DNA of 64,000 nt from assembly GCA_963841755.1 (NCBI GenBank), contig CAWJDX010000009.1, forward strand, positions 10,880 to 74,879, given 5' to 3'. The notes under the pieces are model-generated. The model ran no database searches. It was not told where the DNA came from and worked only from the letters and a program-made list of their open reading frames with translations. The stretch's first letter is position 1. Every line of letters begins with the position of its first letter. The position numbers and the translations under genes were made by a program. This DNA comes from an uncultured Candidatus Rokubacteria bacterium (GTDB lineage Bacteria; Methylomirabilota; Methylomirabilia; Rokubacteriales; CSP1-6). Shown here piece by piece: positions 1 through 64,000 of the stretch.

Positions 1-2
1 GC

Positions 3-1442
3 CGCCGGGTCTGGGTCATGGGCGAGGGGCTGGTCGAGGACGTCACCGTCCACCCGGCCACCCGTCCGATGGTCGACGAGTACGCCGCGTGGTACGACCG
101 CCACCACGATCCGGCGTGGCAGGACGTGCTCCTGACCGCGCCCGACGAGCGGGGCGCGCGCCGGCCGTGGGCTTTCGCTACGCCGCGGACCCCGGCCGAT
201 CTGCGCGCGATGGGCCGGAGCTACGCCGCGACGATCTTCCTCACCGCGGGCAACATGACCCACACCCCCGGCTACGGGAACCTCATCGCGCTCGGCATCC
301 AGGACGTGGTCCGGCAGCGCAAGGTCTCGCCCGAGCAGGGCGCGAGCGCCGCGGCGTATCGCGACCTGCTCGCCCGCACCGGACGCTTCCTCACGTTCTC
401 GGCCGGCGCGGCCACCATCGGCTACCGGCTCCGCGAGGATCCCGACCAGCGGGCGGCGCTCCGCATCGTCCGCGAGACCGGCGCCGGCCTCGTGCTGAGC
501 GGCAAGGTGGGCATGCACACGAGCCCGGTCTACGCGGAGGACGTCTACGTCGGCGCGCACTCCGGGGTGGATCGCGACGGCCACCGGGCCACGTTCATCG
601 TGCCGGTGAACGCGCCCGGCGTCACCGTGCTGTGCCGCAAGGTCTCGGCCCGCCACGCGAACCCGTTCCTCGCGCCGCTCAGCAGCCGCTTCGACGAGCT
701 GGACGGGCAGCTCTGGCTCGAGGAGGTGCTGGTGCCGTGGGAGCGCGTGTTCCTCACCGAGGCGTCGCCCGATCCGATCGCGGCGTGGTGCTTCTGGCAT
801 CAGCTCTACGCCTGGCTCGCGAAGGCCGAGTTCACGCTGGGGCTCGCGCTGGCGTGCGCCCACGCGATGGGCCTCCGGGACCACGAGCCGACCATCGAGC
901 ACCTGATGGACCTGGTGGTCGACGTGCAGACCGTCCGGAGCTGCCAGACCGCGGCCGAGCTGGATCCGGACGTCTCGGAGGAGGGCTACTGCATGCCCGG
1001 CCGCGCCCACGTGGCCGCGGGCAGCATCGCGATGCAGAAGGCGCGGCAGCGCATGGCGGAGATTCTGCGGATCGTGCCCGGCTCGTCGCTCGTGGTGGCG
1101 CCGTCGGACAAGGACCTGACCTCGCCCGAGGTGGGCGCCGGCCTCGAGGAGTCGTTCGGCGGGGGCGAGTACACCGCGCTGCAGCGCGCGGCCCTGCTCC
1201 AGCTGGCCGCCGACCACGTGGCCTCGGCGCTGGACGGCCGCGAGTCCGCGTTCGAGCTGCACGCCAACGGCGGGCTCGTGGCCTGGCGCGCCCGTCTCCG
1301 GCGCGCGTTCCCCGACTACAACGCGCTCGCCAACGGCGTGCTGCGCGCCCTGAGCCTCGACATGCCGGCGATCGACCTGGACTCGCTCCGTGCGATCGCC
1401 CTGCCGCAGCGCCGCCCGGTTTCGCCTCCGCGCCGGGCCTAG
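3..1442 (+). CDS. 4-hydroxyphenylacetate 3-hydroxylase family flavin monooxygenase, oxygenase component (HpaB-like), 5' partial
   Basis: Frame is open from the window edge (RRVWVMGE..VEDVTVHPATR). Family-like segments LSGKVGMHT, ATFIVPVNAPGV, LSSRFDELD and FELHANGG. Confidence 0.75.
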   Translation, partial: RRVWVMGEGLVEDVTVHPATRPMVDEYAAWYDRHHDPAWQDVLLTAPDERGARRPWAFATPRTPADLRAMGRSYAATIFLTAGNMTHTPGYGNLIALGIQDVVRQRKVSPEQGASAAAYRDLLARTGRFLTFSAGAATIGYRLREDPDQRAALRIVRETGAGLVLSGKVGMHTSPVYAEDVYVGAHSGVDRDGHRATFIVPVNAPGVTVLCRKVSARHANPFLAPLSSRFDELDGQLWLEEVLVPWERVFLTEASPDPIAAWCFWHQLYAWLAKAEFTLGLALACAHAMGLRDHEPTIEHLMDLVVDVQTVRSCQTAAELDPDVSEEGYCMPGRAHVAAGSIAMQKARQRMAEILRIVPGSSLVVAPSDKDLTSPEVGAGLEESFGGGEYTALQRAALLQLAADHVASALDGRESAFELHANGGLVAWRARLRRAFPDYNALANGVLRALSLDMPAIDLDSLRAIALPQRRPVSPPRRA

Positions 1443-1447
1443 GTGGC

Positions 1448-1496
1448 CCCCTCACCCCGCGCCCCTCACCCTGCCCTCTCCCCGGAGGGGAGAGGG
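1448..1496 (+). repeat. REP-like palindrome, family A (cccctcaccctgccctctcccc-gga-ggggagaggg), intergenic between convergent genes
   Basis: Perfect 10-bp stem (1474-1483/1487-1496) with a 3-nt loop, and a duplicated cccctcacc module (1448, 1462). Nearly identical copies at 5519-5562 and 5949-5992. May also act as a terminator. Confidence 0.85.
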
Positions 1497-1509
1497 TGGG
1501 TGGAGGAGG

Positions 1510-3120
1510 TTACTTGCCTTCGAGGGCGGCGAGGGGGGCGTAGTCGGCGGTGGAGCCGTGGCCGCCCGCGAACTTCGCGGGCTCGATGCCGGCCTTCTTC
1601 ACGCCCGCGACCAGCGCGGCGAGACCCGGGTTGAGCTTGTCCGGCAGCGGCCCCGCGCCCGGGCTCCAGATGTCGGTCGCGTAGGCGAGCTTGGCGTCGG
1701 GGACGAAGCCGATCAGCAGGCCCTGCGCGTGCGGGTTGGGCTCGATCGCGTAGACCTGCACCTCGCGCTGCCCGTCGATGATCGAGTACTTGTCCGCGAC
1801 CTCGACGATCGGGGTGCGGGAGAGATCCTGCGGCGAGAGATCGGGGTTGCGCGTGTACGGCGCGGCCAGCACGCGGCGATAGTGCTCGGTGGTGCCCTTG
1901 CCCACGACCAGCGTGGCCCCCGTGCTCGCGTAGGCCCGGAGCCCGCCCGCGTGGTCCATGTGGTGATGGGTGAGCACGAGGTACTTCACGGGCTTGCCCA
2001 GGTACTTCGCGCGCAGCGTGCTGAGCGTCCAGTTCGACTGCCAGTCGGAGACCGGCGAGTCGAACACCACGAGCGAGTCCTTCATCTCCACGACCAGGCT
2101 GTTGTGCGAGCCGCCCACCACGTGCTGGATGCCGGGGCCCAGCTCCACCAGGCGCAGGCTGCCGGTCGCCCGCCGGTCGAAGCTCGGCGCCTCCGAGTCG
2201 AGATAGGTGCCGATGAACTGGCGGCGGATGACCCACTGGTACGGCACGTTGCGGTCGGCGGGCCCGGCCGCTCCCTCGCGGAACGCGGCGGGGATCGCCA
2301 CCCGGTCGGCGGCGACCGGCGCGTTGATCTTGACCTCGGTGATCTTGGCGTCGACCACGGTGCGGCCGTTCAGCTCGTACTTCTGCGACGTGGCGACCTG
2401 CACGCCCTCGACCACCTGCCAGTCGGCCAGCACCAGGTCGTAGGTGACGTCGCCCCAGATGTTGTCGTAGTCGAGCGTGCGCACCCGCGCGGGCAGACCG
2501 GTGGTGCGGTCGAACATCACGGTGAAGGTCTGGGTGACCGCGCGGTAGGTCACCGCCGGGTAGCTGGCGCCGCCCACCGTGACGTCCCGGGTGGCCGCGA
2601 CGCGGTCGGGGTTCTTCGACATCTCGAGCAGCAGCACCGGCGAGGTGCGGAGCAGCTCGCGCTGGACGGCGGCCAGCCGCAGACTCGACATGGAGTGCGC
2701 GGGCGGGTTCGACTCCAGGCTCTGCTTGTTGCGCCCGCTGCTGTCGATGCCGGCCACGTAGCCGGCCTCCGCGGTGACGATCTCGCTGAAGGTGTAGGAC
2801 CGCGGCGCCGGGTACTCGTACTTGCGCACCCAGTCCATGCGGGTCGCGCGGCCGCTCACGTCGGTGTCCATCACGAGCGTCGACTCGTTGGCGAAGCGCA
2901 TCTCCCCGCCGGCCACCGCGGACTGCTCGGGCTCCCAGTAGCGCACCGTCGCCTTCTGGGAGACGGTCTTGACCGCGGTCAGCGCGTCGGCGCCGCCCTG
3001 GGCCTGGAGGCCCCGGGCCACGAGGTCCGGGCCGCCGCCCGACATGGAGGCGCAGGCGGCGACGACCAGCGCGATGACCAGCGAAACGGCGAGCGTCGTT
3101 GCGGCACGCTTCGTCTTCAT
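1510..3120 (-). CDS. MBL-fold metallo-hydrolase with N-terminal extension, probable lipoprotein
   Basis: Signal peptide with lipobox VVAAC. THHHMDH metal motif, with downstream H (PHAQG, GGHG). Confidence 0.8.
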   Translation of the reverse strand: MKTKRAATTLAVSLVIALVVAACASMSGGGPDLVARGLQAQGGADALTAVKTVSQKATVRYWEPEQSAVAGGEMRFANESTLVMDTDVSGRATRMDWVRKYEYPAPRSYTFSEIVTAEAGYVAGIDSSGRNKQSLESNPPAHSMSSLRLAAVQRELLRTSPVLLLEMSKNPDRVAATRDVTVGGASYPAVTYRAVTQTFTVMFDRTTGLPARVRTLDYDNIWGDVTYDLVLADWQVVEGVQVATSQKYELNGRTVVDAKITEVKINAPVAADRVAIPAAFREGAAGPADRNVPYQWVIRRQFIGTYLDSEAPSFDRRATGSLRLVELGPGIQHVVGGSHNSLVVEMKDSLVVFDSPVSDWQSNWTLSTLRAKYLGKPVKYLVLTHHHMDHAGGLRAYASTGATLVVGKGTTEHYRRVLAAPYTRNPDLSPQDLSRTPIVEVADKYSIIDGQREVQVYAIEPNPHAQGLLIGFVPDAKLAYATDIWSPGAGPLPDKLNPGLAALVAGVKKAGIEPAKFAGGHGSTADYAPLAALEGK

Positions 3121-3224
3121 ATGGGGGTCCCCTCCGGGGGTGTTTGGTTGCCGGACAGTATAGCCGAGGCCATGCCGAGGGTGCGCTCTTGGGATAGGAT
3201 AGGCAGCCGGCGGCCACCACGAAG

Positions 3225-4253
3225 GTGCACCGGAGCGGAGGCGTCATGACGGGGGTCGGGCTCGGGCAGGGGGGAGCGGTGTCGCGCCGGGCCGTGCTCG
3301 CCCTGCTGCCGGGCCTGCTCGCCCTCTGGGCGTCCCCCGCACTGGCCCAGCGGTCGGCCGGCCCCGCCCGCATCGGCTGGCTCTCGTACATCAGCCAGCC
3401 CGACGTGGGCCTGACGAACCTCCGGGAGGGGCTCGGCGAGCTGGGATACGTCGAGGGCAAGGGCTACGTGCTGATCCCGCGCTTCGCGGACGGGGACTTC
3501 ACCCGGCTCCCCAGGCTGGTCGACGAGCTGATGGTCGAGCGCATCGACGTGCTGGTCTCGCGCGGCCCCTCGGTGGACTACACGGTGCCGGTCCGGTCCC
3601 GCGTGCCGGTGGTGTTCGCCTACAGCGGGGATCCGGTCGCGGCCGGCTTCGCGGACAGCCTGGCCAAGCCCGGGCGCAACATGACCGGCATCACGTTCAT
3701 GGCGCTCGAGCTCTCGGCCAAGCGGGTCGAGGTGCTGAAGGAGCTGGTGCCGCAGGCCACCCAGATCGCGCTGCTCTCGAACCCGGAGCACGCGGGCGAG
3801 CTCGCGGAGTACAAGGTGACCGAGGACGCGGCCCGCCGCGTCGGCGCCACCATCACCCGCTTCCTGGCCCGGAGCCCCCGCGAGCTGCCGACCGTGTTCG
3901 ACGAGATCCGCGCCGCGCGCCCCGGGGCCATGCTCGTGTTCCCGGATTCCCTCACGCTCGCGCGCCGCCAGGAGATCGTGGACTTCGCGGCCCGGGAGCG
4001 GATCCCCAGCATGTTCGGCTGGACCGAGTTCACCGACGTCGGCGGCCTCGCGTGCTACGGGCCGAGCGTGCTCCCGAGCTTCAAGCTCCTGGCCAAGTTC
4101 GTGGACAAGGTGCTCAAGGGCGCCGAGGCGGGCAAGGTGCCCATCGAGCAGGTCAGCCGCATCTCGCTGACGATCAACATGACGACGGCGCGCCGGATGG
4201 GCCTGGCCGTGCCGTCGTCGGTCCTGGCCCGGGCCGATCGCGTCATCGAATAG
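3225..4253 (+). CDS. Orphan ABC transporter substrate-binding protein (ABC_sub_bind / Trp-Tyr-binding type)
   Basis: SRRAVL signal-like N-terminus, GDPVAAGF..SLAKPGRNMTG and C-terminal LARADRVIE. The start may be 3246. Confidence 0.8.
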   Translation: MHRSGGVMTGVGLGQGGAVSRRAVLALLPGLLALWASPALAQRSAGPARIGWLSYISQPDVGLTNLREGLGELGYVEGKGYVLIPRFADGDFTRLPRLVDELMVERIDVLVSRGPSVDYTVPVRSRVPVVFAYSGDPVAAGFADSLAKPGRNMTGITFMALELSAKRVEVLKELVPQATQIALLSNPEHAGELAEYKVTEDAARRVGATITRFLARSPRELPTVFDEIRAARPGAMLVFPDSLTLARRQEIVDFAARERIPSMFGWTEFTDVGGLACYGPSVLPSFKLLAKFVDKVLKGAEAGKVPIEQVSRISLTINMTTARRMGLAVPSSVLARADRVIE

Positions 4254-4262
4254 CGCCAACCA

Positions 4263-5264
4263 GTGGTGAAGGAGACGCTCATGGGCGAGCGAGAGCTGAC
4301 GTACGGGGACGCGGTCAAGGAAGCCATCGCGGAGGAGATGCGGCGCGACCCGCGCGTCTTCATCATCGGGGAGGACATCGCGGAGGCGGGCCATCCCTTC
4401 AAGACCCTGGTCGGGCTGGTGCAGGAGTTCGGCACCGAGCGCGTGATCGACACGCCGATCTCCGAGCCCGGCTACGCGGGCATCGGCGTCGGCGCGGCCA
4501 TGACCGGCATGCGCCCGGTGGTGGACGTGATGTTCGGCGACTTCATCACCCTGACCATGGACCAGATGGTGAACCAGGCCGCCAAGGCGCACTACATGTC
4601 GGGCGGCAAGATCAAGGTGCCGATCGTCTTCCGCACCACGCTCGGGGCCACCCGCCGCTCGGCCGCCCAGCACTCGCAGTCGCTCCACGCCTGGGTGAGC
4701 CACATCCCCGGCCTCAAGGTGGCGCTGCCCTCCGGCCCCTACGAGGCCAAGGGGCTCATGAAGACCGCCATCCGCGACGACAGCCCGGTGGTCATCTTCG
4801 AGGACAAGATGATGTACCGGATGAAGGGCCCGGTGCCGGAGGGCGACTACACGATCCCGTTCGGCGTCGCCGAGGTGAAGCGCGCGGGCAAGGACATCAC
4901 CATCGTCGCCACCAGCAGCATGGTGGGCGTGGCGCTCGGCGCGGCCAAGATGCTGGAGGACGCGGGCATCAGCGCGGAGGTGATCGACCCGCGCACCACC
5001 TGGCCGCTCGACAAGCAGGCGCTGATCGAGTCGGCCAAGAAGACCTCGCGCGCGCTGGTGGTGGACGAGGGCTACGAGCGCTACGGCGTCACCGCCGAGA
5101 TGGCCGCGGTCATCGCGGAGGGCGCCTTCTACTACCTGGACGCGCCGGTCAAGCGCATGGGCGCCATGGACGTGCCGGTGCCGTTCTCCCCCGTGCTCGA
5201 AGACCTCACGGTCCCGTCGGAGAAGACCGTCTTCGAGGCCGCCCGCACCCTATGCCGCAAGTAA
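4263..5264 (+). CDS. 2-oxoacid/acetoin dehydrogenase E1 beta subunit
   Basis: GEDIA, DTPISE, AAQHSQS and EVIDPRT motifs. ATG alternative at 4281. Confidence 0.92.
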   Translation: MVKETLMGERELTYGDAVKEAIAEEMRRDPRVFIIGEDIAEAGHPFKTLVGLVQEFGTERVIDTPISEPGYAGIGVGAAMTGMRPVVDVMFGDFITLTMDQMVNQAAKAHYMSGGKIKVPIVFRTTLGATRRSAAQHSQSLHAWVSHIPGLKVALPSGPYEAKGLMKTAIRDDSPVVIFEDKMMYRMKGPVPEGDYTIPFGVAEVKRAGKDITIVATSSMVGVALGAAKMLEDAGISAEVIDPRTTWPLDKQALIESAKKTSRALVVDEGYERYGVTAEMAAVIAEGAFYYLDAPVKRMGAMDVPVPFSPVLEDLTVPSEKTVFEAARTLCRK

Positions 5265-5271
5265 TTCTCTG

Positions 5272-6653
5272 ATGGCGACCAACGTCATCATGCCCGCGCT
5301 CGAGCTGGCCCAGGAGACCGGCAAGCTCCTGCGCTGGATCAAGGCGCCGGGCGACACGGTGCGCAAGGGCGAGCCCATCGCCGAGATCGAGACCGACAAG
5401 GTCACGATCGAGCTCGAGGCCCCCGCCTCCGGCGTCCTGAGCGCGGTCACCGCCCAGGAAGGCGACGTCGTCCCCGTCGGCCACACCATCGCCCAGATCG
5501 CCGCCCCCAACGAAGCCGCCTCCCCCCTCTCCCCTCTGGGGAGAGGGCAGGGTGAGGGGCCCAAAGGTGAGGGGCCCAAAGGTGAGGGGCCCAAAGGTGA
5601 GGGGCCCGCGCCGAAGCGCCCCCCGGCGACACGCGCCCGAAAGCCTCCCCCCTCGCCCGCAAGATCGCCGAGGAGCACGGTGTCGACCTCGCCCGCGTCA
5701 AGACCGCGAGCGGCAAGATCGAGAAGGCCGACGTGCTCGCCTTCGTCGAGAGCCAGCGCGTGGTCGCGGCGCCGACGAATGGCTCGGCGGGGCGCCTCGT
5801 CGCCGCGTCGCCGAAGGCGCGGCGGCTGGCGGCGGAGCGCGGGATCGATCTGCGCGCGCTGAAGGGGTCGGGGCCGGGGGGCGCGGTGCTGACGCTGGAT
5901 GTGCCGGAGGCCACTGCGCCTTCCACCACTACCAAGCCCCTCACCACCGGGCCCCTCACCCTGCCCTCTCCCCAGAGGGGAGAGGGGGGAGGGGTGGGGA
6001 CGGTGTGGCGGATCATGGCGGAGCGGATGACCGCGTCGTGGACGAGCGCGCCGCACTTCTACCTGGTGCGCGAGGTCAACGTGACGCGGCTGGCCGCGTG
6101 GCTTCAGACGGCGCGCAAGCAGACGGGCGCGCACGTCACGTACACGGACCTGCTGGTCAAGCTGGTGGCGGCCACGCTGGCCCAGCACCCGCGCGTGAAC
6201 GTGTCGTGGAAGGACGGCACGCTCGAGCGTCACGCCGACATCAACATCGGCCTGGCCGTCGCGCTGGAGGACGGGCTCGTCGTCCCGGTGCTCCACAAGG
6301 CCGACACGCTGGGGCTCAAGGAGATCGCCACCCGTCGCGAGGACCTGGTGACGCGGGCCCAGTCCGGCAAGCTGCGGCCGGCCGACATCCAGGGCGGCGT
6401 CTTCACGATCAGCAACCTCGGCATGTACGGCGTGGACGCGTTCAGCGCCATCGTCAATCCGCCGCAGGCCGCGATCCTGGCGGTGGGCCGCATCACCGAT
6501 CGCGTCGTCCCGGTCAACGGCCAGCCGGCCGTGCAGCCGACCATGGTGCTCACGCTGTCCTGCGACCATCGCGCCCTCGACGGCGCCCGGGGCGCCCAGT
6601 TCCTCGGGGCGCTCGCGGATCTCGTCGAGGAGCCGCTGGCCCTGCTCGTCTGA
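5272..6653 (+). CDS. Dihydrolipoamide acyltransferase E2 (lipoyl domain, two PSBDs, catalytic domain); one frameshift near 5620
   Basis: ETDKV lipoyl-Lys, two PSBDs (KASPLARKIA; AASPKARRLA), catalytic DHRALDG. One C is missing in the C run 5619-5624; adding it joins ORF 5272 to the frame of ORF 5733. Confidence 0.9.
5519..5607 (-). repeat. REP-like family A copy inside the E2 linker, with 15-bp tandem tail (ggtgaggggcccaaa x3 + partial)
   Basis: 5519-5562 is the exact 44-bp reverse complement of 5949-5992. The tandem units at 5551, 5566, 5581 and 5596 encode GEGPK repeats. Confidence 0.9.
5937..5992 (+). repeat. REP-like family A copy inside the second E2 linker
   Basis: cccctcacc duplicated at 15-bp spacing (5937, 5952), followed by a 10-bp hairpin. 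Translates as PLTTGPLTLPSPQRGEGG. Confidence 0.9.
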
Positions 6654-6666
6654 GGATAATTCGGAC

Positions 6667-7971
6667 ATGGCATTCACCGACCGCTACGGCCTGACCGTCA
6701 CGACCGATTCACCCGTCGCCTTCGAGCGCTTCCAGAAGGGCATGGACGACCTGCTGTCCTACGGCCCCACCGGCGAGGAGCGGATGGCCGAGGCGCTCCA
6801 GGCCGATCCCGGCCTCGCGGTGGCGCACGCCGGCGTCGCGCTGATGGCGCTGGTGCAGGGCGACGCGGCCACCGCGCGCGACGCCATGGCCCGCGCGCGC
6901 GAGACGGTGGGCGGCGCCACCCGGCGCGAGCGGCAGCACGTGGAGGCGCTCTCCGCCTTCGTGGGCGGCGAGAGCGCCCGCGGCTTCGCGCTCGCGGACG
7001 AGCACGTCAAGGACTTCCCGCGCGACGCGGTGCTGGTGAACCAGGTGAGCAGCGCCATCGCCCTGGCCGGGGCCGCCGATCGCGAGGAGCACCGGGTGGG
7101 CTTCATGGAGCGGCTCGCCCCCGCCTACGGCGACGACTGGTGGTACCAGTCCGCGCTCGCGTTCACCTACCACGAGGTGGACCGCTTCGAGGAGTCGCGG
7201 CGCCTCTCGGAGGCCTCGCTCCGGCAGTACCCGCGCAACGCGCACGCCTCGCACAACCTGGCCCACATCGCGTTCGAGACCCTCGACGTCGCGGCGGGCG
7301 CCGCCTTCCTCGACGAGTGGATGGCGGGCTACGACCGGCGCGCGTCGTTCCACTGCCACCTGGCCTGGCACCAGGCGATGTTCGCGCTCCACGAGGGCCG
7401 CTACGCGAAGGCCCTCGACATCTTCGAGCGCGACATCCTGCGCTCGGGCAACCCGCGCTCGGCGATGACCGACGGCACCGCGCTGCTCTGGCGGGTGAAG
7501 CTCGACGGCGCGAGCGAGCAGCCGCTGCCCTGGCGATCCCTGGCCGAGCTGGCCGCGAAGGTCTCGCGCCCCGGCTTCCTCTTCGGCGAGGTGCACGCCG
7601 CCTTCGCCTACGCCGCGTGCGGCGACGAGGCGGCGCTGGCGAAGATGATGGACGGCCTGCGGGCGCTGGGCGCGAAGGGCCATCCGATCGCGGCCAGCCT
7701 CGTGCTGCCGCTGGTGCAGGGGACCGCCGCGTTCGCGGCGGGCGACCACGCGGGGGCGCTGCGCCTCTTCGAGCCGGTCGAGGCCGAGATGCACCGCATC
7801 GGCGGCAGCCACGCCCAGTGGGAGATCTACGAGGAGACCATGGTGCAGTGCTACCTCGCGCTCGAGCGCTACGACGACGCCACGCGCCTCGTGCGCCGCC
7901 GCCTCGCGCGCCGCGCCTCGCCGCGCGATCAGCAGTGGCTCGCCCGCGCGAGCCGCGGGCCGGCGGCGTGA
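6667..7971 (+). CDS. TPR protein, TTC38-like family
   Basis: Helical TPR pattern. HASHNLAH, HCHLAWH and RIGGSHAQ are typical of TTC38-like proteins. Confidence 0.75.
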   Translation: MAFTDRYGLTVTTDSPVAFERFQKGMDDLLSYGPTGEERMAEALQADPGLAVAHAGVALMALVQGDAATARDAMARARETVGGATRRERQHVEALSAFVGGESARGFALADEHVKDFPRDAVLVNQVSSAIALAGAADREEHRVGFMERLAPAYGDDWWYQSALAFTYHEVDRFEESRRLSEASLRQYPRNAHASHNLAHIAFETLDVAAGAAFLDEWMAGYDRRASFHCHLAWHQAMFALHEGRYAKALDIFERDILRSGNPRSAMTDGTALLWRVKLDGASEQPLPWRSLAELAAKVSRPGFLFGEVHAAFAYAACGDEAALAKMMDGLRALGAKGHPIAASLVLPLVQGTAAFAAGDHAGALRLFEPVEAEMHRIGGSHAQWEIYEETMVQCYLALERYDDATRLVRRRLARRASPRDQQWLARASRGPAA

Positions 7972-7984
7972 AGGCGGGCTGACA

Positions 7985-8461
7985 ATGGCCAAGCTCACGC
8001 TCAAGGTGAACGGCACGAGCCGGGAGGTCGAGTCGGACGATCCCGACATCCCGCTGCTGTACGTCCTGAGGGGAGATCTCGGGCTGACCGGCACCCACTT
8101 CGGCTGCGGCCTCGCGCAGTGCGGGGCGTGCACCGTGCTGGTCGGCGGCCGCGCGGTCCGCTCGTGCATCGCGCCGGCGCGCTCGGTGGTCGGCCAGGAG
8201 GTGGTGACGATCGAGGGCCTGGGCTCGCCCGAGCGCCCCGATCCGGTGCAGGCCGCGTTCATCGCGGAGCAGGCCGCGCAGTGCGGGTACTGCACCGCCG
8301 GCATGGTCATGAGCGCGCGCGCCCTCCTGGCGCAGACGCCCCGCCCGACCGAGCAGCAGGTGCGCGAGGGCCTGGCCGGCAACCTCTGCCGCTGCGGCAG
8401 CCACGCGCGCGTGATCCGGGCGGTGCTCCGCGCGGCCGCCGCCACCCCGAGGGCGCGCTGA
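7985..8461 (+). CDS. (2Fe-2S)-binding small subunit of a xanthine-oxidase-family enzyme (IorA-like)
   Basis: GCGLAQCGACT..C, AQCGYCT and NLCRC motifs. Confidence 0.92.
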   Translation: MAKLTLKVNGTSREVESDDPDIPLLYVLRGDLGLTGTHFGCGLAQCGACTVLVGGRAVRSCIAPARSVVGQEVVTIEGLGSPERPDPVQAAFIAEQAAQCGYCTAGMVMSARALLAQTPRPTEQQVREGLAGNLCRCGSHARVIRAVLRAAAATPRAR

Positions 8462-10713
8462 TGGACGCCCGCGTCTCGCGACGGAGCTTCCTCGCCACGA
8501 GCCTCGCGGCGGGCGGAGTGCTGGTCGTCGGCTTCGGCCTCGACGGGCCCGGCCGGTCCGGTCGAGCGGTGGCGCAATCGATCCCCGACGCCGACCGCTT
8601 CCTCGGCAAGTCGCTGGCCCCCGACATGGTCGACTCGATGCTGGCGGTGCAGCGCGACGGCTCGGTCACCGTCTTCGTCGGCCGGGTCGACGTCGGCACC
8701 GGGGCGCGCATCGCGCTGCGCCAGATCGTCGGCGAGGAGCTCGACGTCCCGCTCGAGCGCATCGCGATGATCGAGGGCGACACCGCGCTGACGCCCAACC
8801 AGGGCGGGACCGGCGGCAGCTACGGCGTCGCCCGCGGCGGCGTCCAGCTCCGCCGCGCCGCCGCGACCGCGCGCCAGGCGCTGCTGGAGATGGGGGCGCA
8901 GCGCCTCGGCCGGCCGGCCGGAGACCTCGAGGTGGCCGACGGCGTGGTGCGGGGCAAGGACGGCACCGGCTCGGTGAGCTACGGCGAGCTGATCGGCGAC
9001 CGCGCGTTCAACCTGAAGGTGGACGCGGCGGCCCCGCTGAAGTCCCCCGATCGCTTCCGGTTCATCGGCAAGTCGCTGCCCCGGCCCGACGTGCCGGAGA
9101 AGGTCACCGGGCACCATCGCTATCTCCACGACCTGACGCTGCCGGGCATGCTCCACGCCCGCGTCATCCATCCGCCCGCGTTCGGCGCGACGCTGGTCTC
9201 GGTGGACGAGGCGTCGATCGCGGGAATCGGGGGGGCGCGCGTGGTGCGCATCCAGAGCTTCCTCGCGGTGGTGGCCGAGCGCGAGTGGGACGCGGTGCGC
9301 GCGGCGCGCGCGCTGAAGGCGCAGTGGAGCGCGGGGACCGGCCTGCGGGATCATTCGAAGGAGTTCGAGGCGATGCGGGCGGCCCCGGTCGTGCGCGACC
9401 AGGAGATCGCCAAGCGGGGCGACCTGGCCGCGCTGACCGCGCCGCCCGCGGGGACGCGCACGCTGGCCGCGACCTATCGCTGGCCCATGCAGACCCACGG
9501 CTCCATCGGGCCGTCCTGCAGCGTGGCCGACGTGCGGGCGGACCGCGTCACGGTCTGGAGCTCGTCCCAGAACGTGCACGGCTTCCAGGGCACGTGCGCC
9601 CGCATGCTCGGGGTGGAGCGCGACCGGGTGCGCGTCATCTACATGGACGGCGCCGGCTCCTACGGCGCCAACGGGGCCGACGACGCGGCGGCGGAGGCGG
9701 CGCTGCTCTCGAAGGCGGTCGGCCGCCCGGTGCGCGTGCAGTGGAGCCGGCAGGAGGAGCACGGGCTCGATCCCAAGGGCCCCGCCCAGCTCCTGGAGCT
9801 GCGGGGCGCCGTCGACAAGGACGGCGAGATCGCGGCGTGGGAGACGCAGGCGTGGCTGCCCATCTCCACCGCGAACCTCCCCAACATCCCGCTGGTGTCG
9901 CTCGACGCGGCGGGCATCCCGCAGACGCAGGGCCGCGCCACCGGCCTGATCTACCAGAACGTGGACCCGCCCTACGCGATGCCGAACCTGAACGCGGTGG
10001 TGCACTGGGTCGCGGACGCGCCGCTCCGCACCTCGCCCCTCCGCGCGCCCGGCAAGATCGCCAACACCTTCGCGGTGGAGTCGTTCACCGACGAGATGGC
10101 CGCGCTGGCGCGCGTGGACCCGCTCGAGTTCCGGCTGCGCCGGCTCTCCAACCCGCGGGGCATCGAGGTCCTGAAGCGCATGGCGGCGCGCATGGGCTGG
10201 CAGCCGCGGCCGTCGCCCCGGCCCGTCAGCCGCGGCGCGGTGCTCACCGGCCGCGGGCTCGCCTACGTGCACTACAAGCACGAGGAGACGATCGTGGCGA
10301 TGGGCATGGAGGTGGCGGTGGAGCGCGCCACCGGCCGCATCCGGGTGACGCGGGTGGTGGCGGCCCAGGACTGCGGGCTCATGATCAACCCGGACTGCGT
10401 GCAGGCCCAGCTCGAGGGCAATATTCTCCAGACGCTCTCGCGCGCGCTGCACGAGGAGATCGTCTACGACGGCGACCGCGTCACCACGGTGGACTGGGCC
10501 TCGTACCCGATCCTCACCTTCCCGGAGGTGCCGAAGCTCGAGCTCGACGTGATCCAGCGGCTCGACCAGCCCCCGCTGGGCGCGGGGGAGGCGGCCTCCA
10601 CCCCGGTGGGCGCCGCGCTCGCCAACGCGGTGTTCGACGCGACGGGCGTGCGCCTGCGCACCGTGCCGTTCCGGCCGGACCGGGTGAAGGCCGCCCTCGC
10701 GGGCCGCTCATGA
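8461..10713 (+). CDS. Molybdopterin-binding large subunit with Tat signal (IorB/NicB-like)
   Basis: ATG at 8461 overlaps the upstream TGA. SRRSFL Tat motif, GGTGGS, PLRAPG loop, AQLEG and GAGE. Confidence 0.9.
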   Translation: MDARVSRRSFLATSLAAGGVLVVGFGLDGPGRSGRAVAQSIPDADRFLGKSLAPDMVDSMLAVQRDGSVTVFVGRVDVGTGARIALRQIVGEELDVPLERIAMIEGDTALTPNQGGTGGSYGVARGGVQLRRAAATARQALLEMGAQRLGRPAGDLEVADGVVRGKDGTGSVSYGELIGDRAFNLKVDAAAPLKSPDRFRFIGKSLPRPDVPEKVTGHHRYLHDLTLPGMLHARVIHPPAFGATLVSVDEASIAGIGGARVVRIQSFLAVVAEREWDAVRAARALKAQWSAGTGLRDHSKEFEAMRAAPVVRDQEIAKRGDLAALTAPPAGTRTLAATYRWPMQTHGSIGPSCSVADVRADRVTVWSSSQNVHGFQGTCARMLGVERDRVRVIYMDGAGSYGANGADDAAAEAALLSKAVGRPVRVQWSRQEEHGLDPKGPAQLLELRGAVDKDGEIAAWETQAWLPISTANLPNIPLVSLDAAGIPQTQGRATGLIYQNVDPPYAMPNLNAVVHWVADAPLRTSPLRAPGKIANTFAVESFTDEMAALARVDPLEFRLRRLSNPRGIEVLKRMAARMGWQPRPSPRPVSRGAVLTGRGLAYVHYKHEETIVAMGMEVAVERATGRIRVTRVVAAQDCGLMINPDCVQAQLEGNILQTLSRALHEEIVYDGDRVTTVDWASYPILTFPEVPKLELDVIQRLDQPPLGAGEAASTPVGAALANAVFDATGVRLRTVPFRPDRVKAALAGRS

Positions 10714-11541
10714 TCGAGGTGCGACGGCTCGGGCCGCAGATCGGCGCCGAGATCCTGGGCGTGGACGTGCGAAAGCTCGACGACGCGGGCTTCGCGACCA
10801 TCTACCGCGCGTGGCTCGACCACAACGTGGCGGTGGTCCCCGGCCAGGAGCTCGAGCTCGACGACTTCGTGACCTACAGCCGCCGCTTCGGCCAGGTGGT
10901 GCCGCACCCGTCGAAGATGACGCGCCACCCGGAGCGCCCGGAGGTCACCCTGCTCGGCGTGAACAAGTTCGGCGCCGACGGCGCGCTCGACCTGGCGATC
11001 TATCGCCGCGGCGCCGAGGGCTGGCACACCGACGGCGCCTACGACGAGGAGCCCTTCAAGGCCACCCAGCTCTACGCCCTCGCGGTGCCGAGCCGCGGCG
11101 GCGACACCCACTTCGCCAGCATGTACGCCGCCTACGACGCGCTTCCGTCCCGGTTGAAAGACCGCCTGGACGGCCGCAAGGGCGCCTTCACCTACGGCGG
11201 GCCGGAAGAAGGCCACCGCGCTGCTCAACGCCGAGGACCGCGACTGGACGCCGGTCTTCCACCCGATCATCCGCACGCATCCGGAGACCGGCCGCAAGGG
11301 CCTCTACTTCGACCCGGGCAAGATCCTCTACATAGACGGGCTCGAGGCGGCGGAGAGCGACGCGTTGATCGACGAGCTGACCGAGCGCATGATCCAGCCC
11401 GAGGGCTGCTACACGCACCACTGGCGCCGGGGCGACATCGTGATCTGGGACAATCGCTGCTCGTACCACAAGGCGGCGGGCGATTACCCGCCGGAAGAGG
11501 ACCGCATCCACTGGCGCGTCTCGATCAAGGAGCGGGCATGA
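10710..11541 (+). CDS. TauD/TfdA-family Fe(II)/2-oxoglutarate dioxygenase; frameshift near 11200
   Basis: WHTDG, GGDT, HPIIRTHPETGRKGLY and WDNRCSYH..R. Removing one extra G in gggccgg joins the two halves. Confidence 0.88.
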
Positions 11542-12255
11542 ACGTCGTCGCGAGAATGCTCACGCAGGAGCAGGACGGCATCCCCGGCTACATGGCGCAG
11601 CCGGAAGGGCCCGGCCAGCGGCCGGGCATCCTGATGGTCCACCACGCCCACGGGGTCACCGCCGACTACAAGATCGACGCCTACCGCCTCGCGTGCCTCG
11701 GCTTCAACGTGCTCGCGCCCGATCTGTTCAACATGTTCGGCATCGCGGGCACCGACCACATCGGCATGGGCGCGGATCTGCAGGCCAAGCACGGCGACGA
11801 CGAGTTCCTGGGCAAGATGGACGAGGCCTGGCGCTACCTCATCGACCGCATGCGCTCCGATCCGGCGCGCACCGGCTGCATCGGCCACTGCATGGGCGGG
11901 CGGCTGCTGATCCCCTTCGCGGCCGATCACCCGTCGGTGAAGGCGATCGTGCTGTACTACCCCTCGGTGCGCGACGAGCCCGAGACCTCGCACCGGCCGC
12001 GCCACGCCTTCCACCTGGCCAAGACGCTCCAGTGCGCCTCGCTGGTCTTCTGCGGCGGGGCTCGACTACATCGCGACGCCGGCCATCCAGGGCCCGCTCT
12101 GGCAGAGCTTCATGCAGAACGGCAAGCTCGTGGAGTGGCACTTCTTCTCCGACGCCAACCACGGCTTCCGCCACCCGGACAACGCGGGCTTCCAGCCGTA
12201 CTACGCGGACCTGACCTGGCCGCTGACCACCAGCTTCCTGCAGCGCACCGTCTGA
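11538..12255 (+). CDS. Dienelactone hydrolase family protein; frameshift near 12060
   Basis: GHCMGG nucleophile motif. After removing one G from a gggg run the frame continues to D..ANHGF and stops at 12255. Confidence 0.85.
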
Positions 12256-12275
12256 CCACGAGAGGAGAGACCGAC

Positions 12276-12701
12276 ATGAGCGAGCCCAAGCAGAAGTTCA
12301 GCGCGAGCCTGGCCAAGGACGCCGTCTACCAGCAGGGCCTCCGCAGCTTCATGGAGTACCGCGACCTCGGCATCGCGGACGCCACCCACGGCAAGATGCG
12401 CGCCCACATCGTGCGCGTGAAGCAGGGCGGCGACACCCACGATCTGCACACCACCGGGCTCCACAGGCACGAGTGCGACTTCCAGATGTTCTACGTGCTC
12501 AAGGGCACGATCAAGTTCGTCTACGAGGGCCAGGGCGAGCGCACCTTCGGCCCCGGCGACTGCGTGCTCCAGCCCGCCGGCATCGTCCACAACGAGCTCG
12601 AGTGCACCGACGACCTCGAGATCCTCGAGATCTACTCGCCCGCGGTGCATCCGACGGTGAAGGTGGAGAAGATGCCGGAGGCTGTCGCGGCCACGCGCTG
12701 A
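12276..12701 (+). CDS. Cupin domain protein
   Basis: HRHECDFQMFYVLKG and GDCVLQPAGIVHNE cupin motifs. SD aggag upstream. Confidence 0.85.
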   Translation: MSEPKQKFSASLAKDAVYQQGLRSFMEYRDLGIADATHGKMRAHIVRVKQGGDTHDLHTTGLHRHECDFQMFYVLKGTIKFVYEGQGERTFGPGDCVLQPAGIVHNELECTDDLEILEIYSPAVHPTVKVEKMPEAVAATR

Positions 12702-12708
12702 GAGTCTC

Positions 12709-13748
12709 GTGACGTCGGAGCATCCCGCCTCACTCTGGGCGGCCACCGCCACGCCGGCGGCCGCCCATGCGCCGCTCCAGGGCGAGCAGCGGGCTGACGT
12801 CTGCGTCATCGGCGGAGGGTTCACCGGGCTCTCGGCGGCGTTGCATGCGGCGGAGGGAGGCGCCTCCGTGGTGCTGCTCGAGGCCGGTCCGGTTGGCTCG
12901 GGCGCGTCCGGCCGCAACGGAGGCCAGGTGATCCCCGGACTCAAGCTCGATCCGCGCGAGCTCGAGGCAAGGTTCGGGACCGAGCGGGGCGCGCGATTGA
13001 CCGAGCTGGTGGGGGGCGCGGCGGACTTCGTCTTCGACCTCGTACGGCGTCACCGCATCGAGTGCGACGCGCGTCAGGACGGATGGCTCAAGGCGTGTCA
13101 CTCGCAGGCGGCGCTTCGGGCCGCCATCCTGACGGCTCGCGACTGGAGCCGGCTCGGCGCGGCGGTGGAGGAGATCGATCGCGTCCGGATCGCCGAGCTC
13201 ACCGGTACCGGCGGCTACCTCGGCGGCTTCGTCGACCACCGCGGCGGAGTGCTGCAGCCGCTCAGCTACGCCCGCGGACTCGCCCGGGCCGCGACCGAGG
13301 CCCGTGGCCAACCTCGCGCATGACGCATCACCGGCGACCGGCGGCATGCTCCTCCTCCAGCGACCCTGCACGCGCGAGTCGGCCGACCGCGTCGGACTAC
13401 GCGAGCATCATCGGCAGCGCGCTCGAGCTCTACCCCGCCCTGCGCAGCTGCGACTGGGAGTTCGTGTGGGGCGGCAAGGTCGCGGTCACGCTGGACCATC
13501 TGCCGCATCTTCACGAGCTGGCCCCGGGCATTCACGCCGCCCTCGGCTACAACGGGCGCGGGGTGGCCATGGCGACGGTCATGGGGAAGGTACTCGCCGA
13601 TCGCGTGCTCGGAGGCGGCGCTTCGGTCTTTCCCGAGAGCCCGCTCCGGCCGGTGCCGTTCCACCGCTGGCGCCGGCCGTTCTTCGAGCTCATCGTGGCG
13701 TGGAAGCGGGCCCTCGATCGTCTCGAGGGCATTTCTCGTCGACCCTAG
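12709..13748 (+). pseudogene. FAD-dependent amine/amino-acid oxidoreductase (DAO/PuuB-like), internally disrupted near 13300-13390
   Basis: GGGFTG dinucleotide motif, GASGRNGGQ and C-terminal GYNGRGVAMAT. The middle (roughly 100 aa) is missing and replaced by a snippet matching the start of the next gene. Could be an assembly artefact. Confidence 0.65.
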
Positions 13749-13764
13749 GGGGGCCAATCGAATC

Positions 13765-15491
13765 ATGCGCAAGACCATCACCGGCACCGGCGGCATGCTG
13801 CTCCTCCAGACGCTCAAGGACGCGGGCGTGGAGTACCTCTTCACCAACCCGGGCTCCGCGGAGACCGGCCTCTTCGCCGCCATCGCCGAGGATGGTGATA
13901 ACCGGTTGGTGGTCGGCAAGCACGAGGGCCTGGTGGCCGCGATGGCCGACGGCTACCACCGGGTCAGCGGCAAGGTCGGCGTGGTCATCGCGCACGTCAT
14001 GGGCGGCTCCTACCAGCTCGCCGGGCCAGCTCTTCAACGCCCAGGTGGCCGGCTCGTCCTTGCTGGTGATCGCGGGCGACTGGGCCTCCGAGCTGCAGGA
14101 CTACCGCGGCCTCGCCCCGTTCCCCGGGCTGAGCCAGGCGGAGTCGATGCGGCCCATCACCAAGGAGGCGCGCTGCGCCTACCAGGTGCACACGAATCCG
14201 AAAGCCATCAGCGTGGCCACGATCCGCGCGCTGCGCGAGGCCACCACGCCGCCCACCGGGCCGGTGTACCTCTCGATCAGCGCGGAGCTGCTGCACACCG
14301 AAGGGCTCGAGGCGATCGTCGGCGAGGGCGCGAACTACCAGATCGAGCGGCCGGGGCCGGCGCGGGCGAAGACCGTCGAGGCCATCGCCAAGCGGCTCGG
14401 CGAGGCGCGCTGCCCGGTGCTGATGTTCGGCGACGACGTGTGGCGCGAGGGCGCGCAGGCCGAGGCGGTGCGGCTGGCCGAGGCGCTGGAGGCGCCGGTG
14501 TTCGCGAGCCGGCAGATCTTCCCGAACTTCCCGACGCGGCATCCGCTCTTCTGCGGCAACTACCCGGTGTCGAAGGACTTCACCAAGACCACCGGGCTCG
14601 AGCCGGACCTGATCTTCCTGGTGGGCTGCCAGGGCGTGCACGGCAGCGTGAACGAGCCCGTCATCATGCAGATCGGGCCGAACCCGCTCCTGATGGGCCG
14701 GCACTACCCGCTCGACCTGGCCGCGCAGTGCGAGCTGCCCGAGACCCTCAAGGCCATCACCCAGGCGCTCGGCCGCGTGGCCGGCGCCGACAAAGGGCCG
14801 AAGCAGCGCTCCAAGGTGCGCGCGTTCGCGGCGATGCTGATCGAGCGGGAGGAGCAGCTCGTGCGCGAGCACGAGCACGACACGCCGGTGCACCCCGCGG
14901 TGCTGGAGGCGCACCTGGCGAGCGTGCTGCCGAAGAACACGGTGATGGTGCAGGAGAGCTCGACCGCGCGCACCGCGCTGATGGCGTTCGGCCACGGCGG
15001 CATGGACTGGACGCGCAGCGGCGGCGGCTCGCTCGGCTTCGGGGTCGGCGCCGCTATCGGCGCAAAGATAGCGGTGCAACGTGACCGGCCTGTAGTCCTG
15101 CATCTCGGGCGACGGGGCGCTCGGCTACAGCGCCTCGGGCTTCTGGACCATGGCGCGCTACAACACCGCGATCCTCACGATCGTGTCCAACAACGAGAGC
15201 TACCAGATCGTGCGCCACAACTGGGCCAAGGAGATGCCGGACTCCAAGATGATCCGCGAGGGCAAGTACCCCGGCCTCTGGCTCAGCGCCCCCGCGACCG
15301 ACCACGTGGCGCTGGCCCGCTCGCAGGGCGTGGACGGCGAGGCGGTCACCTCGGTGAAGGAGCTGGAGCCGGCGCTCCGCCGCGGCATGGACAAGATCAC
15401 GCGCGAGAACCGACCCTACCTGATCGACGTGTCGGTGCAGCGCGAGGGCATCGGCGCCGAGTCCACCTGGTACCAGGACTGGCAGCTCTAG
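13765..15491 (+). CDS. ThDP-dependent decarboxylase (benzoylformate decarboxylase-like); frameshifts near 14020 and 15110
   Basis: FTNPGSAE, HEGL..AMADGY, and a GDG..(N)N ThDP motif restored by removing single extra Gs. Confidence 0.85.
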
Positions 15492-15519
15492 CCCGCGCGG
15501 GCGTCCCGGCGGACGCGCG

Positions 15520-16388
15520 TCAGGGCGCGGTGAAGTCGAGCCGCGGGTAGGTGCTGGAGGCGGTGCGCTCGAAGATGCTCACCGCGAGCATGAAGCGCCC
15601 GGCGGTCGCCGGGTCCTCGCCCCGCTGCTCGTCGTCCACCCGCTTCGGCTCCAGGTGGAGCAGCGCCTCACCCTTGAGCCAGTAGGTGCGGTCGCCCTCC
15701 GACGTCTTGCCGCCGTGCAGCGCCTGCTGCTCCGGCGTGCGGTAGACGAAGCGCCCCGGCTTCCACCCGTCGGCCTGCAGGCGCTCCTGCACCCGCCGAC
15801 GCTCGTCGTCGTGCTCCGGCCGGGTCATCGCGTGCGGTGAGACGCCCACGTTCATGGACTCCACGTGCGGGTCGCCGTGCGAGCGCGTCACGATGAAGTA
15901 GTAGCGGCACTCCGGGAAGCGCGTGCCGGTGTCGGCGATGTCGAGATCGAAGACGACGTCGGCGGCCAGGCGGCCGAGCCGGTCAGCGACTCGCCGCGGG
16001 GCTCGGACATCGGGAGAGTCGACCGGCGGCGAATGTCCTCGAGGGTCATGCCGACGTTGGCGGTCAGCACGCCCCGGCTCGCGCCGCGCAGCCTGGCCTC
16101 GAACCAGAGCTTGGCCGGCCGCCCGAAGAACTCGTCGGTGAGCATGGCGGGCAGGGCGATTGCGAGCCCGAGCGCGAAGACGATCCAGACCGCGACTACC
16201 ACGCCGGTCTGATGATCGGCGAGGAAGCGGACCATCGGGACCGACTCGTTGCCAATGCGGCGCTGCCCCCAGAGGAAGACCCGCAGCATGAGAGGGATCG
16301 CCGCGAAGCCCAGCGCCAGGAAGAGGGCGAACGCCACGATCTTCGCAAGTGTGGGCGCGAGCGTGGGCGCCAGGATGGGGCCGACCAT
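15520..16388 (-). CDS. Hypothetical membrane protein (two N-terminal TM helices plus soluble domain); frameshift near 15975
   Basis: ORF 15888-16388 supplies the TM part. A globular-looking reading (RLAADVVFDLD...PRLDFTAP) continues in another frame to the stop at 15520. Confidence 0.55.
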
Positions 16389-16397
16389 GCCCCGATT

Positions 16398-17822
16398 CTA
16401 CTGGTCCGGCCGCCACTCCACCGCGCCGAAGCGCGTGTGGCCGAGGAAGTTGTAGGAGATCGTGACCGTTTGCACCAGCTGGTGACGGTCGCGCAGATCG
16501 TGGGAGCCGGTGTTCCGGCTCGAGACGAGGTACTGGATCCCGATGGCGTGTGGGCCCCAGAGACGTACCGTGAGTCCCGCGCTGCCGCGCAGGATGACGT
16601 CCTGGGTGAAGTTTCGGGTGTCCACGCCGGTCTCCTTGTTCGAGCTCGTCCCGGCCACGTAGTACTGACGGCCCGTCGCCTCCAGCATCGCCCGGTCCCC
16701 GAAGATGAGGCGCATGCCGAGCAGGGTCAGCGGGGTCAGGCCATAGTGATAGTCGCGCTCGGCCCGGTCGCCGGCGGTGCCGGCCGCGCCCAGCCCGACG
16801 CCACCGAGCGCGGTGCCCTGCAGCGCGATGTGACGCGTGAGCCACCACTGGAAGACGGTGCCCATCGACACCGCGGTGGCGGAGACCCGGAAGATCTGCG
16901 GCGAGAAGTAGTCGTAGTTGCCGAAGACGCCCCAGACGCCGCGGAAGTCGTCGCCCAGGCTGTAGCGGCGCCCCCCGAGCAGCCCGCGGATCGACACGTT
17001 CTCGATGGCGTCGGTGATGTCGCGAGCGGTGGGGACCGCGGTGAACTCGAAGTGGAAGTAGTCGAACGGGCGCTTGTACTCGTAGCCGGGCTTGCCCGGG
17101 AGGCCGTAGGTGATCGAATAGTCCAGCGCGCCGTCCTGCCGCTTCACGTCCTTGCTGAGGTCGTCGTTGTGCACGTCGTTGGTCAGGGTCGCGCCGAGGC
17201 GGAGGCGGATGAAGACCTCCGGGTTACGGCTCGGGAAGACCGCGTCGAAGCGGTCGCCGAAGGCGAGCCGGTTGAACCCGGTGGGAGGCGAGATGATCGC
17301 GGCGCCCAGCTCGCGCCAGAACCCGGGCCGGTCGCCGCCGCCCTCGAGCAGGAGGCTCGCCATCCGGAACGCGGCCTCCCCGATGAACGCGCCGCCGATC
17401 GCGGTGTTGATGTGGTCGTTCAGCGACGGCGGCGTGGTCTCGCCCGCGGTCTCCCAGAGCAGGCTGCCGCCCAGGCTGTAGGCCAGCGAGCGCCAGAAGT
17501 CGAGGCCGGCGGAGCGGGCGAAGCCGAAGTAGATGTTGCCCTGGTACGGATGCCCTATCTGGTTGACGCTGAACGGATCCCGGTCGATCACGAGCGGCCC
17601 GGTCAGGTTGTTGCCGATCGACTTGAAGTCGCTCCCGTACTCCTTGGAGTCGATGAAGTGCCGGTTGACCTGGTTGAGCCCGAGGAGGAAGCCGCCGATC
17701 TCGAGGGCCGGGATCACGTAGCTCTTGCCCTCGCCCGTCTCCCAGTCGAGCTTGGGCGACTCCGCGAAGGCCACCGCCGGCGCCAGCAGACTCAGGACCA
17801 GCAGGGTGACGAGGGCTCTCAC
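16398..17822 (-). CDS. DUF3943-domain exported / outer-membrane protein
   Basis: Signal peptide, NQIGHPYQG..YF..ARS..and LLWETAGE..PSLND..GE pattern, followed by alternating beta-strands. Confidence 0.7.
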   Translation of the reverse strand: MRALVTLLVLSLLAPAVAFAESPKLDWETGEGKSYVIPALEIGGFLLGLNQVNRHFIDSKEYGSDFKSIGNNLTGPLVIDRDPFSVNQIGHPYQGNIYFGFARSAGLDFWRSLAYSLGGSLLWETAGETTPPSLNDHINTAIGGAFIGEAAFRMASLLLEGGGDRPGFWRELGAAIISPPTGFNRLAFGDRFDAVFPSRNPEVFIRLRLGATLTNDVHNDDLSKDVKRQDGALDYSITYGLPGKPGYEYKRPFDYFHFEFTAVPTARDITDAIENVSIRGLLGGRRYSLGDDFRGVWGVFGNYDYFSPQIFRVSATAVSMGTVFQWWLTRHIALQGTALGGVGLGAAGTAGDRAERDYHYGLTPLTLLGMRLIFGDRAMLEATGRQYYVAGTSSNKETGVDTRNFTQDVILRGSAGLTVRLWGPHAIGIQYLVSSRNTGSHDLRDRHQLVQTVTISYNFLGHTRFGAVEWRPDQ

Positions 17823-17823
17823 G

Positions 17824-18737
17824 CTAGCCGGCCGGCCCGATCGGGATCTTGGGCATCCAGTCGAGCCACTCGTTCTGCGGCTTCTCGTGCAGCAGGAACA
17901 GGGTGCCGTCCTTCACCGGGCCGCCCGCGTCGTCCGGCGTGGCGAACGCGATGCCGCCCGCCACCAGCGAGCGCAGCGACTCGATGTTGACCTCGAGGCC
18001 GCGGAAGAGGCCGAAGTTGACGTCGACGCCGCTCTGCAGCCAGAAGCGCGAGCCGAGCCGCACCAGCCGGGCGTAGCGCTGCGGGACGAACACCTTGATC
18101 TGCGCCGCGGTGGCGTCGGGACCCAGATCGGCCGCGGTGACCGAGCCCACCTCGATCCCCCGGTAGAAGACGGGCGAGCCGATCCGCACCGAGCCGACCT
18201 GCCGCGCGGACAAGGTCACGCTGAGCCCCGCCTGGCCGAGCGTGGGCGAGGCGCTCTCGAGGCCGGTGAACGTCCTTGCGGTCCTTGCCGCGGCCCGGCA
18301 GCGACTGGATGTAGGCGCCGGTGAGCACGGTGCTGAGACCGCGCACGGTGCCGAAACCGACCTCGGGACGGACGATCCAGAACAGCGCGCCCTCCTTGGC
18401 GAGCCCGGCCGCGGTGTGGCGCAGCCGCGCGGTCACCACCACGTGCTCGTGATCCGGGGTCAGCTCGATCGTCGTGACCTGGCCCACCGGTACGCCGCGG
18501 TAGCGGATCTCGGTCTGGCTGGCCTTCACGCCGCTCCCGTCCCGGAACTTGATCGTGATGGTCGGGCCCGAACTCCTGCAGACGATTGTAGACGAGGGTG
18601 GCCGCCACGATGGCGGCGATAAGCGGGACGACCCAGACGACCGGGAACCGCCACCGCCGCTTGCGGACCGTGGCGGCCGGCAGGGAACCGTCGGGGCCGG
18701 GCTCCGGGGCCGGCTGCTCCGGCGAGGGATCGGTCAC
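17824..18737 (-). CDS. pqiB: MCE-domain protein (PqiB/LetB-like) with TM anchor and two MCE domains; frameshifts near 18565 and 18285
   Basis: WVVPLIA anchor, IRYRGVPVGQV..FWIVRP and PVFYRGIEVGSV..FW..SG..SLRSLVAGGIAFATP. GTG overlaps the pqiA stop. Confidence 0.78.
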
Positions 18738-19343
18738 GGCCGATCGCCGCGATCGGCCCAGATGAGGGTCGGGTCGAAGCTGCTCGAGGCCAGGATGGTC
18801 AGCACGACCACCGCGGTGAAGGCGAACAGCCCCGGCCCCGGGATCACGGTGGCCAGCTCGCCCAGCTTGACCAGCGAGACCAGGATCGCGAGCAGGAACA
18901 CGTCGAGCATGGCCCACGGCCCGACCCGGTCGATCGTGCGGTAGATCCACGTCCGGACCGGCCGCCGGCGGTTGGAGCCGCGGCGGGTGGTCACGACCAG
19001 GAAGAAAAGACCGAGTAGTTTGAGGGCCGGGATGACCAGGCTCGCCATGAAGACCACCACCGCGACCAGCATCTCCCCGTGCTGGAAGAGCGTCTTGCAC
19101 CCCTCCCACACCGTGTTCTCGGAGTGGACGCCGTAGAGGTCCATCTCGAGGATGGGGAAGATGTTGGCCGGCACGTAGAAGAGGAGGGCGGCCAACGAAA
19201 ACGCGGCGGTACGGGCGAGGCTGTTGGGCTTGTGGTCCGCGAGCTGCGCGCCACAGCGAGCGCACTCGGCCACCAGGCCCGGCGCCGAGCCCCTCCAGGC
19301 GCTGCACCAGGCCACAGGTCTCGCAGGCGACGACGGTATTCAC
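18734..19343 (-). CDS. pqiA: Paraquat-inducible protein A family (single PqiA repeat); frameshift near 19290
   Basis: CETC...CARC zinc ribbon, YVPANIFP, S..IP..K and W.MLDVFL motifs. Confidence 0.82.
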
Positions 19344-19435
19344 GATGCCGGTACGCCGTCGTGCAATTCCGAGGCCCGCGCGGCCGTGAGGCGCCCGCCC
19401 GCCGCGAGGCGTATGATGCCGCCGCCGGTCACTCG

Positions 19436-20146
19436 ATGCGGAGCAGAGCCTGGGCGCTCGCTGTTCTCTGGCTGACGCTGGCGCTCGTCGCGCCCGGGCG
19501 CGTCGCCGCGCAGGCCGGCTCGCCGAGCACCGCGAGCCTGCTCGACTTCGTCACCTTCGACGGCATCGACTACATCCGCTTCCTGGACGAGCCCGGCCGG
19601 GCGCTGACTCGCGACGACCTCGGGATCGAGTTCGCGACCGTCGCCTGCTCGATCGGCGAGGACAACCGCACCTGCTCGTACGGCCTCGACGGCGGCGCCG
19701 CTTTCCTGCCCGCCGGCACGAAGGTGTACGCGGTGCGCGGCTACGCGACCGAGTTCCGGCTCGCCGCGGTGTGGCGGGATCACATCTACCTCTACCAGGC
19801 CTGGCGCAATCCGCGCGCGCGGGTCGGCGCGGCGCTCTTCGACATCGCGGGCAAGGTGCGCACCATCGAGGTGCGGATCGGCGAGCCGACCGCGGAGGCG
19901 CCCGGGACGCCGGCGGTGATCGCGGCGCGCGCGGACGTGGACGCGCTGGTCGACATGATCGGGCGCGGGACGGCCCGCCGGCCGCTCCCGCACGCGGTGG
20001 GCGAGACCCGCTACTGGCTCATCTTCTGGCTCGCGGACGGCACGACGCTCGGTCGCGCCTACTTCCCCGAGGCGAGCGAGCTGATGGGCGGCGTGATCGT
20101 GCCCGGCGAGTTCCGCGCCCTGCTCGACCGCTACCTGGCCCGATGA
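19436..20146 (+). CDS. Hypothetical exported protein
   Basis: Signal peptide MRSRAWALAVLWLTLALV..AAQ, followed by a globular region with genome-typical codons. Confidence 0.6.
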   Translation: MRSRAWALAVLWLTLALVAPGRVAAQAGSPSTASLLDFVTFDGIDYIRFLDEPGRALTRDDLGIEFATVACSIGEDNRTCSYGLDGGAAFLPAGTKVYAVRGYATEFRLAAVWRDHIYLYQAWRNPRARVGAALFDIAGKVRTIEVRIGEPTAEAPGTPAVIAARADVDALVDMIGRGTARRPLPHAVGETRYWLIFWLADGTTLGRAYFPEASELMGGVIVPGEFRALLDRYLAR

Positions 20147-20157
20147 AGGTCGAGGGT

Positions 20158-20186
20158 TTGTGCGATCGCCCGGCTTGCACTAGAAT
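20158..20186 (+). promoter_or_regulatory. Putative sigma70-type promoter for the SBP gene at 20202
   Basis: TTGTGC-17 nt-TAGAAT, ending 15 nt before the ATG. Confidence 0.45.
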
Positions 20187-20201
20187 GCGCTCCATCCAGG
20201 C

Positions 20202-21741
20202 ATGGCCCACCGGTCCTCCCTCGTCCGCCGGCTGATCCCCCTCCTCGGCGCCGCACTCTGGCTGGCCGTCGCCGGCCCCGCGGACGCCGCGCCCGGAGGG
20301 CACGCTGACGATCGCGATGCACTTCAGCCCGGTCACGCGCTGGCTCGATCCGGCCGAGGGCGAGAGCACGATCACGCCCTATCTCATGCTGGCCGCCCTG
20401 CACGACGGGCTGCTCCGGCCCACCGCGGGCCAGGCCTCCGCGCCGAGCCTGGCCGAGTCGTGGGCGATGGCGAAGGACATGACGAGCGCCGAGTTCACCC
20501 TGCGAAAGGCGAAGTTCCACAACGGGGACCCGGTGACCGCGGAGGACGTGAAGTTCTCCTTCGAGCGCTACCGCGGCGGCGCGGCCAAGGTGCTGAAGGA
20601 CGGCGTGAAGGAGATCCAGGTGCTCGCGCCGAACCGGGTGCGGTTCGTGTTCAAGGAGGCCTGGCCCGACTTCCCCGCGTTCTACGGCACGTTCGTGGCC
20701 AGCGCGGGCTGGGTGGTGCCGAAGAAGTACTTCGAGCGGGTCGGAGAGGAAGGCTATCGCAAGGCGCCGGTCGGGGCCGGGCCCTACAAGTTCGTGAGCT
20801 TCAACCCGGGCGTGGAGCTGGTCGTCGAGGCGTTCGACGGCTACTGGCGAAAGCAGCCGTCCATAAAAAGAATCGTCTTCCGCAGCCTGCCCGACGAGAC
20901 CACGCGCGCGGCCGCGCTCAAGAGCGGCGAGGTGGACCTGGCCATGCTGCTGAGCGGTCCCACCGCGCAGGAGATCAAGCGGACGCCGGGCCTGCGCCTG
21001 GCCGCGCCGCTGCTCGGCGTCTTCTGGCTCGACTTCCCCGACCAGTGGGATCCGAAGTCGCCCTGGGCGGACAAGCGCGTGCGGCAGGCCGCGAGCCTCG
21101 CGCTGGACCGCCAGGCCCTGAACGAGGCGGAGACGCTGGGGCTCTCGCGCCCGGTCGGGAACACCGTCCCGCGCGACTACGAGTTCGCGCTGCCGGTGGA
21201 GCCGCCTCCTTATAATCCCGCCCGCGCCCGCCAGCTCCTGGCCGAGGCCGGCTACCCGAACGGCTTCGACGCGGGCGAGCTGACCCCGTTCCCGCCCTAC
21301 AACTCGATGGGCGAGACCATCCAGGGGTGGCTCCAGGCGGTCGGCATCCGCACGCGCGTCCGCGCCATGGAGCGCGGGGCGTTCATGACGTCGTGGCGCG
21401 AGAAGAAGCTCCACGGGGTGGTTCTGACCATCAGCGGCGTCTCCGGCAACGCGGCCACCCGGCTCGAGTCGTTCGTCACCAAGGGCGGGGCGTTTTCCTT
21501 CGGCTCGCTGCCCGAGGTGGACGAGCTGTTCCGCCGGCAGGCCGGCGAGCTGGACCGCAAGAAGCGCGAGGCCCTGCTCCACCAGATCCAGCGCATCCTC
21601 CAGGAGCAGGTCATCCAGGCCCCGATCTACCATCTGGGCTTTCCGATCGGGGTGGGGCCCCGCGTGGACGACATCATGGCCACCGCCATCCCCGGTTTCT
21701 ACATGTCCCCCTACGAGGATCTGAAGCTCCGACGCCCCTGA
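20202..21741 (+). CDS. Orphan family-5 (peptide/nickel-type) ABC substrate-binding protein; frameshift near 20295
   Basis: FHNGDPVTAEDVKFSF, PVGAGPYKF and QWDPKSPW..RVRQA. One extra G separates the signal peptide from the rest. Confidence 0.88.
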
Positions 21742-21814
21742 CACGGCCCCGGCCGGTTGGGGTATCATGTCGGCCGGTGCATAGAGACCCTAGACCAGAG
21801 GTGACACCAGACTG

Positions 21815-22678
21815 ATGCGATACGAGGCGCCGGATTCGTTGGAAGGGGCGGTGGCCCTGCTGGCAGGGGCCCAGGGTGAGGCCCGGGTGCTGGCGGGGGG
21901 GACCGACCTCCTGGTCCAGATGCGGGCCGACGTGCTGGACCCCGAGCTGATCGTGGACATCAAGAAGATCAAGGAGACCCGGGCGGTTACCGAGGAGAAG
22001 GGCGGCTGGCGCATCGGCGCCGCGGTCACCGGGGCGGAGCTGAAGGAGCACGCGCGGCTCAAGAAGGCCTGGCCGGGCGTGGTCGAGGCCGCGAACCTCA
22101 TCGGGTCCACCCAGGTGCAGGGCCGCGCGACTCTGGGCGGCAACCTCTGCAACGGCTCGCCGGCGGCGGACAGCGTGCCCGCGCTCATCGCGGCGGGGGC
22201 GGTGGCCACCCTGATCGGGCCCAAGGGCAAGCGCGACCTCCCGGTGGAGGACGTCATGCTCGGGCCGCGCAAGCTGGCGCTGCAGAAGGGCGAGATCGTC
22301 GCCTCGTTCCTGCTGCCGCCCCGGGCGGCGCGGTCGAGCGACGCCTACCTGCGCTTCATCCCGCGGACGGAGATGGACATCGCGGTGGTGGGGGCGGGGG
22401 TAAGCTTGACGGTGGACGGCGCCGGCCTCATCACCGCGGCCCGCGTGTCGCTGGGCGCGGTGGCCGCGCGGGTGCTGCTGGTGGCGGAGGCGGCCCAGGC
22501 CATCGTGGGCAGCCGGCTCGACGCGCCGGCGCAGGAGCGGCTCGAGGCGGCGGCGCGGGCGACCTGCCGTCCCATCGACGACAAGCGGGGCACGGTGGAA
22601 TTCCGAATCCAGGTCGCGGGCGTGCTGGCACGCCGGGCGGCCCTGATCGCGCTGGACCGGGCGAGGAGCAACAACTGA
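21815..22678 (+). CDS. FAD-binding medium subunit of a xanthine-oxidase-family enzyme (CoxM-like)
   Basis: LAGGTDL, ATLGGNLCNGSPAADS and PIDDKRGT motifs. Confidence 0.92.
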   Translation: MRYEAPDSLEGAVALLAGAQGEARVLAGGTDLLVQMRADVLDPELIVDIKKIKETRAVTEEKGGWRIGAAVTGAELKEHARLKKAWPGVVEAANLIGSTQVQGRATLGGNLCNGSPAADSVPALIAAGAVATLIGPKGKRDLPVEDVMLGPRKLALQKGEIVASFLLPPRAARSSDAYLRFIPRTEMDIAVVGAGVSLTVDGAGLITAARVSLGAVAARVLLVAEAAQAIVGSRLDAPAQERLEAAARATCRPIDDKRGTVEFRIQVAGVLARRAALIALDRARSNN

Positions 22679-23154
22679 TGGCCAAGCACCACATCGAGGC
22701 GACGGTGAACGGAGACGCGGTCGAGTTCCTCTGCGAGACGGAGGACACGCTGCTCGACGTGCTGCGCGACACGCTCAACATGACCGGCAGCAAGGAAGGC
22801 TGCGCCTCCGGCGACTGCGGGGCGTGCAGCGTCATGCTGGACGGGCGGCTGGTCTGCTCCTGCCTGGTGCTGGGCTGCGAGGTCTCCGGCCGCAAGGTCG
22901 AGACCATCGAGGGCATGGCCAAGGGCGAGTCGCTGCACCCGCTGCAGCAGCAGTTCTTGAAGAGCGCCGCGCTCCAGTGCGGCATCTGCACCCCGGGCGT
23001 GCTGGTGGCCTCCAAGGCCCTGCTCGAGCGGTCGCCCGACCCGACGGAGACCGAGGTGCGCTACTGGCTGGCCGGCAACCTGTGCCGGTGCACGGGCTAT
23101 GACAAGATCGTGAGCGCGGTGATGGACGCGGCCGCGACTATGAGAAAGGGCTAA
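22678..23154 (+). CDS. (2Fe-2S) small subunit (CoxS-like)
   Basis: GCASGDCGACS..C, QCGICT and NLCRCTGY motifs. Confidence 0.93.
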   Translation: MAKHHIEATVNGDAVEFLCETEDTLLDVLRDTLNMTGSKEGCASGDCGACSVMLDGRLVCSCLVLGCEVSGRKVETIEGMAKGESLHPLQQQFLKSAALQCGICTPGVLVASKALLERSPDPTETEVRYWLAGNLCRCTGYDKIVSAVMDAAATMRKG

Positions 23155-23158
23155 CGCC

Positions 23159-25457
23159 ATGGCCGAGACGAACGGACACGCGAACGGACACACCAACGGG
23201 GGCTTTGTCGGCACGCGCCAGATCCGACCGGACGGGGTCGACAAGGTGACCGGGCGCGCCCGCTTCGGGGCCGACTTCAACCTGCCCGGCCAGCTCATCG
23301 GCCGCGTGCTGCGCAGCCCGCACCCGCACGCGCGTATCGTCTCGATCGACACCTCGAAGGCGGAGGCGCTGCCCGGGGTGAAAGCCGTCATCACCAGAGA
23401 AGACTTCGGCGATCAGCCGTCCGAGTTCATCCCGGCCGGCGAGATGATGATGAACTACAAGGACGTGGTGCGGAACGTGATGGCCCGCGAGAAGGTGCTC
23501 TACGAGGGCCACGCGGTGGCCGCGGTCGCCGCCACCACCACCGCCATCGCCCGGCGCGCGCTCAAGCTCATCGACGTGAAGTACGAGGTGCTCCCGCACG
23601 TGATCGACGTGGTCGAGGCCATGCGCCCCGACGCGCCCGCTGCTGCACGACGACCTCTTCACGGTGGGCGTCGAGCCCAAGCCCGAGAAGCCCTCCAACA
23701 TCGCCAAGCGGGTCGAGATCAAGGTGGGCGACGTGGAGGCCGGCTTCAAGAAGGCCGACCTGATCGTGGAGCGGGAGTTCAAGACCGCGCCGGTGCACCA
23801 GGGCTACATCGAGCCGCACGCGGCCCTGGCCACCGTGTCCGAGGACGGCGCCACCGAGCTGTGGACCACCACCCAGGGCCACTTCATCGTGCGCGCCCAC
23901 TGCGCGCGGCTGCTCGGCCTCGACATGGGCCAGGTCCGCGTGACCGCCACCGAGATCGGCGGCGGCTTCGGCGGCAAGACGGTGGTCTACCTCGAGCCGC
24001 TCGCCATCGCGCTGTCCCGGAAGGCCAAGCGGCCGGTCAAGATGGTGATGTCGCGCGAGGAGGTCTTCAAGTCCTCCGGTCCGACGTCGGGCGCGACGGT
24101 CCGGGTGAAGATGGGCGCCACCAAGGATGGCAAGTTCGTGGCCGGCTTCGCGGAGCTCAAGTACCAGGCGGGCGCCTTCCAGGGCTCGCCGGTGCAGCCC
24201 GGCACCATGTGCGCCTACGCCCCCTACGACATGGAGAACGTCCACGTCATCGGCTACGACGTGGTGTCGAACCGTCCCAAGGTGGCGGCCTATCGCGCTC
24301 CCGGCGCGCCGATCTCGGAGTACGCGGTCGAGAGCGTGGTGGACGAGATCGCCAAGAAGCTCGGCCTCGACCCCATCGAGCTGCGCATGATGAACGCGGC
24401 CCACGAGGGGACGAAGGCGGCCTACGGGCCGAAGTTCGGGCCCATCGGCCTCGAGGAGACGCTCAACTCGATCAAGAAGACCGAGCACTGGAACACCCCG
24501 CTGCGGAAGTGGCAGGGCCGCGGGGTGGCCTCCGGCTTCTGGTTCAACATCGGCGGCGAGACCTCGGTCTCGCTCACCGTGAACGAGGACGGCACCATCT
24601 CGCTGATGGCCGGCACCCCGGACATCGGCGGCCTGCGCGCCGCGCTCACCTCGGTGGTCGCCGACGAGCTGGGCGTCCCGTACGACAAGGTGCGGCCGAT
24701 CATCGGCGACACCGGGTCGGTCAGCTTCAACTTCCTCACCGGCGGCAGCCGCTCCGCGTTCTCGGGCTCGATGGCCATCGTGGAGGCGGCCAAGCAGATC
24801 AAGAACGAGCTGATCGCGCGGGCCTGCAAGCTGTGGGAGGCCAAGCCGGACCAGGTCGAGTTCAAGGACGGCGCGGTGCGGCCGCTCGGCGCGCTCGCCG
24901 AGAAGGTCAAGCCGATGACCATCGCGGAGTTCGCCAAGATCTCCGGCAAGCTCGGCGGCCCCATCGGCGGCGTCGGGCGCATCAACGCCCAGGGCGCGGG
25001 CCCGAGCTTCGGCACGCACCTGGTGGACCTCGAGGTGGATCCCGAGACCGGGCGGACCACGATCCTGCGCTACACGGTGGCCCAGGACGCGGGCCGGGCG
25101 CTGCATCCGGCCTACGTCGAGGGGCAGTTCCAGGGCGGGGCGGTGCAGGGCATCGGCTGGGCGCTCAACGAGGAGTACATCTACGGCGACGACGGCAAGC
25201 TCCAGAACGCGGGCTTCCTCGACTACCGCATGCCGGTGGCCTCGGACGTGCCGATGATCGACGCGATCCTGGTCGAGGTCGGCAACCCCAAGCATCCGTA
25301 CGGCGTGCGCGGCGTCGGGGAGACGCCGATCGTGCCGCCGCTCGGGGCCATCGCCAACGCCATGGAGAACGCCACCGGCATCCGGTTCACCGAGCTGCCG
25401 ATGTCGCCGCCCAAGGTGCTGAAGGCGCTCAAGGAGCAGGGCCGCAACAAGGCCTGA
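23159..25457 (+). CDS. Molybdopterin-binding large subunit, xanthine-oxidase family; frameshift near 23635
   Basis: DKVTGRA, GGGFGGK, AYRAPG loop, GQFQGG and GVGE. One extra C in gcgcccgc. Confidence 0.9.
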
Positions 25458-25467
25458 GAACCGACGC

Positions 25468-25713
25468 ATGGCGCGAGTGGTGCTGATCGGCAACCTCGCG
25501 CAGCTCACCGGGGGCGTCGCCGAGTTCCAGCTATCGGCGACGTCCGTGAAGCAGCTCTTCCAGCAGCTCGCCGAGCTGCACCCCGCCCTGGGCCCGCACC
25601 TCGAGGAGGGCGTCGCGGTGGCCATCGACGGGCAGATCTACCAGGACACGCTGTTCGAGCCGATCGGCCCCGACAGCGAGGTCTTCGTCCTCCCGCAGAT
25701 CGCGGGCGGGTAG
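25468..25713 (+). CDS. MoaD/ThiS-family ubiquitin-like sulfur carrier
   Basis: 81 aa, AVAIDG, C-terminal PQIAGG. Confidence 0.85.
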   Translation: MARVVLIGNLAQLTGGVAEFQLSATSVKQLFQQLAELHPALGPHLEEGVAVAIDGQIYQDTLFEPIGPDSEVFVLPQIAGG

Positions 25714-25769
25714 ACCACGGTCGGCCTCACACTCCGCCCTCTCCTCGCGCGGCGCTGAGGCTACCGGTT

Positions 25770-25797
25770 GAAAATGTCGGGATGTAAGACCTGACCC
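25770..25797 (-). repeat. REP/MITE-like family B copy (reverse orientation)
   Basis: gaaaatgtcgggatgtaagacctgaccc matches 35852-35879 with one mismatch. Confidence 0.85.
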
Positions 25798-25810
25798 AAC
25801 GGAGGCGTCA

Positions 25811-26329
25811 ATGGCACGGATGGAGCCGCTCGGGATTCACGAGGTCGACGACCAGATCCGGCACATGTGCGAGGAGTCGGAGCGCCAGATCGGCACCTCG
25901 GCCAGCACGCGCACGTACGCCCGCAACCCGATGGTGGTCAAGGCGCTCGCCGCCTTCCGCGGCACCCTGACCCGCGAGGGGACGATCGACCCGGTCGTCC
26001 TGGAGCTGGTGCGGATCAAGATCGCGGGGCTCAACGCCTGTCGCTACTGACTCAAGGCGCGCTATGCCGGGGCCCGGCATGCGGGAGCGACCGAGCAGAA
26101 GATCGCCGCGATCAACGACGAGACGTCCACGCTGCTGACCCCGAGGGAGCGGGCCGCGGTCCGCTTCGCCGAGAAGCTCGCGGTGGATCACCAGAAGGTC
26201 GACGACGAGCTGTGGGCCGAGGTGCGCGCCCAGTTCTCGGAGGCCGAGGTGATCGAGCTGGTGGCGCACACCACGCTCTACATCGGGTTCGGCCGGTTCA
26301 ACGAGATCGTGGGGATCGACCCGGCCTAG
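25811..26329 (+). CDS. AhpD/carboxymuconolactone decarboxylase-like selenoprotein (CxxU)
   Basis: In-frame TGA at 26048-26050 in NA-C-R-Y-U. The same frame continues 92 codons with CMD-like LTPRERAAVRFAE..FSEAEVIEL..GFGRFN to TAG. SECIS-like hairpin follows. Confidence 0.85.
26060..26083 (+). promoter_or_regulatory. Putative bacterial SECIS element
   Basis: CGC, bulged U, AUGCCGG-[GGC]-CCGGCAU, GCG. The loop starts 21 nt after the UGA. It uses codons (tat, cat, gga) that are uncommon in neighbouring genes. Confidence 0.7.
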
Positions 26330-26342
26330 CGGGATCCGGGCG

Positions 26343-27860
26343 ATGACGACCGGCCGGCGGCTCGTCATCGTCTTCGTGGTCGACGGCCTCCGGCCCGACT
26401 CCATCACCGCCGAGGACACGCCCACCCTCTTCCGCCTGCGCGCGGAGGGCGTGAGCTTCGCGGACAGCCACGCGGTCTTCCCCACCGTGACCCGCGTCAA
26501 CGCGGCCGCGCTCTCGACCGGGACCCAGCCGGGCACCAGCGGCCTCCTCGGCAACCAGCTCTACCTGCCGGCCGTCGATCCCCGGCGCGCGGTCGACACC
26601 GGCAACTACCGGAACCTCCTCGCGCTCGACCAGGCCACCGGCGGGCGGCTGCTCATGGCGCCCACGCTGGCCGAGCGGCTGCACGCGCGCGGGCACCGGC
26701 TGGTCGGGGTCAGCTCGGGCTCGACGGGCAGCGCGTTCCTCCTGAACCCGAAGGCGCCGTCCGGAGTCGGCGCGGTCGTGAACGGCTACTTCGATCCCGG
26801 CAAGACCGTCGCCTATCCGGCGCCGGTCAGCGAGGCCATCCTCTCGAAGTTCGGGCCCGCTCCGCCCAAGGCGCCGGGCGGGGCCCGCTACGACGCCTCG
26901 GTCACCTGGACGCAGCGGGTGCTGCGCGAGTACGTGCTGCCGGAGCTCGCGCCCGACGTGGTGATCAACTGGCTGACCGAGCCCGATCACAGCCAGCACC
27001 ACGTGGGCGTGGGCTCGCCCGACGCCCGCGAGGCGCTCCGTCACGACGACGCCGAGATCGCCTCCGTGCTGGCGAGCCTGGACGCGCTGGGCCTGGCCTC
27101 CCGCACCACCGTGCTGGTGGCCTCCGACCACGGGTTCAGCACGAACACCGGCGGAGTCGACGTGGTCGGCGCGCTCGTGGACGCGGGGCTGAAGGCGGCG
27201 CCCGACTCGACCGACGTGATCCTCGCGAGCAGCGGCCAGGCGGTCGCGCTGCACGTGGAGGATCACGACCCGGATCGCATCGCGCGCATCGCCCGGTTCA
27301 TCCAGGCGCAGGATTGGGGCGGGGTGATCTTCACCGCCGGGCGCGCGCCCGGCGAGGCGCGCGGCGCCGTCGACGGCACCTTCGCGCTCGAGCTGATCCA
27401 CGCCGCGAACCCCGAGCGCGGCGCCGACCTCGTCGCCACGTTCCCCTGGAGCTCGCAGCCGAACGCGCACGGGGTGGCGGGGACCGACCTGGCCTGCGTC
27501 AGCGGTGGCGCCCGGCTCTACGCGAGCGATCACGGCAGCATGAGCCCGTGGAACGTGCGCAACACGCTCTTCGCCTGGGGCGCGGGCGTCAAGCAGCGCA
27601 CGACGGTCCGGGTGGCGGCGGGCAACGTGGACGTGACGCCGACGATCCTCGCCCTACTCGGCGTCGACCAGGATCCCGGAGCCTCGACCGGGCTCGACGG
27701 CCGCGTGCTGGCCGAGGCGCTCGAGGGCGGCCCGGATCCCGAGCGGGTGGTGGCCGAGACGCGCGTGCACACCGCGGAGGCCGGCGCGTACCGCGCCGCG
27801 ATCCAGGTGTCCCACGTGGACGGGCGCCGCTACGTGGACAAGAGCTGGCGCGTCCGGTGA
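26343..27860 (+). CDS. Alkaline phosphatase superfamily / nucleotide pyrophosphatase-phosphodiesterase
   Basis: VVDGLRPD, FPTVTRVN (Thr nucleophile), EPDHSQH, VASDHG and SDHG. Confidence 0.85.
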   Translation: MTTGRRLVIVFVVDGLRPDSITAEDTPTLFRLRAEGVSFADSHAVFPTVTRVNAAALSTGTQPGTSGLLGNQLYLPAVDPRRAVDTGNYRNLLALDQATGGRLLMAPTLAERLHARGHRLVGVSSGSTGSAFLLNPKAPSGVGAVVNGYFDPGKTVAYPAPVSEAILSKFGPAPPKAPGGARYDASVTWTQRVLREYVLPELAPDVVINWLTEPDHSQHHVGVGSPDAREALRHDDAEIASVLASLDALGLASRTTVLVASDHGFSTNTGGVDVVGALVDAGLKAAPDSTDVILASSGQAVALHVEDHDPDRIARIARFIQAQDWGGVIFTAGRAPGEARGAVDGTFALELIHAANPERGADLVATFPWSSQPNAHGVAGTDLACVSGGARLYASDHGSMSPWNVRNTLFAWGAGVKQRTTVRVAAGNVDVTPTILALLGVDQDPGASTGLDGRVLAEALEGGPDPERVVAETRVHTAEAGAYRAAIQVSHVDGRRYVDKSWRVR

Positions 27861-27931
27861 CGTAGCCGCCGTGCGCGACCTCCCGGAGCCGACCGGGGAG
27901 GCCGCGCACGACGCTCGACGCCGAGGTCGGG

Positions 27932-28355
27932 TCAGACCCCGGTGTGCGTGTGGGTCGTGTGGCGAACTTCCTCCTTCCGGCGGCTCATCGACACGAAGGC
28001 GAACACGATCACGACCAGCAGCGCCGCCCCCACCATCAGGGCGATCGTGGGATTGACGCCCAGGAACGTACCGGGCTCACGCTCCACGATGCGCTCGGTC
28101 TTCTCGGTCCGGGTCTCGGTCTGCACGTTGCTCGACGGGGCCTGCTGCATCGCCGGCGGCTGCGACTGCGGCGTGCTGCTGCTGGGTGCGCTGCTGTCGG
28201 GTGCGGGCGCTGCCGGCTTCGGAGTCCGAGGGCGCGGCCGCGGGCGGAGCCGGCGCGGTCGGCTGCTGCGCGCTCGCATCGAAGGCCAGGCCCCCGATGA
28301 GAAGCGAAGTGAGAAGCAAGGTCAGGCAGAGTCCAATCGTCCGGTTGCGATTCAT
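27932..28355 (-). CDS. Small exported Pro/Ser/Gln-rich protein with C-terminal TM helix; frameshift near 28230
   Basis: Signal peptide MNRNRTIGLCLTLLL..ASAQ in one frame, low-complexity linker and TM (IALMVGAALLVVIVFAFVSM-SRRK) in another. SD aaggagg upstream. Confidence 0.55.
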
Positions 28356-28500
28356 GAGCGCGTCCTCCTTTGTCGCCACAGAGGAGGCAATGGCAATGCC
28401 AGCGGCGTTCCGCGCAAGATCAGACACTTGCGTCGGTGTGCAACGCCGGTGCGGCACTTTCACCCGGGTAGGGGTTACCCGGCCCGCGCTTGCCGGCCCG

Positions 28501-28961
28501 TCAGCGCTTCTCGGCGGGAGTCGAGGTGGCCGGCCCGATGCCCCAGACCTGGATGACGGTCTCCTCGTCCTTCGCGCCGTCGTAGTGCACCTTGCTCGCG
28601 TAGTGGATCACGTAGCTGCCCGCCGGCGCGGGCACGGTGGCGTCCGGATCGAACTTCTCGCCGGTGCCCATCCACCAGGTGCCGGAGATCACCACGAAGT
28701 GGCGGTCGTTCGGGTGGAAGTGCGGGCGGCTCATGTTGCCGGGCAGCCACTTGAGGCGGACGACGTACGGCCCCGGCTTGCCGGGATCGCCGAAGAGCAC
28801 CGCCTGCTCGTTGGTGCCCGCCGCGTTCCGCACCCACTTGATCTCGGCCGGCGTCTTGAAATCGACCGCGCTCCGGTCGATGTCGGGCGCTCCGAAGCCC
28901 GAGGGCACGATCAGCAACAGGGCCAGCACCGCGAGAGCCAGCACCCGGGTCGGCCGCTCAT
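28501..28961 (-). CDS. Exported cupin domain protein
   Basis: RPHFHPNDR and GSYVIH..KVHYDG motifs. The SD-led ATG at 28961 is out of frame with GTG 28944, implying a 1-nt error. Confidence 0.75.
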
Positions 28962-29013
28962 ACCGCCTCCTTCAGTGATATGGGAGTTGAAGTGAGGGTA
29001 TGATGCGCCAGTC

Positions 29014-30306
29014 ATGGCCGAGACACCAGGCGCGCCGCTGCCCATCGAGCCGATCACGCGGCCGTTCGACGCGGTGGTCGCGCTGCCCGGCTCGAAGAGC
29101 TACTCGAACCGCGCGCTGCTCGTGGCCGCGCTGGCCCGCGGCACCTCCGAGATCACCGAGGCCCTGGCCTCCGACGACACCCGCTACATGCACCGCGCCC
29201 TGGAGGCGCTCGGCGTGCGGGTGCGGGCCGACGAGGCGGCGCGCACCTTCGTGGTGGAGGGCGTGGACGGCCGCTTCCCGGCCACCGAGGCCACGCTCCA
29301 GATCGGCAACGCGGGCACCGCGGCGCGCTTCCTGACCGCGGCGGTCGCGCTCGGGCGGGGGACCTTCGTGGTGGACGGCTCGCCCGCAATGCGCAAGCGC
29401 CCGATCGAGCCGCTGCTCGACGGCCTGCGCGCGCTCGGGGTCGACGCGGTCAGCCGCGAGGGCACCGGCTGCCCGCCGGTGGTGGTGCGCGCGGCCGGCA
29501 TCGCGGGCGGGCGCGCGCGCATGCGGGGGGACATCTCGAGCCAGTACTTCAGCGCGCTCCTGCTCGCCGCGCCCTACGCGCAGCGGGACGTCGAGATCGA
29601 GGTGGAGGGCGATCTCGTCTCGGCGCCCTACATCACGATGACGCTCTCCACCATGGAGGCCTTCGGGGTGCGCGCGGAGCGCGACGGCGACCGGCGATTC
29701 CGGGTGCCCGCGGGGCAGCGCTACCAGGCGCGCGCCTACGCGGTCGAGCCCGACGCCTCCGGCGCTTCCTACTTCTTCGCGGCGGCCGCGGTCACCGGCA
29801 GCCGGGTGGTCGTCCCGCGCCTGGGCCGCGCCTCCGCCCAGGGCGACCTCGGGCTGCTCGACGTGCTGGCGCGCATGGGCTGCGAGGTGACGGTGGAGGC
29901 GGACTCGGTCACGGTGCGCGGTCCCGCGCGGCTGCGCGCGGTGGACGCCGACTTCACGCGCATGGGCGACGTGGCGACCACCCTCATGGCGATCGCGCCC
30001 TACGCGGACGGGCCGGTGACGGTGCGGGGGATCGCCCAGACCCACTTCGAGGAGAGCGACCGGCCGGTGGCCGCGGCCACCGAGCTGCGGCGCATGGGGC
30101 TCCAGGTGGAGAGCACCCACGACTCGGTCACCATCCATCCGGGCGCGCCGCGCCCCACCGACGTGCAGACCTACGACGACCACCGCATCGCGATGAGCTT
30201 CGCCCTGACCGGCCTGCGCGCGCCCGGCATCCGCATCGTCAACCCGGGCTGCGTGTCCAAGACCTTCCCCGAGTACTTCGACGTCCTGCGCGGGCTGTCC
30301 GCCTAG
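29014..30306 (+). CDS. aroA: EPSP synthase (3-phosphoshikimate 1-carboxyvinyltransferase) family, divergent paralog
   Basis: PGSKSYSNR, GNAGTAAR, SSQY, DDHRIAM and VSKTFPEY are present. The RxKETDR motif reads HFEESDR. Confidence 0.85.
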   Translation: MAETPGAPLPIEPITRPFDAVVALPGSKSYSNRALLVAALARGTSEITEALASDDTRYMHRALEALGVRVRADEAARTFVVEGVDGRFPATEATLQIGNAGTAARFLTAAVALGRGTFVVDGSPAMRKRPIEPLLDGLRALGVDAVSREGTGCPPVVVRAAGIAGGRARMRGDISSQYFSALLLAAPYAQRDVEIEVEGDLVSAPYITMTLSTMEAFGVRAERDGDRRFRVPAGQRYQARAYAVEPDASGASYFFAAAAVTGSRVVVPRLGRASAQGDLGLLDVLARMGCEVTVEADSVTVRGPARLRAVDADFTRMGDVATTLMAIAPYADGPVTVRGIAQTHFEESDRPVAAATELRRMGLQVESTHDSVTIHPGAPRPTDVQTYDDHRIAMSFALTGLRAPGIRIVNPGCVSKTFPEYFDVLRGLSA

Positions 30307-30323
30307 CCCGGGAGGAGACCGCC

Positions 30324-30878
30324 ATGCCCCGCATCGCCCCGATCACCGGCAAGTCCGACGTGCCCGCGGAGCACCACGCGGTGGTGGACGAGGTGGTGCG
30401 CGTCTTCGGCAACGTGCGCGGGCCCTTCAGCATGCTGCTGCACAGCCCGAAGCTGGCCGAGCGGCTGCTGCCGCTGGTCACCTTCTTCCGCGACGAGAGC
30501 GTGGTGGAGGGGCGCCTGCGCTCGGTGGCCATCCTGGCCGCGGTGCGCGAGCGCGAGGCGGCGTACGTCTGGTCGGCCCAGGTCGCGGCGGCCCGGCGCA
30601 ACGGGGTGGCGGACCAGGTCATCGACCTCCTCCGCGCCAAGGGCGACCCGGCCGGGCTGCCCGCGGAGGAGCGCGAGATCGTGACCTACGTGCGGCAGCT
30701 CATGCGGACGAACCGGGTGGACCGGGCGGCCTTCGACGCGCTGGCCAAACGCCGGGGGCCGCAGTGGCTCGTGGAGATGACCGCGGCCGCGAACTACTTC
30801 GCGATGCTCTCCGGGGTGGTCAACGCGCTCGAGGTGGAGGCGCCCCCGGACGGCGACAAGCTGCCCGCCTCGGCCTGA
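30324..30878 (+). CDS. Carboxymuconolactone decarboxylase-like protein without redox Cys
   Basis: MLLHSP, LRSVAILAAVR..AYVW and EREIVTYV..L pattern. No CxxC. Confidence 0.7.
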   Translation: MPRIAPITGKSDVPAEHHAVVDEVVRVFGNVRGPFSMLLHSPKLAERLLPLVTFFRDESVVEGRLRSVAILAAVREREAAYVWSAQVAAARRNGVADQVIDLLRAKGDPAGLPAEEREIVTYVRQLMRTNRVDRAAFDALAKRRGPQWLVEMTAAANYFAMLSGVVNALEVEAPPDGDKLPASA

Positions 30879-32059
30879 CTCACGCGGCCGGCAGCGCCTG
30901 CGTAGATCGCGCGCTCGAAGCGGCCGTACAGCGCGACCACGCGCGGGTCGGCGAAGGGCAGGACCTGGGTCATGATGAGCCCGGTGACGCGCCGGACCGG
31001 ATCGAGCCAGTAATACGTGTTGTAGAGCCCGCCCCAGCTCACGGTGCCCGCGCTGCGGCCGTTCGGTCCCGGGTCCAGGTTGAGCATGTAGCCGAGGCCC
31101 CAGCGGATGCGCGCCCCCGGGAAGAAGTCCACGTCGCTCGACATCTCGGGCAGCGCGGTCTTCATGACGCCGGCCGGGATCTCGCCGGTGTGGTTCTCGC
31201 CCATCAGGGCCACCGTCTCCGGGCGCAGCAGGCGCGCCCCGTTCCAGCTCCCGCCGTGCAGCAGCATCTGGAGGAGCTGGAGATAGTCGCGCCCGGTCGA
31301 GTAGAGCGGCCCGCCGCCCGACCAGAACTCCGCCGCGGTCGCGGGCGGCTCGAGCGGCTGGAGCAGGAGCGAGCCGTCGGCCTGCCGCTGGTGCAGCCGC
31401 GCCTGGCGGGCCCGCTGCTCGGCGGTGGTGACGAAGCCGCTGTCGGTCATGCCGAGCGGCGCGAAGATGCGCTCGCGGAAGTAGGCGTCGAGCGGCCGCC
31501 CGCTGGCGGCTTCCACGAGCCGGCCCACCCAGTCCGTGTTGATGCCGTACTCCCACCGCTCGCCCGGATCGAAGACGAGCGGCATGCGGATGGACGCCAC
31601 GTGCCCGCCGCCCCGCGCGGGCAGCCCCGCGGTCTCGAGATAGCGGCCGACGGTCGGATCCCACACGCTGTAGCCGAAGCCGGCGGTGTGGGTCAGCAGG
31701 TGGCGCAGGGTGATCGGTCGCCGGGCGGGGCGGAGGCGCGGCGTGCCCGATGCGTCGAAGCCTTCCAGGACCTGGGGCGAGCCGAGCGTGGGATCGATGT
31801 CGGGCACCGGCGCCTCGAGCGCGAGCTTGCCCTGCTCGACCAGCTGCATCGCGGCGACCGAGGTGATGGCCTTGGTCATCGAGGCGATGCGGAAGACGCT
31901 GTCGAGCGTCATCGGCTCGGGCTGGTCGAGCGCGCGCCGGCCGAACGCGCCCTCGTAGAGGACGCCGCGGTCGGTGGCGGCCATCGCCACCACGCCCGGC
32001 ACCTCGCGGGATGCGGCGGCCTGCCGGAGGACGGCGTCGACCTGCGGCAGCGGGGTCAT
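30794..32059 (-). CDS. Serine hydrolase, beta-lactamase/EstA-like family
   Basis: ASMTK (SxxK), LLTHTAG, WEYGIN and WGG. The last ~30 codons overlap the convergent CMD gene and may be read-through from a lost stop. Confidence 0.85.
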   Translation of the reverse strand: MTPLPQVDAVLRQAAASREVPGVVAMAATDRGVLYEGAFGRRALDQPEPMTLDSVFRIASMTKAITSVAAMQLVEQGKLALEAPVPDIDPTLGSPQVLEGFDASGTPRLRPARRPITLRHLLTHTAGFGYSVWDPTVGRYLETAGLPARGGGHVASIRMPLVFDPGERWEYGINTDWVGRLVEAASGRPLDAYFRERIFAPLGMTDSGFVTTAEQRARQARLHQRQADGSLLLQPLEPPATAAEFWSGGGPLYSTGRDYLQLLQMLLHGGSWNGARLLRPETVALMGENHTGEIPAGVMKTALPEMSSDVDFFPGARIRWGLGYMLNLDPGPNGRSAGTVSWGGLYNTYYWLDPVRRVTGLIMTQVLPFADPRVVALYGRFERAIYAGAAGRVSQAEAGSLSPSGGASTSSALTTPESIAK

Positions 32060-32068
32060 GCGATCGGT

Positions 32069-32860
32069 CTACAGGATGGAGCGGACGAGGCCGCCGTCGA
32101 CCAGGATCGTGGTCCCGGTGATGTAGCTCGACTTGCCGGAGGCGAGGAACGCGACCAGGTGGGCCAGCTCCTTCGGCTCGCCCACGCGGCCCACCGCGGT
32201 CTCGGCCGCGCGCTGGGCCAGCGCCTCCTCGAGCGGGATGCCGAGCTGCTTGGCGCGCGCGGTCACGTTGGACAGCATGCGCTCGCTCATGATCGAGCCG
32301 GGGCACACGTTGTTGACCAGGATCCCGTCGCGGCCGACCTCGTCGGCCAGCGTCTTGGCGAACGCGACCACGCCCATGCGGGTGACGCCGGAGAGCACCA
32401 GGTTGGGGATGGGCTGGTAGACGGTGCTGGCCAGGATGTTGATGATGCGGCCGGCGCGCTGGCGCTTGAGATGCGGCAGCGCCTCGCGGCACATCCGCCC
32501 GAAGAAGAAGAGCGAGCGCTGCACCGCGGTCTCCCACTGCTCCTCCGTCGCGCTCTGGGCCTGGGCCAGGGGCGGGCCGCCCGAGTTGTTCACCAGGACG
32601 TCGAGGCGCCCGAAGCGGGCCACGGTGGCCGCCACCAGGTCGCGGATGGTCTCGGGCCGGTCCAGGTCGCCCGCGAAGACCAGCACCTCGCGGCCGGTCG
32701 CGGCGCGGATCTCGGTCGCGGCCTTCTCCAGATCGTCCTTCGAGCGGCTGCAGATGGCCACGTGCGCGCCCTCCTGCGCGAGCACCTCCGCGCAGGCCCG
32801 GCCGAGGCCCTTGCTGGCGCCGCCGACGATCGCCACCTTGTCCCGGAGCTCGAGGTCCAT
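32069..32860 (-). CDS. Short-chain dehydrogenase/reductase with atypical SxxxR active-site motif
   Basis: GGASKGLG, LVNNSGGP, LSGVTR in place of YxxxK. Confidence 0.88.
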   Translation of the reverse strand: MDLELRDKVAIVGGASKGLGRACAEVLAQEGAHVAICSRSKDDLEKAATEIRAATGREVLVFAGDLDRPETIRDLVAATVARFGRLDVLVNNSGGPPLAQAQSATEEQWETAVQRSLFFFGRMCREALPHLKRQRAGRIINILASTVYQPIPNLVLSGVTRMGVVAFAKTLADEVGRDGILVNNVCPGSIMSERMLSNVTARAKQLGIPLEEALAQRAAETAVGRVGEPKELAHLVAFLASGKSSYITGTTILVDGGLVRSIL

Positions 32861-32960
32861 GGGGCAGTGTTATACCACAGGGGCTGTGATACGCTTCCCC
32901 GCGCGCCGGGCGAAGCCGGCTACCCCCACGGGATCCCCCAATACGACGAGGTGTGACGCG

Positions 32961-33728
32961 ATGCGAGCGAACAAGATCAAGCAGATGTGGCGCGAGGGCA
33001 AGTGCGTGACGATGGGCTGGCTCTCGGTGTCGAACGGGTTCACCGCCGAGGTCATGGCCCGGCAGGGCTTCGACGCCCTGGTCATCGACATGCAGCACGG
33101 CCTCACCGACATGGCCAACCTCTGGCCCATGCTGCAGGCGGTCTCGCAGACCGACACGGTGCCGGTGGTGCGGGTGGCCGCGAACGACCCCGCCACCATC
33201 ATGAAGGCGCTCGACTTCGGGGCGTACGGCATCCTGGTGCCCCTGATCAACACCGCGGAGGACGCCGCCAAGGCGGTGGCCGCCTGCCGCTATCCCCCGG
33301 TGGGCATGCGCTCCTCGGGCCCGGTGCGCGCGGTGCACTACGGCGGCGCCGACTACGTGGCCAAGGCCAACGACGAGATCGTGGTGATGGCGATGATCGA
33401 GACCAAGGAGGGCCTCGCCAACCTCGACGCGATCTGCGCCACCCCGGGGCTCGACTGCATCTACATCGGCCCCGCCGACCTCTCGTTCGCGCTCGGGCTG
33501 GCCCCGCGCGGCGACAACCCGGACCCGGTGCACATCGCCACCTGCGACAAGATCCGCGACGCGGCCCACAAGCACGGCAAGAAGGCGGCCATGCACTGCG
33601 CGAGCGCGGCCTTCGCGGCGGGCTCGGTGAAGCGCGGCTTCGACCTGGTCATGCTCTGCTCCGATCTCGCGTCGATGGTCGCGGGCGTGCGCAAGCAGCT
33701 CGACGACCTGAAGGCCGCCACCGCCTGA
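32961..33728 (+). CDS. HpcH/HpaI-family class II pyruvate aldolase
   Basis: IDMQHG, VVRV, AMIETKEG and IGPADLS motifs. Confidence 0.88.
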   Translation: MRANKIKQMWREGKCVTMGWLSVSNGFTAEVMARQGFDALVIDMQHGLTDMANLWPMLQAVSQTDTVPVVRVAANDPATIMKALDFGAYGILVPLINTAEDAAKAVAACRYPPVGMRSSGPVRAVHYGGADYVAKANDEIVVMAMIETKEGLANLDAICATPGLDCIYIGPADLSFALGLAPRGDNPDPVHIATCDKIRDAAHKHGKKAAMHCASAAFAAGSVKRGFDLVMLCSDLASMVAGVRKQLDDLKAATA

Positions 33729-33729
33729 G

Positions 33730-34842
33730 ATGACCGCGCCCCTTCGCCCGACCACGCTCGAGATCGATCTCGATGCGGCGGCGGACAATCTGCGCGCGGT
33801 TCGCGGGCTCGTCGGCCCGTCGCGGTCGATCTTCGCGGTGGTCAAGGCCGACGGGTACGGCTTCGGCGCCGCGGAGATGGGCGCGGTCTTCGCCCGCAGC
33901 GGCGCGGACTGGCTCGCGGTGGCCGATCTCTCCGAGGGAGTGCGGCTCCGCGAGCGCGGCATCACCATCCCCATCCTCGTCTATCCGAACTCGCTCCCGG
34001 AGGCGGCCGCCGCGGCGCTCGCCCATCGCCTGGTGCCGACCCTCGTCGATCTCGAGTCCGCCCGCGCCTACTCGCAGGCCGCGTCCGGCCCGTGCCCGGT
34101 GTTCGTCAAGGTGGACGTCGGGCTCGAGCGGCTCGGGGTCCCGGCCGAGCAGGCGGTCAAGACCATCCTCGCGATGCTGGAGCTGCCGCACCTCACCCTG
34201 GGCGGGCTCTGCGCGCACCCGCACGCCGAGGTGGGCGGCGATCCCGCCTACGCCGACTGGCAGGCGGGCCGCTTCACCGCGGTGGTCGACGAGCTGGAGG
34301 CGCGCGGGGTGCGGGTGCCGGTGCGGCTCCTGGCCGCGAGCCCGTTCGTGCTGCGCTTCCCGCACACCTATCTGAACGCGGTCGATCCGGGCCGGATGCT
34401 CTACGGCATCACGTTCCCCGGGGAGACGCCGCCGGTGCCCCTGCGGCCGGCGCTGCGCGCGCTCGCCACGCGGGTGATCGCGCTGAAGGAGCTGGCCCCG
34501 CGCGAGCGGTTCGCCGAGGCGGCGCCGTTCCCGGTGACCGGGCCGATGCGGCTCGGGGTGGTGCCGATGGGCTCGGCCGACGGGCTGCGCTGGCTCCACG
34601 CCGGCCGCGTCCTGGTACGCGGCCGCGCGGTGCCCCTGATCGGGACGCCGTCTCTCGAGCACACCCGGATCGACCTCACCGCGGTGCCGGACGCGGCGGT
34701 CGGCGACGAGGTCATCATCATCGGCCGCCAGGGCGATCTCGAGATCACCCCCGCCGAGGTGGCCGCCCACCACGGCCTCGGCCTTCACCACGTGGCGACG
34801 ACCGTCGGCCCCCGCGTCGCCCGCATCTACCACGGTGCCTGA
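33730..34842 (+). CDS. Alanine racemase-fold PLP enzyme, non-canonical paralog
   Basis: AVVKADGYG PLP-Lys motif is present. The C-terminal VSYG and GYADG motifs read FAEA and GSADG. Confidence 0.8.
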   Translation: MTAPLRPTTLEIDLDAAADNLRAVRGLVGPSRSIFAVVKADGYGFGAAEMGAVFARSGADWLAVADLSEGVRLRERGITIPILVYPNSLPEAAAAALAHRLVPTLVDLESARAYSQAASGPCPVFVKVDVGLERLGVPAEQAVKTILAMLELPHLTLGGLCAHPHAEVGGDPAYADWQAGRFTAVVDELEARGVRVPVRLLAASPFVLRFPHTYLNAVDPGRMLYGITFPGETPPVPLRPALRALATRVIALKELAPRERFAEAAPFPVTGPMRLGVVPMGSADGLRWLHAGRVLVRGRAVPLIGTPSLEHTRIDLTAVPDAAVGDEVIIIGRQGDLEITPAEVAAHHGLGLHHVATTVGPRVARIYHGA

Positions 34843-34858
34843 TGGGGCGCCGCCTGAT

Positions 34859-34926
34859 GGGGTCAGGTCTTACATTCCGACATTTTTCCGCCCGACGTTT
34901 TCCTGGCCGACATTTGTCCGGCCGTC
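34859..34926 (+). repeat. REP/MITE-like family B copy with degenerate 15-bp tandem tail
   Basis: ggggtcaggtcttacattccgacattttt, with ccgac modules at 34877, 34892, 34907 and (ccgtc) 34922. Confidence 0.85.
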
Positions 34927-34944
34927 GATGAGGAGGCTCACGAT

Positions 34945-35790
34945 ATGCCCAAGGTCCTGACCGAAGCACAGGTCGAGCGGTACCAGCGCGACGGCTGTCT
35001 CTCCCCGGTGCGCGCGATGAGCGCGGAGCGGGCGCGCTACTACCGCGAGAAGTTCGAGGCGCTCGAGTCGCGCGTCTCCGACATCAAGAAGATGAAGACC
35101 AAGTCGCACCTGCTCGCTCCCTGGGTGCTCGAGATCGCGGAGGACCCGCACATCCTCGACGTCTTCGAGGACCTGGTCGGCCCGAACCTCCGCTGCTGGT
35201 CCATGGCCTGGCGGGTGAAGAAGGCCGACGGCGAGACCTTCGCGGGCTGGCACCAGGACTCCGCGTACGGGGCCGCGCAGCCGGTGGTGCTGGGCGGGCT
35301 CGCGCTCTCCAACTGCGGCGTGACCCAGGGCTGCCTGCGCGGGGTGCCCGGCTCGCACAAGTGGGGGATCCTGAAGCACGACGAGAAGGACGACCCCAAG
35401 TCCATCCTCGCCAAGGGCCAGTTCATCACCGACGAGTTCGACGAGTCCAAGGCGGTCGACTTCCCGCTCGAGCCCGGCGAGATGGTGATGTTCGACAACT
35501 CGCTGGTCCACGGCTCCGGCACGAACTTCGGCCCCGACCGCCGCTTCCTGCTGCTGGTCGAGATGGTGCCGACGTGGGCCAAGCCGGCGCGCGTCCGTCA
35601 GTCCGCGATGCTGGTGCGCGGGACCGACACCTCCGGCAACTTCGACGACGAGGCGCGGCCCGACGCGGAGTGGTCGGACTACGCGGTCGGGAACTGGAAC
35701 CGGGTGGTCGAGTCGCGCGCCAAGCTCATCTTCGAGAACAGCAAGGTCGCCCCCAGCGTCGCCTACGGCGGCACCCGCGCCGCGACGTAA
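34945..35790 (+). CDS. Phytanoyl-CoA dioxygenase (PhyH) family Fe(II)/2OG oxygenase
   Basis: GWHQD, NGCL-like QGCLRGVPGSHK, LVHGS and DRR. Confidence 0.88.
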   Translation: MPKVLTEAQVERYQRDGCLSPVRAMSAERARYYREKFEALESRVSDIKKMKTKSHLLAPWVLEIAEDPHILDVFEDLVGPNLRCWSMAWRVKKADGETFAGWHQDSAYGAAQPVVLGGLALSNCGVTQGCLRGVPGSHKWGILKHDEKDDPKSILAKGQFITDEFDESKAVDFPLEPGEMVMFDNSLVHGSGTNFGPDRRFLLLVEMVPTWAKPARVRQSAMLVRGTDTSGNFDDEARPDAEWSDYAVGNWNRVVESRAKLIFENSKVAPSVAYGGTRAAT

Positions 35791-35793
35791 GAA

Positions 35794-35880
35794 GGGGTCA
35801 GGTCTTACATTCCGACATTTTCATCGCCTGGGGCGACATGACGCGCTCCACGAAAATGTCGGAATGTAAGACCTGACCCC
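35794..35880. repeat. 87-bp family B element: two 29-bp perfect inverted repeats around a 29-bp spacer, between convergent genes
   Basis: 35794-35822 is the exact reverse complement of 35852-35880. Confidence 0.92.
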
Positions 35881-35881
35881 A

Positions 35882-36793
35882 TCAGCGGGCGGGGGCGGGG
35901 TGGGTGGCGGCCCAGTGGCGGGCGATGTCGATGCGGCGCGTGAACCAGACGTCCTTGTGGCCCGCGATGTAGTCGAGCGCGCGCTCGAGGCCGGCGGCCC
36001 GTGACGGGTGGCCGATCAGGCGCAGGTGCAGGCCGAGCGACATCATCTTGGGCTGGGTCTGGCCCTCGCGGTAGAGCACGTCGAAGCCGTCCTTCACGAA
36101 CGTGAAGTAGTCGGCGGCGGTGAAGAAGCCGCCGCTGCCGAACTTGGAGTCGTTGGCGGTGAGGCTGTACGGCACGACCAGGTGTGGCTTGCTCCCCACC
36201 CGCACCCAGTAGGGCAGCTCGTCGTTGTAGGCGTCGGAGTCGTAGAGGAAGCCGCCCTCCTCCACGATCAGCCGCCGGGTGTTCACGCTCGGGCCGTAGC
36301 GGCAGTACCAGCCGAGCGGCCGCTCGCCCACCGTCTTCTTCATCGACTCGATCGCCTTGCGGATGTGCTCCCGCTCCTCCGCCTCGGACAGCTCGTAGTG
36401 CTTGACCCAGCGCCAGCCGTGGGAGCACACGTCCCAGCCCGACTCACGGATCGCGGCCGCGACCTTCGGGTTGCGCTCGAGCGCGAGCGCGCACCCGAAC
36501 ACGGTGAGCGGCAGGCCGCGCTCCTTGAAGAGCCGGTGCACGCGCCAGAAGCCCACCCGGCTGCCGTACTCGAACATGCCCTCGGCGGCGAGGTCGCGCC
36601 CCTTGACCCCGTAGTTGGAGGCGCCGGATTCGGTGAGGGTGGCCTCCGAGACGCCGTCGTCGAGCGCGTTGTACTCGGAGCCCTCCTCGTAGTTCATCAC
36701 GAAGTTGACCGCGATCCGCGCCTCCCCCGGCCAGTGGGGATGCGGGGGAGTGCCGCCGTAGCCGACGAGGTCGCGCGCGAAGTCGGTCGTCAT
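35882..36793 (-). CDS. puuE: Allantoinase PuuE (polysaccharide deacetylase fold)
   Basis: WPGEARIAVNFVMNYEEGSE, FEYGSRVGFWR, SHGWRW, GWYCRYGPS and MSLGLHLRLIGHPSR. Confidence 0.9.
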   Translation of the reverse strand: MTTDFARDLVGYGGTPPHPHWPGEARIAVNFVMNYEEGSEYNALDDGVSEATLTESGASNYGVKGRDLAAEGMFEYGSRVGFWRVHRLFKERGLPLTVFGCALALERNPKVAAAIRESGWDVCSHGWRWVKHYELSEAEEREHIRKAIESMKKTVGERPLGWYCRYGPSVNTRRLIVEEGGFLYDSDAYNDELPYWVRVGSKPHLVVPYSLTANDSKFGSGGFFTAADYFTFVKDGFDVLYREGQTQPKMMSLGLHLRLIGHPSRAAGLERALDYIAGHKDVWFTRRIDIARHWAATHPAPAR

Positions 36794-36796
36794 GTC

Positions 36797-37283
36797 TCAG
36801 GGCTCCTGGGGAAGATCGATGGTGAGCGGGGTGGTGACCGGGACGAACTCCTCGTCACCCGGGGTGCCGTCGCGCCACATGAGCACCGCGAACGAGGCGG
36901 GCCCGTCCAGCACCGTGAGCGGGTGATGCCACGTGCCCATGGCGTAGGTGACGCCCTGGCCCGCGCGCGCCACGAAGGCGCGCAGGCGCGAGAGGTCGGG
37001 CCCGCCGCCGGGCGCGTCCAGGGTGGCCAGCACCAGGTAGCGCGACACGTGGAGCGGGATGAAGGTCTGCGACGAGTGCTCGTGGCGCTCGAGGACCTTC
37101 ACGTCCAGCGGGAAGGTGGCCTTCGGGCGCCACGGTGGCGACCGCGAGGCTCACCGGGGCGTGGGCGCGCCCGCTGGCCAGCGTGTCGCTCAGGTAGGCG
37201 CGCCCCGGCGCGGGCGTGCCCTCCAGCACGGCTCCGAAGGGCTTGAAGGCTTCCGCGGTCAATGGCTCGGCGACGATGCGCAT
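36797..37283 (-). CDS. allA: Ureidoglycolate lyase; frameshift near 37125
   Basis: EPLTAEAFKPFG N-terminus, LERHEHSSQTFIP and GQGVTY..GTWHHP. Confidence 0.85.
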
Positions 37284-38101
37284 CAGGAGATCCTCCGGGT
37301 CAGGCCGACGATGCGGTCCATGACCACGACGAGCAGGGCGGTGGAGAAGATCAGCACGCCGGACACCGCGGCGGTACGCACGTCGAGCGTGCTCTCGAGC
37401 ATGCTCCACATGCGGATCGGCAGGACGTCGTTCTCGGGCCCGGCCAGGAACAGAGAGACCGACACGTTGTCGAGCGAGGCCATGAAGGCGATGAAGGCCC
37501 CGGCCAGGATGCCCGGCCGGATGATGGGCAGGGTGACCCGCCGGAAGGTGTAGAAGGCGCCCGCCCCCAGGCTCGCCGAGGTGTCGAGCAGCCCGCGGTC
37601 GAGCTGCGACAGGCTGGCGATGGTGGTGCGCAGGACGAACGGCACGATGACCGCCACGTGGCCCAGGATCATCAGGGGGATCGAGAGGGGGAAGCCGAGC
37701 GTGCTGAAGAACATGAGCGCGGCGAGCCCGAAGGCCAGGGTGGGCAGGACGAGCGGCGACATGAAGAGCCCGTCGAGGGCCTGGGCCCACCACGCGCGCC
37801 GCCCCGCGATGCCGAGGGCGGCCGCGGTGCCGAGGGTCACCGCGATGGCGGTGGCGGAGAACGCGATCACCAGGCTGTTCCACACCGCGGTGTGAATCTG
37901 GGCGGACTGGACCGGGTCGAAGAGGCTCCGGTACCAGCGGAGCGACAGGGCGGGCGGGGGGAAGCGCAGCGACCGCGAGTCGGTGAAGGAGGTGATCAGC
38001 ACCACCAGCACCGGCACGATCAGGATGAGCAGCGCGACACCGGCGAGCGCACCGAGCACCAGCCGGTAGGAGATGTCGCCGCCGGTCGATCGCCGGGCCA
38101 T
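37283..38101 (-). CDS. ABC permease (PotC-like)
   Basis: PPPALSLRWY, EAA-loop region SASLGAGAFYTFRRVTLP. Confidence 0.9.
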   Translation of the reverse strand: MARRSTGGDISYRLVLGALAGVALLILIVPVLVVLITSFTDSRSLRFPPPALSLRWYRSLFDPVQSAQIHTAVWNSLVIAFSATAIAVTLGTAAALGIAGRRAWWAQALDGLFMSPLVLPTLAFGLAALMFFSTLGFPLSIPLMILGHVAVIVPFVLRTTIASLSQLDRGLLDTSASLGAGAFYTFRRVTLPIIRPGILAGAFIAFMASLDNVSVSLFLAGPENDVLPIRMWSMLESTLDVRTAAVSGVLIFSTALLVVVMDRIVGLTRRIS

Positions 38102-38111
38102 GGCCGCGCGC

Positions 38112-38972
38112 CTAGCCGGCCGCGAGCGCGCGGGTGCGGCGCCCGAGCGCGTTCAGGGTGGTCACCACCGCCAGCACCGAGACCAGGAGCACCATCGAGA
38201 GGGTCGCCGCGAACGGCCAGTTGAAGAGCGTGGTCGCCTGCTGCCAGATGTAGAAGGGCATCAGCACCATGCGCCCGCCGCCGATGATGGTCTGCGAGAC
38301 GAAGGCGGTGACCGAGCTGGCGAACACGAGCAGGCAGCCCGCGACCAGCCCGGGCAGGCTGAGCGGCAGGGTCACCCGGAAGAGGGTGCGCCAGCGGCCC
38401 GCTCCGAGCGCGGCCGAGGCGTCCTTCAGGTTCGGGTCGAGGCGCGACATCACGCTGATCAGCGGCAGCAGCATGAGCGGCATCTCGATCTGGGAGAGCG
38501 CGATCACCAGGCCGAGCTCGGTGCCGAGGAGCCGGATCGGGGTCGTCACGACCCCGAGGCTCATGAGGACGTTGTTGAGGAGGCCCTCTCGGCCCAGGAG
38601 GACGATCCACGCGAAGGTGCGCACCACCACGCTGGTCAGCAGTGGCAGCACGATGATGAAGAGGAGCACGGGCTGCAGGCGCCGGGGGGCCTCCATGAAC
38701 AGGAGGCCGAGCGGCACCCCGATGCACGCGGTGACCACCACCGTCTTCACCCCGAGCAGCAGGGTCTGGCCGAGCACGCTCCAGTTGAAGGCGTCGCCCG
38801 CGAACTTGGCGTACTGCTGCGGGCCCCAGCCCGCGAACTGGGGCGTGACCCGCAGGCTGATGCCCGCGAGCAGCCCCAGGGGGGCGAGGAAGAAGAGCAG
38901 GAAGAACAGCGCGAGGGGCACGGTGAGGAGCCCCTCGCGCTCCCGCGGCGCGGCGGCGCGACGCTCGGCTAT
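38112..38972 (-). CDS. ABC permease (PotB-like); start uncertain (ATA 38972 or GTG 38921)
   Basis: LPLLTSVVVRTFAW, DASAALGAGRWRTLFRVTLPLSLPG. Confidence 0.85.
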   Translation of the reverse strand: MAERRAAAPREREGLLTVPLALFFLLFFLAPLGLLAGISLRVTPQFAGWGPQQYAKFAGDAFNWSVLGQTLLLGVKTVVVTACIGVPLGLLFMEAPRRLQPVLLFIIVLPLLTSVVVRTFAWIVLLGREGLLNNVLMSLGVVTTPIRLLGTELGLVIALSQIEMPLMLLPLISVMSRLDPNLKDASAALGAGRWRTLFRVTLPLSLPGLVAGCLLVFASSVTAFVSQTIIGGGRMVLMPFYIWQQATTLFNWPFAATLSMVLLVSVLAVVTTLNALGRRTRALAAG

Positions 38973-40012
38973 TGCCGGATCTCCTTGTTGAACCGCTCGA
39001 TCCACGCAGCGCGGTTCGGGTTGATCTTGGTCCAGTCGTGGTGGATGAAGCTCGCCAGCTCCGCGTGCGACTTCACGATGTCGACCGGCATGTCCGGCTG
39101 GAGCGGCACGTTCTTGTTCACCGACAGGAGGCTGTAGGGCGGCTTCTGGAGGGCGGCCTGCACCTCGGTGCTGAGCACGGTGTCGATGAACTTGTAGGCG
39201 TTGTCCTTGTTGGCCGCGTTCTTCACCACGTGCAGCGTGGTGTAGAAGGCGATCGGGCCGCTGTCCGGCTTCACGAACTCGATGTCCACCCCTCGACCCT
39301 TGAGCGTCGAGACCGTTTGATAGTTGGTGTAGGTCACGTCCATCTGCCCCTGCTGGAAGAGGGTGTTGACTGCCACCGGGTTCTGGGCGATCACCGCCAC
39401 GTTGGGCAGCCACTTCTTGAGCTGCTCGAAAGCGGGGTCCACGTTGGTGAGCGAGCCGCCGTACTGCTTGGAGATCTCGATCAGGGACGAGGTGCCGAAG
39501 GTGGTGCCGAACCCCGAGATGCCGACCTTGCCGTTGTACTTGGGATCGAACAGGTCCTTCCAGCCCTTGGGCCGCTCGACCTTCTTCGGGTTGTAGGCGA
39601 TGCCCACGATCTGCGCGGCCACCGCCACGCCCCAGTCGTCGTAGAAGGTCTTCTGGAGGTTCGCGATGTTCTTGCAGCGCGCGGGGTCGAACTTGTCCAC
39701 GAGGCCGTCCTCGACTGCGACCACCGCCGGCCCCGGATCGAGCATGAAGATGTCGAGCGGCGGAGTCGCGCGCGATGCCTTCACCTTCGCGACCTGATCG
39801 AGCGCCAGCAGCGGGGTGATCACGGTATCCACGTCCGCGGTTTTCTTCACCGCGGGCAGCACCACCGCGCGGTACGCCTCCTCCCACGGGCCCGGATAGG
39901 CCGGCGTGACGACGCGGCCGGCCGCGAGGGCGTGGCGCGGCAAGAGCATGGTGGTCGCGAGGACCGCACCGCCGGCCAGGAGCACGCGGCGCGAGAGCAG
40001 GGGAGTGGACAT
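38969..40012 (-). CDS. ABC substrate-binding protein (PotD/PotF-like), Tat-type signal
   Basis: LSRRVLL, GIAYNP, WKDLFDPKY and AYKFID..LS. Confidence 0.88.
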   Translation of the reverse strand: MSTPLLSRRVLLAGGAVLATTMLLPRHALAAGRVVTPAYPGPWEEAYRAVVLPAVKKTADVDTVITPLLALDQVAKVKASRATPPLDIFMLDPGPAVVAVEDGLVDKFDPARCKNIANLQKTFYDDWGVAVAAQIVGIAYNPKKVERPKGWKDLFDPKYNGKVGISGFGTTFGTSSLIEISKQYGGSLTNVDPAFEQLKKWLPNVAVIAQNPVAVNTLFQQGQMDVTYTNYQTVSTLKGRGVDIEFVKPDSGPIAFYTTLHVVKNAANKDNAYKFIDTVLSTEVQAALQKPPYSLLSVNKNVPLQPDMPVDIVKSHAELASFIHHDWTKINPNRAAWIERFNKEIRQ

Positions 40013-40023
40013 GGGGAGCCTCC

Positions 40024-41169
40024 TCAGGGGCGCGCCGGCTCCGATGCCGGCGCAGGGAATAGGGACACGGCCGAGGCCGTGACGATGCCGCAGTAGAGCG
40101 TGCCGCCCGCCTCGCCTGGAGGAGCCAGGCTCTCGCGGGGCTCGGTGACCTTGAGCGACTCTCCGGCGGCCGTGCCGACCTCGCTCACGGTCTGGGCGCC
40201 CACCGGCATGCGGATGCGCAGCTCGACCGGCCAGCGGCCGGGAGCGGGGGCCGGATACAGGCGCAGGTTCTCCGGCCGAGCGGAGACCACCACGCGCTTG
40301 GCCTCGGGGCCGCCGGGCAGGTCGCCCGCGCGTATTTCCCCCGCGGTTAGTTCAACCATCGCGCCCGCCTCGAGCGCGACGGTGCAGGCGGCGCCGCGGC
40401 GCTCCACGATCTCGCCCGCGAGGAGGTTGGCGGTGCCCACGAAGCTGTTCACGAAGAGCGTGCGCGGCCGGTCGTAGACCTCGACCGGGCTCGCGAACTG
40501 CTCGACGCGCCCGCGGTGCATCACCGCGATGCGATCGGCCAGGCTCATCGCCTCCTCCTGGTCGTGGGTGACCAGGATCGCGGTGATGCCGAACTGCCGC
40601 TGCAGGCGCTTGACCTCGATCTGCATGTCGAGGCGCAGGTTCTTGTCGAGCGCGCCGAAGGGCTCGTCGAGGAGCAGGATGCGCGGCTCCACCGCGAGCG
40701 CGCGCGCGAGCGCCACCCGCTGCTGCTGGCCGCCGGAGAGCTGGCGCGGCATGCGGTCGGAGAGCGCCTCGAGCTGGACGGTGGCCAGCATGCGCGCCAC
40801 CCGCTCGCGCACGACCTCGCGCGGGGCGTGGCGCGCGCGGAGGCCGTAGGCCACGTTCTCGTAGACGGTCATGTGCGGGAACAGCGCGTAGTTCTGGAAC
40901 ACCACCCCGATGTCGCGCCGGCTCGCGGGCAGGTGATCGATCGAGCGGCCGTCCACCCGCACCGAGCCCGCGGTGGGCACGATGAAGCCCCCGATGACCC
41001 GCAGGAGCGTGGTCTTGCCGCAGCCGCTCGGACCGAGGAGCGCGATCAGCTCGCCCGCCTCGATGGTGAGGGAGACGTCGTCCGCCGCGGTGGTGGCGCC
41101 GAAGCGATGGGTGATGGATTCGAGCTGGACGCTGTGGCCGGTCCGGGGAGCCGCCGTCGTCGACATCAA
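40024..41169 (-). CDS. ABC ATPase (PotA-like) with TOBE domain
   Basis: GPSGCGKT, LSGGQQQR, LLDEP and VTHDQEEA. Confidence 0.93.
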   Translation of the reverse strand: MMSTTAAPRTGHSVQLESITHRFGATTAADDVSLTIEAGELIALLGPSGCGKTTLLRVIGGFIVPTAGSVRVDGRSIDHLPASRRDIGVVFQNYALFPHMTVYENVAYGLRARHAPREVVRERVARMLATVQLEALSDRMPRQLSGGQQQRVALARALAVEPRILLLDEPFGALDKNLRLDMQIEVKRLQRQFGITAILVTHDQEEAMSLADRIAVMHRGRVEQFASPVEVYDRPRTLFVNSFVGTANLLAGEIVERRGAACTVALEAGAMVELTAGEIRAGDLPGGPEAKRVVVSARPENLRLYPAPAPGRWPVELRIRMPVGAQTVSEVGTAAGESLKVTEPRESLAPPGEAGGTLYCGIVTASAVSLFPAPASEPARP

Positions 41170-41336
41170 GCGTGCCGGCGGAGGGCGTGCTTATGGATTG
41201 TGCGACCGGGCCGGATGGGTATCTCCACGTAGCTGGCCTCGCCGATGGTGGCGCATCCTACCACACGCCGCGCGCGCGGGTTATCCTGCCTGCGCACGCG
41301 GGTTGTCGACGCCCCGATCTCGAGGAGGAGGGGTCC

Positions 41337-42374
41337 ATGCGCTACCGTCCGTTCGGTCGGACCGGGCTGCAGGTGTCGGTGGTGGGCTTCGGCTGCTGGC
41401 CGATGGCGGGCGACCGCTACGGGGCCATCGAGGACGGCGAGGCGATCCGGGCGATCCACCGCGCGCTCGACCGGGGCGTGAACTGCGTCGACACCGCGCC
41501 GGCCTACGGGGCGGGCCACTCGGAGGAAGTGGTCGCCCGCGCGCTCGAGACCCGGCGAAAGGACGTGATCCTGGTCACCAAGTGCGGGGTGAAGGTGCCC
41601 CCGCCGGGCCAGCCCGGGCCGCTGCGGGACGCGAGCCGGGCCAACATCCTGCTCGAGGTCGACGCGAGCCTGAAGCGCCTGCGCACCGACTGGGTGGACG
41701 TGCTGCTCGTGCACTGGCCCGACGCGTCCACCCCGTTCGAGGACACGATGCGCGCCCTCGACGAGGTGGTGGCCTCCGGCCGCGCGCGCTTCGTCGGCGT
41801 CTCCAACTTCACCGGCGCCATGCTGGCCGAGTGCCTGCGCACCCGGCGGGTCGACGTCTCGCAGGTGGGCTACCACATGCTCGACCGCCGTCAGGAGCAG
41901 GAGACCTTCCCGCTCTGCCTGCGCGAGGGCATCGGGGTGATGGGCTACGGCTCGCTCGGCCACGGGCTCCTGACCGGGGCCTTCACCTCCGCCACCACGT
42001 TCGAGGCGGGGCGCGACTGGCGCGCGGCCGGGGTCGCCTTCGGGCAGCCGATCTTCCGCGGCGACAACCTCAAGACCAACGTGGGCGTGGTGGAGCGGAT
42101 CCGGCGGGAGATCGCGGAGCCGCGCGGGGTGGCGGTGAGCCAGATCGCGCTCGCGTGGGTGCTCGCCAATCCCGCGATCAGCACCGCGCTGGTGGGCGCG
42201 CGCACCCCCGCCGAGGTGGACGCCAACGACGCGGGGGCCGAGCTCGAGCTGACCGCGGAGGAGCGCGCGAAGATCGACGCGATCCTCGCGGGGGCGGCCG
42301 GCCGCGTGCGGGAGTTCACCCCGCTGCGGCCGGCGATGGAGCCGTGGGGCGAGGAGCTCCCCGCCGGGCGCTAG
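41337..42374 (+). CDS. Aldo/keto reductase
   Basis: DTAPAYG, LVTKCG, DVLLVHWPD and GVSNF. SD gaggagg before ATG 41337. Confidence 0.9.
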   Translation: MRYRPFGRTGLQVSVVGFGCWPMAGDRYGAIEDGEAIRAIHRALDRGVNCVDTAPAYGAGHSEEVVARALETRRKDVILVTKCGVKVPPPGQPGPLRDASRANILLEVDASLKRLRTDWVDVLLVHWPDASTPFEDTMRALDEVVASGRARFVGVSNFTGAMLAECLRTRRVDVSQVGYHMLDRRQEQETFPLCLREGIGVMGYGSLGHGLLTGAFTSATTFEAGRDWRAAGVAFGQPIFRGDNLKTNVGVVERIRREIAEPRGVAVSQIALAWVLANPAISTALVGARTPAEVDANDAGAELELTAEERAKIDAILAGAAGRVREFTPLRPAMEPWGEELPAGR

Positions 42375-42377
42375 CCG

Positions 42378-43922
42378 CTAGCGCAGCGACATGTCGTAGG
42401 CGCGGATCAGCTCGTCGCTGCGGGCCTTCCAGTTGAGCCGCTTGTTGGCCCCGTAGAGATCGATCTGCTGGTAGAGCGGGATCGCGGGGACCTCCTCGAT
42501 CCAGAGCTTGTTGATCTTCTGGTACTCCGCGTAGCGCTTCTTCTCGTCCATCTGCGACTGCGCCTGCTCCACCATCCCGTTGAAGTCCTCGTTCTGCCAG
42601 TTCACGAAGATCCCGGGCGACTTGAAGAGCGGCACGTAGATCGCCTCCGCGTCCATCGTCGGATGGCCCCAGCCGATGAGCCACACCGGGCCCGCCTTGT
42701 GCACGTAGACCATGTTGTTCAGGTAGTTCACGAACTCGTAGGTCCGCAGCGTGGTCTTGATCCCGGCCTTGTTGAGCTGGCCGGTGACCGCCTCCCCGAC
42801 CTCCTTGTCGCGGACGTAGCGGCCCTGCGGGCCGTTCAGCACGATCTCGACCCCGTTGGGGAAGCCGGCCTCCGCGAGGAGCTTCTTGCTGCGGGCCAGG
42901 TCCTGCTTGATCGGCTTGAGCGAGGCGTCGTAGCCGAAGTGCAGGCTCGGCAGCATGGTGGCCACCCGCACCGCCTTGCCGTCCATCACGCCCTTGATGA
43001 TCTCGTCCGCGTCGATCGCGTAGGCGAGCGCCTGGCGCACGCGCTTGTCCGCGGTCGGTCCCGCGTAGGGGCCGGTGGGCTTGTGGTTGGCGTCCATCTG
43101 GTGGGTGTAGATCATGAGCTGGATCGTCCGGATGGACGGCGCGGTGCTGAGGTAGATCTTGGGGTGCTTCTCGATGATGCCGGCCAGGTGGGGCGGGATG
43201 TTCACCGCCACGTCGATCTCGCCGTTCTGGAGCGCGGCCACCCGCACCGCGTCGTCGGGGATCGGCTTGAACACGATGGTCTTGATCTTGGCCGCCCCGG
43301 CCCAGTAGCCCGGGAAGGCCTCCATCACGATCTCCTCGTCCTTCGACCAGCGGACGAACTTGTAGGGCCCGGTGCCGATCGGGTTCCGGGAGATCGCGGC
43401 CGGGTCCTTGCCCGCGTACTCCTTGGGCGGGTACATCGCGGCCTGGCGCAGGGCCAGGTGGACCACGAAGACCGGCCACGGCTTCTTGGTGTGGACCTTC
43501 ACCGTGAACGGATCGACGATCTCCACCCGGTCGATCGGCGCGAAGGACGTCGAGCCGCGCAGCTTGTTGGCCGGATTGGCCAGCCGCTCGAGGCTGAACT
43601 TCACCGACTCCGCGTTGAAGTCCTCGCCGTTGTGGAACTTGACCCCGCGGCGCAGCTTGATCTCCCAGATCGTCGGCGCCACCAGCTTCGGCATCTCGAC
43701 GGCCAGGGCGGGCACGATCTTCAGATCCGGACCGCGCTCGACCAGCGACTCGAAGATCTGCGCGCCCACGTTGGAGGCGGGCTGCTCCTGCTGGTGCATC
43801 ATGTCGAGCGTGGTCGGATCCACGCCCTGCGCGATCACGACCCGGCCCTCGGGCGCCGCTTCCGCCGCCACCGGGCCCAGCGCGACGCCCATCAGCACCA
43901 CCGCGATCCGCCAGTTCCTCAT
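42378..43922 (-). CDS. Orphan family-5 ABC substrate-binding protein
   Basis: LRRGVKFHNGEDF, PIGTGPYKF and RVRQALAYAID. SD ggaggt before ATG 43922. Confidence 0.9.
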   Translation of the reverse strand: MRNWRIAVVLMGVALGPVAAEAAPEGRVVIAQGVDPTTLDMMHQQEQPASNVGAQIFESLVERGPDLKIVPALAVEMPKLVAPTIWEIKLRRGVKFHNGEDFNAESVKFSLERLANPANKLRGSTSFAPIDRVEIVDPFTVKVHTKKPWPVFVVHLALRQAAMYPPKEYAGKDPAAISRNPIGTGPYKFVRWSKDEEIVMEAFPGYWAGAAKIKTIVFKPIPDDAVRVAALQNGEIDVAVNIPPHLAGIIEKHPKIYLSTAPSIRTIQLMIYTHQMDANHKPTGPYAGPTADKRVRQALAYAIDADEIIKGVMDGKAVRVATMLPSLHFGYDASLKPIKQDLARSKKLLAEAGFPNGVEIVLNGPQGRYVRDKEVGEAVTGQLNKAGIKTTLRTYEFVNYLNNMVYVHKAGPVWLIGWGHPTMDAEAIYVPLFKSPGIFVNWQNEDFNGMVEQAQSQMDEKKRYAEYQKINKLWIEEVPAIPLYQQIDLYGANKRLNWKARSDELIRAYDMSLR

Positions 43923-43938
43923 GCGCGCCACCTCCATT

Positions 43939-43964
43939 GGGGTCAGGTCTTACATTACGACATT
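43939..43964 (+). repeat. REP/MITE-like family B copy
   Basis: ggggtcaggtcttacattacgacatt has one mismatch to 35794-35819. It abuts the SD of the minus-strand SBP gene. Confidence 0.85.
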
Positions 43965-43988
43965 CGGAATATTGCTGGACTGGCGGTC

Positions 43989-44747
43989 CTACTGGGCCAG
44001 CGCGCCGCCGTCGATGACCAGCTCGCTGCCGGTCATGTAGGAGGAGTCGTCGGAGGCGAGGTAGAGCACCGCGCTCACGATCTCGGGGACGGTGCCCATC
44101 CGGCGCAGGGGCACGCGCTGGAGGCGCTTCTCCATGGCGTCGCGGTCGCGGAAGGCGCTGTGGAACATCTCGGTGTCGACCGGGCCCGGGTGGACCGAGT
44201 TGCAGCGGATCTTGTCCTTGGCGTGCTGGGACGCGGTCACCTTGGTGAAGATCCGGATCGCGCCCTTGCTCGCCGCGTAGGCCGGCTCCTGGTGCAGCGA
44301 CTGGCCGATGCCGGCCACCGAGGAGATGTTGACGATCGAGCCGCCGCCCGAGCGGCGCATGGCCGGGATCGCGTACTTGGTGCCGAGGAAGACGCCCTTG
44401 GCGTTCACCGCCATCACCTGGTCCCACTCCGCGACGGTGCGCTCCTCGATCGGCACCTTGGGGATCACGATGGCCGCGTTGTTGACCAGGACGTCGAGCC
44501 GGCCGTGGCTATCGAGCGCGGTCTGCACCGCGGCCCGCCAGTCCGCCTCGCTGGTCACGTCCAGGTGGAGGTAGATGGCGTCGCCGCCCCCCGCCCGGAT
44601 GCCCGCCTCGACCTTCTTCCCCTCGTCGTCCCGGATGTCGCCGAAGACGACCTTGGCGCCCTCGCGCGCGAAGGTCTCCGCCTCCGCCGCGCCCTGCCCC
44701 CGGGCCCCGCCGCTGATCAGCGCGACCTTCCCGTCCAGTTTGCCCAT
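43989..44747 (-). CDS. Classical SDR (3alpha,20beta-HSD / cyclopentanol dehydrogenase-like)
   Basis: SGGARGQG, VNNA, YAASK and NSVHPG. Confidence 0.92.
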   Translation of the reverse strand: MGKLDGKVALISGGARGQGAAEAETFAREGAKVVFGDIRDDEGKKVEAGIRAGGGDAIYLHLDVTSEADWRAAVQTALDSHGRLDVLVNNAAIVIPKVPIEERTVAEWDQVMAVNAKGVFLGTKYAIPAMRRSGGGSIVNISSVAGIGQSLHQEPAYAASKGAIRIFTKVTASQHAKDKIRCNSVHPGPVDTEMFHSAFRDRDAMEKRLQRVPLRRMGTVPEIVSAVLYLASDDSSYMTGSELVIDGGALAQ

Positions 44748-44848
44748 AGTGTTCTCCCTGGCCAGCCGCCCTCGCCCATCGGAATTGCCGACGCGTCCCG
44801 GTGCTTCCGCAAATAGTAGTCCGATCGGGTTGGAGGAGTGGCAGAAAT

Positions 44849-45961
44849 GTGGTTGACTTTCACCCCGTGGGGCCTCGCTCGACGTGGTGGCGGATCTTCG
44901 AGCGGCCGAGCCTCGGCGGGGTGCTCGCCGGGGTGGCCGTCTGGGTGGTGGTGGTGTCCGCCCTGCACGTCGTCGTCAATCACCGCGGCGCGCTCACTCC
45001 CGGCGCGGAGGCCCGCACCCTGGAGGTGGGCGGCCTGCCGGTCACGTGAAACCTCACGCTGCCGATCGCCAGTCTGGCGATGTCGCGGGACGCGGAGGGC
45101 CGGTCGGTGGTCGACGTGACCCTCGCCGACTCCCCGGCCGAGTACAGCAAGTACAGCGGGTGGCCCGAGCTGAAGGAGTCGTTCATGGCCGGCAAGGTCA
45201 AGGCGGCCTACCTGCTCGCGCCGATGGTGATGGATCTCGTGGAGAGCGGGGTGGACGCCAAGATCGTGTCGCTCGGTCATCGCTCGGGCGCGGTCATCAT
45301 GGTGCGGAAGGACTCGCCCGCGAAGAGCTTCCGCGACCTGCGCGGCCGGCGCATCGCGATCCCGAGCCGGTTCGCGGTCGACCACCTCTTCGTGCGCCGC
45401 ATGCTCAAGGAGAGCGGCATGACCGTCCGCGACGTGGAGCTGGTGGAGATGGCGCCGCCCGAGATGCCGGCCGCCCTCTACGCGGACCAGGTCGACGCCT
45501 ACGCGACCGGTGAGCCGTTCGGGGCGGTGGCGGAGGTGGCGGGCTACGCGCGCCCCCTCTACATGACGCGCGACAAGTGGCCGGACTACGTCTGCTGCGT
45601 GCTCACGGTGCGCCAGGAGCTGATCGACCGCGACCGGCGGCAGGTGCAGCAGATCGTCAACCACGTGCTGTCCGCCGGCGCGTGGCTCGAGACCGCGCAG
45701 GCCAACCGCGACCGGGCCGCCGACATCGCGGCCGGCCCCACCCTGTTCAACCAGCGCGCCGACATCATCAAGCACGTGCTCACCAATCCCCGCGACCGGG
45801 TGACCTACGCGGACCTGCGGCTCATCAAGTCCGAGATGGACGAGCTGATGGAGGCCGCGCTCGAGGCCGGCATCATCCGCCAGCGCATCCCCTACGAGCG
45901 GTACGTGGACGAGAGCTTCCAGCGCGCCGCGCGCCCGGTGGACATCCGTGTGGAGCGGTAG
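44849..45961 (+). CDS. NrtA/CmpA/SsuA-type ABC substrate-binding selenoprotein (in-frame TGA 45047-45049)
   Basis: ORFs 44801-45049 and 45080-45961 share a frame and are separated only by TGA plus 10 sense codons. The joined read is TM anchor, LEVGGLPVT-U-NLTLP, SGWPEL, YLLAPM, GEPF, WPDYVCCVL. Start is GTG 44849 or 44867. Confidence 0.82.
45065..45081 (+). promoter_or_regulatory. Putative bacterial SECIS element
   Basis: AUCGCCA-[GUC]-UGGCGAU perfect 7-bp stem. The loop starts 23 nt after the UGA and includes a rare AGT codon. Confidence 0.68.
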
Positions 45962-46709
45962 GCTCGCCTGGCTGCCCCTGCTGGGCCCGGTGGCCCTGCT
46001 GGTCGCGGTCTGGCACGTGGCGGTCGCGCTGAGCGGCAGCCTGATCTTCCCGACGCCCTGGCAGGTGGCGGTGGGCCTCGGGGACCTCGCCTGGCGCGGG
46101 CTCCTGCTCAAGCACGTGATCGCGTCGCTCTTCCGCGTCACGTGCGGCTACCTGCTGGCCGCCGCGCTCGCCATTCCGATCGGCATGCTGATGGGCTGGT
46201 TCGCCACCGCGCACGCCTTCCTGAACCCGCTCGTGCAGGGGCTCCGCCCGATCTCGCCGATCGCCTGGATCCCGCTCGCGATCCTCTGGTTCGGGGTGGG
46301 GGACCTCTCGCCGATCTTCCTGATCTTCCTCTCGTCGTTCTTTCCCATGGTGGTGGGGACCGCGGCGGGGGTGATGACGATCGACCGCAAGTACCTCCGG
46401 GCCGCCCGCAACTTCGAGTACCGCGGCTTCCGGCTCTTCCGCTCGGTGATCCTGCCCGCCGCGCTGCCCCAGATCGTGACCGGCATGCGCATCGGGCTCG
46501 GGGTCGCCTGGCTCGTGGTGGTGGCGGCGGAGATGATCGCGGTGAGCTCCGGCCTCGGCTACCTGATCATCGACTCGCGCAACGCGGGCAACCGCTACGA
46601 CCTCGTGGTGGCCGGCATGCTCACGATCGGGGTCGTCGGGTTCGTGCTCGACACCCTCATGCGCGGGCTCGAGCGCCTCGACGAGGTGCGCTGGCGCTAT
46701 GAGGCCTGA
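45948..46709 (+). CDS. ABC permease (NitT/TauT/SsuC type)
   Basis: SLFRV..GY, RPISPIAWIP and LPQIVTGMRIG..WLVVVAAEM. Overlaps the SBP stop. Confidence 0.92.
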   Translation: MWSGRLAWLPLLGPVALLVAVWHVAVALSGSLIFPTPWQVAVGLGDLAWRGLLLKHVIASLFRVTCGYLLAAALAIPIGMLMGWFATAHAFLNPLVQGLRPISPIAWIPLAILWFGVGDLSPIFLIFLSSFFPMVVGTAAGVMTIDRKYLRAARNFEYRGFRLFRSVILPAALPQIVTGMRIGLGVAWLVVVAAEMIAVSSGLGYLIIDSRNAGNRYDLVVAGMLTIGVVGFVLDTLMRGLERLDEVRWRYEA

Positions 46710-46715
46710 GATCCC

Positions 46716-47480
46716 GTGAGGCCCAAGATCGAGATCCGGTCGATCTCCAAGACGTTCGTGACGCGCGGGGGGCCGGTGCCGGTGCTGGACGACCTGAGCT
46801 TCGAGGTGGCCGACGGCGAGTTCGTCGCGATCATCGGCCCGTCGGGCTGCGGGAAGTCGACGCTCCTCGGCGTGCTCGCCGGCTTCGAGCGCCCGGACCG
46901 GGGCGAGGTCCGCGTCGACGGCGAGCCGGTGCGGGAGCCCGGGCGCAAGGGCATGTTCATCTTCCAGCAGCCGTCGCTCTTCCCCTGGCTCGACCTGGAG
47001 CGCAACCTCGTCTTCGGCCTGAACGGCGAGTCCGCCGAGACGCGGCGCAGCCTGGTCGCGCACTACATCGCGCTGGTCGGCCTCGAGGGGTTCGAGCGCG
47101 CCTTTCCCAACCAGCTCTCCGGCGGGATGCAGCAGCGGGCCGAGCTGGCGCGGGCCCTGATGGTGAAGCCGGAGATCCTCTACCTGGACGAGCCGTTCGG
47201 CGCGCTCGACGCGCTGACCCGGCTGCGCATGCGGGCCGAGCTGCTCCGGATCCTGTCGCGCGAGCGCCACACCGTGCTGCTGGTGACCCACGACGTGGAG
47301 GAGGCGCTGCACCTGGCCGATCGCGTGCTCGTGCTCTCGCCGCGGCCGGCCCGCATCCAGCACGTCGTCGAGGTGACGCTCCCGCGCCCCCGCGCGCTCT
47401 CGAATCCGGAGCTGATCGCGCTCAAGGCGTCGCTCCTGCGCGAGCTGGGCGTGGACGAGCAGGCGGGGGAGCCCTCGTGA
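46716..47480 (+). CDS. ABC ATPase (SsuB/NrtD type)
   Basis: [26 protein letters not shown] and VTHDVEEA. Confidence 0.93.
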
Positions 47481-48091
47481 TCGGCGCGCGCGTCCTCGCG
47501 GCCGGCGGCGCTCGCGATCGCCTGCCTGGCGGCGGGCCCGGCCGCCCACGCGGCGCCCGCCGGCGCGGCCGGGCTCCGCAGCGGCGCCTTCGATCCGCCG
47601 CGGCCGGCGCCCGAGTTCGCGCTGCCCTCGACCGGCGGCGCCGAGTTCCGGCTGAGCCGCCAGCTCGGCAAGGTCATCGTGCTGACCTTCGGCTACACGA
47701 GCTGCCCCGACATCTGCCCCACCGTGCTGGCCGAGCTGGCCCAGGTGCGGGAGCGGCTCGGCGGGGCGGCGAAGCGGGTGCAGGTGGTCTACGTGAGCGT
47801 CGACCCCGAGCGGGACACGCCGGCGCGCCTCCGCGCCTACACCGAGCAGTTCGACAAGACCTTCCTCGGGCTCACCGGAGCCGACGGAGCAGCTCGCCCC
47901 GGTGTGGAAGGCCTACGGGGTCTCGGTGGTGCGGCGCGAGCTGCCCGGCACCAAGCCGCGCGATGTACCTGATCCATCACTCCGCGTCCGTGTTCCTGAT
48001 CGACCCGGCCGGCCGCCTGCGCGTGATGGCGCCCTTCGGGACTCCGGTGGACGACGTCCTGCACGACATCCGCACCCTGCTCGAGGAGTGA
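47477..48091 (+). CDS. SCO family copper chaperone; frameshifts near 47505, 47880 and 47960
   Basis: Signal-like N-terminus, FGYTSCPDICP (CxxxC), VSVDPERDTP and IHHSASVFLIDP (Cu-binding His). GTG overlaps the ATPase stop. Confidence 0.88.
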   Translation: MIGARVLAAGGARDRLPGGGPGRPRGARRRGRAPQRRLRSAAAGARVRAALDRRRRVPAEPPARQGHRADLRLHELPRHLPHRAGRAGPGAGAARRGGEAGAGGLRERRPRAGHAGAPPRLHRAVRQDLPRAHRSRRSSSPRCGRPTGSRWCGASCPAPSRAMYLIHHSASVFLIDPAGRLRVMAPFGTPVDDVLHDIRTLLEE

Positions 48092-48095
48092 GCCG

Positions 48096-48540
48096 ATGCG
48101 CCGACTGCTCGTTCTCGCGCTGGCCGGCCTGGTCGTGGCTCCGGCCGCCGTCGCCCAGGAAGCGCGCCATCCGTCTGGAGAAGCCGTGGGTCCGCCGGGC
48201 CCCGGCCATGCCGGACGCGCGGCCGGGCGCGGAGAGCACCGCGGCGGGCTACGTCACCCTGCTGAATCGCGGGCCCGACCGCGACGCCCTGGTCGCGGCG
48301 TCGGCCGACGTCGCGGCGCGGGTCGAGCTGCACGAGACCCGCAACATGTCCGGGATGATGATGATGGAGCGGGTGGACAAGGTCGAGCTGGCCCCGGGCT
48401 CGCGCGTCGAGCTCCGGCCGGGCTCCTATCATCTGATGCTGATCGGGCTCAAGCGCGCGCTGACCCCGGGCCAGACCGTCACCCTCACCCTCGAGTTCGA
48501 GCGGGGCGGACGGATGACGACCCGCGCGGAGGTGCGGTGA
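48096..48540 (+). CDS. PCuAC-family periplasmic copper chaperone; frameshift near 48165
   Basis: Signal peptide, AAGYVTL.N, ELHET..MSGMMMM and PGSYHLMLIGL (H-M-H-M ligands). Confidence 0.88.
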
Positions 48541-48964
48541 CCCGCCGGCCCGCGGCGCTCGCGGCGGTGGCGGGCCTCGCGCTCGCTCTCGTCGCGCTCG
48601 CCTGGGCCGCGCTCGCGCCGCTGCCGGCGGGCTCGCACGCGCTGACCTTCGTGATCCCGCCGGGCACCGCGGCGCGCCTCAAGGCGGGCGAGGCGGCGAG
48701 CGTCCTGCCCTCGCCGATCCACCTCACGTCGGGGTGCGCGACGTGCTCGTGCTCACCAACGACGACGACGTCATCCACCAGGTCGGCCCCATCATCCTCG
48801 GCTCGCGCCAGACCTACCGGATCCCGTTCCGCAAGCCGGGGCGGTTCCAGTACGCGTGCTCGCTCCACGCGGCGGGCACGCTCGCGCTCGTCATCGACCC
48901 GCCGCCCGCGGCCGGCCTCGAGCGGCTGCGGTGGCGCCTCGGTCAGCTCACCGCCCGCTCCTGA
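48537..48964 (+). CDS. Membrane-anchored cupredoxin-like protein; frameshift near 48728
   Basis: TM helix, FVIPPGT, LTNDDDVIHQVG and FQYACSLH (His...Cys-x2-His). GTG overlaps the PCuAC stop. Confidence 0.7.
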
Positions 48965-48980
48965 CTGGAGACATCGGCCC

Positions 48981-50358
48981 ATGCTCGAGGAGCCCACGTC
49001 CCTCCGGATCGACGACCCCGGCGTCCGCGCGCTGTTCACCGAGCCGGCACGCTTCCAGTCCTGGCTGGACGTCGAGGCGGCGCTGGCCCGGGCGCAGGCC
49101 GAGCTCGGCATCATCCCGGAGGCGGCGGCCCGCGAGATCGTCCGCAAGGCGCACCTCTCCTTCCTGGACCTGGCCGCGGTGCGGGAGGGCCTGGCCCGCA
49201 CCGGCCATCCGCTGGTGCCGCTGGTGTGGGAGCTCGATCGCGCCTGCGAGGGCGACGCGGGCGGCTTCGTGCACTGGGGCGCGACCACCCAGAACGTCAC
49301 CCAGACCGGCCAGCTCCTGCAGGTGCGGCGGGCGCACGAGATCTTCCTGCGCCAGCTCGCGGCCGATCCTCACCACGCTCGCGGACCTGGCCGAGCGCAC
49401 CCGGGACGTGCTGCTGCCCGGCCGCACCCACGGTCAGCACGCGGTGCCGGCCACCTTCGGCTTCAAGGTCGCGGTGTGGATCGACGAGCTGGGCCGCCAC
49501 GTCGATCGCCTGCAGGGCTGCGAGGCCCGCGTGTTCGTGGCCATGCTGGGCGGCGGCGCGGGCACCCTCGCCTCGCTCGGCGAGCTGGGCCTGGCCACCC
49601 AGGAGAAGATGGCGGCGCACCTCGGCATGGCCCCGATGCGGCTGCCCGCGCGCACCATCGGCGATCACCAGGCCGAGTACGTGACCCTGCTCGGCATGCT
49701 CGCCTCGACGTGCAGCAAGATCGGCCGCGAGATCTACACCCTCATGAAGCAGGAGTTCGGCGAGGTCGAGGAGCCGGTGCCGCCCGGCACCGTCGGCAGC
49801 AGCACGATGCCGCAGAAGCGCAACCCCAAGCTCTCGCAGGACATCATCGCGGCCGCCGCGCAGGTGCGGGCGCTGGTGCCGCTGGCCCTCGAGGCCATGC
49901 AGACCGAGCACGAGGCCGACCGCACCACCAGCATCATGATGAGCCGCGCCCTCGTGCAGGCGTGCGAGCTGACCGGCGACCTGCTGCAGCGGATGATGGT
50001 GCTCTTCGACGGGCTCCAGGTCTTCCCGGACCGCATGCGCGAGAACCTCGACCTCTCGGGCGGCCTGATCATGGCCGAGGCGCTGATGCTCGAGCTGGGC
50101 CGGCAGATCGGGCGGCAGCGCGCGCACGACGCGGTCTACGAGGCGGCGCAGGCCTCGGTGACCGAGTCGCGCCCGTTCCGGGAGATGCTGGCGCTGGACC
50201 CGCACGTGAGCGCGGGGCTCACCCCGTCGCAGATGGAGACGCTGCTCGACCCCGCCCGCTACACCGGGCTCTGCCGCGAGTTCGCGGAGCGGGGCGCCGC
50301 GCTCGGGCGCGAGATCGCGGCGGCCATCGAGCGGCGGCCCGCGGGCCGGGTCACCTGA
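48981..50358 (+). CDS. Fumarase/aspartase superfamily lyase (adenylosuccinate lyase / 3-carboxymuconate cycloisomerase-like); frameshift near 49360
   Basis: HWGATTQN, GRTHGQHA and GSSTMPQKRNP signature. Confidence 0.9.
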
Positions 50359-51908
50359 GCCGCAGATCCTCGTAGGGCGAGAGGTAGGGGTGCCCCGGGA
50401 TCGTGGGCACCTCCGCCAGGCGCGGCCCGACCCCGGTCAGCAGCGGCGGCTCCACGATGGGCGCGAACATCGCGCGCTCGTGCATGAGCTGCTGGATGCG
50501 GTGGAGCAGCGCCTCGCGGCGCTTGCGGTCGGGCTCGGCGGCCTGGTCCCGGAAGAGCGCGTCGATGTCCGGATAGCCTCCGTACGAGCGGATCCCGCTC
50601 GAGAGCACGAACGCCTCGATCCGGGTCGCCGCGTTGCCGGCGGTGCCGCTGCCCACCCGGATCAGGTGCTTGAACTGCTTGTCCTGGTCCGCCTTGTAGA
50701 ACGCGGCCCGCTCCATCGGGCGCAGCCGCGCCCGGATGCCGACGGACCGCAGGCCGTTGATGACCGCCTCCGCCTCCGGCGCGAACACCACGTCGGTGGC
50801 GACCTCGCCCGCGTCGAAGCCCTTCGGGTAGCCCGCCTCGGCCAGGAGCTGCTTCGCCCGCGCCGGATCGTGCGGGTACTCGGGGGGCGCCCAGTAGAAC
50901 TCGTACTCGCGGGGGATGATGCTGGAGGCCGCCTTGCCGAACCCGAGATACTCCGCCTGGCTCAGGGTCTTCCGGTCGATGGCGAGGTTCGCCGCGAGCC
51001 GCACCCGCTGATCGGCCCAGGGCGACTTCGGATCCCACTGCTGGGTGAACGTGAGCCACTGGGTGAAGGTCGGGTAGGTGACCTTGAGGGCGAGGCCCGG
51101 CGTACGTCGAACTTCCTCCCCGAGCGGGCCGCGCAGCGAGTACGCCACGTCGGCCTCGGCGCGCTTGAGCATGGCCAGGCGCGTCGAGTCGTCGGGGATC
51201 GACTTGAACACGAGGCGCTTCACCGCCGGCGCCTTCCGCCAGTAGCCGTCGTGGGCCTCCAGCACCAGCTCGATCCCGGGGCTGAAGGACACGAAGCGGT
51301 AGGGGCCGGCCCCGACCGGCGCCTTCTTGAACCCGTCGTCGCCGACGCGCTCGAGGTAGGCCTTCGGCACGATCCAGGCGGCCCCGCTGGCCGGCGTCGC
51401 GTAGAACGTCATGAAGTCGGGCCACGGCTGCTTGAGCCGGAAGCGCACGCGGTGGGCGTCGACGATCTCGACCGCGGCGACGTGCGCCTTCAGGGTTCCC
51501 GCCGCGGCGCCCTTGTACCGCTCGAAGGAGAACTTCACGTCCTCCGCGGTGAGGAGGTCGCCGTTGTGGAATCGCACGCCCTTGCGGAGCGACGAACTCG
51601 TAGATGAGCCCGTCCTTCGACTGCGTCCACGACTCGGCCAGGCTCGGCGTCCACGCGTTGCCCGGCATCGGCTTCACGAGCGCGTCGTGGAGCGCGTACA
51701 GCATCAGGAAGGGGGTGATGACGCCCGCGGTCTCGGCCGGGTCGAACCACGTGGGGGCCAGCGAGATATGGACCGCGAGCGTGATCTGCCCGTCCGCGGC
51801 CCGGGCGGGCGGGGGCGCCGGCCAGAGGGCCAGGGCGCCCAGAGGGCCAGGGCCCCGATGACGAGGGATGACGAGGACGCCGAGCGGTCGCGACCGGCCG
51901 GGCTCCAC
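50351..51908 (-). CDS. Orphan family-5 ABC substrate-binding protein; frameshift near 51590
   Basis: WFDPAET, FHNGDLLTAEDVKFSF and QWDPKSPWADQRVR. Likely start GTG 51908. Confidence 0.88.
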
Positions 51909-51972
51909 GGCGGGGAGCATACACCCCGAGGCCGGGGCTGGGAACCGGGCCGGTCCGGCGCGCGGCGGCCGG

Positions 51973-52374
51973 TCAGTCGACGACCGCGATCGCCTCCACC
52001 TCCACCACCAGGTCGGGGTGGGCGAGCTTGCGCACCTCCACCGTGGTGCTGGTCGGCAGCGCGCCGAAGTACTCCATGCGGACGTCGACGTGCTTGAAGA
52101 ACTCCTCGATGTCGGTGACGTAGGTGTTGGTCTTCACGATGTCGGCGAGGGTGGCGCCCGCCGCGGCCAGCGCGGCCTTGATGTTCTCGCCCACCTGGCG
52201 GAGCTGGGCGCGCATGTCGCCCGCCCCGACGACCTCGCCGGCCGGGCCGCGGGCGAGCTGGCCCGACACGAAGATCGTCTTCTTGCCCTCGACGACCACC
52301 ACGTGGGAGTAGAGGACGTGGCCGCCCACGACCCGCTTGCTGAGCGACGCCGGCTGGATGTTCTGGCGCTTCAT
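51973..52374 (-). CDS. RidA/YjgF/UK114 family protein
   Basis: YSH, IFVSGQL, NIKAAL..AG and VEVEAIA. The catalytic Arg position reads LPTST, so it may be a non-deaminase Rid subfamily. Confidence 0.88.
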   Translation of the reverse strand: MKRQNIQPASLSKRVVGGHVLYSHVVVVEGKKTIFVSGQLARGPAGEVVGAGDMRAQLRQVGENIKAALAAAGATLADIVKTNTYVTDIEEFFKHVDVRMEYFGALPTSTTVEVRKLAHPDLVVEVEAIAVVD

Positions 52375-52384
52375 GACCGCCTCC

Positions 52385-53959
52385 TCACTTGAGACGCAGG
52401 TCCTCGAACGGGGCCGAGTAGGAGAAGCCGGGGATGCGGCCGTCGCCCGCCTCGGCCACCCGCGGCCCCACGCCCCAGATGAACGCCTGCTCGAAGAGCG
52501 GGATGTTGATCACCTTGTCCCGGATGATCTGCTGGATGTGGTGGACGAGCGCCTCCCGCTTCTTGACGTCGAGCTCGCGCGCCTGCTGGACGTAGAGATC
52601 GTCGATCTCGGGGACCGACCCGTAGGCGTAGACGCCGCCCTTGATGACGTAGGGCTCGAGCCGGGTGGCCGCATTGCCGAAGGCGGCGGTGATGACCTTG
52701 ATCACGCCGTGCAGCTTCTTCTCCCGCCACGCGGTGAAGTAGGCCGCGCGCTCCATCGTGCGAAGCCGGCTGCGGATGCCGACGGTCTGGAAGTTGCCCA
52801 GGATGGCCTCGCCCATCGTGTCGTAGGGCGGGAACGGGTAGAAGTCGCCCGCGTCGAAGCCGTTGGGGTAGCCGGCCTCGGCGAGGAGCTTCCGGGACCG
52901 GGCCGGATCGTAGGCGTGCGGCTCCATCGGCACCGCGAACTGGAAGATGCGCGGGATCATGTTGCCGGTGAGCCGCCCGAAGCCGAGCATCTCCGCCTGG
53001 TTGATCCCGGGCCGGTCGATGGCGTGGCTCGCGGCGAGGCGCACGCGCGGATCGGACCAGGGCGACTTGGGATCCCACTGCTCGGGCAGCTCGATCCAGA
53101 ACGCCCCGCTCACCAGCGGGGCGGCCAGCCGGAAGCCCGACGTCTTGCGGATCGAGTCCGCGGTGGGCCCGGTCAGGAGATAGGCGATGTCCACCTCGCC
53201 GGCGCGGAGCGCGGCGGCGCGGGTCGCCTCCTCCGGCATCGAGCGCATGACCAGGCGCTTCACCGAGGGCGCCTTGCGCCAGTAGCCGTCGAAGGCCTCC
53301 AGCACCAGCTCCACCCCCGGCTTGAACGAGACGACCTTGTAGGGGCCCGCGCCGACCGGCGCCGCCTTGAAGCCGTCGTCGCCGACCTTCTCCACGTACT
53401 TCTTCGGCACGATCCAGCCCGCCCCGGAGGCGGTGGTGCCGTAGAAGGTGATGAAGTCGGGCCACGGCTCGCGCAGGACGAAGCGCACCTGGCCCGGGTC
53501 GACGACCTGGACCTCCTTGACCTTGTCCTTGAGCAGCTTGGCGCTCGCGCCCTTGTAGCGGTCCCAGGAGAACTTCACGTCCTCCGCGGTGACCGGCTCG
53601 CCGTTGTGGAAGCGCACGCCCTTGCGCAGCACGAAGGTGTAGGAGAGGTGGTCCTTCGCCTCCGTCCACGACTCGGCCAGGCTCGGGGTCGTGAGCCCGG
53701 CCGGCATCGGCTTCAGCAGCGCGTCGTGGAGCGCGTACATGACCATGAACGGCGTGCTGAAGGCCTCGGTCTCCGCCGGGTCGAGCCAGCGGGCGGCGAG
53801 GGTCACGTGCAGCGCCCAGCGCATCTCGCCCGGCGACGCCTTGCCGGACTGGGCGTGGGCCGCGATCGGGGCGGCGAGGACGAGCACGGCGAGCGCGAGG
53901 CCGAGCAGCGCGAGCGGACGGGAAAACCTCGAGCGGGAGCCGTCGTTGGCGGTTAGCAT
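52385..53959 (-). CDS. Orphan family-5 ABC substrate-binding protein
   Basis: WLDPAET, FHNGEPVTAEDVKFSW and QWDPKSPWSDPRVR. Intact ORF. Confidence 0.92.
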   Translation of the reverse strand: MLTANDGSRSRFSRPLALLGLALAVLVLAAPIAAHAQSGKASPGEMRWALHVTLAARWLDPAETEAFSTPFMVMYALHDALLKPMPAGLTTPSLAESWTEAKDHLSYTFVLRKGVRFHNGEPVTAEDVKFSWDRYKGASAKLLKDKVKEVQVVDPGQVRFVLREPWPDFITFYGTTASGAGWIVPKKYVEKVGDDGFKAAPVGAGPYKVVSFKPGVELVLEAFDGYWRKAPSVKRLVMRSMPEEATRAAALRAGEVDIAYLLTGPTADSIRKTSGFRLAAPLVSGAFWIELPEQWDPKSPWSDPRVRLAASHAIDRPGINQAEMLGFGRLTGNMIPRIFQFAVPMEPHAYDPARSRKLLAEAGYPNGFDAGDFYPFPPYDTMGEAILGNFQTVGIRSRLRTMERAAYFTAWREKKLHGVIKVITAAFGNAATRLEPYVIKGGVYAYGSVPEIDDLYVQQARELDVKKREALVHHIQQIIRDKVINIPLFEQAFIWGVGPRVAEAGDGRIPGFSYSAPFEDLRLK

Positions 53960-54018
53960 GGCGCATACCGTAGTCTGTGGAGCCGGGAAGGTCAATCGAC
54001 CGACGGGGGGACCGCGAC

Positions 54019-54921
54019 ATGCTGCCGACGCACGGACGCTACGACTACTCGAACATCACCACGCGGCCCGACTACTCGTGGCCCGGGGGCCGGCGGCTCG
54101 CGGTGTACCTGGCGCTCAACATCGAGGCCTTCGGCTTCGGGGTGGGCAAGGGCGCGGCGATCGCGCCGCCCGACCAGGCGCAGAGCCACAGCGTCTACAG
54201 CTGGCGGGACTACGGCAACCGGGTCGGCATCTGGCGGCTCTTCGAGCTGCTCGACGAGCTGGGGCTTCCCGCCGAGGCCCAGATGAACGCGGCGGTCTAC
54301 GAGATGGCGCCGGACATCCCCGCGAAGCTGCGCGCGCGGGGCGACGAGATCCTGGGCCACGGCCTCACCAACTCCGACGAGCAGGGGCACCTGGCCGAGG
54401 ACCGCGAGCGCGCGCTGATCGCGGAGGCGACCGCCGCGATCGAGCGGCACGAGGGCGCGCGGCCGGTGGGCTGGATGAGCCCGTGGCTCTCCAACAGCGC
54501 GGTCACCATGGATCTGCTCCAGGAGGCGGGCTACCGCTACGTGATGGACTGGACCATGGACGACCAGCCCATCTGGCTCTCCACGCGTAAAGGCCGCATC
54601 CTCTCGATCCCGTATCCGATCGAGGTGAACGACACGCGGGGCATCATCTGGTACCACCACACCTCGCAGGAGTTCGCGGAGATGATCACCGACCAGTTCG
54701 ACGAGATGCTGGCCCAGTCGGCCCGCCAGCCGCTGGTCTGCCCCATCTCGCTCCACCCCTTCGTGTTCGGCCGCCCGTACCGCATCCGCCGGCTGCGCCG
54801 GGCGCTCCAGCACATCCTGGGGCACGGGGATCGCGTCTGGATCACGCGCCCCCGCGACATCTGCGCCCACATCGAATCGCTCCCCGCCGGCACCGTGCCG
54901 GGTAGCAGGAGGACCCCATGA
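54019..54921 (+). CDS. Polysaccharide deacetylase-fold hydrolase (PuuE/urate catabolism-like)
   Basis: WPGGRRLAVY, RDYGNRVGIWR, GHG, GWMSP and ISLHPF..GRPYR. Confidence 0.85.
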   Translation: MLPTHGRYDYSNITTRPDYSWPGGRRLAVYLALNIEAFGFGVGKGAAIAPPDQAQSHSVYSWRDYGNRVGIWRLFELLDELGLPAEAQMNAAVYEMAPDIPAKLRARGDEILGHGLTNSDEQGHLAEDRERALIAEATAAIERHEGARPVGWMSPWLSNSAVTMDLLQEAGYRYVMDWTMDDQPIWLSTRKGRILSIPYPIEVNDTRGIIWYHHTSQEFAEMITDQFDEMLAQSARQPLVCPISLHPFVFGRPYRIRRLRRALQHILGHGDRVWITRPRDICAHIESLPAGTVPGSRRTP

Positions 54922-55791
54922 AGATCGGCGTCGTGCTGCCGCAGACCGAGATCGGGAACGACCCGGGGGCCATCAAGGCCTACGCGGAGGCGGTCGAGGA
55001 GATGGGCTTCACCCACATCCTGGTCTTCGACCACGTGCTGGGGGCCAACCCGGAGCGCCCCGGCGGGTGGAAGGGGCCCTACACCTATCGCCACGCCTTC
55101 CACGAGCCGTTCGTGCTCTTCGGCTTCCTGGCCGCGGCCACGCGCCGGGTCGGGCTCGTGACCGGCATCATCATCCTCCCGCAGCGGCAGACCGCGCTGG
55201 TGGCCAAGCAGGCCGCGGCGGTGGACGTGCTCTCGGGCGGGCGCCTGCGGCTCGGCGTCGGAGTGGGCTGGAACCCGGTGGAGTTCGAGGCGCTCGGCGA
55301 GGATTTCCACACCCGCGGGCGGCGCGTCGAGGAGCAGCTCGAGGTGATGCGCGCGCTCTGGACGAAGGAGCTGGTCACCTTCGCGGGCCAGCACCACCGC
55401 ATCACGGACGCGGGGCTGAACCCGCTGCCGGTGCAGCGGCCGATCCCGGTGTGGATGGGCGGGGAGAGCGAGGTCGTCCAGCGGCGCATGGCCCGCGTCG
55501 CCGACGGGTGGATGCCGCACTTCCGGCCGGGCGCCGCCTCGCAGGAGATCGTCGACCGGATGCACGGCATGATCCGGGAGGCCGGCCGCGACCCGAAGGC
55601 GTTCGGCATCGAGGGCCGCATGACGCTGCCCCAGATCCCGCCCGCCGAGTGGGGCAAGGAGCTGCAGGGGTGGCAGGCGATGAAGGGGGTCACGCCATCT
55701 CTGCGTGAACACGGGCGGCATGGGCCTCAAGACGCCGGCGGATCACGTGCAGACGCTGCGGCGGTTCCGGGAGGCGGTCGGCCTCAAGTAG
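54918..55791 (+). CDS. LLM-class flavin/F420-dependent oxidoreductase; frameshift near 55693
   Basis: FDHV, HEPFVLFGFLAA, LPQRQT..VAKQAA..D.LSGGR..LGVGVGWN..EF. Removing one C gives a stop at 55791. Confidence 0.88.
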
Positions 55792-55853
55792 CGCGGCGTC
55801 GCCGCGAGCCGCGGTCCCTTACTGGCCGCACCGGCGTAGAGTTGAGGGATCCC

Positions 55854-56723
55854 ATGGCGACGCGAGTTGCCCGAGCCGTCCCCCGCCGGACCCGTGCCGG
55901 ACGCGCCCGCCGCGCGCTCCGCTGGCTCCGCTCGCCCCGGGCCCGGCGGCTCTGGCGCCGCCTGTGGGCCGCGCCGCTCGCGATCCGCCTCGTGGTCGGG
56001 CTGATCGTGCTGGTGGCGGTCTGGTCCGCGGTGAACTGGACCTATCACGTGATCCGCAAGCCGACCGAGCTGTTCTTCCCGGTGAGCGGCACCCTCGCCA
56101 AGGCGCCCCCCGAGACCTGGCGGCAGTACGCGCCGCTCTTCCGGCGCCACTCCACCGCGACGATCTCCCCGGAGCTGCTCGCCGCGCTGGCCCAGGTCGA
56201 GGGCTCGGGCGACCCGGTGGCCCGCACCTACTGGCGCTGGCAGGTGGCCTGGAACCCGTTCGACGTGTACCGGCCCGCGTCGAGCGCGGTCGGCATGTAC
56301 CAGATCACCGACCCGACCTTCCGGGAGGCCCGCCGCTACTGCGTGCGAGACCACGTGGTCATCGAGGACGGCTGCTGGTTCCGGGCGCTCTACGTGCGGG
56401 TGCTGCCGAGCCACGCGGTGGAGATGACCTCGGCGCTGCTCGACCGCGACGTCGCGCGCACGCTGGAGCGCCGGCGGATCGTCACCGCCGCCGTCCGCCA
56501 GAAGCAGGACCTGGCCGCGATCATCCACCTGTGCGGGACGGGTCCCGGCGACGACTTCGCCCGGCGCGGCTTCCGGCTCGCCCCGGGCCAGCGGTGCGGC
56601 GACCACGACGTGGCGGGCTACCTGGCGCGGGTCAACGGGATGAAGCGCCAGTTCGCGCGGCTCGCCGCCGCCGAGGCGGGGGCCGAGCCCGCGGCCGAGC
56701 CGGTCTGGTCGCGTCCCCGCTAG
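55854..56723 (+). CDS. Membrane-anchored lysozyme-like / SLT-domain protein
   Basis: Basic N-terminus plus TM, then LAALAQVEGSG (catalytic Glu) and SSAVGMYQIT. Confidence 0.7.
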   Translation: MATRVARAVPRRTRAGRARRALRWLRSPRARRLWRRLWAAPLAIRLVVGLIVLVAVWSAVNWTYHVIRKPTELFFPVSGTLAKAPPETWRQYAPLFRRHSTATISPELLAALAQVEGSGDPVARTYWRWQVAWNPFDVYRPASSAVGMYQITDPTFREARRYCVRDHVVIEDGCWFRALYVRVLPSHAVEMTSALLDRDVARTLERRRIVTAAVRQKQDLAAIIHLCGTGPGDDFARRGFRLAPGQRCGDHDVAGYLARVNGMKRQFARLAAAEAGAEPAAEPVWSRPR

Positions 56724-56845
56724 CCAGTCCCCGCGCCGCGCGCCGGTTGAATTCCCGTCCGCCCCCGGCATAGGCTAGCGGCCATGACGGAGCGCGCACC
56801 CCTCGCCACGCCCGGCGACCGACCCAGCTCGACGGAGAGAGGCCC

Positions 56846-58106
56846 ATGCGGACACCCCGGCTCGCCCCGCGTCTCCTGTTCGGCATCGCCCTCCTGCTGG
56901 CCGGCGCCGCGGGCCTCGCGCCCACGCCCGCCGCCGCCCAGTCGAGCAAGCCGATCAAGATCGGCTTCCTGGCCCCGCTCACCGGGGCGGCGGCCCAGAT
57001 CGGGCGCGACATGGAGAACGGCTTCGCGATGTACATGGAGGAGGCCGGCCACCAGATGGCGGGCCGCAAGGTCGAGGTGATCGTGGAGGACACCGCGGGC
57101 AACCCGGGCACCGCGATCACCAAGTTCCGCAAGTTCGTGGAGAGCGACCGCGTGGACATGGTGGTGGGGGAGACCTTCGCGCACATCGGCTACGCGCTCG
57201 CGCCGAAGGCGGACGAGTACAAGATGCCGACCATCTTCCCGGTGATCGCGGCCGACGACCTGACCCAGCGCAAGCCGTCGAAGTGGGTGGTGCGCCTCGG
57301 ATGGACCGGGAGCCAGCCCTCGCATCCGTTCGGGGAGTACGCGGCCAAGACGCTCGGCTACAAGAAGGTCGCGGTGTTCGGCACCGACTACGCGTTCGGC
57401 TACGAGGTGGTCGGCGGCTTCCAGCGCTCGTTCGAGGAAGCGGGCGGCCAGATCATCCAGAAGCTGTGGGCCCCGCTCGGCACCAGCGACCTGGCGCCCT
57501 ACCTGAGCCAGCTCAAGCGCGACGCGGACGCCGCGTTCATCATCGTGGTCTCCAACTCCGCGCTGCGCTTCCCGGCCCAGTACCGCGACGCGGGCCTGCT
57601 GGGGCGGCTGCCGGTCATCGGCGGGGCGGTGATCGCCGACGAGTCGGTGCTGCCCACCTTCGGCGACGAGGCCCTCGGCATGGTCACCCCGCTCATGTAC
57701 AGCGCCGCGCTCGACACCCCGGCCAACCGGAAGCTTCGCGGCCGAGTATCGCAAGAAGTTCGGCAAGGTGCCGTCCTACTTCTCCGAGACCTGCTACACG
57801 AGCGGCCGATGGATCGCGGAGGCGGCGAAGGTGGTGGGCGGCCGCGTGGAGGACCGCGAGAAGTTCATGGCCGCCTTCCGCACCGTGGAGATCCCCGACG
57901 CCCCGCGCGGACCGTTGAAGCTCGATCAGTGGGGCAACCCGATCCAGAACATCTACGTGCGGAAGGTCGAGCGGAAGAACGGGGAGCTGCAGAACACGGT
58001 GATCCACACCTTCCCGGCCATCTCCCAGTTCTGGACCTACAAGCCGGAGGAGTACCTGAAGCTGCCGGTGTACAACCGCGACTACCCACCCTGCCGGTTC
58101 TGCTAG
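56846..58106 (+). CDS. Orphan branched-chain amino acid-type (Peripla_BP_6) substrate-binding protein; frameshift near 57735
   Basis: IKIGFLAPLTG, DYAFG and APLGTSD. Confidence 0.88.
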
Positions 58107-58113
58107 GCGCCCG

Positions 58114-58990
58114 ATGCTGACCCGCGTCGACCACGTGATGATCTGCGTGCCCGATCTGGCGCGCGGGATCGACGCCTACCAGCGGCTCGGGTTCAACATC
58201 TACCCGGGCGGCGCCCACACCGGCCGGGCCACCCACAACGCGATCGCCTTCACCGGCGAGGAGTACATCGAGGTGCTGAGCATCCGCGACCGGAGCGCGG
58301 TGGCGCCCGGCACCGCGGACGAGGGGCTCGCGCGCTACCTGGACGAGGGCGGCGGGTTCCGCGTCATCGCGGTGCAGAGCGACGACCTCGAGGCGGACGT
58401 GGCGGCCATGCGCCGGCGCGGGGTGGACGTGGGGGAGATCCGCGACGGGGGTCGGCGCACCCCGGCGGGGCAGGAGCTGCGCTGGCGCGCCGCGTTCCCC
58501 GGGCCCACCGTCCCGCTGCCCATCTTCTTCATCCAGCACCTGACGCCGCTCGAGGAGCGCCGGCGGCAGGTCGCCAAGGCGGGCGACCATCCGAACGGGG
58601 CGCTGCGGGTCGATCGCGTCTACATCACGGTGCCCGACGTGGTCGCGCACCTCCCGGCTCTGCTCCCGCGTGCTCGGGCTGCCGGAGGCGACGATCCAGC
58701 GCGGCGCGGTCATCAAGGCGGACATGGCGGTGTTCAACCTGGGGCCGACCGGGCTCACGGTGGCCCAGCCCGCCGAGCCCGGTCCCGCCGCGGAAGCGCT
58801 CGCCCGGCGCGGGCCGGGCCCGTTCCAGGTGCTCTACCGCACGACCAGCATGGACGCGGCGGTGCGGTGGATGATCGGCCACGGGCTGCCGGAGCCGATC
58901 CAGGGCGTGCGCAACACCGGCGAGCGCGCCATCCTGGTGGGACCGGAGCACACCGGCGGCGCGTACGTCGGCTTCGTCGGCCCCGCCTAG
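58114..58990 (+). CDS. VOC/glyoxalase-like protein (Glyoxalase_3 type, two domains); frameshift near 58660
   Basis: VDHVMI, GGAH..THNA, YIE, GGRRTP.G..LRW and PIFFIQH. Confidence 0.82.
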
Positions 58991-59832
58991 TCGTCCTTCC
59001 GCTCGCGCTCCCGGTAGTCGCCGAAGGCGGCGTCGCGCTGGCTCAGGAGATCGCGCACGCTGCTGCCGTCGCGCTTGAACTGGGCGCGGTAGGCCTGGCT
59101 CGCCGCGGTCGAGAACGCCAGCGCCTGCAGCTCGGTGCCGGCCCGGATGGCCGCGCGCAGCCCCATCACCTCCATCGCCCGGTGGACCGCCCGCTTGTTG
59201 ATCTGGGCGAGCTCGGTGGGCACCAGCGCGATGCGCTCGGCCACCGTCAGCACCGTCTTCTCGAGCTCTGCCGCGGGCACCGCCCGGTTGGCGAAGCCCT
59301 TGGCCGCCGCCTCGGTGCCGCTGATCGCGTCGCCGGTGAGGTACATCTCCATCGCGGTGCGCATGCCCATCAGGAACGGGTGGAACTGGTTGTCGGGCGG
59401 GCTCATGAGCCGGGTCGGCGGGTAGCCGATCCGCGCGTCCTCCGCCACGTAGACCAGGTCGCAGCACGCGGCCAGCTCGCTGCCGCCGGCCAGGCAGTAG
59501 CCGTGCACCTGCGCGATGACCGGCTTGGCCAGGTCCCAGATCGTGAACCAGCCCTCCACCACGTGGCGGGCCCACTGGCCGGGGCCGCCCGGGGAGTAGA
59601 AGGGCTGGTCCTTGGTGTTGTCGGCGGAGAGATCGTAGCCGGACGAGAAGCACGGTCCCGCCCCGCGCAGGACGGAGACCTTGACCGTCGCGTCCGCGTC
59701 CGCCGCCCTCAGCGCGGCGAGGATGGCGCCGCGCAGCTCGTTGCTGAGCGCGTTGCGCTTCTCCGGGCGGTTCAGGGTGAGGCGGCGGACTCCGGGGAGC
59801 GGATCGTCGAGCACGAGCACGGGGGTGGCCAT
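58987..59832 (-). CDS. Enoyl-CoA hydratase/isomerase family protein
   Basis: LNRPEKRNAL, FSSGYDL and VHGYCLAGGSEL..CD. Confidence 0.9.
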   Translation of the reverse strand: MATPVLVLDDPLPGVRRLTLNRPEKRNALSNELRGAILAALRAADADATVKVSVLRGAGPCFSSGYDLSADNTKDQPFYSPGGPGQWARHVVEGWFTIWDLAKPVIAQVHGYCLAGGSELAACCDLVYVAEDARIGYPPTRLMSPPDNQFHPFLMGMRTAMEMYLTGDAISGTEAAAKGFANRAVPAAELEKTVLTVAERIALVPTELAQINKRAVHRAMEVMGLRAAIRAGTELQALAFSTAASQAYRAQFKRDGSSVRDLLSQRDAAFGDYRERERKDD

Positions 59833-59895
59833 GGAGCCGAGCATGCCCCAGGCGGCGCGGCGGGCGCAACGCCCGGGGTCGAGCTCGCGCCCGGC

Positions 59896-60945
59896 TCAGG
59901 CGAGCTGGGCGCGGACCGCGCGGGCGCCGTCGACGAGCGCGCGGAGCTTGCCGAACGCGGTGTCGCGCGGCAGGTACTTCATCCCGCAGTCCGGCGCGAG
60001 GACGAGGCGGTCCGGGGTCACGCGGGCGAGGCCGGCCCGGATGCGCGCGGTGACCTGGTCCATCGTCTCGACGGCGGGGTCGGCGAGATCGATCACCCCC
60101 AGGATGATGGTCTTGCCCGCGAGATCGGCGAGCACGCCCAGGTCGAGCCGGGGCTGCGCGGCCTCGATCGAGATCTGCTGCGCGGTGGTGGCGGCGAGCT
60201 GCGGCAGGAACGAGTAGCCGGTCGGCTTCTGGTGGCGCACCACCGCCGCGTAGCCGAAGCAGAGGTGGAGCGCGGTCGGGACGGTGAGGCCCTCGAGCGC
60301 CCGGTTGATCGCGGGCACCGCGTAGCGCTTGGCGCCCTCCGGGTCGTTGCGCAGCCACGGCTCGTCGAGCTGGATGAGATCGGCGCCCGCCGCCTGGAGG
60401 TCGCGCGCCTCCTCGTTCACCGCCGCGGCCAGGTCCATCGCGAGCGCTTCCATGTCCTCGTAGAACTCGTTCTTGGCCTGCTGGGCCATGGTGAACGGGC
60501 CGGGCAGGGTGATCTTGGCCGGCCGGTCGGTGTGGCGGCGGAGGAACTGCATGTCGCGCAGCTCCACCGGCCGCATCCGCCGCACCCGCCCGACCACCCG
60601 CGGCACGTGGGTCTGGTTGCCGTAGCGGTCGGTGATCACCCCGGGCGACTCGACGTCCACGCCGTCGAGCGCGGTGGCGAAGCGATTCGAGTAGCTCTCG
60701 CGCCGGATCTCGCCGTCGCTGACGATGTCGATGCCGGCCCGCTCCATCTCGCGGATGGCCACGATGGTGGCGTCGTCCTGGGCCTGCTCGAGCCAGGGCT
60801 CGGGCACCCGCCAGATCTCGCGCTGCCGCACGCGGGGCACGCCCTTCGACAGCAGCGCGCGATCGACGAGCCAGTCGGGCTGCGGGTAGCTTCCGACCAC
60901 GGTGGTCGTGAGAACGGGGGTCGTCGTGAGGATGGGCTGGGCCAT
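59896..60945 (-). CDS. Cobalamin-independent methionine synthase II family (single-barrel 'core MetE'-like)
   Basis: VVGSYPQP, DGEIRR, QLDEP, HLC and E..PDCG zinc ligands. Confidence 0.85.
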   Translation of the reverse strand: MAQPILTTTPVLTTTVVGSYPQPDWLVDRALLSKGVPRVRQREIWRVPEPWLEQAQDDATIVAIREMERAGIDIVSDGEIRRESYSNRFATALDGVDVESPGVITDRYGNQTHVPRVVGRVRRMRPVELRDMQFLRRHTDRPAKITLPGPFTMAQQAKNEFYEDMEALAMDLAAAVNEEARDLQAAGADLIQLDEPWLRNDPEGAKRYAVPAINRALEGLTVPTALHLCFGYAAVVRHQKPTGYSFLPQLAATTAQQISIEAAQPRLDLGVLADLAGKTIILGVIDLADPAVETMDQVTARIRAGLARVTPDRLVLAPDCGMKYLPRDTAFGKLRALVDGARAVRAQLA

Positions 60946-60949
60946 GACG

Positions 60950-61709
60950 TCACGCTCCTTGGCGATACGCGGCGACCTTGCGCTCCAGGCCGCGAAGTAG
61001 GATCTCGTGCAGGCCGGTGATCAGGAGCACGAGGACGATGCCGGCGTAGACCCCGGGACTGTTCAGCAGGGTGCGATGGCGGGTGATCAGGAAGCCGAGG
61101 CCCTCGGCGGCGCCGAGCATCTGGGCCACGATCACGCCCACGATGACGAGCGCGCCGCCCAGGCGGAGCGCGGCCACGATGGAGGGCAGGCTCGCGGGCA
61201 GGGCCACGTAGAGGATCTGCTGGGCGCGGGTGGCGCCGAAGGCGCGCGCGGTCTCGGCGAGCGCGGGGCTGAGCGCGCCCACTCCCGCGACCGCGGTGAG
61301 CATGGTGGGGATGAAGGCGTAGATCGAGGCGAACGCGATCTTCGACTGCGAGCCCAGGCCGAACCACACCATCATGACCGGGTAGAGCACCACCAGCGGG
61401 ACCGCGTAGGCGGAGCGCAGCACCGGCAGGAGCATCCGCTGCGCGGTCGCGGAGGATCCGACGAGCTGGCCGGCCAGGATGCCGCCGCCGCAGACGATCA
61501 CGTAGGAGACGAGCGATCTCGCCGAAGGTGGTGGGCAGGCTGCCGAGGTACTCGCGATGGTCGGCCACGAGGGCCCCGAGCGCCTCGCTGAGCGGCGGCA
61601 CGAAGAGCCGCGGGACCAGGCCGGCGCGCGGCAGGATCTCCCAGGCGGCGAGGATCCCCAGGTAGAGGATGGCCTGGGCGAGGCGCAGGTGGCGCTCCGG
61701 CCAGGTCAC
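60950..61709 (-). CDS. ABC permease (NitT/TauT type); frameshift near 61515
   Basis: AVPLVVLYP..WFGLG..SKI and LPSIVAALRLG. Confidence 0.85.
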
Positions 61710-62479
61710 GCCCGCTCCGCGCTCTTGATGTGCTGCCAGATGCGGTCCTTGAGGGCGCCGAAGCGCTCGCTCGCGGTCATCGCGAAGCTGCGCGGGCGGG
61801 GCAGGTCGACGAGGACGTCGTCGACCACCCGCCCCGGCCGCGCGCTCAGCACCACCACGCGGTCGGCCAGGTAGACCGCCTCGTTCAGGCTGTGGGTCAC
61901 GAACAGGACCGTCTTGCGCGTCTCCGACCAGATGCGCAGCAGCTCGTCGCCCAGCACCATGCGGGTCTGCTCGTCGAGCGAGGCGAAGGGCTCGTCCATC
62001 AGGAGGACCGCCGGGTTCTGCACGAGCCCGCGGGCGATGGCCACGCGCTGCTTCATGCCGCCGGAGAGCTGGTGCGGGAGGCGGTCCTCGAACCCGGCGA
62101 GGCCGGTCAGCTCGAGCATGCGCCGGGCCGCGAGGAGCCGCTCCGCCTTCGCCACCCGCCGCAGCTTGAGCGGGAAGGCCACGTTGTCGACCGCGGAGAG
62201 CCAGGGCAGGAGGTTCGCCTCCTGGAAGATCATGCCCACCTTGCGCGGCATCGGGGCGGTGATCGGCTCGCCGTCGCAGAGCACGGTGCCGCTCGAGGGC
62301 AGCCGCAGGCCCGCCACCAGCGAGAGCAGGGTGGACTTGCCGCAGCCGCTCGGGCCGACCACCGCCACGAACTGGGCGTCGGGGATCTCGAGGCTGATCG
62401 ACTCGAGCGCGGCCACTCCTGATTCGCCGGCGCCGAAGCGCTGCGAGACCCCGCGGATGGCGACGAGGGCGCGGCTCAC
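61706..62479 (-). CDS. ABC ATPase (NitT/TauT type)
   Basis: [22 protein letters not shown] and VTHS. GTG at 62479 overlaps the upstream stop. Confidence 0.92.
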   Translation of the reverse strand: MSRALVAIRGVSQRFGAGESGVAALESISLEIPDAQFVAVVGPSGCGKSTLLSLVAGLRLPSSGTVLCDGEPITAPMPRKVGMIFQEANLLPWLSAVDNVAFPLKLRRVAKAERLLAARRMLELTGLAGFEDRLPHQLSGGMKQRVAIARGLVQNPAVLLMDEPFASLDEQTRMVLGDELLRIWSETRKTVLFVTHSLNEAVYLADRVVVLSARPGRVVDDVLVDLPRPRSFAMTASERFGALKDRIWQHIKSAERA

Positions 62480-63231
62480 GCGCGCTGCCGCCACGCGCCG
62501 AGCCGCGTCTCGACCGCGCGCAGCGCCTCGTTGACCGCCACCGCGGCGGCGGCCACGATCACGAGGGCGGCGTAGAGCTGCGGCATCTGGAGGTTCTCGC
62601 CCCACGCCGCGATGCGGTAGCCGATGCCGTCGCGCGCCCCGTAGATCTCGCACAGGAGCACCGCGGTGATGTTGAACACCATGCCGAGCCGCGCCGACTC
62701 GAGCAGGATCGGCGCCATCGCGGGCAGGTAGATCTCGCGGATGATCTGCCCGCGGGTCGCCCCGTAGACGCGGCTCACCGTGATCAGCTCGCGCGGCACC
62801 GACTGCACCGCCGCGATGCCGCCCATGATCAGCACGAAGACGGTGGTGAAGACGCCGAAGGCGATCTTCTGCGGGATGCTCACCCCGAACACCAGGATGA
62901 AGACGGGGAGGAAGATGGACTTGGGCACCCCGAAGAGGAAGTTGACGAGGGGCCGGAAGAGCGCGCCCAGGACCGGCACCTCGGCGAGCACGAAGCCCAG
63001 GAGCAGGCCGACCGGCAGCGCCACCAGGAAGGCGGCGAGCACCTCCCACGCGGTCACCCACAGGCTGGCGAGCACCTCCGGCCGCCCGGCCAGCCGGACG
63101 AGCGATTCGACCACCGTGCTCGGCGCGGGCGCGAGGCTCGCGTCGAGCCGGCCCGCCCGCACCAGCGCTTCCCAGAGCGCGAAGAGGCCGAGGACGGCGG
63201 CGGCGACGATCAGGCGCTCGTGCCGCCGCAT
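62476..63231 (-). CDS. ABC permease (NitT/TauT type)
   Basis: VPKSIFLP..FG..QKI and YLPAMAP..LESAR. Confidence 0.9.
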   Translation of the reverse strand: MRRHERLIVAAAVLGLFALWEALVRAGRLDASLAPAPSTVVESLVRLAGRPEVLASLWVTAWEVLAAFLVALPVGLLLGFVLAEVPVLGALFRPLVNFLFGVPKSIFLPVFILVFGVSIPQKIAFGVFTTVFVLIMGGIAAVQSVPRELITVSRVYGATRGQIIREIYLPAMAPILLESARLGMVFNITAVLLCEIYGARDGIGYRIAAWGENLQMPQLYAALVIVAAAAVAVNEALRAVETRLGAWRQRA

Positions 63232-63241
63232 GGGCGCGGCC

Positions 63242-64000
63242 CTACGGCTTGGTCGGCGTGATCGGCATGTTCATGAAGACCTCGGCGGCCGGCGCCATGT
63301 CCTTCACCCCGCTCGCGGCGGCCAGCTCCATCGCCTTCTCCACCGAGGCCAGCGTGATCTTGCCGTCGCGGGAGAGGCGCAGGAAGGTCTTCTCGTACTC
63401 CATCTTGGCGATCTCCATCGGCAGCTCGTTGTTGGCCGCGATGGTCTTGATCGCGTAGTCGGGGTTGTTGCGCAGGTACTCGAGCGCGCCGTAGAGCGCG
63501 TTCAGCCCCTTCTGGATGAACGGGCGCCGCTCGGTCAGGTTCTTCTCGGTGGCGGCCCAGCCGCCGATCAGGTTCGGGGGCATCGCGGTGGCGAAGTCCA
63601 TCAGCACCCGCACCTTGCCCTCCGAGACGACCTGGTAGCTGAGCGGGGAGTAGATCACCGCGGCGGCCAGGTTGTCGTTGAGCAGGTTGGGCACGAGGCC
63701 GCCGCCGCCCACCGGGACGCGCTGGAACGTCACCTTGTGCTCGCTCTGCCCCCACAGGGCGAGGGTGTCGGTGCCGGAGCCGGCCGAGGTGATGCCGACC
63801 TTCTTGCCGTCGAGCTCCTTGGCCGACTTGATCGGCGAGGCGGTCCGCACCCCGAGGATCCAGCCCGACCACTCGTCGCCGTTGCCGCCCACGATCTTGG
63901 TCAGCACGCCGCGCTTCCGGGAGGTCGCCACGAGCGGCACCGCGACCGGGCCCAGGTCGGCCGAGTTCGCCGCGATCGCCTCGAAGGTCTCGCCGCCGCC
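63242..64000 (-). CDS. ABC substrate-binding protein (SsuA/THI5-like), 5' partial
   Basis: LDGKKVGITSAGSGTD. The frame is open to the window end. Confidence 0.85.
   Translation of the reverse strand, partial: GGGETFEAIAANSADLGPVAVPLVATSRKRGVLTKIVGGNGDEWSGWILGVRTASPIKSAKELDGKKVGITSAGSGTDTLALWGQSEHKVTFQRVPVGGGGLVPNLLNDNLAAAVIYSPLSYQVVSEGKVRVLMDFATAMPPNLIGGWAATEKNLTERRPFIQKGLNALYGALEYLRNNPDYAIKTIAANNELPMEIAKMEYEKTFLRLSRDGKITLASVEKAMELAAASGVKDMAPAAEVFMNMPITPTKP

Follow-up and report, generated by a model that had tools for sequence, protein, structure and literature searches.

An ABC transporter substrate-binding protein whose apparent stop codon almost certainly encodes selenocysteine, with a putative soft-metal cleft site and SCO1-like and cupredoxin-fold neighbors

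Analysis of the window (the whole 64,000-nucleotide stretch of DNA studied here) revealed a gene for an ABC transporter substrate-binding protein (SBP) whose apparent stop codon almost certainly encodes selenocysteine (Sec, U), as judged from the comparison of related genes. This in-frame TGA (positions 45047 to 45049, + strand) lies in the motif GGLPVT-U-NLTL of the beta1-alpha1 loop and specifies residue U67, counting from GTG 44849. As a single reading of the observations, we consider it probable that the gene specifies a Sec-decoded, exported or membrane-anchored SBP of a type-I ABC importer with a Se/S site in its cleft, the ligand of which would most likely be Cu(I). Moreover, gene linkage and residue chemistry suggest that the transporter family is probably copper-handling.

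The full-length SBP gene spans positions 44849 to 45961 (+), comprising 370 codons from GTG 44849, for which a GGAGGAG Shine-Dalgarno sequence was found at 44832 to 44838. The frame is open from 44801, and the TGA, the only one in frame within the gene, is in frame with both the upstream GTG and a downstream ATG at 45080. Translation of positions 44801 to 45961 with TGA as U yielded ...TLEVGGLPVT-U-NLTLPIASLAMSR..., in which all the motifs listed in the original prediction (GGLPVT-U-NLTL, SGWPEL, YLLAPM, VDHL, and WPDYVCCVL) were recovered. U67 and the Cys249-Cys250 pair (CC) of the last motif become 83 and 265/266 when numbered from 44801 and 13 and 195/196 in the mature-domain model. A hydrophobic N-terminal segment of 22 residues (LGGVLAGVAVWVVVVSALHVVV; 44912 to 44977, +) may act as an export signal or as a signal anchor. 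Before it comes a degenerate twin-arginine region (RSTWWRIFERP), and a Tat-type RR motif was detected in 70 of the 80 family members, many of them with a lipobox Cys. The SBP was assigned to the NMT1_2/NitT-TauT-type cluster-F fold, considering its Pfam NMT1_2 (PF13379) match (1.2e-30, 107.6 bits versus a gathering score of 24.7), its two-lobe class-II fold, and the cognate permease and ATPase genes. The AF2 model (pLDDT 91.1, pTM 0.89) matched 3un6 (TM 0.84/0.91), NrtA (0.81), CmpA (0.80), and also SsuA in Foldseek. Scores for the SsuA/TauA sulfonate-binding families stayed below threshold (TIGR01728, 108.2 versus a cut-off of 163.5; TauA models, at most 27 versus 304), and a search of the same genome for an NrtA-like paralogue returned one other NMT1_2 gene only, which was not NrtA-like. 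In addition, the open reading frame from ATG 45080 (293 amino acids) starts within helix alpha1 of the predicted fold, and its product would thus lack the hydrophobic segment, strand beta1, and the U position, in agreement with the earlier claim that this shorter frame has neither a signal or anchor nor the first strand.

Among 79 related genes, the codon aligned to the TGA was TGC in 62, TGT in 7, and TGA in 10. The residues GGLPVT just before and NLT just after this codon were invariant in all 80 family members, which excludes a frame left open by chance; the in-frame UGA is aligned with the Cys of homologues, and coding is conserved on both sides of it. TGA was kept at this codon in at least four lineages and in every full-length ortholog of the phylum sample (eight, plus the window's own). 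Approximately 100 of the nearest database entries were truncations of 284/293 amino acids, which is how public annotation renders the Methylomirabilota-type Sec gene, and the full-length homologues carried Cys. A SECIS-like hairpin (AUCGCC-AGUCU-GGCGAU; 45065 to 45081, +) with a 6-bp stem begins 18 nt past the U of the UGA and carries GU at loop positions 2 and 3, i.e., a stem-loop with a G/U apical loop shortly 3' of the codon. The perfect 6-bp stem with a GU loop occurred in all 11 TGA forms and in none of the 69 Cys forms; stem variation among the TGA forms consisted of a single wobble change (A-U to G-U), with no compensatory pairs. In the lower stem, apparent compensatory pairs (GCUC/GAGC and CUGC/GCAG) appeared in shifted registers and were kept out of the formal count. 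Similar hairpins lie 13 nt past the UGA of selD and of an AhpD-like gene in the same genome, and an Rfam search with the SBP hairpin returned no SECIS family match. The genome harbors all of selA (split over two frames in the window's assembly), selB (369.6 bits), selC (the tRNA-Sec gene at C2:198708-198805), and selD (338.9 bits), the last of which itself contains a TGA. Thus, the invariant aligned Cys, the hairpin confined to TGA forms, and the Sec machinery together indicate that the TGA is decoded as Sec, and the proposal that the UGA has to be read through for a functional SBP is well supported by this comparative evidence.

To place the Sec residue and the Cys-Cys pair in the ligand cleft, we relied on profile (HMM) alignments and predicted topology. 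The pair (TGC TGC; 45593 to 45598, +) in WPDYVCCVL sits where the hinge strand leading back to lobe 1 begins, and Y-V-C-C aligned with H-P-E-K of NrtA (chain index 237 to 240; offset 29, cross-checked on G240 -> K269), H-P-E-E of CmpA, and Q-P-K479-K480 of NrtC. NrtA K269, equivalent to NrtC K480 and CmpC K481, is a specificity-determining residue that is Glu in CmpA (PMC13287603), and this specificity position of NrtA, CmpA, and NrtC is also supported from another study (PMC8786288). The second Cys therefore falls at the published anion-specificity position, and the match of YVCC to HPEK/HPEE, originally proposed by motif alignment, was borne out. In contrast, the claim that U likewise occupies a ligand-defining position of NrtA/CmpA was not supported, since the published nitrate ligands (W319, H408, G452, and K481 in the CmpC-CRD; PMC13287603) include no residue of the beta1-alpha1 loop. 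For the proposed match of U to the D/E of an NrtA/CmpA motif G(F/Y)I(A/P)LT(D/E), none of the profile alignments reached the N terminus of NrtA or CmpA, a 28-mer phmmer query found no match there, and an N-terminal sub-profile matched only 3un6 and TauA. U is residue 13 of the AF2 model, between a strand at residues 4 to 8 and a helix at 16 to 29 according to DSSP, and thus belongs to the beta1-alpha1 loop.

Other parts of the nitrate site are retained in the family, namely the Trp and the GEP Gly: W51 and G167 of the SBP aligned by HMM with the nitrate-binding Trp and Gly (ligands per PMC13287603), the invariant Trp of SGWPEL (45155 to 45172, +) being matched to NrtC W317. Membership in the oxyanion-binding NrtA/CmpA group (F-I) was not supported, given Cys at the position of K269 and PSRF in the region of H196. 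The PSRF residues, part of the segment IPSRFAVDH (45359 to 45385, +) that holds VDHL, never vary in the family and lie opposite the NrtA H196/CmpA "AAHTF" region in the alignment; where the SBP family has IPS, the 3UN6 family has IPH. C/U13, C195, and C196 were each invariant in 80 of 80 family members. In the zinc-bound Staphylococcus aureus 3UN6 and its family, the U column is occupied by His and the second Cys is kept; full-length MAFFT alignment and DSSP topology placed "LPITH" of 3un6 on "LPVT-U". A HMMER placement of the same segment on "LPVAC" (positions 17 to 21) was rejected. The His of GHRSG (45275 to 45289, +; H144 from GTG 44849), in the first hinge strand, varies neither in the Sec/Cys SBP family nor in the 3UN6 family and may be a fourth ligand. 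From topology and comparative evidence, we infer that U lies near the Cys-Cys pair in the cleft.

The SBP gene is followed by an ABC permease gene (BPD_transp_1; 45948 to 46709, +), which overlaps its stop by 14 nt, and an ABC ATPase gene (46716 to 47480, +), with SaoP and SaoA, respectively, as best NCBIfam models, both below the cut-off. A SCO1/SenC-like gene (CPDICP; 47480 to 48091, +) is split over three frames in the window's assembly, which has one extra nucleotide at each of 47884 and 47959 compared with the L009 locus. Its product has a thioredoxin/AhpC-TSA fold; the gene adjoins the SBP gene in 79 of 80 loci, and its CxxxC motif is kept in 79 of 79. A gene for a PCu(A)C copper chaperone (H...M...HxM motif; 48093 to 48540, +), frameshifted at 48165 in the window's assembly and matched by Pfam PCuAC at 6e-36 in the intact L093 ortholog, is an addition in the Sec lineages (8 of 10 Sec loci). 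A further gene (48537 to 48964, +; frameshifted at ~48727 in the window's assembly) encodes a membrane-anchored cupredoxin-fold protein, present in 72 of 80 loci, whose orthologs carry a C-x2-H-x4-M loop. Its AF2 model (pLDDT 93.9) matched the CuA domain, purple cupredoxin, amicyanin, and CupA in Foldseek, amicyanin being also its HMM match. In the window's assembly, a total of five 1-nt indels affect the SCO1, PCuAC, and cupredoxin genes and a lyase gene and may be assembly errors. Most loci, from several phyla, have the SCO1-like and cupredoxin genes inserted so as to separate the SBP gene from the permease gene, and beyond the five-gene cassette no conserved flanking genes were found. A Pfam search of the long window ORFs between 48096 and 53956 gave no matches, the actual genes there being frameshifted or encoded in another frame.

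More than 500 loci of the SBP family were found among GTDB species genomes, and Sec appears basal in the family tree. Sec forms occurred in soil Methylomirabilota-type hosts, where Sec is common, and Cys forms mostly in aerobic Proteobacteria, with the Cys-form cassette (SBP, SCO1, cupredoxin, permease, and ATPase) present in the culturable Massilia, Roseateles, and Steroidobacter, with Roseateles saccharophilus DSM 654 and Steroidobacter gossypii among the carriers. A sister lineage (L099/L104-L107; four assemblies) has U plus UU (TGA TGA) instead of the Cys-Cys pair, together with a hairpin of its own and a Met-rich C-terminal tail, and lacks the embedded SCO1/cupredoxin pair. An 85%-identical fragment from another sample likewise stops at the first Cys position. 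A metagenome scan for further U...UU relatives found none; a protein-database search did find them.

Considering the invariant C/U13, C195, and C196, the His in the zinc-bound 3UN6 family, the U...UU relative, and the copper-chaperone neighbors, the original prediction of a thiophilic site is strongly suggested, and a soft-metal site, most likely for Cu(I), is the best reading of the comparative data. The SBP would be made as one exported or membrane-anchored protein of a type-I ABC importer, with UGA codon 67 read as Sec. Its selenol in the beta1-alpha1 loop of lobe 1 and the vicinal Cys249-Cys250 on the hinge strand, probably joined by the GHRSG His, would together make up a soft (Se/S) site for the ligand in the cleft between the lobes, at the place taken by the oxyanion site in the relatives NrtA and SsuA. 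The ligand would most likely be Cu(I), free or in complex. The periplasmic SCO1-like thiol-disulfide/copper protein, PCu(A)C, and the cupredoxin-fold protein may keep the Se/S cluster reduced and pass copper to it, after which the loaded SBP would dock on the permease for ATP-driven import. The bonding distance of the three residues, the metal identity, and the direction of hand-over are inferred in this scheme. Several observations count against the copper reading: a site of the Cys3His type could accommodate Zn, Cd, Hg, or Ag as well; the U...UU lineage is devoid of the embedded gene pair; and in the window's assembly the genes for SCO1, PCuAC, and the cupredoxin carry frameshifts. SCO1-family proteins also act as plain thiol-disulfide oxidoreductases, which weighs on the same side. 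Furthermore, the Tat signals of most members imply export in a folded state, so the site may hold a bound cofactor instead of a transported ligand.

Other explanations were weighed as well. One holds that the TGA is a real stop, leaving either a pseudogene or two separate products, of which one would be a small peptide in the membrane and the other a 293-amino-acid protein in the cytoplasm. Gene callers do annotate the 293-amino-acid ORF, and both the neighboring genes and selA carry frameshifts in the window's assembly. However, the SBP, permease, and ATPase genes show no indels relative to L009, the codon is retained across lineages between invariant flanks with Cys aligned to it elsewhere, the hairpin downstream is specific to TGA forms, and the truncated product, by the predicted fold, would have neither beta1 nor any export signal; we regard a real stop as very improbable.

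Accepting Sec decoding, the cluster might still serve redox chemistry or covalent capture instead of binding a metal, holding an S/Se species (persulfide, polysulfide, thiosulfate, selenotrisulfide, or a thiol metabolite) by a selenenyl-sulfide or disulfide bond, with the SCO1-like protein as reductase and the cupredoxin as electron carrier. This alternative, which we judge unlikely, would suit the sulfur oxyanions bound by SsuA and TauA, the nearest characterized relatives, as well as the thioredoxin/AhpC-TSA fold of SCO1, the typical occurrence of Sec in redox sites, and the protection that Tat export would give a reactive cluster. Yet three features (the Met-rich tail, PCu(A)C, and the C-x2-H-x4-M loop of the cupredoxin) are signatures of copper and not of a redox relay, and the His that stands in the U column of the zinc-bound homologue family is a metal ligand and not a redox residue. 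A soft metal other than copper (Zn, Ni, Cd, or Hg, or a metallophore or organometallic complex of the kind proposed for SAO), with the copper neighbors serving some other purpose, is a minority possibility that we rate slightly higher. It is consistent with the zinc in the 3UN6 crystal, with Firmicutes relatives that lie beside SCO4226-like genes (a Ni-binding family) or are in some cases named "metal ABC transporter," and with Sao components as the best NCBIfam matches of all three ABC subunits. On the other hand, the Sao model scores are far below the cut-off and the SAO neighborhood is absent, and the recurrent embedding of SCO1-like and cupredoxin genes across phyla is not easily explained unless a substrate is shared.

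Sec in transporter binding proteins was first reported in 2022, for SaoB and SaoX (Haft & Gwadz, bioRxiv 10.1101/2022.07.06.499078). A 2026 review table of prokaryotic selenoproteins includes SaoB, SaoX, and BtuF and nothing like the SCO1-linked SBP family, which was likewise missing from the selenoprotein lists checked; a literature search for a SCO1/cupredoxin-linked ABC copper importer found no description. By these sources, a transporter family with U and a Cys-Cys pair predicted to line the ligand cleft is previously undescribed, and its Sec occupies a cleft position other than that in SaoB/SaoX, in a different subfamily. Copper entry into the bacterial cytoplasm is still poorly understood. 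With the Cys-form cassette in culturable hosts, the candidate copper ABC importer is directly testable, and the natural variants at the same positions (His, Cys, and Sec; CC to UU) offer an exceptionally clean comparison from which to learn what selenium contributes at a site that binds metal. More tentatively, and with somewhat less than even confidence, the window's gene may represent the selenium-using branch of an unrecognized, widespread Cu(I) ABC importer family with a Cys3, Sec-Cys2, or Sec3 capture cluster, operon-encoded SCO1, PCu(A)C, and cupredoxin-fold chaperones, and, in one lineage, tandem UGA-UGA decoding; if so, it would constitute a fourth, mechanistically distinct, selenoprotein SBP family and a new route of copper into the bacterial cytoplasm.

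Among known systems, SaoX and SaoB are the Sec-containing ABC SBPs of the SAO system (Haft & Gwadz, bioRxiv 10.1101/2022.07.06.499078), in which Sec/Cys and a CC motif likewise converge in the cleft of importer SBPs and have been interpreted as a site for a metal or an organometal. SaoX has an SsuA-like fold, the permease and ATPase here match SaoP and SaoA best, and by HMM coordinate arithmetic the rare Sec of SaoX (TU at 191-192) appears at the same CC/K269-equivalent position. However, the scores argue against membership (SaoX model NF040735, 43.4 bits versus a cut-off of 300; SaoP, 191 versus 295; SaoA, 222 versus 360), and the nine-gene SAO neighborhood is absent (SaoL, C, D, E, and T are all missing). 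The Sec of the present family is in the beta1-alpha1 loop, the partners are SCO1, PCuAC, and a cupredoxin, and the hosts are soil Methylomirabilota-type bacteria and, for Cys forms, mostly aerobic Proteobacteria rather than the strict anaerobes of SAO. 3UN6, an ABC-type import SBP of S. aureus crystallized with zinc in structural genomics (function unassigned), is both the top sequence match (1e-39, family profile) and the top fold match, sharing LP(V/I)T-x, LGH, IP-x-R, (T/A)-x-EPFG, and the CC motif. It differs in its 27 to 32% identity, in its His and IPH, and in its neighbors, which are SCO4226-like genes instead of SCO1/cupredoxin. NrtA, CmpA, and the NrtC-CRD have the same fold (TMq 0.80 to 0.81) and nitrate-site Trp and Gly, and their E-K269, E-E, and K-K480 dipeptides, respectively, correspond to the Cys-Cys pair; SBP profile scores against them are weak (E 1e-9 to 1e-10), the charged specificity residues are replaced, and the SBP has no C-terminal helical extension of NrtA size. 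Finally, in the Thermus ba3 paradigm, Sco1 and PCu(A)C metallate a Cys-rich CuA site, and the same chaperone families occur here beside a Cys/Sec-cluster protein, with the CuA domain as the best structural match of the small partner protein and the cupredoxin-fold Cu(I) chaperone CupA of Streptococcus pneumoniae also matched. The presumed acceptor here, unlike in Thermus, would be an ABC transporter SBP and not an oxidase subunit in this putative hand-over.

When positions 44801-45961 were translated with TGA read as selenocysteine (U), a single continuous protein was obtained in which all motifs listed in the original prediction were present (GGLPVT-U-NLTL, SGWPEL, YLLAPM, VDHL, and WPDYVCCVL), with the in-frame TGA (45047-45049, forward strand) inside the first of them. 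The gene for this substrate-binding protein (SBP; 44849-45961) likely starts at GTG 44849, 10 nt downstream of GGAGGAG, which places U at residue 67, compared with residues 60 to 65 in relatives. The 293-aa open reading frame (ORF) from ATG 45080, as had been anticipated, is devoid of the hydrophobic N-terminal segment, strand β1, and the U position, and starts within helix α1 of the predicted fold. Among the top 120 database matches, about 100 share this truncation, being 284/293-aa proteins, and full-length relatives (343 to 354 aa, ∼60% identity) carry Cys in GGLPVT-C-NLT. Among the 79 motif-carrying genes from the 80 best loci in GTDB species genomes, the codon aligned with the TGA was TGC in 62, TGT in 7, and TGA in 10, while the gene was found in 10 of 201 genomes sampled from the window's phylum, with TGA in all nine full-length copies.

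A hairpin, (A/G)UCGCC-NGUNN-GGCGAU (45065-45081), begins 18 nt past the U of the UGA, and the combination of a perfect 6-bp stem and a loop reading GU at positions 2 and 3 was present in 11/11 TGA forms versus 0/69 Cys forms; covariation in the stem was minimal (A-U to G-U only), and the hairpin had no Rfam match. Similar GC-rich hairpins lie 13 nt past the UGA of two further genes of this genome (G000), selD and an AhpD-like one with CxxU; the Sec machinery of the genome comprises selB (369.6 bits; contig C2:201605-203488), tRNA-Sec adjoining it (C2:198708-198805), selD, which itself contains TGA, and selA (C2:200218-201571), which adjoins both and is split in this assembly into two reading frames (model positions 1 to 234 and 233 to 453). 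We conclude that the TGA of the SBP gene is a selenocysteine codon; that it is a true stop, or the gene a pseudogene, is highly improbable. The frame of an AhpD/CMD-like ORF in the window (25811-26329, forward strand) likewise passes through a TGA (26048), at C-R-Y-U, with a 7-bp hairpin of the SBP and selD type, AUGCCGG-GGC-CCGGCAU, 13 nt downstream. In a maximum likelihood tree with a Firmicutes outgroup, the Sec forms were basal and paraphyletic, requiring at least three Sec/Cys changes. Three loci with 95%, 83%, and 84% identity to the window (L010, L011, and L012) are labeled Verrucomicrobiia or Gemmatimonadales, unlike L009 and L013, labeled Methylomirabilota, and these mixed labels suggest mis-binning or recent transfer.

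The SBP matched Pfam NMT1_2 (1.2e-30) and scored far below the cutoffs of the NCBIfam models for SsuA, TauA, and SaoX. Its gene overlaps that of a BPD_transp_1 permease, followed by an ABC ATPase gene, and the best curated matches of these two products were SaoP and SaoA, respectively, both below cutoff. An 80-sequence alignment was used to model the mature domain in AlphaFold2 (pLDDT 91.1, pTM 0.89), and the top Foldseek match of the model was 3UN6 (TM 0.84/0.91, rmsd 2.3 Å), a Staphylococcus aureus import SBP crystallized with zinc, followed by SsuA, NrtA (TMq 0.81), and CmpA (0.80).

The original prediction had placed U and the Cys-Cys pair at ligand-defining positions of NrtA and CmpA. Profile alignment to PDB sequences matched w-p-n-y-i-C-C-v-l to W-K-D-H-P-E-K-A-F of NrtA, W-P-Y-H-P-E-E-Y-L of CmpA, and W-S-G-Q-P-K-K-V-L of NrtC. 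The NrtA Lys has chain index 240; adding 29, the offset that brings the GEP Gly onto the published G240 as well, gives K269, and the second Lys of NrtC Q-P-K-K has index 480. NrtA K269, equivalent to NrtC K480 and CmpC K481, determines nitrate specificity, and CmpA has Glu there (PMC13287603); K269 and H196 of NrtA were likewise reported for nitrate specificity (PMC8786288). Together with this equivalence, the profiles bear out the match of YVCC with HPEK/HPEE, so that the second Cys occupies the anion-specificity position. In addition, the invariant Trp (GWPE) and the TGEPFG Gly fall on the Trp and Gly that bind nitrate, and the NrtA H196 region reads PSRF in the SBP family. In the model, U is predicted at residue 13, in the loop between β1 (4 to 8) and α1 (16 to 29), and the pair (195/196) at the start of the strand by which the chain returns to lobe 1 from lobe 2; none of the published nitrate ligands comes from the β1-α1 loop (PMC13287603). 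No alignment extended into the first-strand motif of NrtA/CmpA, in which U had been predicted to match a D/E.

C/U13, C195, and C196 were invariant in 80/80 sequences, as were H90 (GHRSG), PSRF, and TGEP. In the clade to which the window belongs, Ser replaces the accessory Cys21, and Cys165 is absent from every Sec form, which may simply follow phylogeny. The SBP gene of a sister lineage within the same class has three TGA codons, giving VGYLPVT-U-NLT and WPTYL-U-U-VLT, the latter with tandem TGA TGA in place of the Cys codons (L099:536-1747, minus strand, equal to G069:C351; also L104:1366-2589, L105, L106, and L107). The identical sequence was recovered in four assemblies (three sequencing runs and one NCBI MAG), and P0244, a 164-aa database fragment from another sample with 85% identity to it, also ends at WPTYL. 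A hairpin, GGGAGG-AGUU-CCUCCU, lies 13 nt past the second UGA of the pair and is imperfect in a sister genome bearing Cys-Cys; one SECIS serving adjacent Sec codons would be unusual. Since all three positions can be Sec, which is hard to explain otherwise, we infer that U13, C195, and C196 act together. The C-terminal tails of SBPs of this lineage (L099 and L100) are also Met-rich (GRMGGMKMDEAQMEKMYDEQVEMYEKQKKMMMKKQMKGMGR), and motifs of this type are characteristic of proteins that bind Cu(I) in the periplasm.

In 79 of 80 loci, the SBP gene has a SCO1/SenC-like gene as its neighbor, with CxxxC in 79/79, and a small gene (140 aa, no Pfam match) occurs in 72/80. Cys-form loci are arranged as SBP, SCO1, small gene, permease, ATPase, and those of the window's clade as SBP, permease, ATPase, SCO1, PCuAC, small gene; PCu(A)C (Pfam, 6e-36) was present in 8/10 Sec loci, and the lineage with three TGA codons is without the embedded SCO1/cupredoxin pair. 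The small protein has an N-terminal transmembrane helix and an invariant C-x2-H loop, mostly C-x2-H-x4-M, and its model (pLDDT 93.9) matched the CuA domain of cytochrome ba3, purple cupredoxin, amicyanin, plastocyanin, and CupA. No gene beyond the cassette was conserved across the family loci. A gene resembling FAD-dependent monooxygenases/Trp-halogenases adjoins the cassette in 8/70 Cys-form loci and in the three-TGA lineage (L096:4494-5867; L104:85-1302; L108, about 4283-5257), and some loci carry a pair of paralogous SBP genes in tandem, each a Cys form, on either side of the SCO1/PCuAC genes (L096:5864-6895 and 8001-9050; L019:5182-6204 and 7339-8385). Compared with the 96%-identical L009, the window has 1-nt indels at 47884, 47959, 48165, 48727, and 49363, which disrupt SCO1 at two points and PCuAC, the cupredoxin-fold gene, and a Lyase_1 gene at one each, and none in the 2.6-kb SBP-permease-ATPase block; this cluster and the split selA point to local assembly error or recent accessory-gene decay. 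Canonical twin-arginine motifs in 70/80 family members (e.g., FLRRRQVLQG and LSRRQLLQ; N termini of L017 to L088), often followed by a lipobox Cys, indicate that these SBPs are probably exported folded, a route that may shield the Cys cluster against oxidation in the periplasm or point to a prebound cofactor; the window's SBP has a degenerate motif, then a 22-residue hydrophobic stretch.

The reading we favor, and consider probable, is that the SBP is exported or anchored and that its cleft contains a candidate soft-metal site with Se/S ligands, probably joined by His, whose metal is most likely Cu(I). It is unlikely that the site instead takes a different soft metal or an organometallic complex, and slightly less likely still that it serves in redox chemistry or in the covalent capture of S/Se compounds. 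If the site binds Cu(I), the Se/S cluster would be kept reduced and supplied with the metal by the SCO1-like protein, PCuAC, and the cupredoxin-fold protein, by analogy with Sco1 and PCuAC, which do likewise for the Cys-rich CuA site, and ATP-driven import would follow. Being soft, low in pKa, and reversibly oxidizable, the selenolate may improve capture and exchange in an oxidizing compartment.

SaoB and SaoX were the first Sec-containing SBPs described (Haft & Gwadz). A 2026 review table of selenoproteins includes SaoX, SaoB, and BtuF and does not include the NMT1_2 "T-U-N" family, and a groundwater-MAG survey cited there may hold unlisted candidates; our literature search found no description of an ABC copper importer linked to SCO1/cupredoxin. 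The Firmicutes sister family that includes the 3UN6 protein has SCO4226-like genes (Pfam PF14026) nearby (L097:4393-4905; L098:9844-10377), as well as a cation-efflux gene in S. aureus, a neighborhood that is metal related rather than copper related. In a full-length alignment, KIGYLPIT-H of this family (S. aureus and Bacillales, 27 to 32% identity) fell on VGGLPVT-C/U, so that the U column is occupied by three alternative metal ligands, His, Cys, and Sec; we take this as further comparative support for U and the Cys pair forming one site. Both families share LGH and the second Cys, as (C/D)-C in the 3UN6 family, which has IPH where the SBP family has IPS.
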